A DNA stretch of 64,000 nucleotides from Auanema rhodensis (Eukaryota > Animalia > Nematoda): NCBI GenBank assembly GCA_964057225.1, contig OZ059896.1:15376001-15440000 (forward strand), given 5' to 3'. Each line of letters starts with the position of its first letter. Position 1 is the first letter of the stretch. Made by a program: the position numbers and the translations under genes. A model generated the notes under the pieces. The model was not told the origin of the DNA. It made no database searches and saw nothing but the letters and a program-made list of their open reading frames with translations. Below, piece by piece: positions 1 through 64,000 of this stretch.

Positions 1-2614
1 AAAATAGAATAAAGAGAATGTGATTGAGTGTGTGGATGTGTCTGAGAGGAACAGAGATTCTAGTGTATTGAGGGCGAGTTATGAGAGACAGGAGGAAGAA
101 CAGGAAAGAGCAGTATATGGCTGGGTCACACCAAGATTTGTCAAGCGGCTGACCCATTGCAAATAGGCGTTGAGATCCTTTCCATATACAGAGTAATCAG
201 CTACACATAGCTATTGACATTGGCAACAGTTCTCGAAGGTGTTAAAAAATCTGAGAACAATCTCACATATACACAGTCATATATCTCTAATCTCTAAGCC
301 TATATATGAGGAAGTTTTCTCAAGAAGTACAAGGTCAGATCAAACCTGAAACAGGCTATTGGCACCTACACACATACACACACACACACACAGCTCAGAA
401 GAGTTTCAAGTTATAGGTGCTACTGCTGCAGTAGCTGAAAATAAGCAAAATGTTGAGAAGTACGAAAGGGGAAACTTGAATATGTTGATAAAACTTCGAA
501 AAGCAATTCAGTTTTAAGTAGACAGGCATGCATGTATGCGTGTAGTACCCGTATTCAGTCATGCTATATATGAGAAAAAGGGAGAAGCATCTTCAGAGCT
601 TTGCATCAAATTTCTTGTTCAAAAAGCCCCGTTGTCATAAATAACTAACCATGCTTTTCCTTTTCTCGTCTTGCCGCCTATCCTGTCCCTTACCCTCTTT
701 ACATACTCTCCTCGTTTTCAAGTTTATTCGTTTCTTTTTTTCGTCTATATATCCGAAAAATAAGAAGAAGAAGAACAAGAAAATATGGGTATAAATGTAC
801 GTGTTTCGGATATTTATCTCAGTTTGTGAATAGAGAACAAGGCGACAAGTACTAAAACAGACAACTTCATGTGCTGCAACACGAATGTTCATTGTCGGAC
901 ACTGCATGTCAGGGTTGCAAACATCAGACAAGCATCAGCAACATTGAGAGCTTATCAGCCTTAAAAGATTATTTGGCTGTAATGTTGCCATATATTGCAG
1001 GAGCAACTGCTTTTGTCTGATCTCGACCCATTTAAGGTAATTGGTCAAAAATGTCATAAAAAAGACAAATAGAAGTCGGACACAACGGCACCGCATATCA
1101 AAAATGGATAGGCACAGATGAGCAAACATGGCCCAATAAGAATCTGCGAGAACATGTGTCACTTGGAGGTCGTTCAGCTCATCTATTGAAAAAAAACCTT
1201 ATGATGAGATGAAAAACAAACGAAAGAAACAGAGTAAGAGTTAGAGATAGAGGACAAGAGGACTGTCAATTACTATTATTATTCCGGAGTTGCTTGTCGA
1301 ACCAGGCACTTAGCTAAAGTAATGTTTTAACCTAAATGACCAAGGCTGTAAGGAGGCGATAAGACATGAAAAGGAACCGAAGAAAACGAGGCTGAAACAC
1401 CCAAACCCAAGACTCTGAATGCACATGCTGATGCAGACAATTCACATTAATGGGTATATGGAGGAGCTTAGTTATGATAGTTAAAGTCAATTCCCGCTTG
1501 TTCGTTAAAACCTAGAATTCAAATAACTTTTTTCGAACTGAACAACCATGAGAACATTGATACCAGTCTACACCCACATGCATTCAAGGAGCTTCCAAGA
1601 GAAAAAGAGTGTGGGGGGAGAAATGAAGATCTAAAAACGAGGGAAATATGCTGGCATCAATGGCTTAGTGACCAACCACATTAATGTTGGAAAAAGATGA
1701 CAATTAGTTGCTTTGCCATCAAATTTTATACAAGAATCATATAATTGGAAGCTCTCAACTCTTCCATTTTTGTCTCCTTCTCTCTCTTAAGCTTAATGCT
1801 GGAGCATGAGCTGAGAGCGTTGATATAATAGGGTACCGAGTGACGAAGAAAGAGTCTATCCGCCTCATTAGTCATCCCAAATCTTCTATCATCATAACAC
1901 CGAATCTCAAATGTCAACTTTGACTGAAAGGAACTAGAGCTAACCAACGTAAACTGGAGGAAGTCTATATCAGCAACTTGAAGCTTTTTTCAATAGCAGA
2001 ACATGGCATTAAAAGAGCCGATTGAGAATGTTTCTCTGGATGGGACGGTGTAGGGGGTGGTGAGATGTAGAAAGCAAAGAAGTTTGAATACATTTGCGTG
2101 TTCACTAGCTCCTTTGCAACTCTCTAAGCCTAATTCATAATGCTTATTACAAATCAAATGAAGTGGAATTTCATGTCTAAAATCAATTATAACAAGAAAT
2201 TTGTGTATTAATATGAATTATATATTAAATATATATGAGAAGATGACAACTCAAACTATTTCAAATTTAAGGTCAAAGGAAAGAAAAAATCGAGCAGTTG
2301 CTTACCGACTTCCCCTCCCCCCTTCCTTCTTTTCTGAACGCAAAGCTTTAGATGGATTATGAACTAGTACTTGGAGCATCATAAGAAAGTTAGAAATGGG
2401 CAGAAAAAAACCAAATAAAGGTTAGAAGCACCACATGATTCAGAAGAGATTAAACGTATTCAAAGTTTTTTGATGATACTGTTCTTTGTGAGTTCATATA
2501 GCGGACACAATGAAGCCTTCTAATAGGCTTTTCCTCTGTTAAAATATGGAAGTGGAAGAGAGAGAAACAAAAAAAAACAGCAAAACAGCATCAAAATGAA
2601 GAGAAAGTACGAAC

Positions 2615-3206
2615 CTGTTGATAGCTGGCAATAAGAGCATCTTCATGGAACCAATCGAGTCGTCGAACTAGTTGCGGAGACAGAAAGTCCGGGGCCATGT
2701 GAGTCTAGAGAATAGGAAAATTATATTAATTAAACGTTTGGCATTTATAATAATAATAAGTATGAATGGATGAGTGTATTGAAGTATCACAGGAGAGTCG
2801 ATATATGAGAAGTTTTGACGGGAAAAGTGTATCTAGTTGATCATTGAAACAAGAAAATTCATCAGAAGATTTAGAGACGTAAGTCATGATGTCACATGTA
2901 TTCTAGTTTTCAAAACACAATGCTTAAGCCATATTCGAACGGTTTGAACAAAGAGAAAGAGAGAGAGAGAGAGAAATACATATAATCTAAGTAAAAGCAA
3001 ACTAACTATATACATATAGTTTACAAAAAATTTAAAATATAACTTACTTGAATGAATGATTCAGCTGGAGGACAGTTCAGATATGTGATGGTGTTATTCT
3101 GTGGAGTGACGATAGGCCGATGGGTTTGAGCAGCTACATAGTAGTGAGATGAATGGTACGTGACCAGGTAGAAAAGAAGCGCATAGAATAGGACGAAGAA
3201 CTTCAT
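2615..3206 (-). CDS. 5' exons of a secreted/cell-surface protein with probable N-terminal Ig-like domain (partial; presumably continues left of the window)
   Basis: Exon 3048-3206 (ATG 3206, [17 protein letters not shown] signal peptide ...[12 protein letters not shown]|gtaagt) joins in phase 0 to exon 2615-2704 (ctctag|[30 protein letters not shown]|gttcgt). Cys...Trp spacing resembles Ig B/C strands. No further exons were found. Confidence 0.65.
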
Positions 3207-6175
3207 CGATGGCAAGACGACATTTGGATAAAAACTTCTGAAATATCAATGAATGACTGATAGATGGCTATATGAATGAAGTGGTATGAAGGACAACATG
3301 CACAGAAATAACTAAAAAGGGAATAGAAGAAGAAGATTGTCATTTCATAGTTTCAGACTAGCAAATGAGAAAAGGAAAATTCGAGGGAAATCGATATTAA
3401 AATAGAAATGAATGAGAAATGGCAGGTAAATCATATACATATGGCAATTTTCAAATGTTTAACTGAGAAAGTTGAAAGAAAACCTTAGATAATCATAGTG
3501 TAAGTTGTAAGCAACTAAAAACGTGAAAGCTGGAAACAAGCTCTAAGGAGAGAACTTAGAAAGAATAAAGAAAATTATGGAATGAAAATGCTTAAAAGGT
3601 AGTTATTAATCAAGCTTTCAAATCAGTCCATTGTTTGTTTGTTTCCACTCTTCAAAAAAAAGTCATTGGAGCATTTTTTTTTCTCCTTCATTATTTCTTT
3701 ACGACATAAAGAGAGAGGGAGGAAAAGAGATCCGGAAATGGCTGAATAACACAAATTGAATATAGAAAAGTTTAGAAATACTTATGAATATATTTAGAAA
3801 TATACTTTCGAATATAGAAAATAATATAACAGACTTTCCATTGGAAGATCGGTTAGAGAATTAGCCGTATACGTCTGTTAAAAGGGGCGGGACTAAACCA
3901 GAGGGAGGGGGTAAATAAGAGAGAATAGAAATACACATATAAGAGAGAGACTGAGAGAGAAACTGAGCAATTCTCGGCTGTCGACTACCTCTAAACGGCC
4001 TGAACATTCGATGTCCACAGCAAGGAGGAAGAAGGAGAAGAAGAAGAAGAAAAAGGGGCGTGCCCCTCCTCCTGCAGTCAGCCCAACCAACTGCACCATG
4101 TAATGGTGAGGCCAGAAGAAGGGCGGGACCTGGAAATTTGCATACGCGTAGATGGTTAAGCAATCGGATTAGAAAGGAACGGACAATGGGCATTAGTAAG
4201 GACAATATTGATATAAGGCAATTTAAAAAGGAAAATATGAAAGTACCTTTTAAGGATTGTAATCTAAGATTACATGAAGAATAAGGAAGAGAGAAGAGAA
4301 GAATTGACGTCAAGAATTTCGTAGAATGTGTTTGATGTGAAGCAGTTTATCTCATTGGCTTTAATTGAAACATTCTGATACAAGTATTTCTGCCATCCAA
4401 GTTTTGATCTCATTGCGTATGGCTGACTTCAAACATCGTATCTGAAAGAAAGTAATAGAAAATATAAAAATATTATTGGCATCAAAGAAAATTACAATAT
4501 CAAAGACACCTAAGTTAAGAAGCAAAGAGTAAAACACAAGTAATATAGGAAAAGTAAAAATCAGGAGAGGTTGAGTCGAACAATATGAGTAAGAAGGAGA
4601 GATGATGCTACGAGAGAGATAGAGGAACGCACTGAAAAAAACGGAGCAGTAGTTTTCATTGTGCTCTAACTTTTCTTTATCAAGAAGAACTTCATTTTCA
4701 GATGAACATGTCTGAAGCATAACAGAGAATGCGTAGCGCACAAGACATGCATCAAAACAATTTCCATAATATAGTTATTAAACTTAAAAATGCAATTCGA
4801 GAGAAGCTTTTCATACACAAAAGTTATTGAGGGAGTATTTGAAGAGAAAACGAGCACACAGAGAGAAAGAGAGAGAGAGAATAAAAGAAGAGCGACATCT
4901 GTAAATGTAAGCCGAATGCCTGTCATGTTTAATGCTGAAAAGCTATTTGGATATTAATGATGAAAGATTAAAGCCTTGAAAAACGTCTCAGTACAAGATT
5001 ATGCTCTCTTGTTCTCACTAACTTTAATATTATTGAATGAAAAGTATTTGCGCTTGTTAGTATTTCTTACAAATGTTCATAATATTACAATACATATAGT
5101 TATTACAAGCATTTGAAGAATAAAAGAAGAGTTATAAAACAAAACAAAAAAAGGTTAGTTATGTTCAATGATAAACATGATGCAAATAATAAAAAAAACT
5201 TCAGACAATACTTAACCACGTACTTAATTTAGCATCTGCCTTTGTTCGTTAAGAAAAAAAAGAAAGTTTTGACCAAAAAACAACGCTCAAAGCTAAATAT
5301 GCTAATGAAGGCATACATGCGAACAGTTAGCATTCAAACATTTTCATTTCCAGAAGCTGCACATCCACGAACGGTTGTATTTGGCAGGTATGTTGTAGCA
5401 TTGTTTTTTACTTCAAACTGTTTTTTTAATTTCTTTTTTCTTTTTAATGTTATTTAAAATGATGCTGCTGCTTTTAATTTGCTTAGGCCTACCACTATGA
5501 GTATATACAGATGTTTGCGATTCCAATAAATTTGAAATTAAAATTCGAATAAAAAATTCAATTACCATGATGCATTCACTACTAGTCTCCATAGTATTTG
5601 TTCTCGTGTTCCTGCTCATTTTCTCATAATTATTGTTCTTGTGCAACAGACTTAATTGTTGCAAGGGGGATGCGCTTTGATTGAATGCTAACTAAGCAAA
5701 CCGTTCAGCCACCTGGTAGTCATGTCCTTTTTCCGGAAATCGTTGTCATGCTTGTTTTCTAATCGCTTCTTCTTTGCCTACTTCCCTTTCACTTTGAAGA
5801 TCCTTGTGCCAATAACATCGATCATTGCTTTTCTTTAAGTGAATATGCATGTCTATCTAAGTAATAGTAGAGAATTGTTACAAATGGCTACTCTCCTTGA
5901 CAAATGATCTGATGCATCGGCAGATGGTTTACAATTTATAGCCTCTCATCCTTTACCACATACTATCTAAGATATTCTTCTTAATGAGCATCATTACAAG
6001 ATCTTAAAAAGCGATAGTGAGATCAATGAAACTGCTTGCTTGTCTAGGATCCTGTATTGATAGCAAGGGCTCGATAGGTCTATGGTCATTGATCAAACAG
6101 TTCTCATGATTGGTACAAATTAATTTATTTAGGCAAGATTGGTGATTTTTTTTAATATATTTCGTATAATGGCAT

Positions 6176-9100
6176 TTACAATTGCTTAAGAGCTTTGTCA
6201 AGAAGTTCGAAGGTAAGATCGGCATGCTTCTTTTGATAAACCAAGGATGGTCTGAAACGAAGGGAACGGTCCCCACATCCTCCACAATGAAGTCCTAAGC
6301 CGATGGCCTGAAATATTACTATTAACTTACTCTATTAGGTATGTAACAAACCTTGTCAACGAGTTGATCCCTAAGGGCAGCAGTTGGAAGATCAACGGCT
6401 GCGAAAGTTCCTAATCCTCTAGCTTGTGTCAATTTGTTGGAATGCTTAGCCTGTAAAATTCAAAATTAGTGACAGATTCTAGCTTTTTGTGAAAATAGAA
6501 AAAGGCAAATTTGAAAAGCAAGAATGATCATTTGATGCATTACCATCAAGTTGTCAGTTGGTCATTTTCACTTATTCAGATCAACAGTTGGTGTTGCGGA
6601 AAATAAAAAAAGTTCAAATTACCTGAAGTTCGCTAAGATATTTCTGGAAAACTTCTCCGACGTCCTTTGACTGTTGGATAAGGTTGTCTCTCTTGATAAC
6701 CTCAATGGCTTTTTCCAAAAGGAAAAGCTTAGTTGGATCGCCCATCCAGGTGTTGTAAATTCTGTAGGCCTAAAAATGAAAATCATTTTATCGGAATACA
6801 TATGAATATAGCTAGATATTTTTTGGAAAATAACAAAACAACATACTTCCTTGATGCGCAGATTCTCTGAGTAGAAATATCCTCCGGTCAACAACTTCTT
6901 AGAGAAGGTAACCATATCAGGGGGGGAAGAGAGATTCCAATGCTCGTGAGCCCACATGTTTCCAGTAGCTCCACCACCAGTTTGGACCTATTTTAATATA
7001 ATATAACTATAATTACAATTATTATTAAAATACCTCATCAACGATGAACACAACTCCATTCTGCTTGGTAATATCTCTTAATCCTTGGAAGAATTGAGGG
7101 CTTCCATAGTTGTCACCTCCCTCAGCTTGAATTGGTTCAACAATAATGGCAGCGACATCGTTATCCTTCAATTTGATTTTAATAAGAAAACAGTGGGCAT
7201 TTCAAACCTTCTTCTTCCACTCAGCAATTTTTTCCTTCACATCCTGAAGGCATTCTTTATCTTGTTGGTCGTTGTAAGCTTTATTGTCAGCCAAAGGATA
7301 CTTGTACCGTGGGAATTTAGCAATTGGCCAGTCAAGGGCTGGGATATCAACCTTAAAATATTAATATTTAATTAGTAACTCTAGCTGAAAATCAAACCTT
7401 GTGAACAGCCTTGCTTCTTGTGACAGAAAGCATGCACAAAGAGCGTCCGTGGAAAGCTCCCTAAATAAATTAAATACCTTATTGTTGTAACGTCGTACAA
7501 AATATTTTACCTGAAATCCTAAAACGGACAAACGTGGAGTTCCTGGCTTCTGTTGAACCATACAGCTGTCAAGATGAGCTTGATCTGGAGGGTTGCCACC
7601 ACGTCTCTGGGTCATATACCTTAAAAAATAATTTCAGTTTTTGAAAGGATTAGTTGTTTGAATTACCAGATAAAGGCAGTCTTGATGGCATTCTCGTTAG
7701 CTGATGTTCCGCAAAGCATAGTTTGGACGGCCTGAACATATTTAATTAAACTTTCACTGAAAAGTTGCATTTTTACTTTAAGTCCCTTTGGAGCAACAGC
7801 GGTAAGAGCATTGCTAATTCCGTCAGCGAAATCTGTACGTGGGAAAGATCCGAGAGCTGGTCGAGAAACCAAAGAAGTCTTAAAAGGTAAAATTTGATAA
7901 AAATTAGATTAAACTAGTGACACATTGAAAAATTAAAACAAAAAAACATATTGATATCTATATTACGAGAGAAAGATAAGATTTTCGATCTTTTCTAAGT
8001 ATTTTTAGCTGAAAGAAAGAGAAAGGGTAATTAACAGAGACTAAGAAAGAAAGAGAGAATAAGAGAAAGCGAAAAAAGATAGAGAGATAGAATAGATAAA
8101 ACAAACTCACAATCAGCTTATCAGAGCTAGCGACCTTAACCAAATCAGGATGGTTATAACCAAGTGGTAGCGATGAGATTTGAGTGTAAACATCAAGAAG
8201 GGTATTTCCTAAAAAAGAAATAAAGTAGATGGAGTGTAAAGCTGGCTGAAAAGACAATAGCTACTTACCATCAGCATCGACAACGTAGTTACCAAATGAC
8301 TTTTCGTAGTCAACAAAGAATCGAACAGATGTGGTTTGCTGAAATGATAATGAATGAATTTTAGGCAATCTTTGGTCGCCTTTTCTAGTAATTCTGGTTA
8401 TGGAACATCATGTGGCTTGAAATCAAACAAAAATGTTTTTCGATATACATGAACTTCACATATATATTTAACAATATAGCAACCTCCATCGTTAAACTCT
8501 AATTGATAAGCCCAAATTGCCAAAAGACAGTTGCTGTCCTGTTGTTCCTTTTCCGTTCTTTTTGTCTTGCTCTCTCTCTCTGTCGCACTTTATCTATTTT
8601 CCCCTCTTCTCCATACTATGGTTTCTGGTGTAACAATCAACGTGATAGAAGAAAGTCTCGGTCAAATCACGCCACTATCAGTTCCAGAAAATGTTAATGT
8701 CAGCTTTCTTTGTTTTTGAGATCAGCAATGAACATACATGAATTGGGTCCATCCTCTTCTTCAATTCTTGAGACTTGGGCCCGGGAAGAGCAGTACGGAC
8801 TGAAGGCCCGGAAGGCTCTTGGCAAGCGATGCCGCTGGCACATCGGGCAGCTGAAAATAGTTTTTTCATCTTTTCAATCGTTTATACAAGACAAGAGCTC
8901 TTGCAAATAGATTATAACAACGCAAAAAGCTAAATTATATATTGAAGCAGCGGAATTTGTTGGCCGTTACACTCCCCTTCAATGCTGTTTCAGCATTTGA
9001 ATCCAAAAGAAGCATTCAATATTTTTGAAAACCGCACTCGCTTACTCACACATAATGCTAGTAGGCTTTCATGAAACGTGAAAGTAAAATAATCATTCAA

Positions 9101-9338
9101 AATAGATACAAAGAACCACGTGTGGAAGCAGTTAGTCATTTGTTACAACAAAAAATCAGAGTTCGTAATAGACAAAAAAAAGGAGGAATATAATAGCAAA
9201 GCTTCAATATTTATAAACAAGATATTAACAGCTTATTGCAAAAATACTTTTGAAGAATATTATGAGAAAAATATTTAAATCTTTGAAAAAAAGCTTACCT
9301 GAAATGGAAGAATAACGACCACTCACTCGGGAGAGCAT
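6176..9338 (-). CDS. gta-1: 4-aminobutyrate aminotransferase (GABA-T), mitochondrial; multi-exon
   Basis: Start [13 protein letters not shown]. Internal motifs: [73 protein letters not shown] (PLP lysine), [14 protein letters not shown]. Stop TAA 6176-6178. Confidence 0.95.
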
Positions 9339-9578
9339 AGTTGAAAGCAATGTCAAAGAGAAATATGGAGGCGTGGCTAGTAGAAAGCGCCTCTATTGAC
9401 CCGCCTATAAGAAAGGCAAGAAAAACACCGTTAAGAACAAGATACTCTTCCATCCGAAAAATTTTGCTTTTATACTGCTTTATTACAATGTAGACTAGAT
9501 GTCACATATTGTGCAATTAGAACATAATTCCTTGAAAACATTCAATTTGCTTCTAACTAACTAAACAATCAATGACAA

Positions 9579-9608
9579 ATATATATATATATATATGTAT
9601 ATGTATAT
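9579..9608. repeat. (AT)n microsatellite between mspn-1 and gta-1
   Basis: atatatatatatatatatgtatatgtatat. Confidence 0.8.
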
Positions 9609-9737
9609 GAACAATTATATAAAATTTGGAACTATAGAATTCTAGGAAAACATTAAAAAAATATGGCATACGTATTGAGCAGTGAAATTTTTAAATTAAA
9701 AAAAAGTGAAAAAGTAGATCAAGTTCGGTTTGAAGTT

Positions 9738-11144
9738 CTAATCTAAGCAGTGATCCACCATCATTCGCACATCCCTTTTGTATTTGGTGACTGCTGTTCG
9801 CATATCAGACTGTGTAAGCTTTTCATAATCTGTCAAAGATCCTTGAAGCTTTTTAGTAGCTTTAGCTCTAATAACAACGGCGATTCGGCAAACCTGAAAA
9901 TGATTACATTTGACAATGTTTTGTCTCATCGGTATACTTCTTTTAAATCCGAACCAGAAAGTCCTTCTGTTTGCTCAGCAATTTCTACGAGATCTGTTGC
10001 TGATGTATCATGCTCTTTCAGTATTACCTTCAAAACGTTTTTAGTATTTCAAATAGATTTCAGAGATTTCATTGACACCTGTAGTATTTTTGCTCTCTGA
10101 GACGTATTGGGGAGATCAACTTTAAATTTCGCAGGAAGTCTTCGCAATATTGCACCATCAACATCCTTTGGTCTATTAGTAGCTCCGATAACAATAATCT
10201 AGAGAAAATGAATAAAATGTGGCATCTATTACACGATACCTGATCATTAGTGCTAGCAAAGCCATCCCACAAAGTCATAAATTGAGCTTTCATCATAGCT
10301 GTGGCTTCGTGATCATGTGTCTGCCTATCTCTCAAAAATGAATCTACAATAAAAAAATTTAATTTACGTGCCAACACTAAGTAAACCGAGAACACTTTTT
10401 GTGGTAATTTATTCTCATTCTTTCAAAGATTTTGAGGGATTCTCTTCAACATAAACATACCTATCTCATCTATAAATACAATAGTGGGCTGGAACTTGGC
10501 AGCAACACTAAATACCGCAGCAGCGAGTTTCTGAGACTCTCCATACCACTTATCGGTAAGATTAGAAACTTGAAGATTTATAAATCTTAATTTATTCATG
10601 GCTCGTGTTGTTTATATTTGATATACCTGCATCCAGCAGACCTGGCTAAAGCTTTAGCAATTAAAGTTTTTCCACAGCCTGGTGGTCCATATAATAGAAC
10701 ACCCTTTGGTGGGCACAATAGTTTGTTGTTTGTTTCAGCAGCTAGCCCTAAGGGCATTATTACCCTATCTTGTAATTCTTCCACCAATTCTTCGTACCCT
10801 CCTTAACATAGTTAGAATTGTAAGGATATCCCTATATATACTTGCCAATTTCATCCCAAGTAGCACCAGAACTTTGACTACATACAAATTGTGTTGCAAT
10901 TCTCAGTTCATGTTCTGTTAACTCGACACTTCTATCCATCCCCAACTCAGCAAACAATTTAGCGACCTACACGTGTGATAATACCCCTGATTCCGTAGAA
11001 CTGTCGAACCTGTTTCTTGTTCTCTTCTTTACTAGCATAACCAGGATCCAGGTACCGAACCATGTATCGAACAGATAAATACGACAGAGCGGCCGCAGCC
11101 GCTAGTCTCAACCCTATACTTATAAGTTCTGCTCTGTCAGACAT
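9738..11144 (-). CDS. mspn-1: Outer mitochondrial membrane AAA ATPase Msp1/ATAD1; multi-exon
   Basis: N-terminal hydrophobic anchor [25 protein letters not shown], Walker [15 protein letters not shown], Walker [30 protein letters not shown]...AILRR. Confidence 0.93.
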
Positions 11145-11258
11145 CTAATATGAACATTTGTTATTATTGAAATTATTATATTAGATACAATTGGAAATCC
11201 GATAACAACAAATACATTATCAACAATCTTTATCTGTTTATAACAAGAACAACGTAAA

Positions 11259-12389
11259 TTAGTTGGAACGGACAGAAACTTGCCATACACGGATAACATT
11301 GTCGGTGTAACCGGCATACAAAGTCTGACCATCTTGGGACCAAGCAAGGGAGGTACATTGTGGAGCAGAAGATCCGCTCTTTCCGGTTCCAGTGACATCA
11401 GGCTTAAGCTCCTCGAGTTCAGACTTGTCTTCGAGATCCCAGATCTTGACGACTGGTCCAACAGCGGCGCAGAGCCAGTAACGGTTGGGAGAGAAGGCCA
11501 TAGCGTTGATGACGTTGTTTCCGGTGAGGGTGTAAAGGTGCTTGCCCTCGTTGAGGTCCCAGAGCATAGCTTGTCCGTCTTTTCCTCCGGAGGCACAGAG
11601 GGAACCGTCTGGGGAAACAGTGACGGTGTTAACATATCCGGTGTGTCCAACGTGGTTGGTCTTCAGCTTGCAGTTACCAAGGTTCCATACCTTGACAACC
11701 TTATCCCAACCAGCGGAGACGATGACGGGGTCGCGGGTAGAAGGAGAGAATCTGACAGTGGAAACCCAGTCCTTGTGGCATTCGTCCTTAAAATATGATA
11801 AAAATAATAAGAAGAAAATTAAAAAAAAAGAAATGCCGGTAATTAAACTTACAGTGATGGTGTACTTGCACTGAGCGAGGGTGTTCCAGAGCTTGATGGT
11901 CTTGTCACGAGATCCAGAGACGATTTGTCTGTTGTCAGCGGAGAAGGCAACAGAGAGGACATCCTTGGTGTGGGACCAGAATTGTCTGGTGGTCTGTCCG
12001 CTTTAAATTCAACAATAAAAAAATTTTTGAAAAAAAAACGCTTACGTGTTAAGATCCCAGAGACGGAGGGACTTATCCCAGGATCCAGAAAGAGCGAACT
12101 GTCCATCAGAAGAGATAACTACGTCGGAGACGAAGTGACTGTGTCCAGTAAGAGATTTGACTGGTCTGCCAATGGTTCCGAGGTCGCTAGCCTGGTTGTC
12201 AACATCCCAGACAATGATGGACTTGTCTAAATTCAGAAACTAAGAAAAATCAGGAAAAAATATAGTAATACCACGGGAGGAGGAGATAACGGTGGTCTTG
12301 TCACCACGTGGGAAGGTGGCAATTTGGGTAACCGCTCCGGAATGACCGTCAAGGGTACCCTTCAATTGCATTTGCTCTGTGATTCCCAT
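11259..12389 (-). CDS. rack-1: RACK1 / GNB2L1 WD40 ribosome-associated scaffold; 4 coding exons
   Basis: [18 protein letters not shown]..., [68 protein letters not shown]. Strong codon bias typical of a highly expressed gene. Confidence 0.97.
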
Positions 12390-13444
12390 GTTTTATGTGA
12401 CCCAGTCGATGAAACTGCAAAAAATACCACGTAAAAAATACTATCAAATATTAAAACTGTAATTAAAAAAAACTACGAAAATTATTTAGAAGCTAACAAA
12501 AAATAGAGTCCCAATAGTATACAAGAAAATTTTAGAAAACAAGAGTCTTCCCAAAATTTTGGACGAATTCTCTCTTTACGTCTCAGCAATCTACGGTAGC
12601 AAAAGTGAGATATTCATGGTGATCGCGGCAGGACCATTTGACGCTTTGATGCATTTTCTAACCTTGATGTGCGGTCGTATACTACATAACTCTTCTTAAG
12701 ACTTTGTTTAGTTTAATAATTATATTTATTTCCATAATAATTGAAATAATCAACTCTAGTATTTGAAAAATATTTCAAATATTTTATTTCAATTTTCATA
12801 ATACTAACTTTCACCAATAATTTTAACATTAAAATACAAAATAAATTATAATACTATAAATGTATTCATTCTTTATTGAAAAAATATTCTATATTCTTAA
12901 CAAACTAAATATAATTCTGATTCTAATTCTCTACATTACCTTGTCACATTCCTAAATTAAATATTAATCAAAATCTCTAGCGTAAATTCATCATTTATAC
13001 TCTATATTCATACAAAAGGTGTCCCGTTAAGACGTTTTTTCAAGTATTCTTAGCTTTTTAGTCGTTTCACAATTTATTTCTTCTATGGAAGAAACGTTGT
13101 GTGGTAGCTATTCCTCTTTTGAATGTTTTGTTCTCCTGATTTACAAGAGGCTTTATTTTCTTCGCTATCGATCAATAACGCGCTGACCAGTTCAGCCGCC
13201 ACGCTCAGTCTACACACAGTGTCTCTAAGACATCTCACTGAGAGCTCTCTGCTTTTTCATTCAGATGCGCGCAGTCCTCTCTCCATTATCTATACAGTTC
13301 AGCTTTCATTGGACTTATTCTGCGATTTCTTTTGAAATTCCATTTTCTACTTTGAGCGAATTATTCGTTTTGTTCTGAATTAGATCACCTGATTCGTAGT
13401 TATTCGCTGATTTTATCTATTTTTAGGATTATTTTTTTTAATAT

Positions 13445-16400
13445 ATGGATCCGATCAATGATGCGAGGTTTTATGAATCGCTCATTAAATTACCACGTCA
13501 GAGGACCTCTGAGGTAATCTAATTTAACAGAAAAAATCCAAAATATTTTTGTACAAATTCAGGATATTCAAAATATTTATAAGCATTTGCGACAATTAGA
13601 AATGTTTACAAATTTGTATGATGGACCACTTAAAGCAATATGTGCATCTGCAAGATATGAAAGGCACGCAGCTCATCATGTTCTCTTTAGGTTTGTGAGA
13701 AATGAACTATAATGGATTTCGATTAAAACATTCGCATATACCCCTGCGCAATTTACGATTTTCGTTTTCAGAGAGGGACAAGTTGCAACCTGTTGGTATA
13801 TTTTATTATCAGGTTCAGTATTGATAGATCAGAAACTATGTATACCTTATGGATGGTTCGTTTTATTTATTTATTTTTATAACAGTTTTTAATTATTCGC
13901 ACCCCCTCTTTGCATAGAAATTAATAGTATCTTAGCTTATCATTGCTATTTCATGAAATTTATATTTTCGCTCCAATTAATCGAACTGTTTCGCTTGGGT
14001 CGTTTCCAAATTTTAGTGTTTAGAAACCCTCGTATATGATATCTGGCCTGGTTGGTTATCCATTTCTTCCCAGCGCTAATCATTTGTATATCGTCCTTTC
14101 ACTAGTCAGCCGTGACCCATTTTGATACCTTCTTGATCAACACTGATGTGATTAGTCTTCTGAATTCTAAATCTATTATCATGAATTCTGAAATATTGCA
14201 TAGTGACTCAACTTGTGAGAACTATTGTGAACAGTTTCCGGATGATTTTCTATCCCCAACCATAATTTCTATCAACGATACTGATGATTTTGAATATGTA
14301 ATCTTTAGGTACTGAGTTAAGTTCTTTGTTTTTTTAAGACAAAACTAAATTTAAATTATATATATTTTTACGTTTATTTATGTTTTTGCTTTTGTTTAGC
14401 TTTGGCAAGCGCAATCCTCTCAACCACAGAAGATCACAAGATTGTATATGTTTTCAGGAATCAGAAATGATAGTGGTAAGTCATTTTAATTATTTTATAC
14501 TTTTTATTATGTTATTTTGTATTCATTTCACAAATTATCTTTTTTCTTATCATCAGTGTTAAATTTTCAATATTTTTGTCTTATTTTTGAGTTGTGATAT
14601 TTATTTTGTTTACTTACTTTTTGAGATTTCTTTTAAGTAATTCTATTCATTCTTCACTATTCAGTTAGTTTTACTATAGAGTTTATCGTATTTCATTTTG
14701 TTCAACGCTTGTCTTTTCTTAGAACATGCAATCGCTAAGTTAATGACTCCCTTAATAGGGGAGAAGGGTTGGGGGTTCCAGCTTAAGGCATCACGCGAGC
14801 GGTTTAAGCAGCCTTACTAAAACAGCTTAGAAACGCCTAGTTTAGTCAACTGTTTGGTGTTCACAACCTTTTGATTTCTTTTTCATTCAATATCATTATT
14901 TATATTCCCATAGTAATTAGGAGTTCATGTTTTTATGAGCATATCCCTAGGCGGATTGCGGCAAATCCCATTAGTGTTCATCTATTTTTATAGTTTTTCA
15001 TTATTTAACATTACTCTCAATTCCAGATTGATTATCCTGACGTTGCTCAGAGTACTAATAGTGCACGCACATCTTCCTCAAAAAATCGTGTGTCAGTTCA
15101 TTCCCTAGATTCGGATGCATCAATAATGCCTCCACCACCTCTTCCTCCACCAAGACCTCCAAGGTTACCACCTAATAAGCGACCTACGCCACCGCCAAGG
15201 GTTTTCCCACGGTAAGTGTTTTGTAACATTAACTATTGTTATTTTCTTTTTGTTACAGAAATTATGTAAACGATTTTCCTGTTGATTTCCCATCTACTTC
15301 TGATTTTGCGATTGAGATCGATAATCACAAGAGCCAGGTGATAAACAGTCATAAATAAAATTTAATAGGTATTAAAAAACGTTCAGGTTTATTTAAACGG
15401 TCATTGTGGTGATGAAGATACTCTTGTTCGTGTAAAACACACAAGAGAGAAAAGTAATTCGATTGATAGTTCACACAGTAGTGCGGCACAAAGACGAAGA
15501 TGGGTTCGAAGGTAGAATATTTTTTTCAATTATTTTTTCATTTTTATTTTTATCTACAGTACTGCATCCTCTACTACAACCGAAGCAGAGGAATTAGGCG
15601 GCGAACCTGTGGATTCCGATGAAGATGATGATGGATCATGTCCCTCTCATGAAAGCTTTATTGACTTACGTGATTCTGTTAGGGAGTGCCTTGAAAAAGA
15701 ACCTTCTGAAAGAACTGCCGAAGATCTTGGTGTTTTACTGGTAAGAGTACATTATGCTTAGCACCACTGAACCTGTTATCTTTAGGATTTCATGCAACAT
15801 ATGTCAGCTTTCGCAGCATTGCCTATGTCTATAAGAAAGCAGTTATGTCATAAAATGGTTTTCGCTGTTGTAAATGATGCCGGTACTGTTGTAATGCACC
15901 ACAATGAAAGACTTGATGCTTGGTAAAAATGTTCATTTGTTTTCTAAATGGCATTATTCATCGTTTTAGGTCTGTTATTGTGAATGGATTAGTTGAAGTA
16001 GTAAAACCAAATGGGGAACGCGTGGAATATAAGCTTGGAGACTCCTTTGGAGCTGAGCCCGTTCCAGTTGCTCAATTTCATGTAGGAGAGATGAAGACTT
16101 TAGTGGATGACTGTGAGTTTGTTCTAGTAGAGCATAAGGTAATTCCATTTTTTAAAAAAATAATTAAATTTAACATTGAAGGATTTCTGCTATATCATGT
16201 CGACTGTATCAGAACATATTGAGAAAGATAGGGATGGCACTACAGGTGAAGTTACCGCAGAACATGAGAGAAGAACACTGGGTGGCCAAAGTGGAGCAGT
16301 TTTAATCAAAGCGAAGGTTGGAATTTTTGCTAATTTCATTACCAACTAATTTCTTTTTAGCCAGATAGATTGATTCAACATCTAGTCGAGGATCGTGATA

Positions 16401-19400
16401 AGAGTTTAGATCCACATTATGTGGAAGATTTTTTGTTAACATATCGAGTTTTTGTACAAGATCCAACTCAGATATTTGAGAAGCTTATGCTTCTTTTTGC
16501 TGATAGTCAATATCGGGATAAAGTGAATTTTCCCTTTTAATTGCTTTTATTTATGTCTTTCTTATAGGTCGCTCGTGTATTTTTATTATGGGTTAATAAT
16601 CATTTTAACGATTTCGAGACTAATGATGATATGATGAAGCTGCTGGACAGGTAATTTATAGCTTTTTCCTGTTTGTTTCTGATCGTCATGTTTCAGATTC
16701 GAAGGAGCGCTAGAACGTGATGGCATGAACAGTCAGCAAAGTTTGTTGAATATTGCTCGTTCTGTTAAAGCAAGACCACGAACTATCAGTTATAGAAGAG
16801 GCAATAAGGTAAATATGATCTTGAACAATATTTTTGTATTAGTGAATTATTTAAAGGATGAGGTTCTTAACTTTACTATGGCTGGTGGAAAAGATATGGG
16901 AGTCGGAGTTTTCATTTCGTCTGTTGCCGTTGATACTCCAGCGGAAAATGCCGGACTCAAACGTGGTGATGAAATCTTAGAACTTAATGGTCAAACTGTA
17001 AAGTTTATCACTACGTCCAGGGCTGAAGAGCTTTTAACTGTAAGAATTTTCCATTTAATAAATATTTTATTGTTATTTTCAGGGATCTCTTGCTGTAAAT
17101 ATGATTGTAAAAAGCAATATATTTGGATATAAAGAATTAGTGGAAAGAACTGAAAGAGATAACGGGCCTAAGACTCGAACAATGTCATTAGCTGGTGCTT
17201 TGAACCATTCTAGAAATAGTATTCCTTCAGTTATACCTGTAAAAGTACCACCAAGAATACCGGGTTAGATCAAGTTAATTTTACACTATTCATTATAATT
17301 TTTTAGGTAATAAAACCAGTATACTGATGGATAAGATATGGACTATTTTAAAACCTTCAAAAGACGATGATTTCACAGATGAGACTCGGAATAATTCAAC
17401 TGAGCTACGCTCTAGCAGATCTAATCCCGACATTGCATCTTTATCTCAGTACTATGGTCCTGTAAAAAGTGAATGTCCAGAGCATGCTTTGAAGATATAT
17501 AGGTATTTATACATATTTTTTAGTCCCACAGTTTTGTTCAATCTTATAGAAGCGATCAAACCTCGAAGTTCTTAGCTGTTTATAAAGAGACAACTGCTCA
17601 AAATGTTGTGCAATTAGCTCTTCAAGAATTTGGAATGACCGCTGAAGGAAGTTTAGAATGGTCGCTTTGTGAATGCACGGTTACTGAAGATGGTGTTATT
17701 AAACAACGTCGATTACCACCACAATTAGAGAACTTAGCCGAGAGAATAAGTTTAAACAGCAGGTTTGTTAACATTATGAACACAAAATATTAAATATTAT
17801 GTTTTAAGATATTATTTGAAAAATAACAACCGATCTGATCCTTTGGTTCCTGATGATTTGGCACCCGAAATTTTAAAAGATGCTCAATCAACCCTATTAA
17901 TGTTGAATGCTCATGTAAGTTCTTTTGCTGGATTACTTTGTCTTTGATTTTAATTCCTATTTTTCTATCGACAAGTGATCGCATGTAAATCAAAATTAAA
18001 ATTCAATTTATATCACTTAACATGCGCGGTTGTGGGCTCCTCGTGTTTATTGAAAAAAAAAGTTCATCGTTTTTTGTTCAAGGTTGTTGCTGCTCAACTT
18101 ACCCTTCAAGATTTTAATGTATTCTCTTCAATTGAACCAACGGAGTATATCGACAATCTTTTCCAATTAACATCAAGGTTTTGTTATTATTACTTAATTT
18201 TCCTCAATAAATATTTTCTTAGATATGGATCACCTCGACTTCAGGAATTCGAAAAACTTTTCAATCGTGAAATGTGGTGGGTCGCAACCGAAATCTGTTC
18301 GGAGCGCGGTTTACAAAAACGATCTAAACTTGTTAAAAAATTTATCAAGATTGCAAGGTAGTTATTGTTTTGTTTTGCATTGTCATTGTACGATATTTAG
18401 GCATTGCCGAGAATTAAGAAATTTTAATTCTATGTTTGCTATTATGAGTGGATTGGATAAACCCGCAGTTCGAAGGCTACACAGTACATGGGAAAGGGTA
18501 TCAGGGTATGATAAAGTTATATAATTTTGCTTGTAAACTTCATTATATATAGGAAATATTTGCGTATGTTGGAAGATATACAACAACTTGTCGATCCATC
18601 CAGGAATATGTCGAAATACAGGCAACATCTAGCAAATGTTTCACAAGATCCACCCGTATGTCTAAGCAGTTTAAGACGTAATTGTTTTTCTCATTTTCAG
18701 GTTGTGCCCATTTATCCAGTAATAAAAAAGGATTTAACTTTCACTCATGAAGGAAATCCTACATATGTTGATAAACTAGTTAACTTCGAAAAACTTCGAT
18801 TAATTGGTAAAGCTGTTCATTCTGTGACTAAGTTAAGTAGCGTTCCATACGAATTATCCAGCATGGCTGAGCGGGTGAGTAATAAAATTAAACATTTTCT
18901 TTTTATTATCTAATCATTATTTTTAGAGTGGAGGCACTATAAACGATGCTTTACTTCATATGAATAATTTTGAAAATGGTAACGTTGCTACTATGCGCAA
19001 AGGGGGTCGACCGGTTAATCAAAATAGAAAAAAGGTTTTTCAGTAATTTTTTCCTATTTATAGCTATAATTTAGATATATGAACAAGCATTAATGGTTAG
19101 GAAAGTCAAAGCTTATCTTTCGGATATGAAAGTTATCGACCATGAAACTGAATTAGACAAGCTTAGTTACGAAATAGAACCAGCCCAGCCAACTGTTCGA
19201 ACACGTAGAGCACCTAGTCCTTCACCATCCTCACTGTCTTCACAGTCAACGGGATCAACATCCACCGATCAGAGGCGAATAATGGGAGCTAAGTTTGGCG
19301 TTGAATCACCTCAAGCTGTACAAAAAATGTTTTCATTGGTATCTTCAACTAAATTTAAAGGTATAACCTTTTCTATAAAAATTTCGAATAATTTTTAAAT

Positions 19401-20179
19401 TTAGGTGTTCCATCACCATCCTCTTCGCCAGCTTCGGGACGTCTTCATCGAAATGTTCCCAGAGTTACTCCACGTCATCCTTCGACATCATCTGTTCACC
19501 GTACACCTTCTTTCAAACAAGAAGCTGTCGATCTAAATTCAGAAACTAGTTCAGTAACTAATTTCCATGGAAGAGGTTAGTATTTCTATTCCGTTGAATA
19601 TTCTTCAAAAGCAATCGGTTATATTTGGAACAAAAATATGAGCATCATATCTTTCAGACGTATTGATTTGATTCAAGACGTGAGCAGTTTAAAATAAATT
19701 CAGATCTAGGTAAAGTGCAGTTAATTTATGTTCGCTAATATACTAACTGCACGTGATTCGGGTGTGAGCATGATTTTACTAACAAAAACTTCTACTAACA
19801 CTTTCTTTTTGCAACTTTAGTGTTTGCTTCTTATTCTGCTTCATTTCAGACAAGACTCCAATGTCATCAGGATGCTCTTCGCCTAATTCATTATATCGCA
19901 AAAAAATAAAAAAGTAAGCCATTTTTGTTGGAAGTTTAGTTACGCTTTTTTCTTCAGTTCTAATTTTCAACCAAGTCGATCATCTTATCCAGCTGGTAAT
20001 GGAGGTGTTCTTCTTGGTCACCGAATTGTACCTCATTTTAAGCCATCCAATGGAGTGCCTTTAAGAGAACATACTTTAAGTGCAATTGCAGATAGTAAGT
20101 TTTCCGCTGGAACTTAACGCTTACCCTTTGTTGTGTTTCAGAAACTCTTTTATCATCTGAACAAGTGTCTCGAGTTTAG
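13445..20179 (+). CDS. pxf-1: PDZ-domain Rap guanine nucleotide exchange factor (RAPGEF2/6 ortholog); many exons
   Basis: Two cNMP-binding-like regions (EGQVATCWYILLSGSV; SVIVNGLVEV), REM, PDZ (GVFISSVAVDTPAENAGLKRGDEILELNG), RA (QLALQEFG...GVIKQRRLP), CDC25 GEF (EMWWVATEIC, NFNSMFAIMSGL, DPSRNMSKYR, LVNFEKLR). C-terminus EQVSRV-stop is a class I PDZ ligand. Confidence 0.95.
14181..14308 (+). CDS. pxf-1: Putative alternative first coding exon of pxf-1
   Basis: ATG-initiated 42-codon ORF (MNSEILHSDSTCENYCEQFPDDF...) in a long intron, ending AG|gtactg in phase 2, the same phase needed by the downstream exon at ~14400. Confidence 0.5.
19658..19709 (+). other. pxf-1: Putative pxf-1 cassette exon (52 nt with in-frame stop, or 6-nt microexon 19704-19709)
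   Basis: Acceptors CTTTCAG (ends 19657) and AATTCAG (ends 19703); donor AG|gtaaag at 19710. Flanking exons are both phase 1. Confidence 0.55.
19741..19799 (+). promoter_or_regulatory. Intronic splicing-regulatory cluster (3x TACTAAC, TGCACG, GGTGTG, GCATG)
   Basis: TACTAAC at 19741, 19777 and 19793; TGCACG 19748; GGTGTG 19761; GCATG 19768. Confidence 0.65.
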
Positions 20180-20815
20180 GCTTATTACGCTTCTCTCTCC
20201 AAGATACGTGTATTATTACGGCTTCGACTTTATTTGCTACATATGTGATATCTTAAATTACTCTATATATTCATATATTTTTCTATGATTTTTTAAACAT
20301 TCAGTTCTTTTTATATAATTTTCTGTATACAATAGTAACAGTTTATGAATACACGAGGTGCTCTTATTTTCTTTATCCAAACATAGCTTAAATTCACTTC
20401 TTTGTATACAATCTGTGATTTTATTTTCTATTTATGCTTATCATCACTTGTTTACTTATTTTCTGTGACATATACTAATCTCTTGCCTTGCCATATATGG
20501 CATAATAATGTGGCATAATTTTCTATAATCTCGAAATAGTTCCCAATTTTGATGATTTCTATACGGTGCTTGTCATGTTTTTCAGGTTTTTATACGATGG
20601 CATAATAGAACTTTGTTTCTATTTTTACATCATCTCATGCATGCATTTCAGTTTGTACTTAGTAACTTGCTCAAATTGTGGTTAGCATTTGATATATACC
20701 AAAGAGATATAAATATTTTATTATTCGAGTTTAGTTAGTTATATGGTTTTCTGACCTCCTTATATCATCATGACCACAAAACTCTCAATGATCCTAATAT
20801 GATTCACAGATCGAG

Positions 20816-22526
20816 ATGGTCGGTGTTCACAAAATTATCAGCAGACTGAATCCTACAAACAGTGTGTTGTTTGTTTGTGATTTACAGGAAAAGTTCAGGT
20901 TGAAAAGATTTAGAAAAAATGCTTAAATACAAGTTCTTAATTTGCAGTAAGACTATCAAGTATTTTCCTGAAATTATTACAACTACAAAGAGATTGGTTG
21001 ATGCTTCTCGTATTTTGGGCATGAAAACTGTTGTAACTGAGCAGTATCCTAAGGGTCTTGGTCATACTGTTTCTGAGCTCGGAATTGACTCTAACGTCAC
21101 TCCAATCTACGAGAAGACCAGAGTAAAATTTGCAAAAAATATACAAATATTCTAACTTATGATTCAGTTTTCTATGTGTCTTCCTCAAACTGATACATTA
21201 TTAAGTCAATCGAAGAGCGTCATTTTGTGCGGAATTGAAGCTCATGTATGCATTCTGCAAACAACCTATGACCTTCTGGAGAGAGGCCTTGAAGTTCATA
21301 TTGTTGTCGATGCCGTAAGCAGTCGTTCTCTTACCGATAGGTACGTTTGCAACATTCAAAACGGTGATTTCAAATAAAAAAGAACCAATTCCACGGTGAT
21401 TCAGCCCAGCTGTTCATCATTACAAAGAAAAAACCAAAAAAGGTCACGTGTCACGTGAAAGTGATAGTTAACCCCTCATTCCCCATTTTCATTGTTGAAC
21501 GCACGTGAACCGGTTACATTACTTCGAAATGTTCCTCTCGTTCCTCTTTGCCCTGTGCCTCGTTAATTCACAATTCGCTTTTTGATCCTACCTAAATAAT
21601 GTTTTCTCCGAATATTCTTTCGAATTGACCCTGATAAGGGATTTAAAACTGAGTTCGATGCCAAATCACGTGTACAAGTCGGATAAAAAAATAGCGATCC
21701 CCTTCCATTTCTAAAATTTGTTGACTCTTTGTCTGCTCTGTGGCGCCAGCATGTTCTTCACATTGTGTATCATAGCTCTCCGCTGTTTTCACGGGCCTTA
21801 AGAATTCTGAATGTCTCCTACGTTTACCACGTATTCATCTCCTCTTTTTTGTCAATTCAACCATCTTGTCCACATTATCATTTGACTATGTTAACACAAA
21901 ACGTTCTGTTTCTTGTTTTCTCTTTGTTCTTTCCATTTCTCTATTATCGAACTAAGTTTACATACCCAGTTTTTGCTATACTTTGCTCAGGTATTAGTTT
22001 TTGATTAAGCAATCTATCTCAGCTTAGGATGATGCAATGATTTTCGGCTTACTGCAGATTATCACTCATGTTTTAGAGAAAAAGAAAATATTTTCCTCTA
22101 CTAACAGTAATTAGATATTTTTTTCTCAGAAAAAGATGAAAGAATACATTTGAACGTGTTATGATTATTGTTCTTGTACACTTAGCGCTAGTTGTTTTCT
22201 CAGTTTGAAGTAGCTGTCAGCTGATTATGACCGATTCTCGTCCTAGTGACCAGCACGTCATCTGTATTTACCGAATGGATTTTTGCTCCTCAATAAGCGC
22301 TTAAAGTCAAATCTGATAATTATATCTTCCTTATATAGAAAATGCTATCTTTAATTTCAGAAAATTTGCTTTCAAGCAATTGGAGAGGGCTGGAGCCATT
22401 CTGACTACTTCGGAATGTGTGATTCTGGGACTGGTTCAAGACTCTGCTCATCCTAAGTTCCGTGAAGTTCAAAAATTAATCATGACTTCTGCTCCTGATA
22501 CCGGTCTTGTGAATGCTAAAATCTAA
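20816..22526 (+). CDS. marb-1: Isochorismatase-domain protein (ISOC1/ISOC2-like); 4 exons
   Basis: LFVCDLQEKF, VVTEQYPKGLGHTV, FSMC...VILCGIEAHVCILQT, VHIVVDAVSSRS, TTSECVILGLVQDSAHPKF. Ends ...NAKI-TAA. Family call is firm; the symbol is recalled. Confidence 0.88.
21445..21672. promoter_or_regulatory. Cluster of four CACGTG E-boxes in the long last intron of the isochorismatase gene
   Basis: CACGTG at 21445, 21452 (tandem GTCACGTGTCACGTGA), 21502 and 21667. Confidence 0.5.
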
Positions 22527-23488
22527 ACAAGTAAAATGATGTTTCCCATTGTTTGCTCGAAAGTTGTATGCATTGGAAAGCCAGTCATTAGATGTTTTAT
22601 TGGTTATCTATTTTCCATCTAATTTAACATAAAGCATTGTAGGTAAATTGAGAATTTTATACAGGTTTATACAAAAAAACGACAAATAATTGTACAAAAA
22701 CAATAAAACCAAACTAATATGCAAGGTACCCACAAATAGGAATTCAGAAGTCCAGAACTTCATTCGTCTGGTATTAAACAACAAACATAACGGTGAGAAA
22801 TAGGTAGAGCTCAGCAAACGAGATATTAAGCTTAAAATAAATTCCAAATACATATTGCTATAGGGTAAACAAGTAAAATGAATCTGAATGAATGCAAGAA
22901 TGTAATTTAAAAGAAAAATGACAAATATGGTCATATACGAACATGGAACCTGGATTGTATTGTACAAATCAGAAAAGAGATACCCGTAAAATAGTTTCAG
23001 CCAGCCGAAAAAAATGAAGGAAATTACGAAATAGCTCGATTACGAAATAAAAAAGCTTACGGAGAGAGCAAATCGTAAAAGAAAAAGAAAAAACGGTCTA
23101 GACGTAGCTGAAACGAAATATGCAGATACTGTGTATGTGTGTGTATTTGTGCAAATCTAAGAAAGAAATGAAACTTGAACACAGTCTGGATCAGCTTGAT
23201 CATCAACATCATCTGTTTAGATATGAGTTAAAATAGAAAAAATAGTTTGTAAAGTGGTCAACTATGTGAATATGACTATATATACAACACGCAAGTGAGA
23301 AATTTAAAGAGAAAAAAATGATAAAAGAGGAGAGATCGTTTGTTCAACTAAGTACGCATGTGAATTAGAGAATATACAGTTCGAACTTAAACCTTTTTTT
23401 CTTTGAAATTTAAACTTGAACTTGAACGATTGATGACAAATCGTTTCATATACATAGTCGCCTTTTTTGGCGTTTTTGCTCTTAGAAA

Positions 23489-26400
23489 TTAGAAGAATGA
23501 TAGACGTCTATTAGCCAAACGGTTATGTGGCTTAATGCTTCCATAGTATCGTAGCAAAAAGTTGCGAACCTAAACAAGTACAAATTTGTTTGAAGGGTCG
23601 TTAAAAGATATGAAAGTACCTGACGTCTACTGAATTGGCCTCCAGAATGGCAAGTAGGGCAGAGGAAAGGAGGTGGGAACTGCATCTTAATATACTGAGG
23701 ATCTTCAGTTGCATCACCATGAAGGCGGTTGTTCACAATGTTGTGAGCTCGCCACAGGTATGTCATCATATCGTGTGGGTGACGAACCTAAAAATGAATA
23801 TGATCTCAGTAAGTGACTGAAGCATGATAGACTAACCCGTCGTTCGTTGAGTGGGAATAAAGTGGTTGTCATGTGCATAAAGTGATTCTTACAGTGTTGA
23901 CAACCAAAGTAATTTTTAACCCAACCCTAAAACGAAAAGCTTTATAAGCGGAAAAGTTTGAGCTGTAGAGATACCTGTATATCTCGAAGTGGCTTGATAG
24001 CATCAACATGATCATCCTTAATAGTATCAATGTATGTATGAACTGTTAAAGCATGGAATGTTGTCCATAATCCGCATGTATATCCTCTGGAAATTATATT
24101 TCATTAAACTTGTCTTTATTCTTTAACTTCATACCTGAACATGGGGTTACTTCCACGGCAATGTTGCCAAGTTGAATTAACTGGGAAAGGATTAGCATAG
24201 ACGCGCTAGAAATACATACGAACTTAGTTTAACACCTTTAAAGGGATATGACTTACCTCAACGTTCTCAAATTGACGTCTATAGTCTTCAACAGAAACCA
24301 TTCGCTGATCACGGCGGGATTCCAAATACTCTCTCATGTGTGTGAAGACCAAACGAGCACGCTCACTGCTTTTAAGAATCTGAAAATTAATCGTATATTA
24401 CTTGATGTTCATGTCAACTTTGCTTACAGTAGAAGATGTCCGTCTTCCACGAGTTCGGAGATCGTTCGAAAATGAAAGGACCGGGAAATGCTGTAATGAG
24501 CGGAGATGAGAACGCATAGTTAGAAGATATAACTTACATTTGATAATAGGGTCACGAAATCAGTAAGAGCCGTGAAGTTTTCACCTTGAATATATCCAGG
24601 AGAACGAATAACTTCATTGTAAATAGCCATATGCATAGCCTTAAGCATATCAGTCTCAGATACATAGTACAGTTCACGACAACTGAAATGAAAGAATTGT
24701 AACTTCAACTTCAAGTTTTTGTACTTCCAAAAATAGTCATTTGTTTGCTTAATCAAGATTAATTTTCACAGCCTTTTCTGCTTTTTTTGCGAATTTTATT
24801 TTGTATTTGACTGAATGTTCCACTAAATATTCTAACATAAGTCTATTTGCTGATGAGTGACAATACTAGAAATCGCTTTAAACTGTTTGCTTCACACTTA
24901 GTCCAGCATTTCTCCTCCCAATTTTTCCCTCATCACATCCTCACTACCAGCAGCTAGTTTATCTAATGATTAATATTTTTCAAGAGTTCAGCAAACAACT
25001 GAAACATTCACACCCTTGATGAGGACATTCAAACGGATATAAGAATAAATCTATTTTTTTTCTTATCAAAAAACAACAAGAAATTAAATTTTTCGCTCAT
25101 TTTCGTTGAGATAGTCTCGTCGACGAGCTTTGCGCGCAGTCAAAATTTGGAAACATTTCTAACACAAATACAAGTCGCGAAATTTAGTAAACGACATTTG
25201 AGCAAATAAGATGATTAAGAATCACTGTATAAGCTCTTCTTATCTATCCACTTATCGGCTAGCTATTTGTCTTTTCGTTGAAAGTATGTGACACTTTATG
25301 AAGTGGACAGACATGTTACACGTCTTTAATATTATTTTCTTATTTTTTCTACATACTATTGAAAATTAAAAATAAACATACCTTTCTGGATGTTTTTCAC
25401 AGTCAACGATTGGAGCTTTTGTAGTTGTTGTTGGACGAGGAGTAGTTGTCGTGAGCAACATAGCTGGAGGATTCTGGAACGAACTTCTTGAATCGGACAG
25501 GATGACGTTATCCAAATCCTTATAGGTACTGTTCGAGAATCTGAATGCACTGATATTAAGAAGAAAAAAGAGAGGTAACTACGAACCTTTGCATGTACAG
25601 AGCCTGTTGATGATCACGTCGGAAAAGAGCAACAGTAGGGAATTCACGAACTCGTAACATTTGTACCAAAGGTGAATTCGAGAGAGCTCTACGTGATCCA
25701 AGAATACTGCTTCGTGAAGACAGATCAAGAAGGAACTGGAATAGAGTTTGCAATTCATTGGAAGTTTTTGATATTCACGGAATACCTGACTTCCAACACC
25801 ATCATATTCTTCGAATATAATAGCCATATAATCAGCTGATTCAGCCACTCCTTCCCATAATTGACCATATGTGGTACGGCTATAACATTGAGTTTATACA
25901 TACTTGCTCAAGTTTTTGCCAAGTTTTAATACAAATTCAGTTCAGTAGTGAATTTGGGAATGAAAATACCAACCTGTCAACACCAATGTGGACAAAGTTT
26001 GGCCAATCCGGATAACGAAACCGATAATATTCGTTAGCTACGGTACGTAACAGAGATTCACGCATCTGTTCTGGAGAATGTGGTGTTTTCATTGACTTAG
26101 CTTCTTGAGCAGTTCGTGCAGATCGTGGATAATACTGAAACAATGAAACATGTTAACTTTCTATTTTGATTTTATTCTGTATGATCTGCCGATTGGTTTT
26201 TATTTAATTTTGTCTCTACTTTACTCAGAACAAATTTTCTCAGTTTCAATGATTTGAGTTGGATCAAAAACTGTATACATAACTTCAAACGATATTAAGG
26301 GGATACCCGCTCTAAGCTTTTTAGAAAAAAAATATCTTGTAGTTGTCGTCGAAACATCTCAACATGAATTGAAAAGCAAATAGTCTCAAGCTTTACGGAA

Positions 26401-27755
26401 GAAGTTTGAACACATTCATTTACTATGTGTATATAGTATGATAGTTAAGTATATATATTTAATACTTAATAGCTTTTTCATCAATATCTTCGTTATCATA
26501 TGATAATCAAAGATCGTCTTCATGTCATCATCAAACGGCTAAATGCTTATTCTATCACTCTTCGTTTTCGTTTGTTCTTCAGAAAGAAGAAATGCGAAAA
26601 CAGTTCAAGAATCATAATCAATCGAACCACCTTCTATCTTTTTTTCTTTCCCGGAAAAAAAAGATTATAATCAAGCCACCTTACCTTAAGCATGGGGAAG
26701 TGAGTAACACCATTTTCACGACAAATCTGAGTATTGAACGAGTCAGCACAGTTCATAACAGCAACTGTAACAACGTTGTTCCATTCCTTAACCATTCCAG
26801 CAAATTGCCGGAAGAAAGGAGCAAATGCACGACAATGACCACACCTGAAAGAAATTTGTTGAATCATACTGTAACTATACTATTTATAAATAGATATAAG
26901 CAAGTTGTGTATGTATGTCTATAACAGCTAATATTCATATGCATCTTTCCCTCATTCATGTCTTTCAAATCATTTCAATGGCAAGACGACTAAATTGTTT
27001 TTTTTTTCAATCACGTAAAATGTTTTTGAACATCTTACACGGCGAACCCCTACAACCATAAAGCGGAATTATGCTCCTACGAATGAAACAAGCGAAATAT
27101 CTTCGGCTTCTCGGCCTGATTGAACAATGCGTACGTGAATTTGATCGCAAACGTTTTTTTTTTTCATATTTGTCAAGATGAAAAAAGGGATGAGAGATGT
27201 TCTTTCTCTTCGCAAAGTAGTCGCCGTAAAGAGGATATCGATTTCATAACAAAGCAAATAGATTCCGGATGTTATTTTCGGCGAGATGTTGATGACGATG
27301 TTGTCGTGAAGCTGTGATGAGCTTGCGAACGAGTAGGTCAACGGCACCCCATATGAACTCGCACCTCTCTCCGCACCTCACTTCACTATGTGATGAGAGT
27401 TGATTGGCTAACATGTTAACAATCAAGCTGCTGACGATTTAAAAGTAAACACATCAAGATTCTTGGAGTTTTGACACTTTGTGTTTCGAATATTATAAAT
27501 TTCAAACAAGCTTGACTACACATCACAACGTTGTACAAGTGCATAAGAAACTTACCAATCAGCATAGAATTCGATGACAAAAGCTTTATCTTGACCATAT
27601 ACTGTATCAGAAAATGTCTGTTGGTCCAAATGCATGATGGGCTCGAATCCAGGCGTGTATAAGGTAGGATTGCTACCCATAGGTACATAATTCATCGAAG
27701 AGATGGCTGCATGACCCACAGCCACCATGGATAGGGCCCAGGATGCCCAAAACAT
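23489..27755 (-). CDS. QSOX: Quiescin sulfhydryl oxidase (thioredoxin + Erv/ALR domains), secreted; multi-exon
   Basis: Signal peptide MFWASWALSMVAVGHA, thioredoxin FYADW|CGHC, Erv region RGYTCGLWTTFH and FGCQHC, YLWRAHNIVNNRL, QFPPPFLCPTC. Stop TAA 23489-23491. Confidence 0.93.
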
Positions 27756-30700
27756 CACCTGTCTGCAAAGACATGAGATTTAATATGTGAATATGATAAT
27801 GATAATACTAATAGAGACAATAAGAAATATGACAAGAAATGACAGGAATTTGAAGAAAAAAACGAAAAGATAATTCCAAATATACAAAGATAAAGAATTT
27901 CATTCAGTTACACTATTTCAATACAAGAAATCTAAATGATCAGGACACTTGAAGATCGAAAAATGAATCAAAGTGGTTCGCCAGACAGGTCTATACTAGA
28001 GCCATATAGTCTAACCCGTGAAAAGTGACTTCAAAAGTGAAATCTGACAAGAAAAGGATTGCTGCAAGGATGCATAAAGAAAGAAAGAAGAAGGTTGTGA
28101 GAAAAAAAACGGAAAATGGATAAAGACGAAAAGTCGCCTCGACGAGAAGATGGCGACATCAACAGAGAAACCATTAACAACATGAATATAGTCATTTATT
28201 AGTTGTGACCTCAGTTAAGTGATGAATTGTGAATGCGTTGGAAAAATTGTTTCAGGCTTAGATGCTAGTCAGGAATGGTCTCTATCACAATCTATCATTC
28301 AACATCATTCTTTTTCGATCTTTTCGCTCACTCACTCACTATCTCACTATCTCAATCTCACTTTTTGAGAAGCACGGAGCGACATCAAAAAGAGCCAGCA
28401 CATTGGAAATGACCAGAGGCATTCCAACTTTAGACATTTAAAGCGGAAGGTTTGTGAACCGCAAACAGACGCCCCTTTCTGATTGGTATGAGAGAAAGAC
28501 GTTAACATCGAGTTAAATAAGATGCATGAGAAAAACAAGACATAACAATAAAACTTGTTGGTCAAATGGCTGTTGCATTGGCCCGCGCTACTATTCAACA
28601 TGGTCAATGCCTAAAAAGTAGAGGAATAGAAAACAGAAGTCGAGACGAATGGATGGCACAACGATGATGATGTGGCACGCCAGAAATAGAAGAAGCAGAA
28701 GCGCAATGTCATAACTTTTACCAGACAAGAGTTGTTTACTATAAGAGTTAAAGCGCAACTTGATTACATTGTTACTTACAATCAGGAAAAAGAAAAAAGA
28801 AAAGAAAGAAAAAGTTGTGGATGATGAAGCAGTGTCAAACAGAAACAATCAAGTATTTACTTACAAATTTCCAAAAAAAAAAAGTAGAAACAGTGAAATA
28901 AATAGTTGTATGAAATTAAGGAATGAAGATAGGCTGAAGTTCGAAAAGATTGCCACAGGTCGGGGGGAAAAGGTTGAAAGTGGGGAAAGAGGTCGAGAGA
29001 GTCAGAGAAAACAGTTCAACTGATAACAATCTATGTGTGGAAATGAAGTTATTCAATTACTGTATTGTTATTATTTTCAATATAATTAAAGAAAGAATAT
29101 GTAAAAAAAACAGTTGATTTATATGTGAATTGACAAGGAAAAAATAAGTCTCGAAGAGTGGCTGCTGTGGAATTCAAAAATTGCACATGATTTCAACTGA
29201 TAAGATAGGTAGAAAAGCTAAGAGAAGAAAAGAAGAATGAAGAAAAAATAAAGAAATCATTTCAAAGAAGAGAAAGAGAGAATATGAATGTAAAAAGAAA
29301 ACGAGGATAGAAAAATCACATAAATAGTATCAGAAAGAAATGAAAATTAGCTGACAAGTAATGAAGCAAATGAGCACGTGCTTGTTCAGTTGTTCTTCGA
29401 GCTGGAAGCAATAAAGGAAGAATTTTTTCCCATAGAATAGAATAATCCATAAGGTTATCAAAGAAATAATGAACAGATACAGCCATGAAAATATGATGAG
29501 GAATTGAAGAAGCTGTAGCAAATAGAATGATGCACAAACAAAATACAAACAATTCAGATTGGACGTTCTTTGCGTCCGGATGCTCTTCCTATCATCTTTA
29601 GGTCTGAAGTCTCAAAATTCTGCTTTTCAGAGCAAAAAGGAAAATAATGAAGATGAATAGGAAAAGGGGGAAACGACAGATGAAGTGAGAGACTCTTGAG
29701 AATTATTAATTGAATATATGAATAGCGATCAAACGATATTCTTTATATCTTTTAATTCAGTGAAAATCAGACTGAAGGTGAGATACAGATCTCCAGATTA
29801 TAGCTCTCAGCGAGACGACTCGCATATCCACAGAATCATGCAAAAAGGGCAAACTGAAAGTGACAAGAATCAAACCAATTGAATCAGGTTAATCGTTTTA
29901 ATGCTATACTTCTTCTTTGTCTTTTTCAACATCCACGTCTCAGGGGTTATCCCGTTATCTAAATGCCAATGATGTTTTGCATTTTAAAGTTTTACGTGTA
30001 TATGTCTTTTACAACTTTTTCTTCACTTTTCGCATAAACAGTCTCAGGCATAAATTGAACACAGAGAGAAAGAGAACGTGAATATCATTTAAACGTATGT
30101 ACATTAGAGCGAGAGAGAAAGAGAGAGAAGCGAAGAATCTATTGCAAACGTGATGATCAACGTTCTTCATGCATACAAGTCGTCGTCATCAATTCAAATT
30201 AACTTCACGTAGCGGGAAGTTTCGCTAATGAACTTTTCATATTGCGGTCAACATAACAACAACAAAAAAAAGAATGTTTGACAACTTAACAATATTTATG
30301 ATGACCATCACTATCAATTCGACGATGTCATCGTACAATTGTTTAAATCGTTATACTCTTGTAATCATTGATAATTCTCATGTTCTCGAATTTTTTGTTC
30401 GACATCAAATGGTCAATTTCATTGAAGGCCATCTCTTCTCATCTTCACCGTTGTCGTTATCGTCATCACAGACGAGAAGGTGAAAGCTAGCAGCGTAAAA
30501 GGAAGGCTATCCCTTTACCTTTTACACACGCACTTCCTGTCTTCTCATCCCGATCACATCGTTGTACATCCCACACACACACAGACATACACACACACAT
30601 CTATAGTATTGAATACTGATGATGAATGAAAAGGTAAAATGATTCAGAAACATGTGTGTAACATTTACATTTTTATTTTCTTTTGAATTACGTTTAGTAA

Positions 30701-33700
30701 TGGAGGGAAATCCCATAAAATTTAGGTCAAAATTTTAAAAAAATGGCCAAATGATTTTCTTTGAATTCACGCTGTTCAGCATGTAAGGGCCAAGAGGGGG
30801 AGGGAGAGCTACATGCTTTATGGCGTCAAGTTGTCTTTGGCTTTAAAACCTTATCACATCATTATCATTTTCTCTATTGGGTTATAGATTCAAAATAAAA
30901 TTCTGCTTATGACCCATTAAAATAAGAAAAATGAAGACAAAGAAAAGTCATGTGTGTGTTTGTAGTAAGTCTAGATTATAAGAGAAATGCAATAAATTAA
31001 AAGAAAAATGTAATTTCAGATCAATTAGACTTGATTAGGAATACCTGAATCAGATAGTAACGTATGTACAGTAAGAGTAGTAAGCCTCTCTTGCAGCTAA
31101 ATACAAACAATATCTTTGTGGCATGCTATATGGCTTATAGTGAAAAGACTTATGATATCTCAGACTATGCAGAAGAGAAGCCGTATGACGGTGATGATGA
31201 CTGGTGATGAGACTGAGGTGATGAGGTTTACGAGCTCTCCGATCAGGCTCCGACTGTCTGCAACTGTTGGACGTGGGGCGCCGCCCCGCCCCTTTGGACC
31301 GGGCGCCAGATCCCAATGTCGCAAAAATTGGCTTCGTTTGTGTTTACTTTTTGTATTACCTGCTCTGTTCAGTTCTTTCTCTCCTTCTTTTTCCCTCACT
31401 TTTTTGTCTCTCTCTTACTCTCGCCACTACTTGTTCTCCGTCTATTTCAAGGAGTTATTGCTTTCTTCACTTAGTCTCCTCATCATCTTTCTTCCCATCC
31501 AGCCTCTCATCATTCGTAGCTTTTTCTGAATATCCGTTAATCTATGTTCTTCTCATTCATTCTAACATTCATTTATCTCGTCGGCATTCGAAAGAGCGAT
31601 TCGCAGCCAGGTACATGAACGGATGAGTCAGACACAAAGTTGTTGAATGTATGAAGACAATGTATGTTCTTGATAATTGGATGAACACACATACATACAC
31701 ATAACTACTACACACATCATACAATGCCCATATCAGATAATTTGAGAAACAAGTAAGAACACGTAATAAATGATTTTATGTGAAGCTTGGGCGTTCTGTT
31801 TAGACGTTGACACGCTTTTCCAGCAAACCAATCTCTCTCTTTCTCTCAATTCCATCTGCTTCCTTCTCACCTATTCTTTGCTTCCTTTTTCATTTTTTGA
31901 TTTGTCTATTGACATTGCCTTTTAGGGGGTTGGAAGGAGCTGAGTATAAAAGTTTCTAAACTTAACTTTCACAATGTGAATGATTACAATATACAAAAAA
32001 TCAATAACATTGTCTGTTTGTACTAATAAAAACACATTTCAATGAATTTTATAATAATCTTTGGCTTATTTCAACACCTTGAAATTACTTATTCAAACTA
32101 TCAAGTTCATTGTAAATGATAGAAGGAATTTGAGGAATGCCCTGAGGGCAAACGGCAAAGGTCTGTGAGTCAGCTTAACATCATTATCATTATCTCATTG
32201 ACATTTTCGATAAGCACTTAAGCTAACAATGAACTTGTCTTAGTTTGACTGGCGTTAATAGGCAGAGTTGAAAGGACACAAAAGAGCCAGAAGCTTAAGA
32301 CTGATTAAGGTTTGGTTGAATTTCAAGATGCCATTCAACGTGTTCCGGGAGAAAAATAGTTCAGATGTGAAGTATATCAAGGAATAATACGTTAAACAAG
32401 AATTATTGTTAAGAACTATAATGTGTAGATAATTGAAGCACAAAAATTATTACTGATGATGAAATCAACAGATGCTATCAGCTTTCTCACATCGAGTTAT
32501 AAGCTTATCACTTCATCAGTAGGACAACAAACGTCATTTTTTCGAAAAAAAAAGTAGGAGCAAACGACTGCTCTTTCATAAGGCGTCAGGTACAAGTCGG
32601 ATGAAGTGAGAGGTACACGAATGATCAAGTTAACGCCAGAGACTGACGAAGATATAACCGAACTCTACGAAAACGATCAAGAGTGTGCAAGAAGTTATTG
32701 GTGATGAGAATTCAAAGAAGCAAACGGATGGACACGGCTCAGAATTGAAAATGCTAAGAAAGCACTGACGAGAGACATAAGAGTTTCCCGGAATGAGGCT
32801 CGCCAAGTGGATACGAGATTAAGTGAATAAGTAGATAGTACAACAAGATGAGAGACAGGAAACAGATAGCCTTCACTTCACGTGGGTCATAATACTGGAT
32901 TTGATATCTGCTCATCTTCATGTTAAACATCTTCTCTATACAACATAAGTGAAATGACAAATCTGAATGTACGTGATAGTTTTTTGAGCTAAAAATAACT
33001 ATATGTAGTATATATGATATGGAATATCCATTAAAACAAATACAAAAAGAATAGAAAGAACGAATATTTGAAACACAAAAACCTCAAAACTGTTCAATGG
33101 AATAGTACATGATAGTAAGTAAAGGTAGGATTCGGAGAATAAAGATGAACCAATACTCAGGTAGCCTCTACAGATTTTATGGCAAAATCTGCTGATGATG
33201 GCGTTGGAAACAGCTTTCGTTTTTTTTTAAGAAAAAAAAATTTGATTGGAATATTGCAGTCTTTTTGTCTGCTTGTGATAACATGTTCAAATCAAGCAGC
33301 TGTATCGAAACTTTTATTTCGTTTATCTTAACTCATTATTGTCTCACACTGATCATCGCGAAACGAATCGTTCTCGTCGCCGGGAGCGTGCTATGTCCAA
33401 TGTCTACACAGACGCCCAGAGGCGCCAAGCAACCGGATTGAATGAGGAGAGACATAGCTATTTATTTATATTGAAACGACGATTAAGAGAAGATGAAGAC
33501 GAAGAAAAGAAAAAGACAAATAGGAAAAGATAGAGTGATTGTTGGATAAGATGCTGATGAAAGTGATAAGATGACAAGGAGAAGGAGAATAAGACGACGA
33601 TGATGGAAACCACGTGAAGTGTCTTTCGTTTTCTTTCTAAACGTAAAGGTGATTGGATACAATATGTGGCACGGATGGATGATACATGGACTGAGATTTC

Positions 33701-34214
33701 AAGTTCAAACAACAATAGAAAAAAAAATTGTTGGTCCAAAGTGTTAAGTGAATAGAAGGCGTTTGTAAGCTATACTATAACTTTTAACTATCTAATAAGT
33801 TTGTGGCAATTTTCATGCATTTTTAATTATATTTGCCATTACGTTTTGGCAAAACATCAACAAAATGAAGGAGGAGGAAGATAAGCTATATTAATATTAT
33901 GACTGAAATGGAAGAAAACAAAGAGATGAGAGAGAAAAACAGTGTGTATGTGAAAAGAAGAGAGAAGAAAGAAAAATAGATGATGAGAAGGAGATGGAGG
34001 TTCTTGTGAACTAGGAAAAAACAATGTTTGTGTTGGAAGTGTCGTTCCGAAAACTAACAAAAGAGGATACAAGGCTTGATAAAGTTTGAAAGACAAATAC
34101 ATGCGTTTGATTAGAAACATTCAATTTCAAACGGTAGAAACAAGATTTACTGCAAACCAAGCATAACTAAAGCAAGTCAAGAAAAGAAGGGCAGCAAGAC
34201 GATGATTTGATGAA

Positions 34215-34235
34215 ACAATCTTCGTCTATGGTATA

Positions 34236-34269
<34 letters not shown>

Positions 34270-34279
34270 ATAGACGAAG

Positions 34280-34284
<5 letters not shown>
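34215..34284. repeat. Perfect 22-bp inverted repeat enclosing (AT)n and followed by (AT)n
   Basis: ACAATCTTCGTCTATGGTATAT ... ATATACCATAGACGAAGATTGT. Confidence 0.9.
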
Positions 34285-34322
<38 letters not shown>

Positions 34323-37300
34323 TTATTTATGTTTCAGGATAATTAAGAAAAATGAAAGATTAAAATAGAAATCAGAACTTGATTGATCATTGAATGACTA
34401 TAGACAGAGGAAAAACTGCTCACCGATCATAATTACGGACAAAGTTGATTTGTCCTGTGTTCATAGTTAATTCGTCACGTTTCAAGTTATCTTCCATCCA
34501 GATTTCCGTGTGTATAACAACGTAAATCAAAGATGAGAAATCTATCGTGTAAAGGTAAACAGATAACGATGAGCCAGGTGCGAGATTTTGATTTAAAGTT
34601 TTATGGAACCCGCTAAGAATTAAAATGACCTGTCGATGTTTTAAAAAAAACTTAATACGTTGTTATGAAACATACAAGTTTCCCCAAGAGTAAGATGTAA
34701 AATAAAATAACTTTTGACAGGCAGAGGAAAAGGGGAAAGGGTATATTACTGCCGAAGATCATATCAACCAATGTTCATTTGTGTATTCGATGCTCATGAC
34801 CTATGATGACTGAAATGATGACAAGAACGTAACTATTTCACGTGACATCGTCAGATTAGAACTATTTTCAAGTAGTACCAAAGATACTGTTCAAATACAG
34901 GATAATATTTTTATTGGAACACTTATCCTCTACTTTCTCTATTATACTTTGTATCAATCTCTAGCACTTTCATCATTTTTGTTCTTATAGTAAAGAGAGT
35001 CAATTACAGTCAAAAAGTACAGAACTGGTTGATTTTCAACTTTTCAAGATCTATATTCAACTACTGAAGAATGCTATCTTCAAAATTTGGAACTTTCAAT
35101 CCTACAGTATCTTAATTCCAGCAGCAGTTTTGTCAGTGTTGGGAGATTGGTCAACAAACAATATTGAATGAGCCGCAAAAGCTGATATGCACAGTGATAT
35201 CCGGATAGAGGAAACATCATCTTCCGGTTTAAATCATGTTCCGAACTGTTGCAAATCACTTTTTCGTCGAACTCTACATCTCAAAACCAAAAAAAACCGG
35301 CTGATATATGCTTGTCAACATATGTCAGCTTTTCTGCCTTACAACATCTTATATTTCAAACAATTCGGAAACTGTTAGAACATCGGAAAAAAACGAATCC
35401 ACTTAACCTCTGACCGTCGTCAAGCCAAATTGACAGAATAATGAGCCGAAAACGAAAAAAACCAGACCGTGAGGACTATCTAGGATATGAAGAGATAAAG
35501 AGAGAAGATGAAAAGTAAAAGGCATAGGTACGAGTGAAGAAAAAGGAATATTGGCGCAGCTCAGACAATCACCTAGACTGAATACAGGATGTACAGTCTG
35601 GATAGAGTATATACGACTACTGTCCGACTTGTTGCATCTCTTTTCTCATTTCTTAGTGTACGTTTTCATTTTAACATCCTCTTCAACTCTTGTTCCGTCA
35701 TTTTGATCCAAACGTGAGGACGATCAAACGGAACCGAGGGGCGTTGTCCAAAGATTTTTTGTAACTCTTGGGGGGTATGTAAAAGATAAATTCCATCACC
35801 ATTTAATAGGATACAAGATGATGTCAGCTAAACACACACAAAGTAATTTTTAAACAATTCAAACTGTCATTCTCCTTGAACTTTTTCTCATTTTCTAGCT
35901 AGAATACATCAGATGTAATCATCTTAGAATAATAATACGTAATAAATAGAAATCAATTGAAAAAAAGAGCAATTCAGTCTGTAGGCATTGCAAATGTTTA
36001 AGTCTTAAGAAACAAAATATATTATATATAAGAGGCAGTCCAACGTAATTGGGGAGAAAAAACCAGAAATATCAAACAAAAATCCGAAAAATTAGAATAA
36101 ACTGACTAACCTTTAAGCTGCAAATCATTTGCGCACAACCGGTTAGTGCGTCTTTTTCACTTCAAATGAGCAATATCATGTCACGTCAACTTCACGTAAG
36201 ACGCGTTAACAAACATTTGGCAATTAGCATATAGCTTAGATACTTATATTTAATATGCAAATATTCACGTAGAATAAAAGATCAAAAAGCAATTTGTGGA
36301 TTTTATTTCATTTTCTTAAATTATCAAAATATTTTCAATTTTTTCACAAAATGATGGATGTATATGTCATGTACGGATATAGGATGCATATAGGATATGG
36401 CTAAAGTAATATTATTTTGAATTTAGCTTCATTTGGAGGAAAAAATGAAGTAAAATCAAGAAAATTTGTATTATTTAAGTATAATTTGTACAAAAAAATC
36501 TATTTTCAATTTGTGTTTTCTAACTTAGTTGTTTCAACTTGCTTGGTTTTTGAGTAGTCTAGTCTTCACGCCTTTCGTCATTCAAGCAAATATGCGTACA
36601 TGTAATTAGAGAGAAATATTTAAACGGGAAACAAAGAAGAAGGGAGAAGAAGAAACATAAAAAGAGAGAGAGACAAAAGAAAGAGATTTTGTACAATTAG
36701 AGATTAAGCTGATCAAGAAGCACACGTGGTGGACAGTCGGAGCAAAACGAAGGAAATAAAAAAAAACGAAAATAGACCGAAAGTAAACTATAAGATACAT
36801 ATTTATTTACGTTTTTTCTTAATGAAAAGCTCAATTAGAGGGAGCACAATCCGAAACATAAGTAAATTGAAAAAAATGTTTTTTCCAGATCATATGGCAG
36901 GATATTCAGTAAATAATCGTTAATTGACATATCTAAACTATCTGCATATACTAGATATATTATAGGAAAAATTAGCAGAAATATTGAATATAATTTTGCA
37001 GAAAAATGAAGAGTAGAGATGAAGTATATTGTGGTCAACGCAAAAACACCCTAGGGAGTAGCATGAGAGCAAGATTTGAGCTGTGCAAATGAAATCTAAA
37101 GATTGTTGGGTACCCGACAAGTCTTGATTTCATTGAAAAAAACTTTCAGCAGATCTTCTTTAGAAATAAGAAGATCTGTGTGAAAAATATACTATGGTAG
37201 TTAATACTCTTTCTAATTACCTAAGCTATATCAGATTAAAAATGTATCTTCAGTGGTTCTTGAAAAGGCATACCAGACTAATCATTGGTCTATCAACTCG

Positions 37301-39979
37301 AATATGTGACGGGAGGCTGGTAAAACTTCAAAGAAAAAATCAGAGGTTGGCATGGATTGAAATGATGAGAAGCTGTAGATTCTTCCTAGTTATGATGTTT
37401 GATTATTTCGTCAACAAGAGTGGTTAAATCAGAAAAGAACAACTAGTTTGCATGATGTTTGAGTACGCAACGCAGAAGAACCACTGAAAAGCTTTAACCG
37501 TTTAGCAAGGGCAAAAAGGTTATCTTTGGGAAGAGGAAATGAGAGACAAGTCAATGTTGATGCCTGCTTCTGCTCCTGTTGAGTAACGGAATTGAGAGCT
37601 ACAGGTCGATTACCGTAAGTCAAACAAGCTGAACAAGATGTAAAAAACGGGAAACGAAAGAAAGGAAATGAATGCAAATAAGCCGACAACGACATGTACG
37701 TGAAAACTACGCCGTCTTCGTTGTCGTCACATACCATCATCAGCAACACCATTAGCAACGTCATCATCTTCACCATTTTCAACATCATTAAAATCATCAT
37801 CACCCTGACAACCTCTAGGATATCTTTATCATTTTCTTTTTCCAAAAAATGCAGAGAATTGCAGTCGTGTGTTGAGGAAACAAAGAGCCGCTATGTGCCA
37901 TAATTCGAAATAAAACGAAACGGACGACGAAGAACGATGAAGATGCTGTGAACGGTTCTGAAGTGGTGAAACTTCGATGGGAACGACTAAGCGATAAGTA
38001 AGAGAACTGAGGAGAAAAAAATCAAAAAAGAACGAAAGAGTTGAAAAGATCAAATGATTGAATCATGTTTCACACTCGTGTGGAACAAGGAGTACGAGAG
38101 AGGGGGAGAAAGAGTAAGAGGGAAAGTACGATTAAATCGTTCAAAGTTAACAGAGAAAGAAAGTTGTTAGTCACTAAGAAACGAGATAATAGGTTGTTGT
38201 ATTCCAAAAAAAACGTATTTTTTCATTAAAAATCAAAAAGTATGTTGATGGAAAATAAGAATAAGAAGATGAAAAAGAAAAAATAAATAATATCTGAAGA
38301 AACTTTACGTATATAGAAAGCAATAGAAAATATGTGGAACTAGACAAATATAGAATTAGACATACTATATCTGGCAGGCCTTAGATTTTCGTTTTTTGTT
38401 TGATGAGATGCGAAGGAAAAACAGAAAGTATTGGCAGAATTTGAAATAAATTTGGGAAAAGCAAGAAAATAATAATAATAACAATCAAACTTAAAGTTTT
38501 AGTTGAATTGGCGGAGAGTGGTAGGTGGAGAGAGATCATAGCACATGAACTCATCAACTGTTGTCATCCAATTAATGATTGGTATAAGAAAGTTGAAGGA
38601 ATTCTCTTTTCTTTCTATTTCTGAAGTAAATAAGATGAGATAATCGTAAACAATAATCCATGAGAGCTAACTACATGACAAGAACAAAGTACTTTATGCT
38701 CTGTTACCTCAACCAATGAACATAACAGAATAAAGTAAAGGTAAATTTATGAAAAAGATAAAGAGAGAGAGAGAGAGAGTGAAAGTGAGAGATAGAGAAA
38801 GAGAGAATGAGGAAAGATAAAGAGAGCAAGGTTTTTTTGGAAATGCCATCCAAATATTACGTATCTCAACTGCAAATAATTGCAGCAGTGAATAAATATT
38901 TTCTAAATACGGTTTGCATTTTCAAATTGCATAACAACCGGTTATCAGATCAGTATTAGTAATGAAATCTATAAACTCAAGTTTTAAATCTAAAATCCGT
39001 TGTAGCATAATAAGTTTATATGATTATACGAATATGTATTCATTTAAAGAATATAGGAATAAAATAAAATAATTTTTATGAATCACAAAAACTATATGAT
39101 TAAACAATCTGAAAAAGTGTTTTCAAACTGTCTGAACTCTCTTGTTTTGTATCATCAGCTGAGTTAATTTCACATTTTTAAACAATGTCAATTTTTGTAA
39201 AAATCTAAACAATATTCAACTGTTATAAAGATATTACAGCTTTATCAATAGTGATTCATTTCGAAATATAGATTTCTTTTATATTTTCATTTTCTCAGAA
39301 AATGTATCAAAACGAATATGGTGACAAGAAAATTGGTAGAGAGAAGGAAGGAGAATGAAGGAAGCATGGTGAATGAATGACATTATTTCAAAATGTACGA
39401 GATGAAATCTTGTTTTTTCCATATTTATATGAAAATTGAATGTTAGTTATACTCATAAATGGTAATGAATTCAGATGAATCATTCAAATATCATTTTTTT
39501 TTCTTTTTGAGGCGTTTGACGTCGTTATGCGTCGTCGTTGTCGTCGTCGTCTTCTTGTCGCCGCCGATCATGCCAATCATTCTCGTCGTTCATTCGATGA
39601 TGAATACGGGATAGATAGTTTAAAAATAACATTGTTACGGGGCAAAAATAAGAAAAACAGCAAAATGGACGTCAGTATTCTAGAAGGGCCGATGACGTTA
39701 TTCATGACATCGTTGGTCCGGCATATAAAAGGTAACCGGTTTCCAAATCTACATCCCTACATACGTATTTGCCACTCCATGTTTCTCGACCTCGCGCTTT
39801 GCCCTCATGAAAGGGTTTTTTTAAAGAAATATTTCCTTTTTGGTTACATGTACGTATTCATTCCTTGCTAATTTAAGTGTATAAAAAGGAGGGAGAGACA
39901 GAGAGAGAAGAATGAGAAAGAAGAAATCGAGAGAGAAAATGAAATAAAAATAGAAATTAAGAGGGAGAGAAAGAGAGAT

Positions 39980-39983
<4 letters not shown>

Positions 39984-40029
<46 letters not shown>

Positions 40030-40048
40030 GGAGAGAGAGAGAGAGAGA
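39984..40048. repeat. (GA)n microsatellite within a purine-rich tract
   Basis: Long GAGAGA runs, directly visible. Confidence 0.9.
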
Positions 40049-42836
40049 AAGCAAAAATGAGTGCAGAAAAGAACAGTATATAGTTTACAACGAAAATATA
40101 ATTCAAATATTAATGTTTCATTAAGAATCAAAGAAACTTCAACAGTCGAGCAAACGAAAACGAAAGAATGATGTTAAACGTTTAGTAAATGGAGGTGTGC
40201 AAATCACTCTACCGACTAACATTTTGCATGATGCAAAACTTCACCAAGGCTTGACCAACTACGAGACAAATCCGGAAAACAACGAATATGATGAAGCAGA
40301 CTTAAGAAAGGCAAAAAGCTGTCTGTATAAAAAGAAAAGATTTGTAGAACAAAGAATGCGAGAGAAAGGAAAATAAAAAGAGAAAAAAAGAGAAAAAGAT
40401 ACATAGCTTCATCACATGGTGGCAGACTTTTTTAGAACTATCGTCTAGATTATACAGTCTAAGCCAACAAAATGGCCTAAATCAGTATGACTGACGATAT
40501 GATGTAGAAAGAAAAATAAATGAATTCTGCTCTTTAACTGACTAAAGGAAAATGAGGAAGAATCATCTCAAAATAGTCTGATCCTCCTCCTTCATTTCAT
40601 TGTCGTACGATTACTACAACTACTACTACTTCCTTTACCACAATTACCTCTCCCCTCATTTCCAAAACAATTTTTATAAAAAAAGAATTGAATGAAGGAA
40701 GAGAAAGATGAAGACAAAAGTATATACGATGCTATGCTGATTGTGTGTTCAGATGGTTTAATTTTTTAAAAAATATTTAGATAGATATAGTGAGAAAAGC
40801 AGAGATGGTTAGTAGTACTAGTAGTGAGAGAAATAAAAAAAGAAATGTGTTGAAATAGATAATATTTGATTGGAAAAATTGACTTTGACTATTTCTTTTA
40901 TTCGAAATTATCCATCAACCTGCCTTGTATACAATATGGAGAAATAAATATAATTCAATAATATCATGACTATGAGAGAGAGGGAGAGCAAGGGAGAGAA
41001 AAAGAAAGAGGGAGAGAGAGAGAGAGCTATAGAGAGAAAGAGAGATAGTGTGATATCGAGTGTAGGTGTTGATTGTTTGGTAAAGGGAAAGATGACGACA
41101 AAAGGAAATACACAAAACGAATACAATCAGATTGCATGCATTCGAAATCGTTCATGAGTTCCATTATCATCACCTCAGAACCTTTGTACCGGCTTCTTCC
41201 TCACCCCAACACACCCACGTCCTCTTTGCTGTCAATTTTTTCGTTTTTTTAATATGAACCATTCAGTGACATTCATAAAAACCGAGACATAATGGCTTAT
41301 ATAATTTCAAAGACTGTGTATGACGAGAATGGTTGTTTTCACTTGCGTACGTCTGTTACCTTTTTAGATGAACAGTCCTCTCTACATATTCTTTTTTGTG
41401 TGATGAAAATAGATATTGATATGAAGATAAGAAACTAATATTTGGAAGCACTTTAAGAATTAAAATTCATTCTTATAAACCTTCTTTGCCCTTTAGCTAG
41501 TAAGAGGGAAAAGAAGAAAAAATATAAGAGGCGACGTGGGGTGAAAGATAGAATAAGTGAGTACAGGAGCGAACTTTTAAAAATAATATTTCGAATGAAT
41601 GAATAAAGAGAGGGAATTTGGACAAATTTTCTCTTAAAATGTTTGAAATGTTTTTGAGAGCATTTGATTAACCTATATTTGAATAAGAACTCAACATGAA
41701 ACGGAGAGAAACGATTCTTATTGAAAGATGAAACTGTTGAATGTTTAAACATGGAATAAGAATAGGCAAAACATTCATCGACAAGATAGTAAAAATTCAC
41801 ATAAAATTAATCATCTAATTCATGATAATTAAGTTATTATGTTGAAAACAAAAAACTATTAATCTCAGGAACATCTGGTTTAAAAGGAATAGTTAATGAG
41901 TTTCAAATCATTAATCATAGTCAAGTTCTATTGAAAGGGCGATTTGAAAGAGTTCAATGTAGTATATAAGAAGAGAAAAGGAAAAAAAGTAATGGGACAA
42001 AAGTAGTTAATTCAATTATTCTGAATCTACTACAACAATGAATGCGACGACGATCTTCAGAGCGGAGAGCTTCTTTCAGGATGAGTAGAATAAGTTGAAG
42101 CCAATATTAGCTAAGCTGGATTAATGAATATAACGGAGAAAACTGACAAGAAGTAACTGTTTTCAACTTTAAAGTAAGCAATACAATCTATTTATCGAGT
42201 AGCTCGTATTCTAGTTTTCTGATATTCAGGTTGTCGTCAAAATATTTGTAGAAGTACTACAATTAAACATTTGCCAATAACGGTCTTTCAGATTTTTTTT
42301 AAAAATAAGCAAAGTGGTTCTCTGGCATTTTTGTGAGCAAGAAAATTAAAAATCAGTTTGCTTCCTCGGTGTTGTCTAACAACTGATTTTTGAAAACAAA
42401 AATTGCTCACATTCCTTAAAGCTGACTCACGATCTCATCCAGCTTACAACATAAATCAGAAAAAAACTAATGTTTTTGAAATGATGAGAGATACTAAGAG
42501 AATTTTAGAGTTGAAGTGTGTCGTGTGAATTTTTAAAATTAATAATAGAATAAAAGAAAAAACTAATGAAAAATGAAAAAAAAAACTTGAGAGTAAATAA
42601 ACAAAAATAAAAAACAAGAAGGTTATTGACATAACATATCACCTCTGAATCAGCAACTTGTCAACTTAAGTTTCTACGAACGAATCTAAGACTTATGGAA
42701 ACAATAAAGAAAATAAACTTGAAAAAAAGCTTATGAAATTATTGGCTGAAGCATTTTCATGTTTCTCTAACGAAACAATATTGTTGCTTGATGTCATCAT
42801 CATCACTGTCAGAAAAAATCCTTCTCATCCCACTCA

Positions 42837-42838
<2 letters not shown>

Positions 42839-42878
<40 letters not shown>
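42839..42878. repeat. (CA)n microsatellite
   Basis: About 20 CA units, directly visible. Confidence 0.9.
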
Positions 42879-42879
<1 letters not shown>

Positions 42880-43842
42880 GCAGACACATGTGCTCAAGTA
42901 AGTTACGAAGACATTTGGCCAGATTGAGTTGAAAATGTGGAAGACTTGAAGAAAAAACATGAAGATTAAGTGACAGCAAATGAATATTGAAACTATTAGC
43001 GAAGGGAGATAGATATAATACTATAACATGAGAATATTGATATATAGCAGCAAGATTTAAGAAAAGAAGAGTTAGTTAGCTATTGCATGAAAAAAAAAGA
43101 AGAAGAAAATACATTAATCTGTTAAGAAAAATAATGAGATAGAGATCATTCATCAAGTTGAACCTGAAATATGTCTGGCACATGTAGAAATGGTTCGGAT
43201 GTTTGTTCAGCAACAACAGATGAGAACTGATATTGAATTCTAGAATAGAAATATGAATCTTGGAGGGCTTAATCGCATGGACGGAAGGATTTATGTCAAA
43301 ACAGAAGTAACCGTTTTGTATACAAACCCTGGACTTAGTGGCAAATCTGGACTGATTATAAACTAATCGGAAAGATGAATGAATAAATCGAAAGCCGATA
43401 CAACCTGGAAACCGGTTGTATTGAAGCGATCGAGACTATGAAGCAAAGGAGTGTGACGACATCGTCAGGTAGGTCTATAGAAAGACAGAAGACGTGTAAT
43501 AAGTCGTTCAACTCCTATCTTCTGGAAATAAAGTCAAGACATGGAATTCAGGTGATGTCACAAAACATGAAGTTACCAGAGTTGTAGTTTGGAAAGTACA
43601 AAACAATAACATCAAAAATATTGGAATCAGTCAGAAGATGACTGACGGCTTACTTGAAAATTACAGTCATTGCTCCGTCGGAATTGTAAGAATTCGTATT
43701 TCTCGAATGGCCCATAATTCATCATTCTAATATGAAAATGAGGCATTGAATATAAAAACAAAAAAGGAACAGGAAAAGAACTACCACACACTGAAATACT
43801 TGAATGAACACGAAGACAGAGGTCTGCAATCGTCATTTTCGT

Positions 43843-43892
43843 CATCATCATCATCATCATCAAAGCCCACTAGCAACAACAACAACAACAAC
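43843..43892. repeat. Adjacent (TCA)n and (AAC)n trinucleotide repeats
   Basis: tcatcatcatcatcatca followed by aacaacaacaacaacaac. Confidence 0.8.
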
Positions 43893-46753
43893 ACTTCTTT
43901 CCTTTATTCCTTGTATCTGTCACAATTCCCTCTCAATTTGCTCGAATCTTTTTTTTCTGAGGTAAAAGATCAATAGATGTTGAAGAACCGCCATTTCTAA
44001 AATAAAAAAAACGATTACTTGGTATGTAGTCTATATCAATCTTCTTTTATGTATTCGGACAGCTGGCTGATCTTTGGGAACACAACCATTCGAACACTGC
44101 AGCTATTTTCTTGTCTTTGCTATCATAAATAGAGTTTCTATTTCTAAATTTTTCTTCCTTATTTAAGCTCAATATAGGATTAACATTAGAAATTATGTTT
44201 TCTTGTGTGCCATCGTCTATAATTCAATTCGTCAATTTGACCACATCACCAGCCACATAGATCTCTAACGTCTCTACGAACGAAACATGCACAAAGTTGC
44301 TTTTTAGCAGCAGAGCATAATTGATTATCCATGTGTCATGGAGCATTCCTTTAAATCGTACTATGGATATTTGAGATGATGGCCGGATAAAAAATGTGAC
44401 TTAAACCTATTAATGTTTGGTTTTTCGTCATCGTTTTCTACGAATCGTTTGTTTAACAACAACCAGCTGTGATTGAAATTTTGAGCTTTCCCAATTTGCT
44501 TTCTGAAAAGGAACATATTCGCTCTTTCTTAGCAAGCTGCTTTCAGTTTTTCTTCACAACTGCCGAATGCTTTTCAGCATTTTGGGAAGGTCACAACCAT
44601 CATTTGTCATTATTCAGCCCTTCCTTCCATGTCTGTGTGTCTTCTTATATGTCTAACAGAATAATCATGTTCTTTTCGTTTCGTCTACGTCGTTTTTGGC
44701 CTACTTTGTTTCGGGCTTGAGGATTGGAGTTTATATATTTGTTTCCTCTGTATTTAGTTGTCATTGCAGTTCATCTGATATCTTTTTCTATTCATAATTT
44801 ATCATTCGTGCTATAAATGTCCTTTCCTTGCCATTTTTTCATCCCTTTTTTGAGGCTGTAGCATGAAAATTAATCCTGAACTTCGTTCTTTCACATTTCC
44901 TATAAATCCGTCCATCCATGTATAATTGAACATCGACACTATGCTGCTATGTGTAGTGACAAGTGATTGATATTCTGCTCTGACCATATATATAAATATA
45001 CTTTATAATCTGATGAAAGTCACGTTAATTTCCATTATCTACACCAACTCTTTCCTCTATATTTCTCGCAATTGTTCACTGACTGCCACTTTGTTTCTTT
45101 CAGTCTCACTGCGAAATAATGATTATATATATATATATGTGTATGTATAACTTTATTTTCATCACCAACCTTTTTTTCGCTCAACTACATATTTTCCGTC
45201 AACATTGTCGCTGCTGCAATGCCTCTATCTTACTCGCACAGCTCTTATTGAGCCACCATATTTACTTTAGGCGTTTTTCTTGACCAGTCCTTGTATTAGT
45301 AAATTTTTGCTGCCAGCGAAGGCTTGTTTAGTTCCGCTTTTAAACGAAATGTCTGATATTTCATTTATCAAGATCTATTCTCTTTATTTCACCCTAATGA
45401 CTTATGCTACTCGTTGTACTTATCACTAGTTCTAGTATCATGTATTATTCTTTTTCTCAAAGTACTTTCTATTTGCGCATTGATCAACAACTTTAACTTC
45501 AACTTTTCACTTATTCTTTTCTTAGGACTAAGTTTCAGCTAATTTTTTCATTGTCTTTTAGTTCCTTGTCGTGATTTCTATATTCTCTTGAAGATAGTTG
45601 ATGATTCGCCCTTGTTCGTTTAAAGAAAGTAAACTAAGTTCATTGTATATTTTTGAAACCTCGAATATTATTGAGGAAGAGTCAGATTGCATAAGATTTT
45701 CATGCTTTTGGTCTGATCTGCGTCTCTGACCAAGTCCTCCAACAGCCATTCCTTGTTTTTCGTCGAAAATTGACCAGTGAAGGCTCAACTTCATTTTTAT
45801 TCCGGTTGCTACTACTGCACTAGCCTTCAAATTCTTTAATATTCGTTTTAAAATTGGCTATTCGGACAACTGGCAGAAGGTCAGACACATCTTTTGTTTG
45901 ATAACGGGAATGTTGTCATGGTAATAACTCAGTAGCTTTTTAAGAAGTTGCGGCATACAAGCCAAGCAGCTAATCTTGTGAGTTTTCTCCCCATCTTTAT
46001 CGTTCAATCATCTCTAGTTTTGGCTGGTGCAAGCCAAGAATAGCGTTCAAAATCAATTTCTCATCTGCAACCTAGGCTATTCAGGAGATGTCACTCAGTA
46101 ATGGCATACCAATAGTGTGGTAATAGTGGTGTACTGTTCAGTTTGCTGGTCATTTTCTAGTAGAGCTGAATGATTGATTTAATCTTTTTTCGTTCCATTT
46201 AACTGCTGTCCTTCAACTCGTCTACAATTTGGAATGTCGCAATCGTGTCTCTGTCTTTTTCTTTCTTCTAACTACCTGTTGCTCTATACTCCCCTTCTAT
46301 CTGTCTTTTTCTCTTTTTCTTCCTTCTCTCTTCACACTATTCTAATTTTCTTCTCTTTTAAACCAAGGACTTTGTATTGATTATACATTTTAACTTTGAT
46401 CCTATTCTCAGTGCGCAACGCATCCGTTCTTTCAGCTCCACACAGAATGTAGAGAAAAGGTTTTTCAATCTTATACACACTATTATGTTTTTTTCACATC
46501 AGTTTTTTTGTCTAATGTTGTATAGGAAACCGATTATCTATGTTTGCCATCAGTACATTAAGTTCCGATTACTACAAAACGTTATTTTATGGCTTTTCAT
46601 ATTATCAGTTAATTTTTTCTTATTATCATCGCTATATTAGTTCCAATATTCTCGTGTTCGTACTTGATTCCCATCCTTAACCAGTTTTCATGTCATTTTT
46701 CCACAGGTAAATCGATCGTTGTGACCTTGTCACCCTGCCCATTTGTGGTTGGG

Positions 46754-49700
46754 ATGAAGTGGACTCAACTGCTTCTCTTACTCTTTTTTTTCCAAATCCA
46801 GGATTTGGTTTTGGCTGCCGAAGAGGGTCCTCACTTGACCACCGACGATGAAGGTTTTGTTACTGTCATCCAAGGATTTGCCACGCAGCTTCAATGTATT
46901 CTTAATACATGCTCACCCAATGTAAGTTTCTTGCTTCCTTATATCTTTCTAATTGAAATATTAGGTTGTCTGGTATAAAGATGATGTGTTGATTTTCAAT
47001 GGCACTAATATGATTGATTCTAAGGCTACAAAGGATGGTTCATTCAAATTACAACACAAGATTGATGTTGACTACGAGAAAAGTATTATTATTTTTTATC
47101 AATTGCTTCACAATTATTTTTAAGCCTGTACTGGTACTTGTAATGATAACACTCCTTGTGATGATGGTTCAGCTTGTGTTGACAATCAATGTTGTGCTTG
47201 TGCCAAAGAGGAATTCACTCTTGTTTTGAAGAATTTAACTTTCGAAGATGCCGGAAGATATCGTTGCCAGATTGCCAACATGTCTGAACTGCTTGAATTC
47301 CAAGTTGAAATCTTAGGTAAATTATTTTTCCTCACTTTTTTAACGTAAATATTCAAGAATCTGGTCTCCGTGGAGGATTCCATGAGAATATCAGCTATGA
47401 TCATTCCCAATGCTGCCAGGAGCGTGGAATTTCGAACACTTGTAGAGCTATGTGTAAACCTTCGGAAATGGGTGAACATCACTTTGATCCTACTAGGTAT
47501 TACCGTTCTTGTAGCATTGTTTGGCAAAATTGTATATTATAGCTGCAAAACAGACGATTACAAGAACTTCTTGTACTGTGCGACTGAAAATGGCACCCGG
47601 ACTCATTTGCACTGCTGCAAAACCCAACTGGTACCATCTTTCTGCTATGACTTCTGTTCAGGAGACTTCAAGGTACTTTTGAAGTTCAGAGTATGTGATT
47701 GAAATCTTTTTTCCTTACAGATGCTTCGTCGTTCTCACAGGCTGTGCTTATACTACCTTCCAGAAATCTTCGAATGTTATAACAGAGCATATCGTATGTT
47801 AATTAATCCCCCTCTTGAGCACTACTCTTCCCTCTCGAGCATTCCCGTGTCGGCTTATTCCCTAGATACTCGTCTTTATTCTCGACGCTCTAGCAACGGT
47901 GGCAGACATTTCAATAAGAAATGAATCAACTCTTTCCTAGTCTATCCTTTCTTTGCATGATTTTCCTGTTCTTCGTAACTTCGTGTCCATAATCAACACA
48001 TCTGTGTCGGGTACAGTCTTGCCTTCTGTTTTTTGCATGTACATATCCGTATTTCGCATGAGTAGTTTAATAGTAGCATGTGGTCGTGTTTCAGATGTTT
48101 TTTTCGGTTTCATGTATAGTGTTCCCTGCGTAAAATAAATGTTGAAATTTCTATAGATGGTCGAAGCTTGTTTTCGCCTGAATATACAACCTTAGAACCC
48201 CATTTTACCCAAGTTTTGTGCATTTTTTTCAAATTTACCTGCATATATGAAGCCGACACGTGTTTAATGTTCCGAAAAAGAGTCCTTTAGACACATTAAA
48301 GACTCTAATGACATGTAACAAGTGTATTTTTTAGTTCCGTATCCGGAGGCTCCAGAAAGTCTTCAAGTTAACGCTGTTGAACATGATAAATTTCAAGTTT
48401 GTTGGAAAAAACCGCCTAGTTTTGATTCGAACAAACAATTTCCAATCACTGGCTATACGGTCTCATACAAAGAAGTGCCGAATTTCCACTTCCTGACAGG
48501 GGATTTGTAAGTTTATTCCAACAAAATCAATCTGAGAGATTGTTTTTTTCCTATTTCAGTGGCATTCCTTCACTTGGAAGTGATTATGTTGATATTGGGG
48601 ATGCTGGAGATGAAGCTGATTATGAGGATTCCACAGAATCTGCAGTTCTTCGTTTAAAAAGAGATACTAATGAGATAACTATACGAAAGAAAAAGTCAAC
48701 TATTGTGTTGATGACAAATGATTCAGAAACTAACACCAGTACTGTTAGGGAATTTAATTTCCAACATGTAAGTTGCCGTTTCTCACGTACTGTTTATTTA
48801 AGCTAGTGTAGCGTTTATGAGCTGTAATTACATTTTTTAAATCATTTTCTTATTAATATCTTTTGTTTCAGGTAAATACAACTAATACCTGTTTAACCTT
48901 GACTAACCTGAGATCTGCAACACGCTATGTTATTCTTGTTACTGCCCGTAATGACTATGGAACTAGCGTTCCTAGTGTGAGAGCTCTCGCCTCCACTAAT
49001 GTCTTTGTCTTGAAAAATAATGGCAGTGCTCCTGATGCTATGGGTGAGATTGAAAATATTGAAAGCGAGATTAAAATATTGTTTGTAGCTTGTTGTAAAC
49101 AAAATGCCGTCACAAAAGTCTGTGCTGATAAAATGTGTATAGTTGACACTAGTCCGAGCGCTTCAGATGTATTCACTCTGGCTACAAGTTGTAGGCAAGA
49201 ATGGCCAAAAGTAACTTTCTTACAGTCATATCTAAATTTTTACCGATGTCCGCATTTTAGGTTTCGCCTTGTATTGCCGATCAGAGAAATCATACAGATT
49301 GTTGTGTTCGAAAAAAAGTATCTCCTGATTGTTTACCTATTTGTTCTGGTTCAACTGATGAGCTATCAGCGAAGTCTATACTATGTTTAACTGTGGATAT
49401 GCCAACTATTTATACATGCATGCGAGAGGGATACGGTATCATTTTTTGAAAAATATTCTTTTCATATTGTATACTTGAAGAAACACACCCATCTGCTCCT
49501 GTCAATGTTTCCATAACTGATGTAACGGAATCCAGTGTTGTTGTACAATGGGAAGATCCTGACGCCAATTCTCATTTAGTAGAAACATTTTCACTTTTTA
49601 TCCGAAAAAATGAGCATGGAGCACCTGTGAAAACTGTAAGCCTATTATCTTTTGTTTCTGATATTTAATTAATTATATTAAGGTTTTCAATGCCGTATCT

Positions 49701-52700
49701 CCTCATACAGAATTAGGGCTCGATGCTGATAGTGAATATACTGTAAGCGTCCAGGCTAACTCTGAAAATGGTCACTCACTACCGTCAACTGCTATAGTTT
49801 TCATTACTAAACCCTCATTATTGTTTTTATGTCCTATCGGAGAACCTTTACTTATATCAGGTTGGACTATGATGCTTTTTCTTATTTTTTTTTATTTTGA
49901 AGAAGGAAGACCATTTATCTGTGGTGATGGACAGAGTTGTCCATTTGGCTATTCTTGTTCAGAGGGAGGAGATGGAGAAATGTATTGCTGTCAATCAAGT
50001 GAGAAAAGCTGCTTAAACTTTGAAAAAAACTTTATTCTTTAAGCTCATGCTCATTCGGATGCTGACTTCCAAGATTGTTGTCAACAACAAAAAGTATCCT
50101 CAGATTGTATGCCGTCTTGCTATTTCAATGCTTCACTCCCCGAGTCATGTAAAGGTAAATCACAGCAAAAAAATATGAATACAAGTATGGTCTAATTGGC
50201 AGGTGAATTGAATAAATGGGTTCAATGTGCTTCTGAAGGTGCAGATCATTCACGCTGCTGTGAGCAACGCAACGTTCCACGCGAATGCTTAACAGGATGT
50301 AGACACCCATTCCAAGTGATATTTATATAAAATATTATTTTGAAATACTACTTCTAGGTTCCTGATAATTGCTTTGACGCAGTGCCTCAATTATCTGCTT
50401 GCTTCGCTGGAAAGCTGTCTGGTCTCCCTTCGGCTGCAAACAATTTAGTAATTACACTGATTCATCATGACTCGGCTACCCTTTCTTGGGAATATTTCGA
50501 CGATGATGTTCGTCATTTTTCCGTGGAGGTATTCATTATTTGTGATGACTAATTTTACAAGGTATTCTCAGGTTTATCAAAACAATTCTCTGTCCAATAC
50601 TACGAATACCACTCAAGATGTCATACGATTAGAGAACCTTCAGCCTAAAACTCGATACAGTGCTCGTGTTATTGCCCATAATGAAGTAGGACCATCACCG
50701 CCATCTTGGACCATCAATTTCACGACTTTGCCTGATCATGGTTTGTCATCTTTTAATAGCAAGTTTGATCTTTTGGTTTCTTTTCAGTGACTGAAGTTGA
50801 TAGACCTAAACAGCCAGATGGCCTTCACATTGTTTGGAATCAGGGCACTCGTGTTAACATTTCTTGGAACCCTGTGACTAAGAGACGAAATGGCGATGAA
50901 GTTACAGGCCCCATTGAATATACATTGTTCTATGTTGATTCAGAAAACAGTGCTAAGTGGACCACGGTACGGATTAAATTCTCCTGAATTAAAAAAATGT
51001 AATTATTCAGATTCGTACAAACAATTCCTGGGTTGTTATGAGTGATTTGAAAAAAGATGCTTTGTACTCGGTGTATGTCACAGCACAAGAGAATGACAAG
51101 AGTAGCAGAAGTTCATCTGTTATAACACTTCTTGCTCAGCACAGTAGGGTTATATTATTAATAACTCATTTGTAATATTTTTTGTAGATTCTCTAGGATT
51201 GCCCGAACCTACTCTCACATTTGATCCTGATCATGCCGATAACTTCTATATTGCTGGAGACAAAATCAGCATTAACTGCTCTGTTTCGGCTGGAGTGCAT
51301 AAAACTGCTGATTATCACATCGATCTCACTGCTGGAAATTACGCGGTGTGTTAATATTATACTGAAAAATATTCATAGTCAACTTGTAGGCTTACAACGA
51401 GCCCGGAGCTTTATGGGTTGCCATAAATGTAACCGCTGATTCAACTTTAGATACTGCCGCTTGTGCAGTTACTGATGTTGATGGTCGTCAAAATGTGAAC
51501 ATGAAACATATTCTTGTGAAATGTAAAAGTTATCCAAATTACTTTTTTTACTCTTTGTTTATAGTTGGGCCCGTTGCAATTATGGACAAGCCCAAAGTAC
51601 GGGCATTTGATGATCAATCTGCTCTCATCACATGCACTGTAAAGGGCTTCCCCGCTCCTAGCATTCAGTATGTTGAATTAGTTCCATTTACGGTATTTTC
51701 ATTGAAAATTGTTTAATTTCAGTTTCCTCAAGGATGGGAGACAAATTAACAAGTTCTCTACGACTGTGAAGCTTATCAAGATGAACACATACAAGGCTAC
51801 ACTTCATGTAAGAAGTTGATAGGTTTACTCTGAATATGAAGTAATATTTCAGATCTCAAATGCAAAAGGAAACGAAGGAATTTATCATTGTGTTGCTTCC
51901 CGCAATGGAACTGTTTCCAAGTCGGATAAGAGTGAAGTACGATATATGAATACTATTTTAGTTCTTAAATTATTTATTTAAGCTCATAATTTCCAAGGAT
52001 TTCCTACCCGTAAATCCTAAATTCATTTTGAACTGTTGTGAAGACGAACATATTGAAGGTGACTGTTTACAAGCTTGTGGAATGGGAAAGGTTCGTTTTT
52101 CATATATTTTTTTTTATTAATGTCTTAATTTTTTATTTTCAGATTCCCGAAAATGTTGGCAATTGCACTCAGTATGCGAAATCTTTATTGAAGTGTGCAT
52201 CTGATATCCGTGATCATTCGGATTGTTGCCTTGCTAAAAAAGTGCCAAGTCAATGTTTACCACTGTGTTCAGGTACAGTTAAAATTTGGAAAACCCTTCT
52301 CTAATTGAGTGTCGTTTTCAGGAGATACTGCTACAGCTAATGTTGACTGTTCCAATTTTGCTGTCGATATAATGGGTTGTTTTGTCAGAGGCCATGAAAG
52401 TAGTCCAGAACCTGTCACCTCATTATCCTATGATGTTATATCCAGGAAAAAAATTAGAGTGAGAACTCTTTTTTTTCTTAAAAACTATGTTATATAATAT
52501 CATTTTTCAGATTAACTGGGAGTCGTCAGCACCACCTAACTTCTTCCAATACTATGCTGTTTATGCCAAGAAATCAGAGGATGATAATGATGATTATCAA
52601 GTAGTTTCTTTTTCTAATTTGTATTTATTCGAAATCATTTTTTAAGATGTACAAAACTTTGAACAAAAATATGCAACTTGATGTTGAGGAGGGTGTTACA

Positions 52701-53243
52701 TATGATATCGGAGTGATTGCTGCTAATGCTTTTGGACACAGTCCTCTAGTGTTTATGGATGTAATGGCTACAGAACCCGGTTTTGATTTAATTTGATTTC
52801 TTCGATAACGTAATTCTCATTTAGAAGCTAGAAAGTCGGATTCTAACAACTCATATAACTTCATCATCATTCTTCTCCTTGTTTGTACATTTGTTGTAAT
52901 CGGTAAGTAATTTTTTATTTTGTCTTATAATTTCAAAATCCAGGCATAATCATTCTTGGACGCCGTCGGGAATTACCTGCTCCGTTAGGAAAATTAATAG
53001 GTCGACCATCCGTACCACATGATCATCCTACTGTTGCTTTCGAAAATCCAGCTTATGGTGTGATAACTTTGAATTATTAAATAATTCCCATTATTTGCAG
53101 TGTCTGGAAACGAAGTTGAGATTCGAGGACTTGGCAGACCTGAATGGCAAAATCAAGATTTGCAAGCATCTCCTTCTGATAATTCTGGTGCCACAACTGA
53201 TTACCGTAATGGTATGAGATACTCTAAACTTGAATCAACATAA
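46754..53243 (+). CDS. igdb-2: Ig-like / fibronectin type III / DB-module / WR1 single-pass membrane protein (igdb family); more than 25 exons
   Basis: Signal peptide MKWTQLLLLLFFFQ; Ig (QLQC...VVWYKD...DAGRYRC); repeated Cys-rich DB modules (DHSQCC, HLHCC, NHTDCC, DHSRCC, DHSDCC); FN3 repeats (LRSATRYVILVTARNDYG; LQPKTRYSARVIAHNEVG); WR1 CPIGEP...CPFGYSC...YCC; TM FIIILLLVCTFVVIG; cytoplasmic FENPAY. Paralog assignment within the igdb family is uncertain. Confidence 0.8.
47866..47924 (+). CDS. Putative alternative terminal exon of the igdb gene (secreted isoform)
   Basis: Acceptor TTCCCTAG ends 47865. Splicing from the donor at 47794 gives in-frame HTRLYSRRSSNGGRHFNKK-TGA. GCATG x4 downstream and AATAAA at 48134. 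Confidence 0.5.
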
Positions 53244-53581
53244 AGCTAAAACTTAATATTTAAGTATTTTTATTTCTTTTTTATAGCATTTTATAACAAC
53301 GATCTAAATTCCTAAATATTTACTTAATTCTTAAATGTGATACGAAGTTCTTGCTACAAAAACGATGTAAATATCTCTAAGCTCAAACTAGCAGTTATAA
53401 TGTTAGTGTTTTAACTATATATTGTTACATTCTTGTTGTTACCATGTATGTTGTGAATCGAACTTCTCATTTTATACTACTAATCCCGTAGTTATAGGGT
53501 TTCTAACGGGTAACTCTGTAATTTATAGCTTGTTGAATAAAATTCATGTGTACTATCTTTATTCTTTCTAGGTACAAATGT

Positions 53582-54511
53582 TTAGAAAGGAATAACAGAA
53601 AGATCTCTATTGTAAAATCCTCCGGTATGCTCCTTCTTGAGAGATACAATTGACTTAGCAAGAACCGAAGTAGATTCATCAACCTGCATTTCACGACTAT
53701 TATGTTGAACGAAAATGTAATTTACTTACAGTAAGGATAGCTCCTTCACCTCCCATATCAGTCTGAACCCATCCTGGGCAGAATTGAGTGATGATTATAT
53801 TCTTTGGTGCGAGGTCATGACACAAGACTCTTCCAACCATGTTCAAAGCAGTCTTAAATAAAACCTTGAAGTTGGACTTAAATAATGCTTGCCTTGCTGG
53901 TCTTGTAGGCCATTGAGCCTCTTTCACCACCTCCTTCAGCGGTTTTAGAAAGAGAAGCTAAGAAACTAGAGATGTTGGCAACTTTGCCTTCTCCACCTCT
54001 TTCAAGAAGTGGAACAAATGTCTTAATATATTATTGTTTGCTGGAAATGCCTTTTTATGAACCTGAGTAACAATCAGAGGACTTGTACAATTGACATTTA
54101 TGCTTTTATTGAAAGATTCTCTGTTACACTTATCAGCGTAGTAGTTCTCCCACAGACCGGCATTGTTGACGAGAATATCTAGACCTTTGTCTCCAACAAC
54201 AGACTCAACCTTAAAGTGTAAGCGAATTGTTTATTTTGAGGTTATTAGGATCAACCTTCTGATAGACTTGCTTTATAGACTCATCGTTATCGACGTCCAA
54301 CTTTAAAATATGAAGACGGGGATCCTTAATGGCAGACAGCTCCTGAATCAAAGTTTTGCAATACTTTCCATGCAATTGAATATACCGTAGAAGCATCGGG
54401 GTTTCTAGCAGTAGCAAAGATATTTTGAACACCAGGAAGCTGCAAAAATTGACGAACAAGTCCCAAGCCAATACCACGGTTGGCCCCGGTGACCAAAATA
54501 GAAGAACTCAT
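53582..54511 (-). CDS. Short-chain dehydrogenase/reductase, C-factor/sniffer-like; multi-exon
   Basis: [15 protein letters not shown] (TGxxxGxG), ILVNNAG, ANISS, catalytic [15 protein letters not shown]. Stop TAA 53582-53584. Confidence 0.92.
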
Positions 54512-54742
54512 TTCTGAAGGATGAAAGCATTAAAAATATTTAAAGCTAACATCTCATGAGAAAAGCGGCTACGGATCAGGAATAATGTAATATGTCATGT
54601 TAAACAATATTTACTTTCAAAAGAAGCAACAGTTTATAAAAGATACGTATCAAATCAGTGAATTTAACAAATGTGAGAACTTTTTTTGGGGTGAAATTCA
54701 TATTCGATTAACTTAATTATGAAAATGGTTAGATTTGCGAAT

Positions 54743-56372
54743 TCATTCAATGACATCTCCTTTGGAACCAAGACGTGTGGGATCCTGACTGGGATAGTAA
54801 ACACCAGGACCTCCTTTGCTGATGGATGCTGAATAAGAGAAGATTGTAAAGAGAACTACTTGTGGTTAAAAAACCTCCTGCAACTGATGGTGGTTCGTAG
54901 CTAGGAACAACAAGTGCTGAAGGCGGAGCATAACCAGACATCGGAGGAATGGGAGGGGCTGGACCATCGAACCTGCTTTTTTTAAGCATAGGAGTTAAGT
55001 CCTCGGGTATAGGACAAACTGAATACAAAAGATATTAAAAATGTTTCGGCTCTAATTAACATACCATTTGGTAAAGATGGAACAGGATTAATAGGCCGGG
55101 CCTCGGTTTCAGTTCCTGTACGTTCAGCTGGTGGAGCTCCCCAACGAATTTTCAACAATCGACCCTGAATGGCGCTATTGTATTATAAATAGGAGATATA
55201 AGTGTTTACTTTAATGGTAAGTTTCTTGAAAGAACGATCCGCTGCCATTTCAGCAGCCTCTCTTGTGGTAAACGTGATGAACACACAGCTTTTTTCTTCT
55301 AACATTCTGATGTTTCTGATATCTCCGAACTGGTAGAAGTAATCACTAAAAACAATATTATACTGAAACATAAAATAAATGACAAAATTACGTAAGATCT
55401 TTTTCTGATATTTGTCCAGCAGGTCCTAGATTACCAATATACAATGTTGTGACAGTATTATCTGCTGGAGGTTCCAAAGTTGGCATAGCCTTAATTCAAA
55501 ATGAGGAAAATAACTATAAAATACACGTACTTTCGCTCTATTCATAATTTTTTCTGCAACAGGATCATTTGTTCCGTAATATCTGTCCTTCATGTTTTGG
55601 TGAGATAGAGGATCATCAGGATCAGAAGGTTTTTCATGTCTATAATCAAAATTTGTCGCATATTGAACTAAACATGATTGTACCTATATGGACATTCTTC
55701 ACCACGCTTGCATTCCCCCTTAACGAAGAAAGAACAGATGTGTGGTGCATTTCTCTTATAATAAGGTGTGGTACGAGCAATTTTTCTTAAAAGTTCTGTT
55801 CCTTGGACACTTCCTGGTTCAGCCAATGCACCAAACGGCGTAGTTCCATCTGTTTGAGCAAGCGATCTACATAGTTACAAAGGTTGGAGTAAACAAATAT
55901 TCTCAACTCACCTTTCCACATTTTGTAAGAAGAAATCACGATTTGCACCCTCTTTAGGAATATTGTCAGAAATTTTCAAGGCTTCATCACGCACTTGTAC
56001 AGGTAACCCTGAACGAGATGTTTGATCTCAACTGAAACATCACGAACATACCGAATTCCAAGTCAAACATACATGTTTGACAAACATTTTTCACTTTAGC
56101 ACATGTTTGGCATAACTCGGTATTCTTATATCGAGCACCCTTTCCTGGTTGCCAACGGAAATTTGTGAATGGACGTTCACAGATTTTACATTCTTTACCA
56201 AATTTGTCCTTCATCTGAAACAAAGAATTAGTTAAGTAAGCTAAGTGGTTGAATCTAGTACCATTCTTAAGTATGGATTATTACCCAAACAGGTCTCACA
56301 TAGAATTGGAAAGTCTGCATCTTCCCAATTAACTCTGTTATATTGGGAATAGGAGGACTTTGACATAGACAT
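54743..56372 (-). CDS. rbm-22: Pre-mRNA splicing factor RBM22 (Cwc2/Slt11)
   Basis: [61 protein letters not shown] finger ([21 protein letters not shown]), RRM (FYQFGDIR...[13 protein letters not shown]), terminal YYPSQDP. Confidence 0.95.
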
Positions 56373-56630
56373 CTTGACCTGAAAACAAGATTGATGAAAG
56401 AATTCATATGCTCTTGAAAACTAGAAAAGCTATATGCATAAGAACTAAAACTTTTCAGAAAATTATGGGTTCAGACCAACATAGAACATCGTTATGAATT
56501 TTAAAAACAAAAGTTTTTAAAGAATAAAGAAACAACAATAATGAAAAAAGAAGAAAATATCTATTTTAACAAGATTTTAACAACCCTCACAACAAAATGA
56601 AAAAAATCAATAATAAATAAGTATGAAAAT

Positions 56631-58918
56631 CTAAGAAACTGTTCTGAGAATTTCTGTCAGACTATTAGCCAAAGAATCCAACTTAACATCCTAAAATATA
56701 TATTATTTAAGAGTGAAATTGTTATCGGTTCATGAATTACCGTCTCTTCACGGCTCTTAACATTGCGAATTTTGGCGATTCCTTCTTGAATTTCTCTCTC
56801 ACCTACAACCAACATCAAAGGAATATATTTCTCCTCACAGTATTGAATTTGAGTCAATAATTTTGGATTAGCTTTGTACATCATTTCAGCCTTAAATGAT
56901 TAAATTCTAATAAAATGCTTTAAATAGATAAAATACCTTGAATCCGTTATCCCATAAAGTTTTGCATAACTTCATCCTCTCTTTAAGAAGATTTTTCTGA
57001 GCAGAAGCAACAAAGATCTCAGTTTCTGTTGTTCTACATGGCTTCTCCTCAATCTTAACAGAATATATTCAAATGGTTTCACAAATGTTTAAAAAGTACT
57101 TTCATTTTGGCTTCCATAATAGCAAAAAGTCGCTCTATTCCTAGAGAAACACCACAGCAAGGAACTTTTGCCTTTGGTGAAAACATGGAAACAAGTCCGT
57201 CGTATCTTCCTCCAGCAGCAACGGAGCCAACACCTACTGGCAAGTTTTGGCCATCTTCAGTTTCAACCTTCAAGCCATCTAAGGCGTCTGAAAGAGAAAC
57301 CTATTATAAGAAAAGCCAAATAAGATAACTCACTAGGAACAACAGCCTCGTATATAGCTCCAGTGTAATAGTCTAAACCTCTGGCAAGGGAAGGATCAAA
57401 CTTAGCAGATCCTACTCCGAACAAATCACAATATTCAAAAAGAAGTTTCAACTCAGTTACTCCAGTAGTGAACTGAGCGTTGTTCTTCAACTCCTCGATT
57501 TCAAGCATTTTATCGAGTAGGGCAACATTGTCCAAGTCGGGATAGAACTCTAAAGAAAATTAAAATTAAAATTCCACAACTTGAAATTACCTCTAAACCG
57601 AACATATTGTCCTAACTTTTGAGTTGCCTCTGGCGTGAGTCCCTTTTCTTTGATAAGTTCTTCTTCAACCTATGATAAAAACATAATAAACCAAAGGCAA
57701 GCACATACAACCAACCTCAGCCCAAGGTTGCTTATCTAACTTATCAATGGATGAGCAAACTGTTTTGAATTGAGCAGGATCAGCTCCGCAAACAGCAAAC
57801 ATACCATCAAGAACAGCCCGATGATTGAGCTGTAGAAAGAAATGTAAAATCATATTTTAAAAAAAATTTTACTTTAATGAAGAAGGTGCCAATTTCAAGT
57901 TTCCCTAATACTTCATCGAGAATTTTTAAGCATTCCACTTCGGGAAGCATAGAATCATACTGTCCGGCAATGTCGAAATCCTAAATACTTTGGGAATAGG
58001 ACAATTGAAAATTGAATCAAGCTTACGCATTGATAAAATTCTCTATAACGCCCACGGGTCATCACAGGTTGATCACGTCGATAAACCTTAGCAATGTGGT
58101 ACCTTTTGATATTTTGGATTTTATTCATAGCTACATAACGAGCAAATGGAACCTAAATAGCAAATTAAATAACAGCAATTACTAGTAACTACACACAGTT
58201 AAATCATATCGGAGAGAAAGAAGTTCTCCTCCTTGGTCTTGGAGATCATAAACAAGTTTGCCACCTTCTTCTCCATATTTGCCTAACAAGACCTAAATTT
58301 CAGAATTAAGAGAAAAAAACAAAAAAATATACTAACATCTCGGAGTTCGAAAACGGGAGTGTCGATAGACTCTGCTCCGTGACGTTTAAAAGCATCTTTG
58401 ACTAAACTAATAACGGACTCTCTAACAGCCATAGACTTTGGTCCATAATCACGGGTTCCTTAATGGAAAATTAAAATATATACATAACAAAAACTAATAC
58501 CTTTAGCATTCTTAAGAACAAATTTTCCGGAACTGGGAGGTTCGTCTCCGACAAGTTTTTTCTTGGCTAACATGGCAGCAACCTTCTCCTTGATCTAAAA
58601 AAAAAACAATCGTGAACCAAAAATCGAAGGGGGAGAAGCGCAATTAAGTAATGATCAACTCGCACCCTTCTCCCACTTCGGTGACTGTAAACTATAGGTT
58701 TGTGAACCGTCGTAACGGTTTTGGAGCAGCGTAAAGCCAAGGATAACAACATTTTGAGCAATAAATTCACTAAAAAAAGTTGCAGGCCTTCCCGCTGAAG
58801 TTTGAAGAAAATTAATGCTTACGAGATCAGGATTGGCCTTGTCAGCTTTCAACTTGCGAATCTCATTACCCAGAGCAGTAATTTCGTCCTTCAAAGCTTG
58901 AAGTTCAGTATCCTGCAT
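56631..58918 (-). CDS. hars-1: Histidyl-tRNA synthetase (cytosolic isoform with N-terminal WHEP domain)
   Basis: WHEP-like [13 protein letters not shown]; [78 protein letters not shown]. Stop TAG 56631-56633. Confidence 0.96.
58666..58752 (-). CDS. hars-1: Putative alternative first exon of hars-1 encoding a mitochondrial presequence
   Basis: [29 protein letters not shown] is basic and has no acidic residues. Phase-0 donor AGG|gtgcga is compatible with the exon-2 acceptor at 58595. An upstream TTTTTTTAG acceptor ends at 58770. Confidence 0.7.
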
Positions 58919-58948
58919 AATACGGAGCCCCGTCGAATATATCTGAAA

Positions 58949-59242
58949 CAAAAATCATACAATGTCAACAATATGAATCCAACAGAATGTTTAAACTAAA
59001 ATATAAAAGAAAAATAATACAATTGATAAAACATTGTATAACAACCACTTATATGATATTTAACTTCAAAAAATACTACAATAATTGCAACTGTCGCACA
59101 ATTTTATGGGCGTGGTCAGGTGTCGTTTGAAAATTTTTTCAATGAATTCCATGCTGACTATGGACGTCTGACAATTTCACTTAATTTAGTGCTAAAAATT
59201 AAAACGAATTGTCACTATATTTAGTCTGAAAAGTATTTAGAT
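58949..59242. promoter_or_regulatory. Short divergent (bidirectional) promoter between hars-1 and seld-1
   Basis: Head-to-head ATGs 325 bp apart, each preceded by a trans-splice-like acceptor (TTTCAG / ATTTAG); central GGGCGTGG element at ~59108. Confidence 0.6.
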
Positions 59243-60906
59243 ATGTCGAACGACAGCAGGATTTCGAGAATTTTGAAGGGATTTGATCCTAAAGATTTGA
59301 ATTTGCCTGAAGACTTTGTGCTAACTAAACTCACAGCTTTGAAAGGATGTGGATGCAAAGTTCCGCGAGCTGTTAGTTATAATATAGCTTGAAGTTGTGT
59401 ATATTCTCTATAGGCTTTGTTAGAATTGTTAAAACACTTTGGAAACCTTGAAGAAGCAACTGGAAGCGGAGTTGGTAAGTTTTTGTTTTCAAATTATCAG
59501 TCTTCGAATAATAATAAGTAGGCATTGGACTGGATAGTTGCGTTATTCCTCTCCGTCATAAAGGATTGAATCTTGTTCAAACCACTGATTTCTTTTATCC
59601 ATTGGTTGATGATCCTTATTTAATGGTAATTTTTATACTATTTTATACGGATTTTTTTTCATAGAAATATTCTCGAAATTTCATAAATTTAAAATGAAAG
59701 TAATTTTTCTTAAAATGCTATCATAATTTTCAACATTTGTCTCTTAAAGTTTGGTGCTGTTTCTTGGAACTCAAATTTAGAGTAGTATGAAAATTCCCTG
59801 TTCTATCCAATATATTTGCTTCTTAGGGTAGAGTTACATGCGCAAATGTGCTTAGTGATTTGTATGCAATGGGAGTTGCTGATTGTGACAATATGCTCAT
59901 GTTACTTGGTGTTTCCACTGAATTAAATGACCAACATCGTGATATCATCATTTCTCAATTCATACAAGGGTTCAAGGTTTGGTTATTCGGTTTTTAAAAG
60001 AAAAGTATTGGATTTATTTCTTGAGGATGGAGCTGATTTAGCTGAGACCAAGGTTAGAGGCGGTCAAACCGTTCGTTGTCCTTGGTTGTTATTGGGAGGA
60101 GTAGCAAGTAGTGTAGCCTCGGATAAAGAAATTGTAGACGTCAGTCAGGCTAAACCGGGAGATGTTCTTCTGTTAACCAAACCTATTGGGGGACAGGTAT
60201 CCGCAGTCCAGTAAAAAATAGTTTTCAAAAGGATGTTGGAATGATAGGTAGCAGTGAATTCCTATGAATGGTTAAAGAAAAAAAATGGGCGAATTGAAGA
60301 ACTCCAACTTGATGAAACCAAAATTGTAAGAGCTTTTCAACAAGTTTGTGAACAGATGAGTCGCTTGAATAGGTGAAAATGCCTAATAAAATTCAAATTT
60401 TGAGTTTTGTTTTCTTAGGAATGCCGCAAGATTGCTTCGAAAATATCATGCTCATTCGTCAACAGATGTCACAGGCTTCGGAATCTTAGGTTGAATACCT
60501 AACATTTAATAATAAAATGCTGTTTAAAGGTCATGCTGACAATTTGGCTAAAGCACAGAAAGAAAAGGTTAAATTTGTGATTGACACATTGCCCATTGTG
60601 GAATACATGGACGAAATCTCGAAGAAAATGGTAAATGGAAATGGGTTCAATCTGTTTTCTGGCACGTCAGCTGAAACAAGTGGTGGCTTGCTCGTTGCTC
60701 TCTCTGCCCAAGACGCGAAGGTTCTTTTTATCAGGGTTCTAATTTTTGTTGAACAAAAGTTATAGCTCTATCAAAAGGAGATAGAAGAACTGGATGGTTT
60801 TCCTGCTTGGATTGTTGGTCGTGTTGAGGCCCATGATGGTGAAAATACAGCTATAATCTCTGATGACTTCACAGTATTAAATATTCCCAGTCAGATTCAT
60901 TCCTAA
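59243..60906 (+). CDS. seld-1: Selenophosphate synthetase (SelD/SPS), Cys-type
   Basis: [93 protein letters not shown]. Confidence 0.96.
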
Positions 60907-61125
60907 TAACATATATAACTAACTTTTCTTAATAACAATGCATTATTTCTAAAGTATCTTTTTTTTATTTTAGCTGTTGTGGGGTGAGGTTTCCCGCCAA
61001 TATTTATTGAAAAAAAACTGGTTTTTATTTCTATTTGCAATTGATGACTCAGCTTTCCTTTCTTGCGAAATGCTTTGTTATCTTCGAAATCGACATTGTT
61101 AAGGTGTACCTCGTTCAGTAGCGTA

Positions 61126-63615
61126 ATGCATTTCGTGAAGAAGGTTCCAACTACTCAAGAAGAGGATGAACTACGTAGCAAGGAGCGCGCCATTAAGCAG
61201 AAAATTTTTTGTGCCGTAAGAGACAAGATTTTTGATAAATCTGTCAAAAGTAAGAACATTTAAAATAATTTTTATCGTTCTTATGATAACTTACAGATGA
61301 ATTTGACGATGAAATGCTTGAGCTCACCCAGAAACTTCTTGAAAAGAATCCCGATATCTACACATTCTGGATATACAGAAGGAAAACTATAAGTGACTAT
61401 GTTAAGAAAAGAGATGAGATGGTATTTTTGATCATTTTTATATTTAAAATTTTTTTTTCTTCTGTAGAGTAAAAAAAATGAATATGAGTCTCAACAACAA
61501 GAATACAATGATTTAGCTCAAAAGCTTGAAAACATATATTTAAATGAATTACATCTTTCAAAGACTTGCATTGAGGTAACAAAAATATTTTTTAGAGAAC
61601 TAAAATATAATTTTTGCTTTAGGCGAATCCTAAATCTTATTCTGCGTGGTTTCATAGAGGCTGGGTGCTTAAACAACAGAAAGAACCTAACTATCTAATG
61701 GACTTAAGTTTATGTGAAAAGGCCTTGAAAATGGACTGCAGGTATGTTTTTTTTATTTTCTCTCTCTAATTCTACTTCAACAATGAAGACAGGTTTTTAG
61801 TTAGCTTTCATCTATGAACTTCCTTGTGTTTATTCCATTATTAGTCTGTCACTTATATTCATTTTATTCCCTCTCGCGTGTAAAATCGGTTGTTTACGGT
61901 TTGACCATTTTAGAAACTTCCATGTTTGGGATCATAGACGAATTGTTGCAAAGCTTGGAAATATCCCAAGCGATGAAGAATTACAGTGGGACAAATTATT
62001 TTTACTTAGTTTTCTATTTGTTTTAAATTTTAGATTTTCTAACAAATTGATTGGGGATAATTTTTCAAATTACTCAGCATGGCATTACCGTGTCACTCTC
62101 CTTCCTAGAGTGAAAGATGAGGCTGCCAGTATTTCAGGAGCATATCGTATGGATGAAACAACTCTTGGAGAGGAACTAAAGGTGAAAGTTGACAGCATTG
62201 TTTTTAAAAATTTGTTAGTTTAGAAAGTTACATCGGCCTTCTACACTGATCCTGATGATCAATCTGCTTGGGTTTACACTCGATGGCTTTTGGACATTAG
62301 CTCAGATAAAGAATGGAGTTTGTTTTTGCTTTCAGCAAACTGTTTGCATTTTTAAATTGTAGTGTTGCCTGATTCTCGTTTACCCTCAGTACCTTTGAGC
62401 GTTACTTTCAATGGTGATAAAACAACTCTTGTTATGTCTCGAGCTTGTACTGCGGAGGTTGTAGCTTCATTTATTAGAGCGAATTCTGAAGGAAATTTCA
62501 TTCCAGTAAGAATGATTTGTTGGCACAACCATTAGAGAAATTAAATATTTCAGTATTCTGCCTACTCTAAAAACCCCAAATCTTCAAAAACATGGCACTT
62601 TACTTCGAAAACCCCTGTTAAGGTTATAGGCAATGGTTTTGATGTTTCAGATCATGATTGTGCCTCAGGACCATACATTAATAAGGTATGCTGTTCTGAA
62701 TCCACTGTAAATACGCAATCATATTTAGAATGCCTTTTACATTGCATTCGGTGTTGAAGCTCGAAATAAAAATAATGCAATTGCTACATTAACTAAAAAC
62801 TGCGCTGAACTCATTGAGTTGGAGCCTAATAATGTGGTAAGTTGAGAATTTTTCAAAGTTTTAATGTACCATACGCATTTCAGTGGGCATTGGCAATGTA
62901 CAATCAGTGTTTGATTGCTACAGATCCTGTTGCAAATCATGAAACTATTATGTCTAACTTTAATAAATTGGCTAATGAACTGGATACGAAGCGTAAACAA
63001 GTAACTATTAAATTTTAATTGTTTTCCTACTGATTCTTCACTTATAGATGTACATTGCTATGGCATGTCGCGAGCTATTAAATGAAACTTTAAGAGCAAA
63101 AGAGGAAAATGGTAAAAGTTTATTGGATAACATTCTAGAAGGAACACAAAAGAGATTAGTTATTAGAAACAAAGAGATCACAAGGTACCATTTTTCCTCT
63201 CATAGCTGTTATTTTTTTTTTTTAAGTTTGGACGGCGTAGAACTTCTTGCTGGCTTTATTACTGAACTTGAAGCTCCTGGCAATTGCCTTCAATCAGTTG
63301 GAGATATAGTTCTGCCAAATCTTGAGTTTTTAGATGTGAACGAAAACCAAATCAAAGGGTTCGTAGCCCGTACAGTATAATCATGTAATCAAATGTCTTT
63401 TCAGTATTGATGATTCTCGAATTTTCTCCAATTTACGTTTCCTCTCTGTTGCGGGTTGTCCTATCAAAGAAACAACTGATGTCATTGCCGCCTTGAAGAA
63501 TATGCCTCATCTAGAAAGATTTTTATTTGCCGAAACCGAGCTGAGTCAAAAAGAAAACTGTCAAAAATTAAACGAAGAATTGCCGAATTGTAGACTAATT
63601 CCACATTGGATGTAA
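61126..63615 (+). CDS. RABGGTA: Rab geranylgeranyltransferase (GGTase II) alpha subunit with C-terminal LRR
   Basis: MHFVKK start; PFTA repeats NPDIYTFW, NPKSYSAWFHRGW, RNFHVWDHRR, NFSNYSAWHYR, FYTDPDDQSAWVY; LRR-like tail (LPNLEFLDVNENQI). Stop TAA 63613-63615. Confidence 0.93.
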
Positions 63616-64000
63616 AAGTAAGGTGATGTTCTTTTTTTGTATATTTCTGTGATATCGTTTTCTCAAACTGATACATCATGTTTTTAGATGTAAATAAAAA
63701 TTGCAAGAAGCTTGTAATGTTTTCAATGAAACTTTTTCGATGTGTATCCAATAGAAGAGCACAAATGAATAGAGCCAGCCAATTGATCAGTTTTATGAGA
63801 ATTGATAAGGGTACCTTTTACATGACATCAACGTATTTGACTGGTCCACTCACTAATCTAGCTAGTTTTCATCAGAAGCAGTTTACTATTCATTTCATTT
63901 TTTGATTTAAAGGTCGTATTTGATAATGAGGGATCCATTAACTAAACATTAACTAAAGAAATTATTGTTAATTATTGTATTTAAGGATGATTTTACTGAA

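What the first reader, a model, noticed from the sequence alone, without database searches (positions are those of the whole stretch)
19577..19850. pxf-1 C-terminal switch: cassette exon followed by a dense STAR/SUP-12/RBFOX motif cluster
Seen: this 274-nt intron is far longer than the usual ~45 nt. It holds two acceptors sharing one donor (19710). A 52-nt exon would read ...HGRDVLI-stop and delete the terminal EQVSRV PDZ ligand; a 6-nt in-frame microexon (ATCTAG) would preserve it. Within 90 nt downstream lie three TACTAAC, TGCACG, GGTGTG and GCATG. A 9-bp inverted repeat (GTGCAGTTA 19715 / TAACTGCAC 19744) overlaps the first TACTAAC. Established: CUAAC is bound by Quaking/ASD-2, GUGUG by SUP-12/RBM24 and (U)GCAUG/GCACG by RBFOX, and these co-operate in nematode muscle-specific splicing. 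Inference: a tissue-specific switch controls whether this RapGEF can dock on PDZ scaffolds, possibly gated by RNA structure.
Basis: partly seen in the sequence, partly recalled or inferred. Interest (0 to 1): 0.75.

Follow-up and report, generated by a model that had tools for sequence, protein, structure and literature searches.

The report
Conserved C-terminal splice switch in pxf-1
A real 52-base alternative exon in a nematode Rap exchange-factor gene swaps a long tail ending in a PDZ-docking motif for a short, deeply conserved DVLI end. The switch is already annotated in C. elegans; the binding-site cluster beside the exon is only partly conserved and untested.

Summary
All named motifs and the inverted repeat sit where stated. 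RNA contigs from four runs of one study splice the 52-nt exon (19658-19709) in. No skipping form and no 6-nt microexon was seen.

The genome is not C. elegans. It is 181 Mb, and the gene is the pxf-1 orthologue of an Auanema-like rhabditid.

The exon does more than delete the PDZ ligand. It ends the protein in DVLI, and that ending is kept through purely synonymous changes in all 9 Rhabditina loci examined. C. elegans RefSeq already lists paired DVLI and QVSRV isoforms, so the switch itself is known.

- **Conserved in Auanema sp. JU1783:** a block just after the exon's weak donor, made of GUGCAGUU, CUAAU, ACUAACUGCACGU and one further CUAAC. It is the only conserved intron sequence in this part of the gene.
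- **Not conserved there:** GCAUG and GUGUG.
- **Wider pattern:** CUAAC recurs after this exon in five of eight rhabditid loci, but not in C. elegans.

My best reading is a downstream splicing enhancer bound by a STAR-family protein, possibly working through a hairpin. The muscle-specific three-factor model is not supported. Interest is moderate to low: a new member of a known kind.

The parts
19405..19575 (+). Constitutive upstream exon (...LNSETSSVTNFHGR, ends in codon phase 1), with donor GAG|GTTAGT
   Evidence: Spliced contig pieces in 4 runs; sequence; the conserved LN.ETS.VT motif is found in every orthologue
19576..19657 (+). 82-nt intron upstream of the cassette exon, with acceptor tctttcag
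   Evidence: Junction 19575>19658 in the contigs of all 4 runs; no sequence conserved with Auanema beyond chance
19658..19709 (+). 52-nt cassette exon; it encodes (D)VLI, then stop TGA at 19669-19671; weak donor TAG|GTAAAG
   Evidence: Spliced into the RNA contigs of X1-X4; DVLI-stop conserved with synonymous codon changes in 9 Rhabditina loci; corresponds to the C. elegans DVLI isoforms such as P0277
19704..19709 (+). Proposed 6-nt in-frame microexon (ATCTAG, after aaattcag); judged not real
   Evidence: The sequence is present; no such junction appears in the contigs; Auanema has no acceptor at the matching place
19710..19849 (+). 140-nt intron downstream of the cassette exon; it carries the motif cluster
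   Evidence: Junction 19709>19850 in all 4 runs; the only intron of eight with a collinear conserved block against Auanema
19715..19752 (+). Hairpin candidate: 5' arm GTGCAGTTA (19715-23, starting at donor position +6) and 3' arm TAACTGCAC (19744-52), with a 20-nt loop
   Evidence: Inverted repeat I1; local fold -17 kcal/mol, z -2.9; both arms conserved in Auanema while the loop differs in sequence and length, and the fold there has z -2.0; no compensatory changes are available
19735..19753 (+). Conserved core block: CUAAU half-site, first UACUAAC (19741-47) and UGCACG (19748-53)
   Evidence: A 13-nt exact match ACTAACTGCACGT with Auanema JU1783, reached by 1 of 1000 shuffles; GCTAAT is also aligned; the 20-mer is unique in the 181-Mb genome
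19761..19772 (+). GGTGTG (19761-66) and GCATG (19768-72)
   Evidence: Present; not conserved in Auanema, where they read GAGTGTT and GCTTA
19774..19800 (+). Second and third TACTAAC (19777-83, 19793-99), inside an 11-nt direct repeat spaced 16 nt apart
   Evidence: Direct repeat D1; the third copy aligns with TTCTAACA in Auanema and the second has no counterpart
19850..20179 (+). Three downstream exons (19850-19913, 19958-20094, 20142 onward). In the skipping frame they encode about 81 aa ending SEQVSRV, with stop TAG at 20177-79
   Evidence: Junctions; frames checked exon by exon; the tail resembles Auanema P0165 and ends like C. elegans P0151
20180..20706 (+). 3'UTR; the contigs end at 20704-20706; the distal half is highly conserved with Auanema
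   Evidence: Contig ends; alignment A2

Best explanation
This is the 3' end of the pxf-1 (PDZ-GEF, RAPGEF2/6-type Rap exchange factor) orthologue of an Auanema-like rhabditid nematode. A 52-nt cassette exon sits in a 274-nt gap between constitutive exons.

**What the exon does.** Including it ends the protein four residues later, in DVLI-COOH, and turns the last three coding exons into 3'UTR. Skipping it gives a tail of about 81 residues ending in the class I PDZ ligand QVSRV-COOH. Both ends are ancient and conserved, so the exon exchanges one C-terminal address for another.

**How inclusion is probably controlled (inferred).** The exon's donor is weak: GTAAAG, with no G at position +5. I propose that inclusion is helped by an intronic enhancer starting six bases into the downstream intron. 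This enhancer is a row of CUAAY sites (CUAAU, then UACUAAC three times) of the kind bound by STAR/KH-QUA2 proteins such as ASD-2/Quaking. The first site is fused to UGCACG. A hairpin may pair that first site and UGCACG with the bases just after the donor, which would let protein binding and donor access influence each other.

**Shown versus inferred.**
- Shown: the exon, its splicing, both reading frames, and the conservation of the peptide and of the core block.
- Inferred: that the exon is alternative in this species, which protein binds, the direction of the effect, the hairpin's role, and any tissue specificity.
For: - **Exon is spliced in.** Junctions 19575>19658 and 19709>19850 appear in the RNA contigs of four runs, with all eight introns removed.
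- **Gene identity.** PDZ and RasGEF domains lie in window exons. The best relatives are nematode PXF-1/RapGEF2 proteins. Identity is 76-78% to Auanema JU1783, about 90% once an intron read through in one query is discounted, against 59% to C. elegans.
- **DVLI-stop conservation.** It follows an acceptor in all 9 loci: the window, Auanema, Diploscapter, C. elegans, C. nigoni, C. bovis, Mesorhabditis, Oesophagostomum and Pristionchus. All codon differences are synonymous: GTA/GTT/GTG, TTG/TTA/CTC/CTG, ATT/ATC, TGA/TAA.
- **Annotated elsewhere.** Proteins ending in DVLI are annotated or assembled in six more species. C. elegans has paired DVLI and QVSRV isoforms.
- **Independent RNA.** A transcript contig from another species also runs from the DVLI exon into the downstream exon.
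- **Intron conservation.** Against Auanema, seven introns share nothing beyond chance (longest common run 5-7 nt). The downstream intron shares a 13-nt block, plus the 5' arm, GCTAAT and one more CTAAC.
- **CTAAC enrichment.** Within 250 nt after the DVLI codon there are 9 copies against 0.94 expected over 8 species, and 6 against 0.84 without the window.
- **Precedents.** CUAAC repeats are direct ASD-2 sites, shown by gel-shift and reporter assays (PMC3469465). CTAACC and TGCAC are among the top conserved motifs beside C. elegans alternative exons (PMC1500816).
- **Candidate binding protein.** The genome encodes STAR-dimer domain proteins.
- **Hairpin.** It is predicted in both species.
Against: - **Skipping not seen.** No skipping junction appeared in this species. 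Contigs drop minor forms, and all four runs come from one study, so alternative use here is inferred from the conserved skipping frame and from C. elegans annotation.
- **Patchy conservation.** C. elegans, C. bovis and Oesophagostomum have no CTAAC after the exon, so the element is not a universal requirement.
- **Duplication.** Two of the three TACTAAC copies come from a local duplication.
- **Hairpin is weakly supported.** Its arms are identical in the two species, so there is no covariation. The 211-nt region as a whole folds no better than shuffles (z -0.5).
- **No C. elegans tissue data.** pxf-1 is absent from the held supplements of two C. elegans splicing surveys, one across tissues and one of splicing-factor mutants.
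- **Ambiguous binder.** UACUAAC is equally the SF1 branch-point consensus.
- **No direct tests.** No binding or genetic data exist for this locus.
Confidence: 0.55

Rival explanations
1. ASD-2 (CUAAC), SUP-12 (GUGUG) and RBFOX (GCAUG/GCACG) act together to give a muscle-specific switch, possibly gated by the hairpin, and a 6-nt microexon is a third outcome.
For: All three motif classes lie within 90 nt of the donor. ASD-2 and SUP-12 bind juxtaposed CUAAC repeats and a UGUGUG stretch cooperatively in unc-60 (PMC3469465). GCACG is conserved in Auanema.
Against: - GCAUG is AGCAUG and is lost in Auanema. GUGUG is a bare pentamer, not UGUGUG or GUGUGC, and becomes GUGUU.
- The single copies are not significant.
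- The conserved GCAC may instead be a hairpin arm or a MEC-8-type site, although MEC-8 prefers two GCAC motifs (PMC5311487).
- The whole-animal contigs carry the inclusion form as the only assembled path, which fits a muscle-only exon poorly.
- The microexon has neither RNA nor comparative support.
Confidence: 0.12
2. The UACUAAC copies are branch-point (SF1/U2) sites. They allow an unusually long intron to be removed in a genome whose introns are about 45 nt, and are not binding sites for a tissue-specific regulator. Which junctions are used is then set by branch-site choice and splice-site strength.
For: All three copies match the full 7-mer branch consensus, not just CUAAC. Copies 2 and 3 lie 67 and 51 nt before the acceptor. 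The motif is not generally enriched in this window, with about 6 copies per strand against about 7 expected from composition (my arithmetic). That fits a special need of this intron.
Against: - The best-conserved copy is the first, only 36 nt from the donor and 103 nt from the acceptor, which is a poor branch position.
- In Auanema the copies read CACUAAC and UUCUAAC, so only the CUAAC core is kept.
- C. elegans introns are reported to have no recognisable branch consensus (PMC3469465 discussion).
Confidence: 0.18
3. This is a poison exon. Inclusion introduces an early stop so that nonsense-mediated decay lowers PXF-1 output, and the DVLI protein is irrelevant.
For: The stop lies ahead of three exon junctions and about 0.8 kb of downstream sequence. 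The exon length, 52 nt, is not a multiple of three.
Against: - DVLI is kept by synonymous changes in 9 of 9 loci, including species where the exon is 45 or 183 nt. That points to selection on the peptide.
- The inclusion transcript is the assembled, dominant form in four runs.
- In C. elegans arrays the pxf-1 cassette was not more included in smg-1 or smg-2 embryos (ratios +0.35 and +1.69; PMC2265522). It is uncertain whether that array exon is this one.
Confidence: 0.07
4. The motif cluster has no function. It is a chance product of an AT-rich intron and a 16-nt duplication, and the conserved block is conserved for some other reason.
For: Genome-wide, the reversed control pattern is more frequent than the real triple, 9 against 2. 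Copies 2 and 3 are a duplication. C. elegans lacks the sites.
Against: The core block is the only conserved intron sequence among eight introns. CTAAC recurs independently after the same exon in Diploscapter, C. nigoni and Mesorhabditis. The 20-mer is not part of a repeat family, and there is no Rfam hit.
Confidence: 0.08

Closest known systems
C. elegans pxf-1 (T14G10.2) C-terminal isoforms: isoform a (1470 aa, NP_001023389.1, ends SEQVSRV) and isoform b (1311 aa, NP_001023390.1 / AAL09434.1, ends SDVLI)
   Same: It is the same gene family and the same exon position, directly after the LN.ETS.VT exon. The DVLI-stop reading and the alternative QVSRV end are also the same.
   Different: The C. 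elegans exon appears much longer, about 183 nt to the likeliest donor, which I inferred from sequence without RNA evidence. Its downstream intron has no CUAAC and no matching hairpin. None of the PXF-1 papers I read discusses the two tails.
ASD-2/SUP-12 element of unc-60 intron 1A: CUAAC repeats next to a UGUGUG stretch (PMC3469465)
   Same: Repeated CUAAC sits close to a GU-rich motif inside an intron that decides between alternative mRNA forms.
   Different: In unc-60 the element lies near the 3' splice site and blocks intron removal in muscle. Here it starts next to the 5' splice site of a cassette exon. The GU motif is a single unconserved GUGUG. Binding and genetics are untested.
Conserved intronic motifs beside C. 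elegans cassette exons (Kabat et al. 2006, PMC1500816)
   Same: CTAACC, TGCAC, GTGTGT and TGCATG are among that study's top motifs, and the block here contains CTAAC and TGCAC.
   Different: That study compared C. elegans with C. briggsae. At pxf-1, the two Caenorhabditis introns I compared share no such block.
Mammalian RAPGEF2/RAPGEF6 (PDZ-GEF1/2) C-terminal PDZ ligand
   Same: The domain order is the same in the orthologues (cNMP-like, RasGEF_N, PDZ, RA, RasGEF) and the C-terminus is of class I type. A relative ends in VSAV, and nematodes end in VSRV.
   Different: Binding of the mammalian tail to MAGI-type scaffolds is from my own knowledge and was not checked here. I know of no DVLI-type alternative end outside Rhabditina; annotated clade III and IV nematode proteins continue differently.
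MEC-8/RBPMS GCAC sites (PMC5311487)
   Same: The conserved UGCACG contains GCAC.
   Different: MEC-8 prefers two GCAC motifs more than 6 nt apart, and only one is present here.

Membership tests
PXF-1 / PDZ-GEF (RAPGEF2/6) orthologue | RasGEF catalytic domain | tested here: met
   PF00617 found in three window exon pieces, E 7e-15 to 8e-16
PXF-1 / PDZ-GEF (RAPGEF2/6) orthologue | PDZ domain upstream of the RasGEF domain | tested here: met
   PF00595 in window:16725-17132, E 1e-10
PXF-1 / PDZ-GEF (RAPGEF2/6) orthologue | cNMP-binding-like, RasGEF_N and RA domains | tested here: inconclusive
   No hit in the ORF pieces I scanned exon by exon. They are present in the orthologues by precomputed Pfam. 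I built no joined gene model.
PXF-1 / PDZ-GEF (RAPGEF2/6) orthologue | Closest relatives are nematode PXF-1 proteins, and the C-terminus is -QVSRV | tested here: met
pxf-1 DVLI cassette exon (C. elegans isoform b type) | An exon directly after the LN.ETS.VT exon that reads (D)VLI-stop | tested here: met
   Window 19657-19671, and the same in 8 other loci
pxf-1 DVLI cassette exon (C. elegans isoform b type) | The exon is spliced into mRNA and joined to the downstream exons | tested here: met
   Both junctions appear in the contigs of four runs, all from one study
pxf-1 DVLI cassette exon (C. elegans isoform b type) | The skipping isoform is also expressed in this species, so the exon is alternative rather than constitutive | tested here: inconclusive
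   No skipping contig was seen, but contigs drop minor forms. The skipping frame is intact and conserved.
STAR-protein (ASD-2/Quaking-type) response element | ACUAAY core with a UAAY half-site within about 20 nt | tested here: met
   CUAAU at 19735 and UACUAAC at 19741, plus two more cores. The definition of the bipartite site is from my own knowledge.
STAR-protein (ASD-2/Quaking-type) response element | Conserved in related species | tested here: inconclusive
   CUAAU and two of the three cores are kept in Auanema. CTAAC recurs in Diploscapter, C. nigoni and Mesorhabditis but is absent in C. elegans, C. bovis and Oesophagostomum.
STAR-protein (ASD-2/Quaking-type) response element | Bound by the protein, with splicing that depends on it | not testable with these tools
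   This needs gel-shift or CLIP assays and mutants. The genome does encode STAR_dimer domain proteins.
RBFOX element | (U)GCAUG, conserved, next to the regulated exon | tested here: not met
   The site is AGCAUG, occurs once, and is replaced by GCUUA in Auanema. The conserved GCACG is at best a secondary motif and overlaps the hairpin arm. A search for the Fox-1_C domain in the genome was blank, as was its control, so it is uninformative.
SUP-12 element | UGUGUG or GUGUGC stretch, conserved, beside the partner site | tested here: not met
   Only GGUGUGA is present, and it reads GAGUGUU in Auanema
NMD-coupled poison exon | The encoded peptide is under no selection, and the isoform is unstable and rises in smg mutants | tested here: not met
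   DVLI is conserved through synonymous changes, and the inclusion form is the assembled one. The C. elegans smg array data show no rise, though which exon the array measured is uncertain.

The most novel reading that the evidence does not exclude
DVLI-COOH could itself be a docking signal. Its hydrophobic residues at positions -2 and 0 fit the class II PDZ-ligand pattern. In that case the exon re-addresses the Rap exchange factor from one set of scaffolds (class I, -SRV) to another, rather than unhooking it, and this two-address system would have been kept throughout Rhabditina. In the Auanema lineage the choice would be made by an RNA switch: a hairpin ties the weak donor region to the first STAR site, and protein binding to that site opens it.
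Probability: 0.2. Interest if true: 0.6.

Novelty: new member of a known kind. Interest (0 to 1): 0.35.

Why it matters
PXF-1 activates Rap GTPases in epidermis, neurons and synapse development, and where it sits in the cell is thought to depend on its ends.

- **Two conserved ends.** The alternative DVLI end is as strictly conserved as the PDZ ligand across a whole nematode suborder. That argues both forms are functional proteins with different partners, a point the PXF-1 papers I read do not address.
- **A practical consequence.** The published C-terminal 3xFLAG knock-in (PMC9606220) was placed at "the C-terminus" of the locus. If that means the last exon, it would label only the QVSRV forms and would cover their free carboxyl end (my inference).
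- **A compact test case.** The conserved CUAAY/GCAC block with its hairpin is a small, testable example of donor-proximal control of a cassette exon outside Caenorhabditis.

None of this overturns current ideas.

Tried and rejected
- **Metagenome scan** for the two hairpin arms with a variable gap. More than 120 hits, all unrelated repeats or palindromes. None had a donor or a DVLI exon beside it.
- **Rfam** on 19000-21000, both strands, at a permissive threshold: nothing. An intronic snoRNA or miRNA is therefore unlikely.
- **Dispersed repeat.** The conserved 20-mer is unique in the genome, and the intron is single copy.
- **Fox-1_C Pfam search of the genome.** Blank, and blank in the controls too, so uninformative.
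- **Supplements of two C. elegans splicing surveys** (PMC7706725, PMC5697891). Neither mentions pxf-1.
- **Supplements of Kabat 2006.** Not held.
- **Which pxf-1 exon the Barberan-Soler array measured.** This could not be settled. They list it as not a multiple of three, whereas the likeliest C. elegans exon I infer is 183 nt.
- **Orthologue look-ups.** The Necator and Dirofilaria proteins were not on record.
- **Hairpins at the matching place in other species.** Diploscapter and C. elegans fold no better than shuffles. C. nigoni has a different, weak one.
- **Whole-region fold.** Not better than shuffles.
- **Earlier-findings search** by words: nothing.
- **Joined gene model.** I searched the gene exon by exon, by reference.
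- **Complex prediction.** I did not run a job on the DVLI tail with a PDZ domain, because the report does not claim a specific pair.
Full report
**1. What is in the sequence**

The gap between the constitutive exons is 19576-19849, 274 nt. The upstream exon ends ...HGR in codon phase 1.

An acceptor (tctttcag) opens a 52-nt exon at 19658-19709. It reads (D)VLI followed by TGA at 19669-71 and ends at a weak donor, TAG|GTAAAG. Skipping the exon keeps the frame through three further exons to ...SEQVSRV-stop at 20177-79. I checked the frames exon by exon. I did not build or search a joined model.

The inverted repeat is the strongest in the surrounding 600 nt.

**2. RNA evidence**

They are labelled only "RNA?", but their contigs have all eight local introns removed at GT..AG borders.

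In each run the single contig on this stretch contains the 52-nt exon, with junctions 19575>19658 and 19709>19850, and runs on to a 3' end near 20705. No skipping contig and no 6-nt-exon contig was present.

Contigs show presence, not absence. The exon is therefore real and probably the major form in those samples, but its alternative use in this species is not shown directly. The other introns are 40-52 nt. The two flanking the cassette exon are 82 and 140 nt.

**3. Which gene, which organism**

Window exons carry PDZ and RasGEF domains. An exhaustive profile search with one exon, followed by a word search, found nematode PXF-1/RapGEF2 proteins as the best relatives.

The genome has 181 Mb in 112 contigs, so it is not C. 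elegans. Identity to Auanema sp. JU1783 is 76-78%, about 90% once an intron read through in one query is discounted. Identity to C. elegans is 59%.

"pxf-1" is thus right as an orthologue name. What is known about C. elegans regulators applies only by analogy.

**4. The exon is ancient and its peptide is selected**

I fetched the orthologous loci of eight species: C. nigoni, C. elegans, Auanema JU1783, Mesorhabditis spiculigera, Oesophagostomum dentatum, C. bovis, Diploscapter pachys and Pristionchus mayeri.

In all eight, as in the window, the intron after the LN.ETS.VT exon holds an acceptor followed by DVLI-stop. The codons differ only synonymously:

| Residue | Codons seen |
|---|---|
| D | GAC, GAT |
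| V | GTA, GTT, GTG |
| L | TTG, TTA, CTC, CTG |
| I | ATT, ATC |
| stop | TGA, TAA |

The rest of the exon varies in sequence and length: 45 nt in Auanema and about 183 nt in Caenorhabditis, going by the likeliest donors. This is the signature of selection on the peptide. It argues against a mere truncation or a decay-only poison exon.

C. elegans RefSeq and UniProt already list three N-terminal variants, each with both ends: 1470/1311, 1347/1188 and 1305/1146 aa. The switch itself is therefore known annotation. An independent transcript contig from another species also runs from the DVLI exon into the next exon.

The QVSRV end is kept in Caenorhabditis, Auanema, Pristionchus and Trichuris, and as QFSRV in Steinernema.

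**5. The motif cluster**

*Statistics.* Three TACTAAC within 59 nt compare with 0.013 expected per 140 nt. There are two caveats:
- Copies 2 and 3 form an 11-nt direct repeat 16 nt apart, so they are probably one duplication.
- In the whole genome the triple occurs twice, while a reversed control pattern occurs nine times.

The cluster is therefore remarkable for where it lies, not for existing at all.

*Comparison with Auanema.* Seven of the eight introns in this part of the gene share no more with Auanema than shuffled sequence does, with a longest common run of 5-7 nt. The downstream intron shares the 13-mer ACTAACTGCACGT, which 1 of 1000 shuffles reached. The alignment shows:
- Kept: the 5' arm GTGCAGTT, GCTAAT, and the third CTAAC.
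- Not kept: the second TACTAAC, GCATG (now GCTTA) and GTGTG (now GTGTT).

*Wider survey.* CTAAC within 250 nt after the DVLI codon occurs 9 times against 0.94 expected. Leaving the window out, the count is 6 against 0.84. It is present in Auanema, Diploscapter, C. nigoni and Mesorhabditis and absent in C. elegans, C. bovis and Oesophagostomum. The species are not independent, and the exon ends outside the window are inferred.

*Other checks.* The conserved 20-mer is unique in the genome. Nothing in Rfam matches.

**6. The hairpin**

The local fold is -17 kcal/mol with z -2.9 in the window. In Auanema it is -16 kcal/mol with z -2.0, and the stem reaches into donor positions +2 to +5. Both arms are conserved while the loop differs in sequence and length.

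The arms are identical in the two species, so there is no covariation to test. The 3' arm is also the protein-site block. The 5' arm lies beyond the donor consensus and has no other obvious reason to be conserved, which mildly favours pairing.

No matching hairpin is predicted in Caenorhabditis or Diploscapter. I put the hairpin being functional at about 0.4.

**7. Mechanism**

- **Established for other genes:** ASD-2 binds CUAAC repeats directly and cooperates with SUP-12 on UGUGUG in unc-60 (PMC3469465). CTAACC and TGCAC are top conserved motifs beside C. elegans alternative exons (PMC1500816). MEC-8 binds paired GCAC motifs (PMC5311487).
- **From my own knowledge, not checked here:** Quaking-type proteins bound downstream of an exon usually promote its inclusion. 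The STAR site is bipartite. UACUAAC is also the SF1 branch-site consensus. GCACG is a lower-affinity RBFOX site.
- **Inference:** the weak donor, which lacks G at +5 in both species, depends on a donor-proximal CUAAY enhancer bound by a STAR protein. The genome encodes such proteins.

The branch-site reading is the main rival. The first and best-conserved copy is badly placed for a branch, at 36 nt from the donor and 103 nt from the acceptor. Copies 2 and 3 are not.

The RBFOX and SUP-12 parts fail the conservation test. Muscle specificity has no support, and a form that dominates whole-animal contigs fits a muscle-only exon poorly.

**8. Literature on pxf-1 splicing**

Barberan-Soler and Zahler list a pxf-1 cassette exon whose length is not a multiple of three. 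It changes between L1 and L4 and is not raised in smg mutants (PMC2265522). I could not establish that it is this exon.

Two functional PXF-1 papers do not discuss isoforms. Two C. elegans splicing surveys do not list the gene in the supplements held here.

**9. Verdict**

The exon and the switch are real but already annotated in C. elegans. Two things are new here: the depth of DVLI conservation, and a conserved STAR-type block with a hairpin in the Auanema lineage.

Noticed in passing
window 20440-20720 (3'UTR) against L004 8900-9190: The distal 3'UTR is about 85-90% identical to Auanema sp. JU1783, with exact blocks of 22-31 nt. It is far better conserved than the coding exons or introns of the same gene. 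It holds UACUAAU, two UGGCAUAAU, UGCAUGCAUG and two TTTCAG-type acceptor-like sites. There is no Rfam hit, and it was not recognisable in the more distant species.
   Followed up: partly
window 19774-19800: The second and third TACTAAC lie in an 11-nt direct repeat spaced 16 nt apart, which is probably a lineage-specific duplication of one CUAAC element. Auanema has a single copy there.
   Followed up: yes
G000:C3:5776923-5776959: This is the only other triple TACTAAC cluster in the 181-Mb genome. It looks like a low-complexity ACT/AAC-rich repeat, possibly coding.
   Followed up: no
L003 10424-10478 and L002 10110-10142: In C. elegans and C. nigoni the stretch just before the DVLI-exon acceptor, GTGTAGAG...AGTGTAGTGCATTTCCAG, is conserved. 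This suggests that in Caenorhabditis any regulatory element lies upstream of the exon rather than downstream.
   Followed up: no
window 19819-19820: A TTTAG acceptor-like site lies 29 nt before the used acceptor at 19849. Using it would shift the frame. No contig uses it.
   Followed up: partly
L004 and L130, downstream of the gene: An isochorismatase-family gene follows pxf-1 in both Auanema and Pristionchus, and the C. auriculariae protein model fuses the two genes. This points to conserved gene order and a likely annotation fusion.
   Followed up: no
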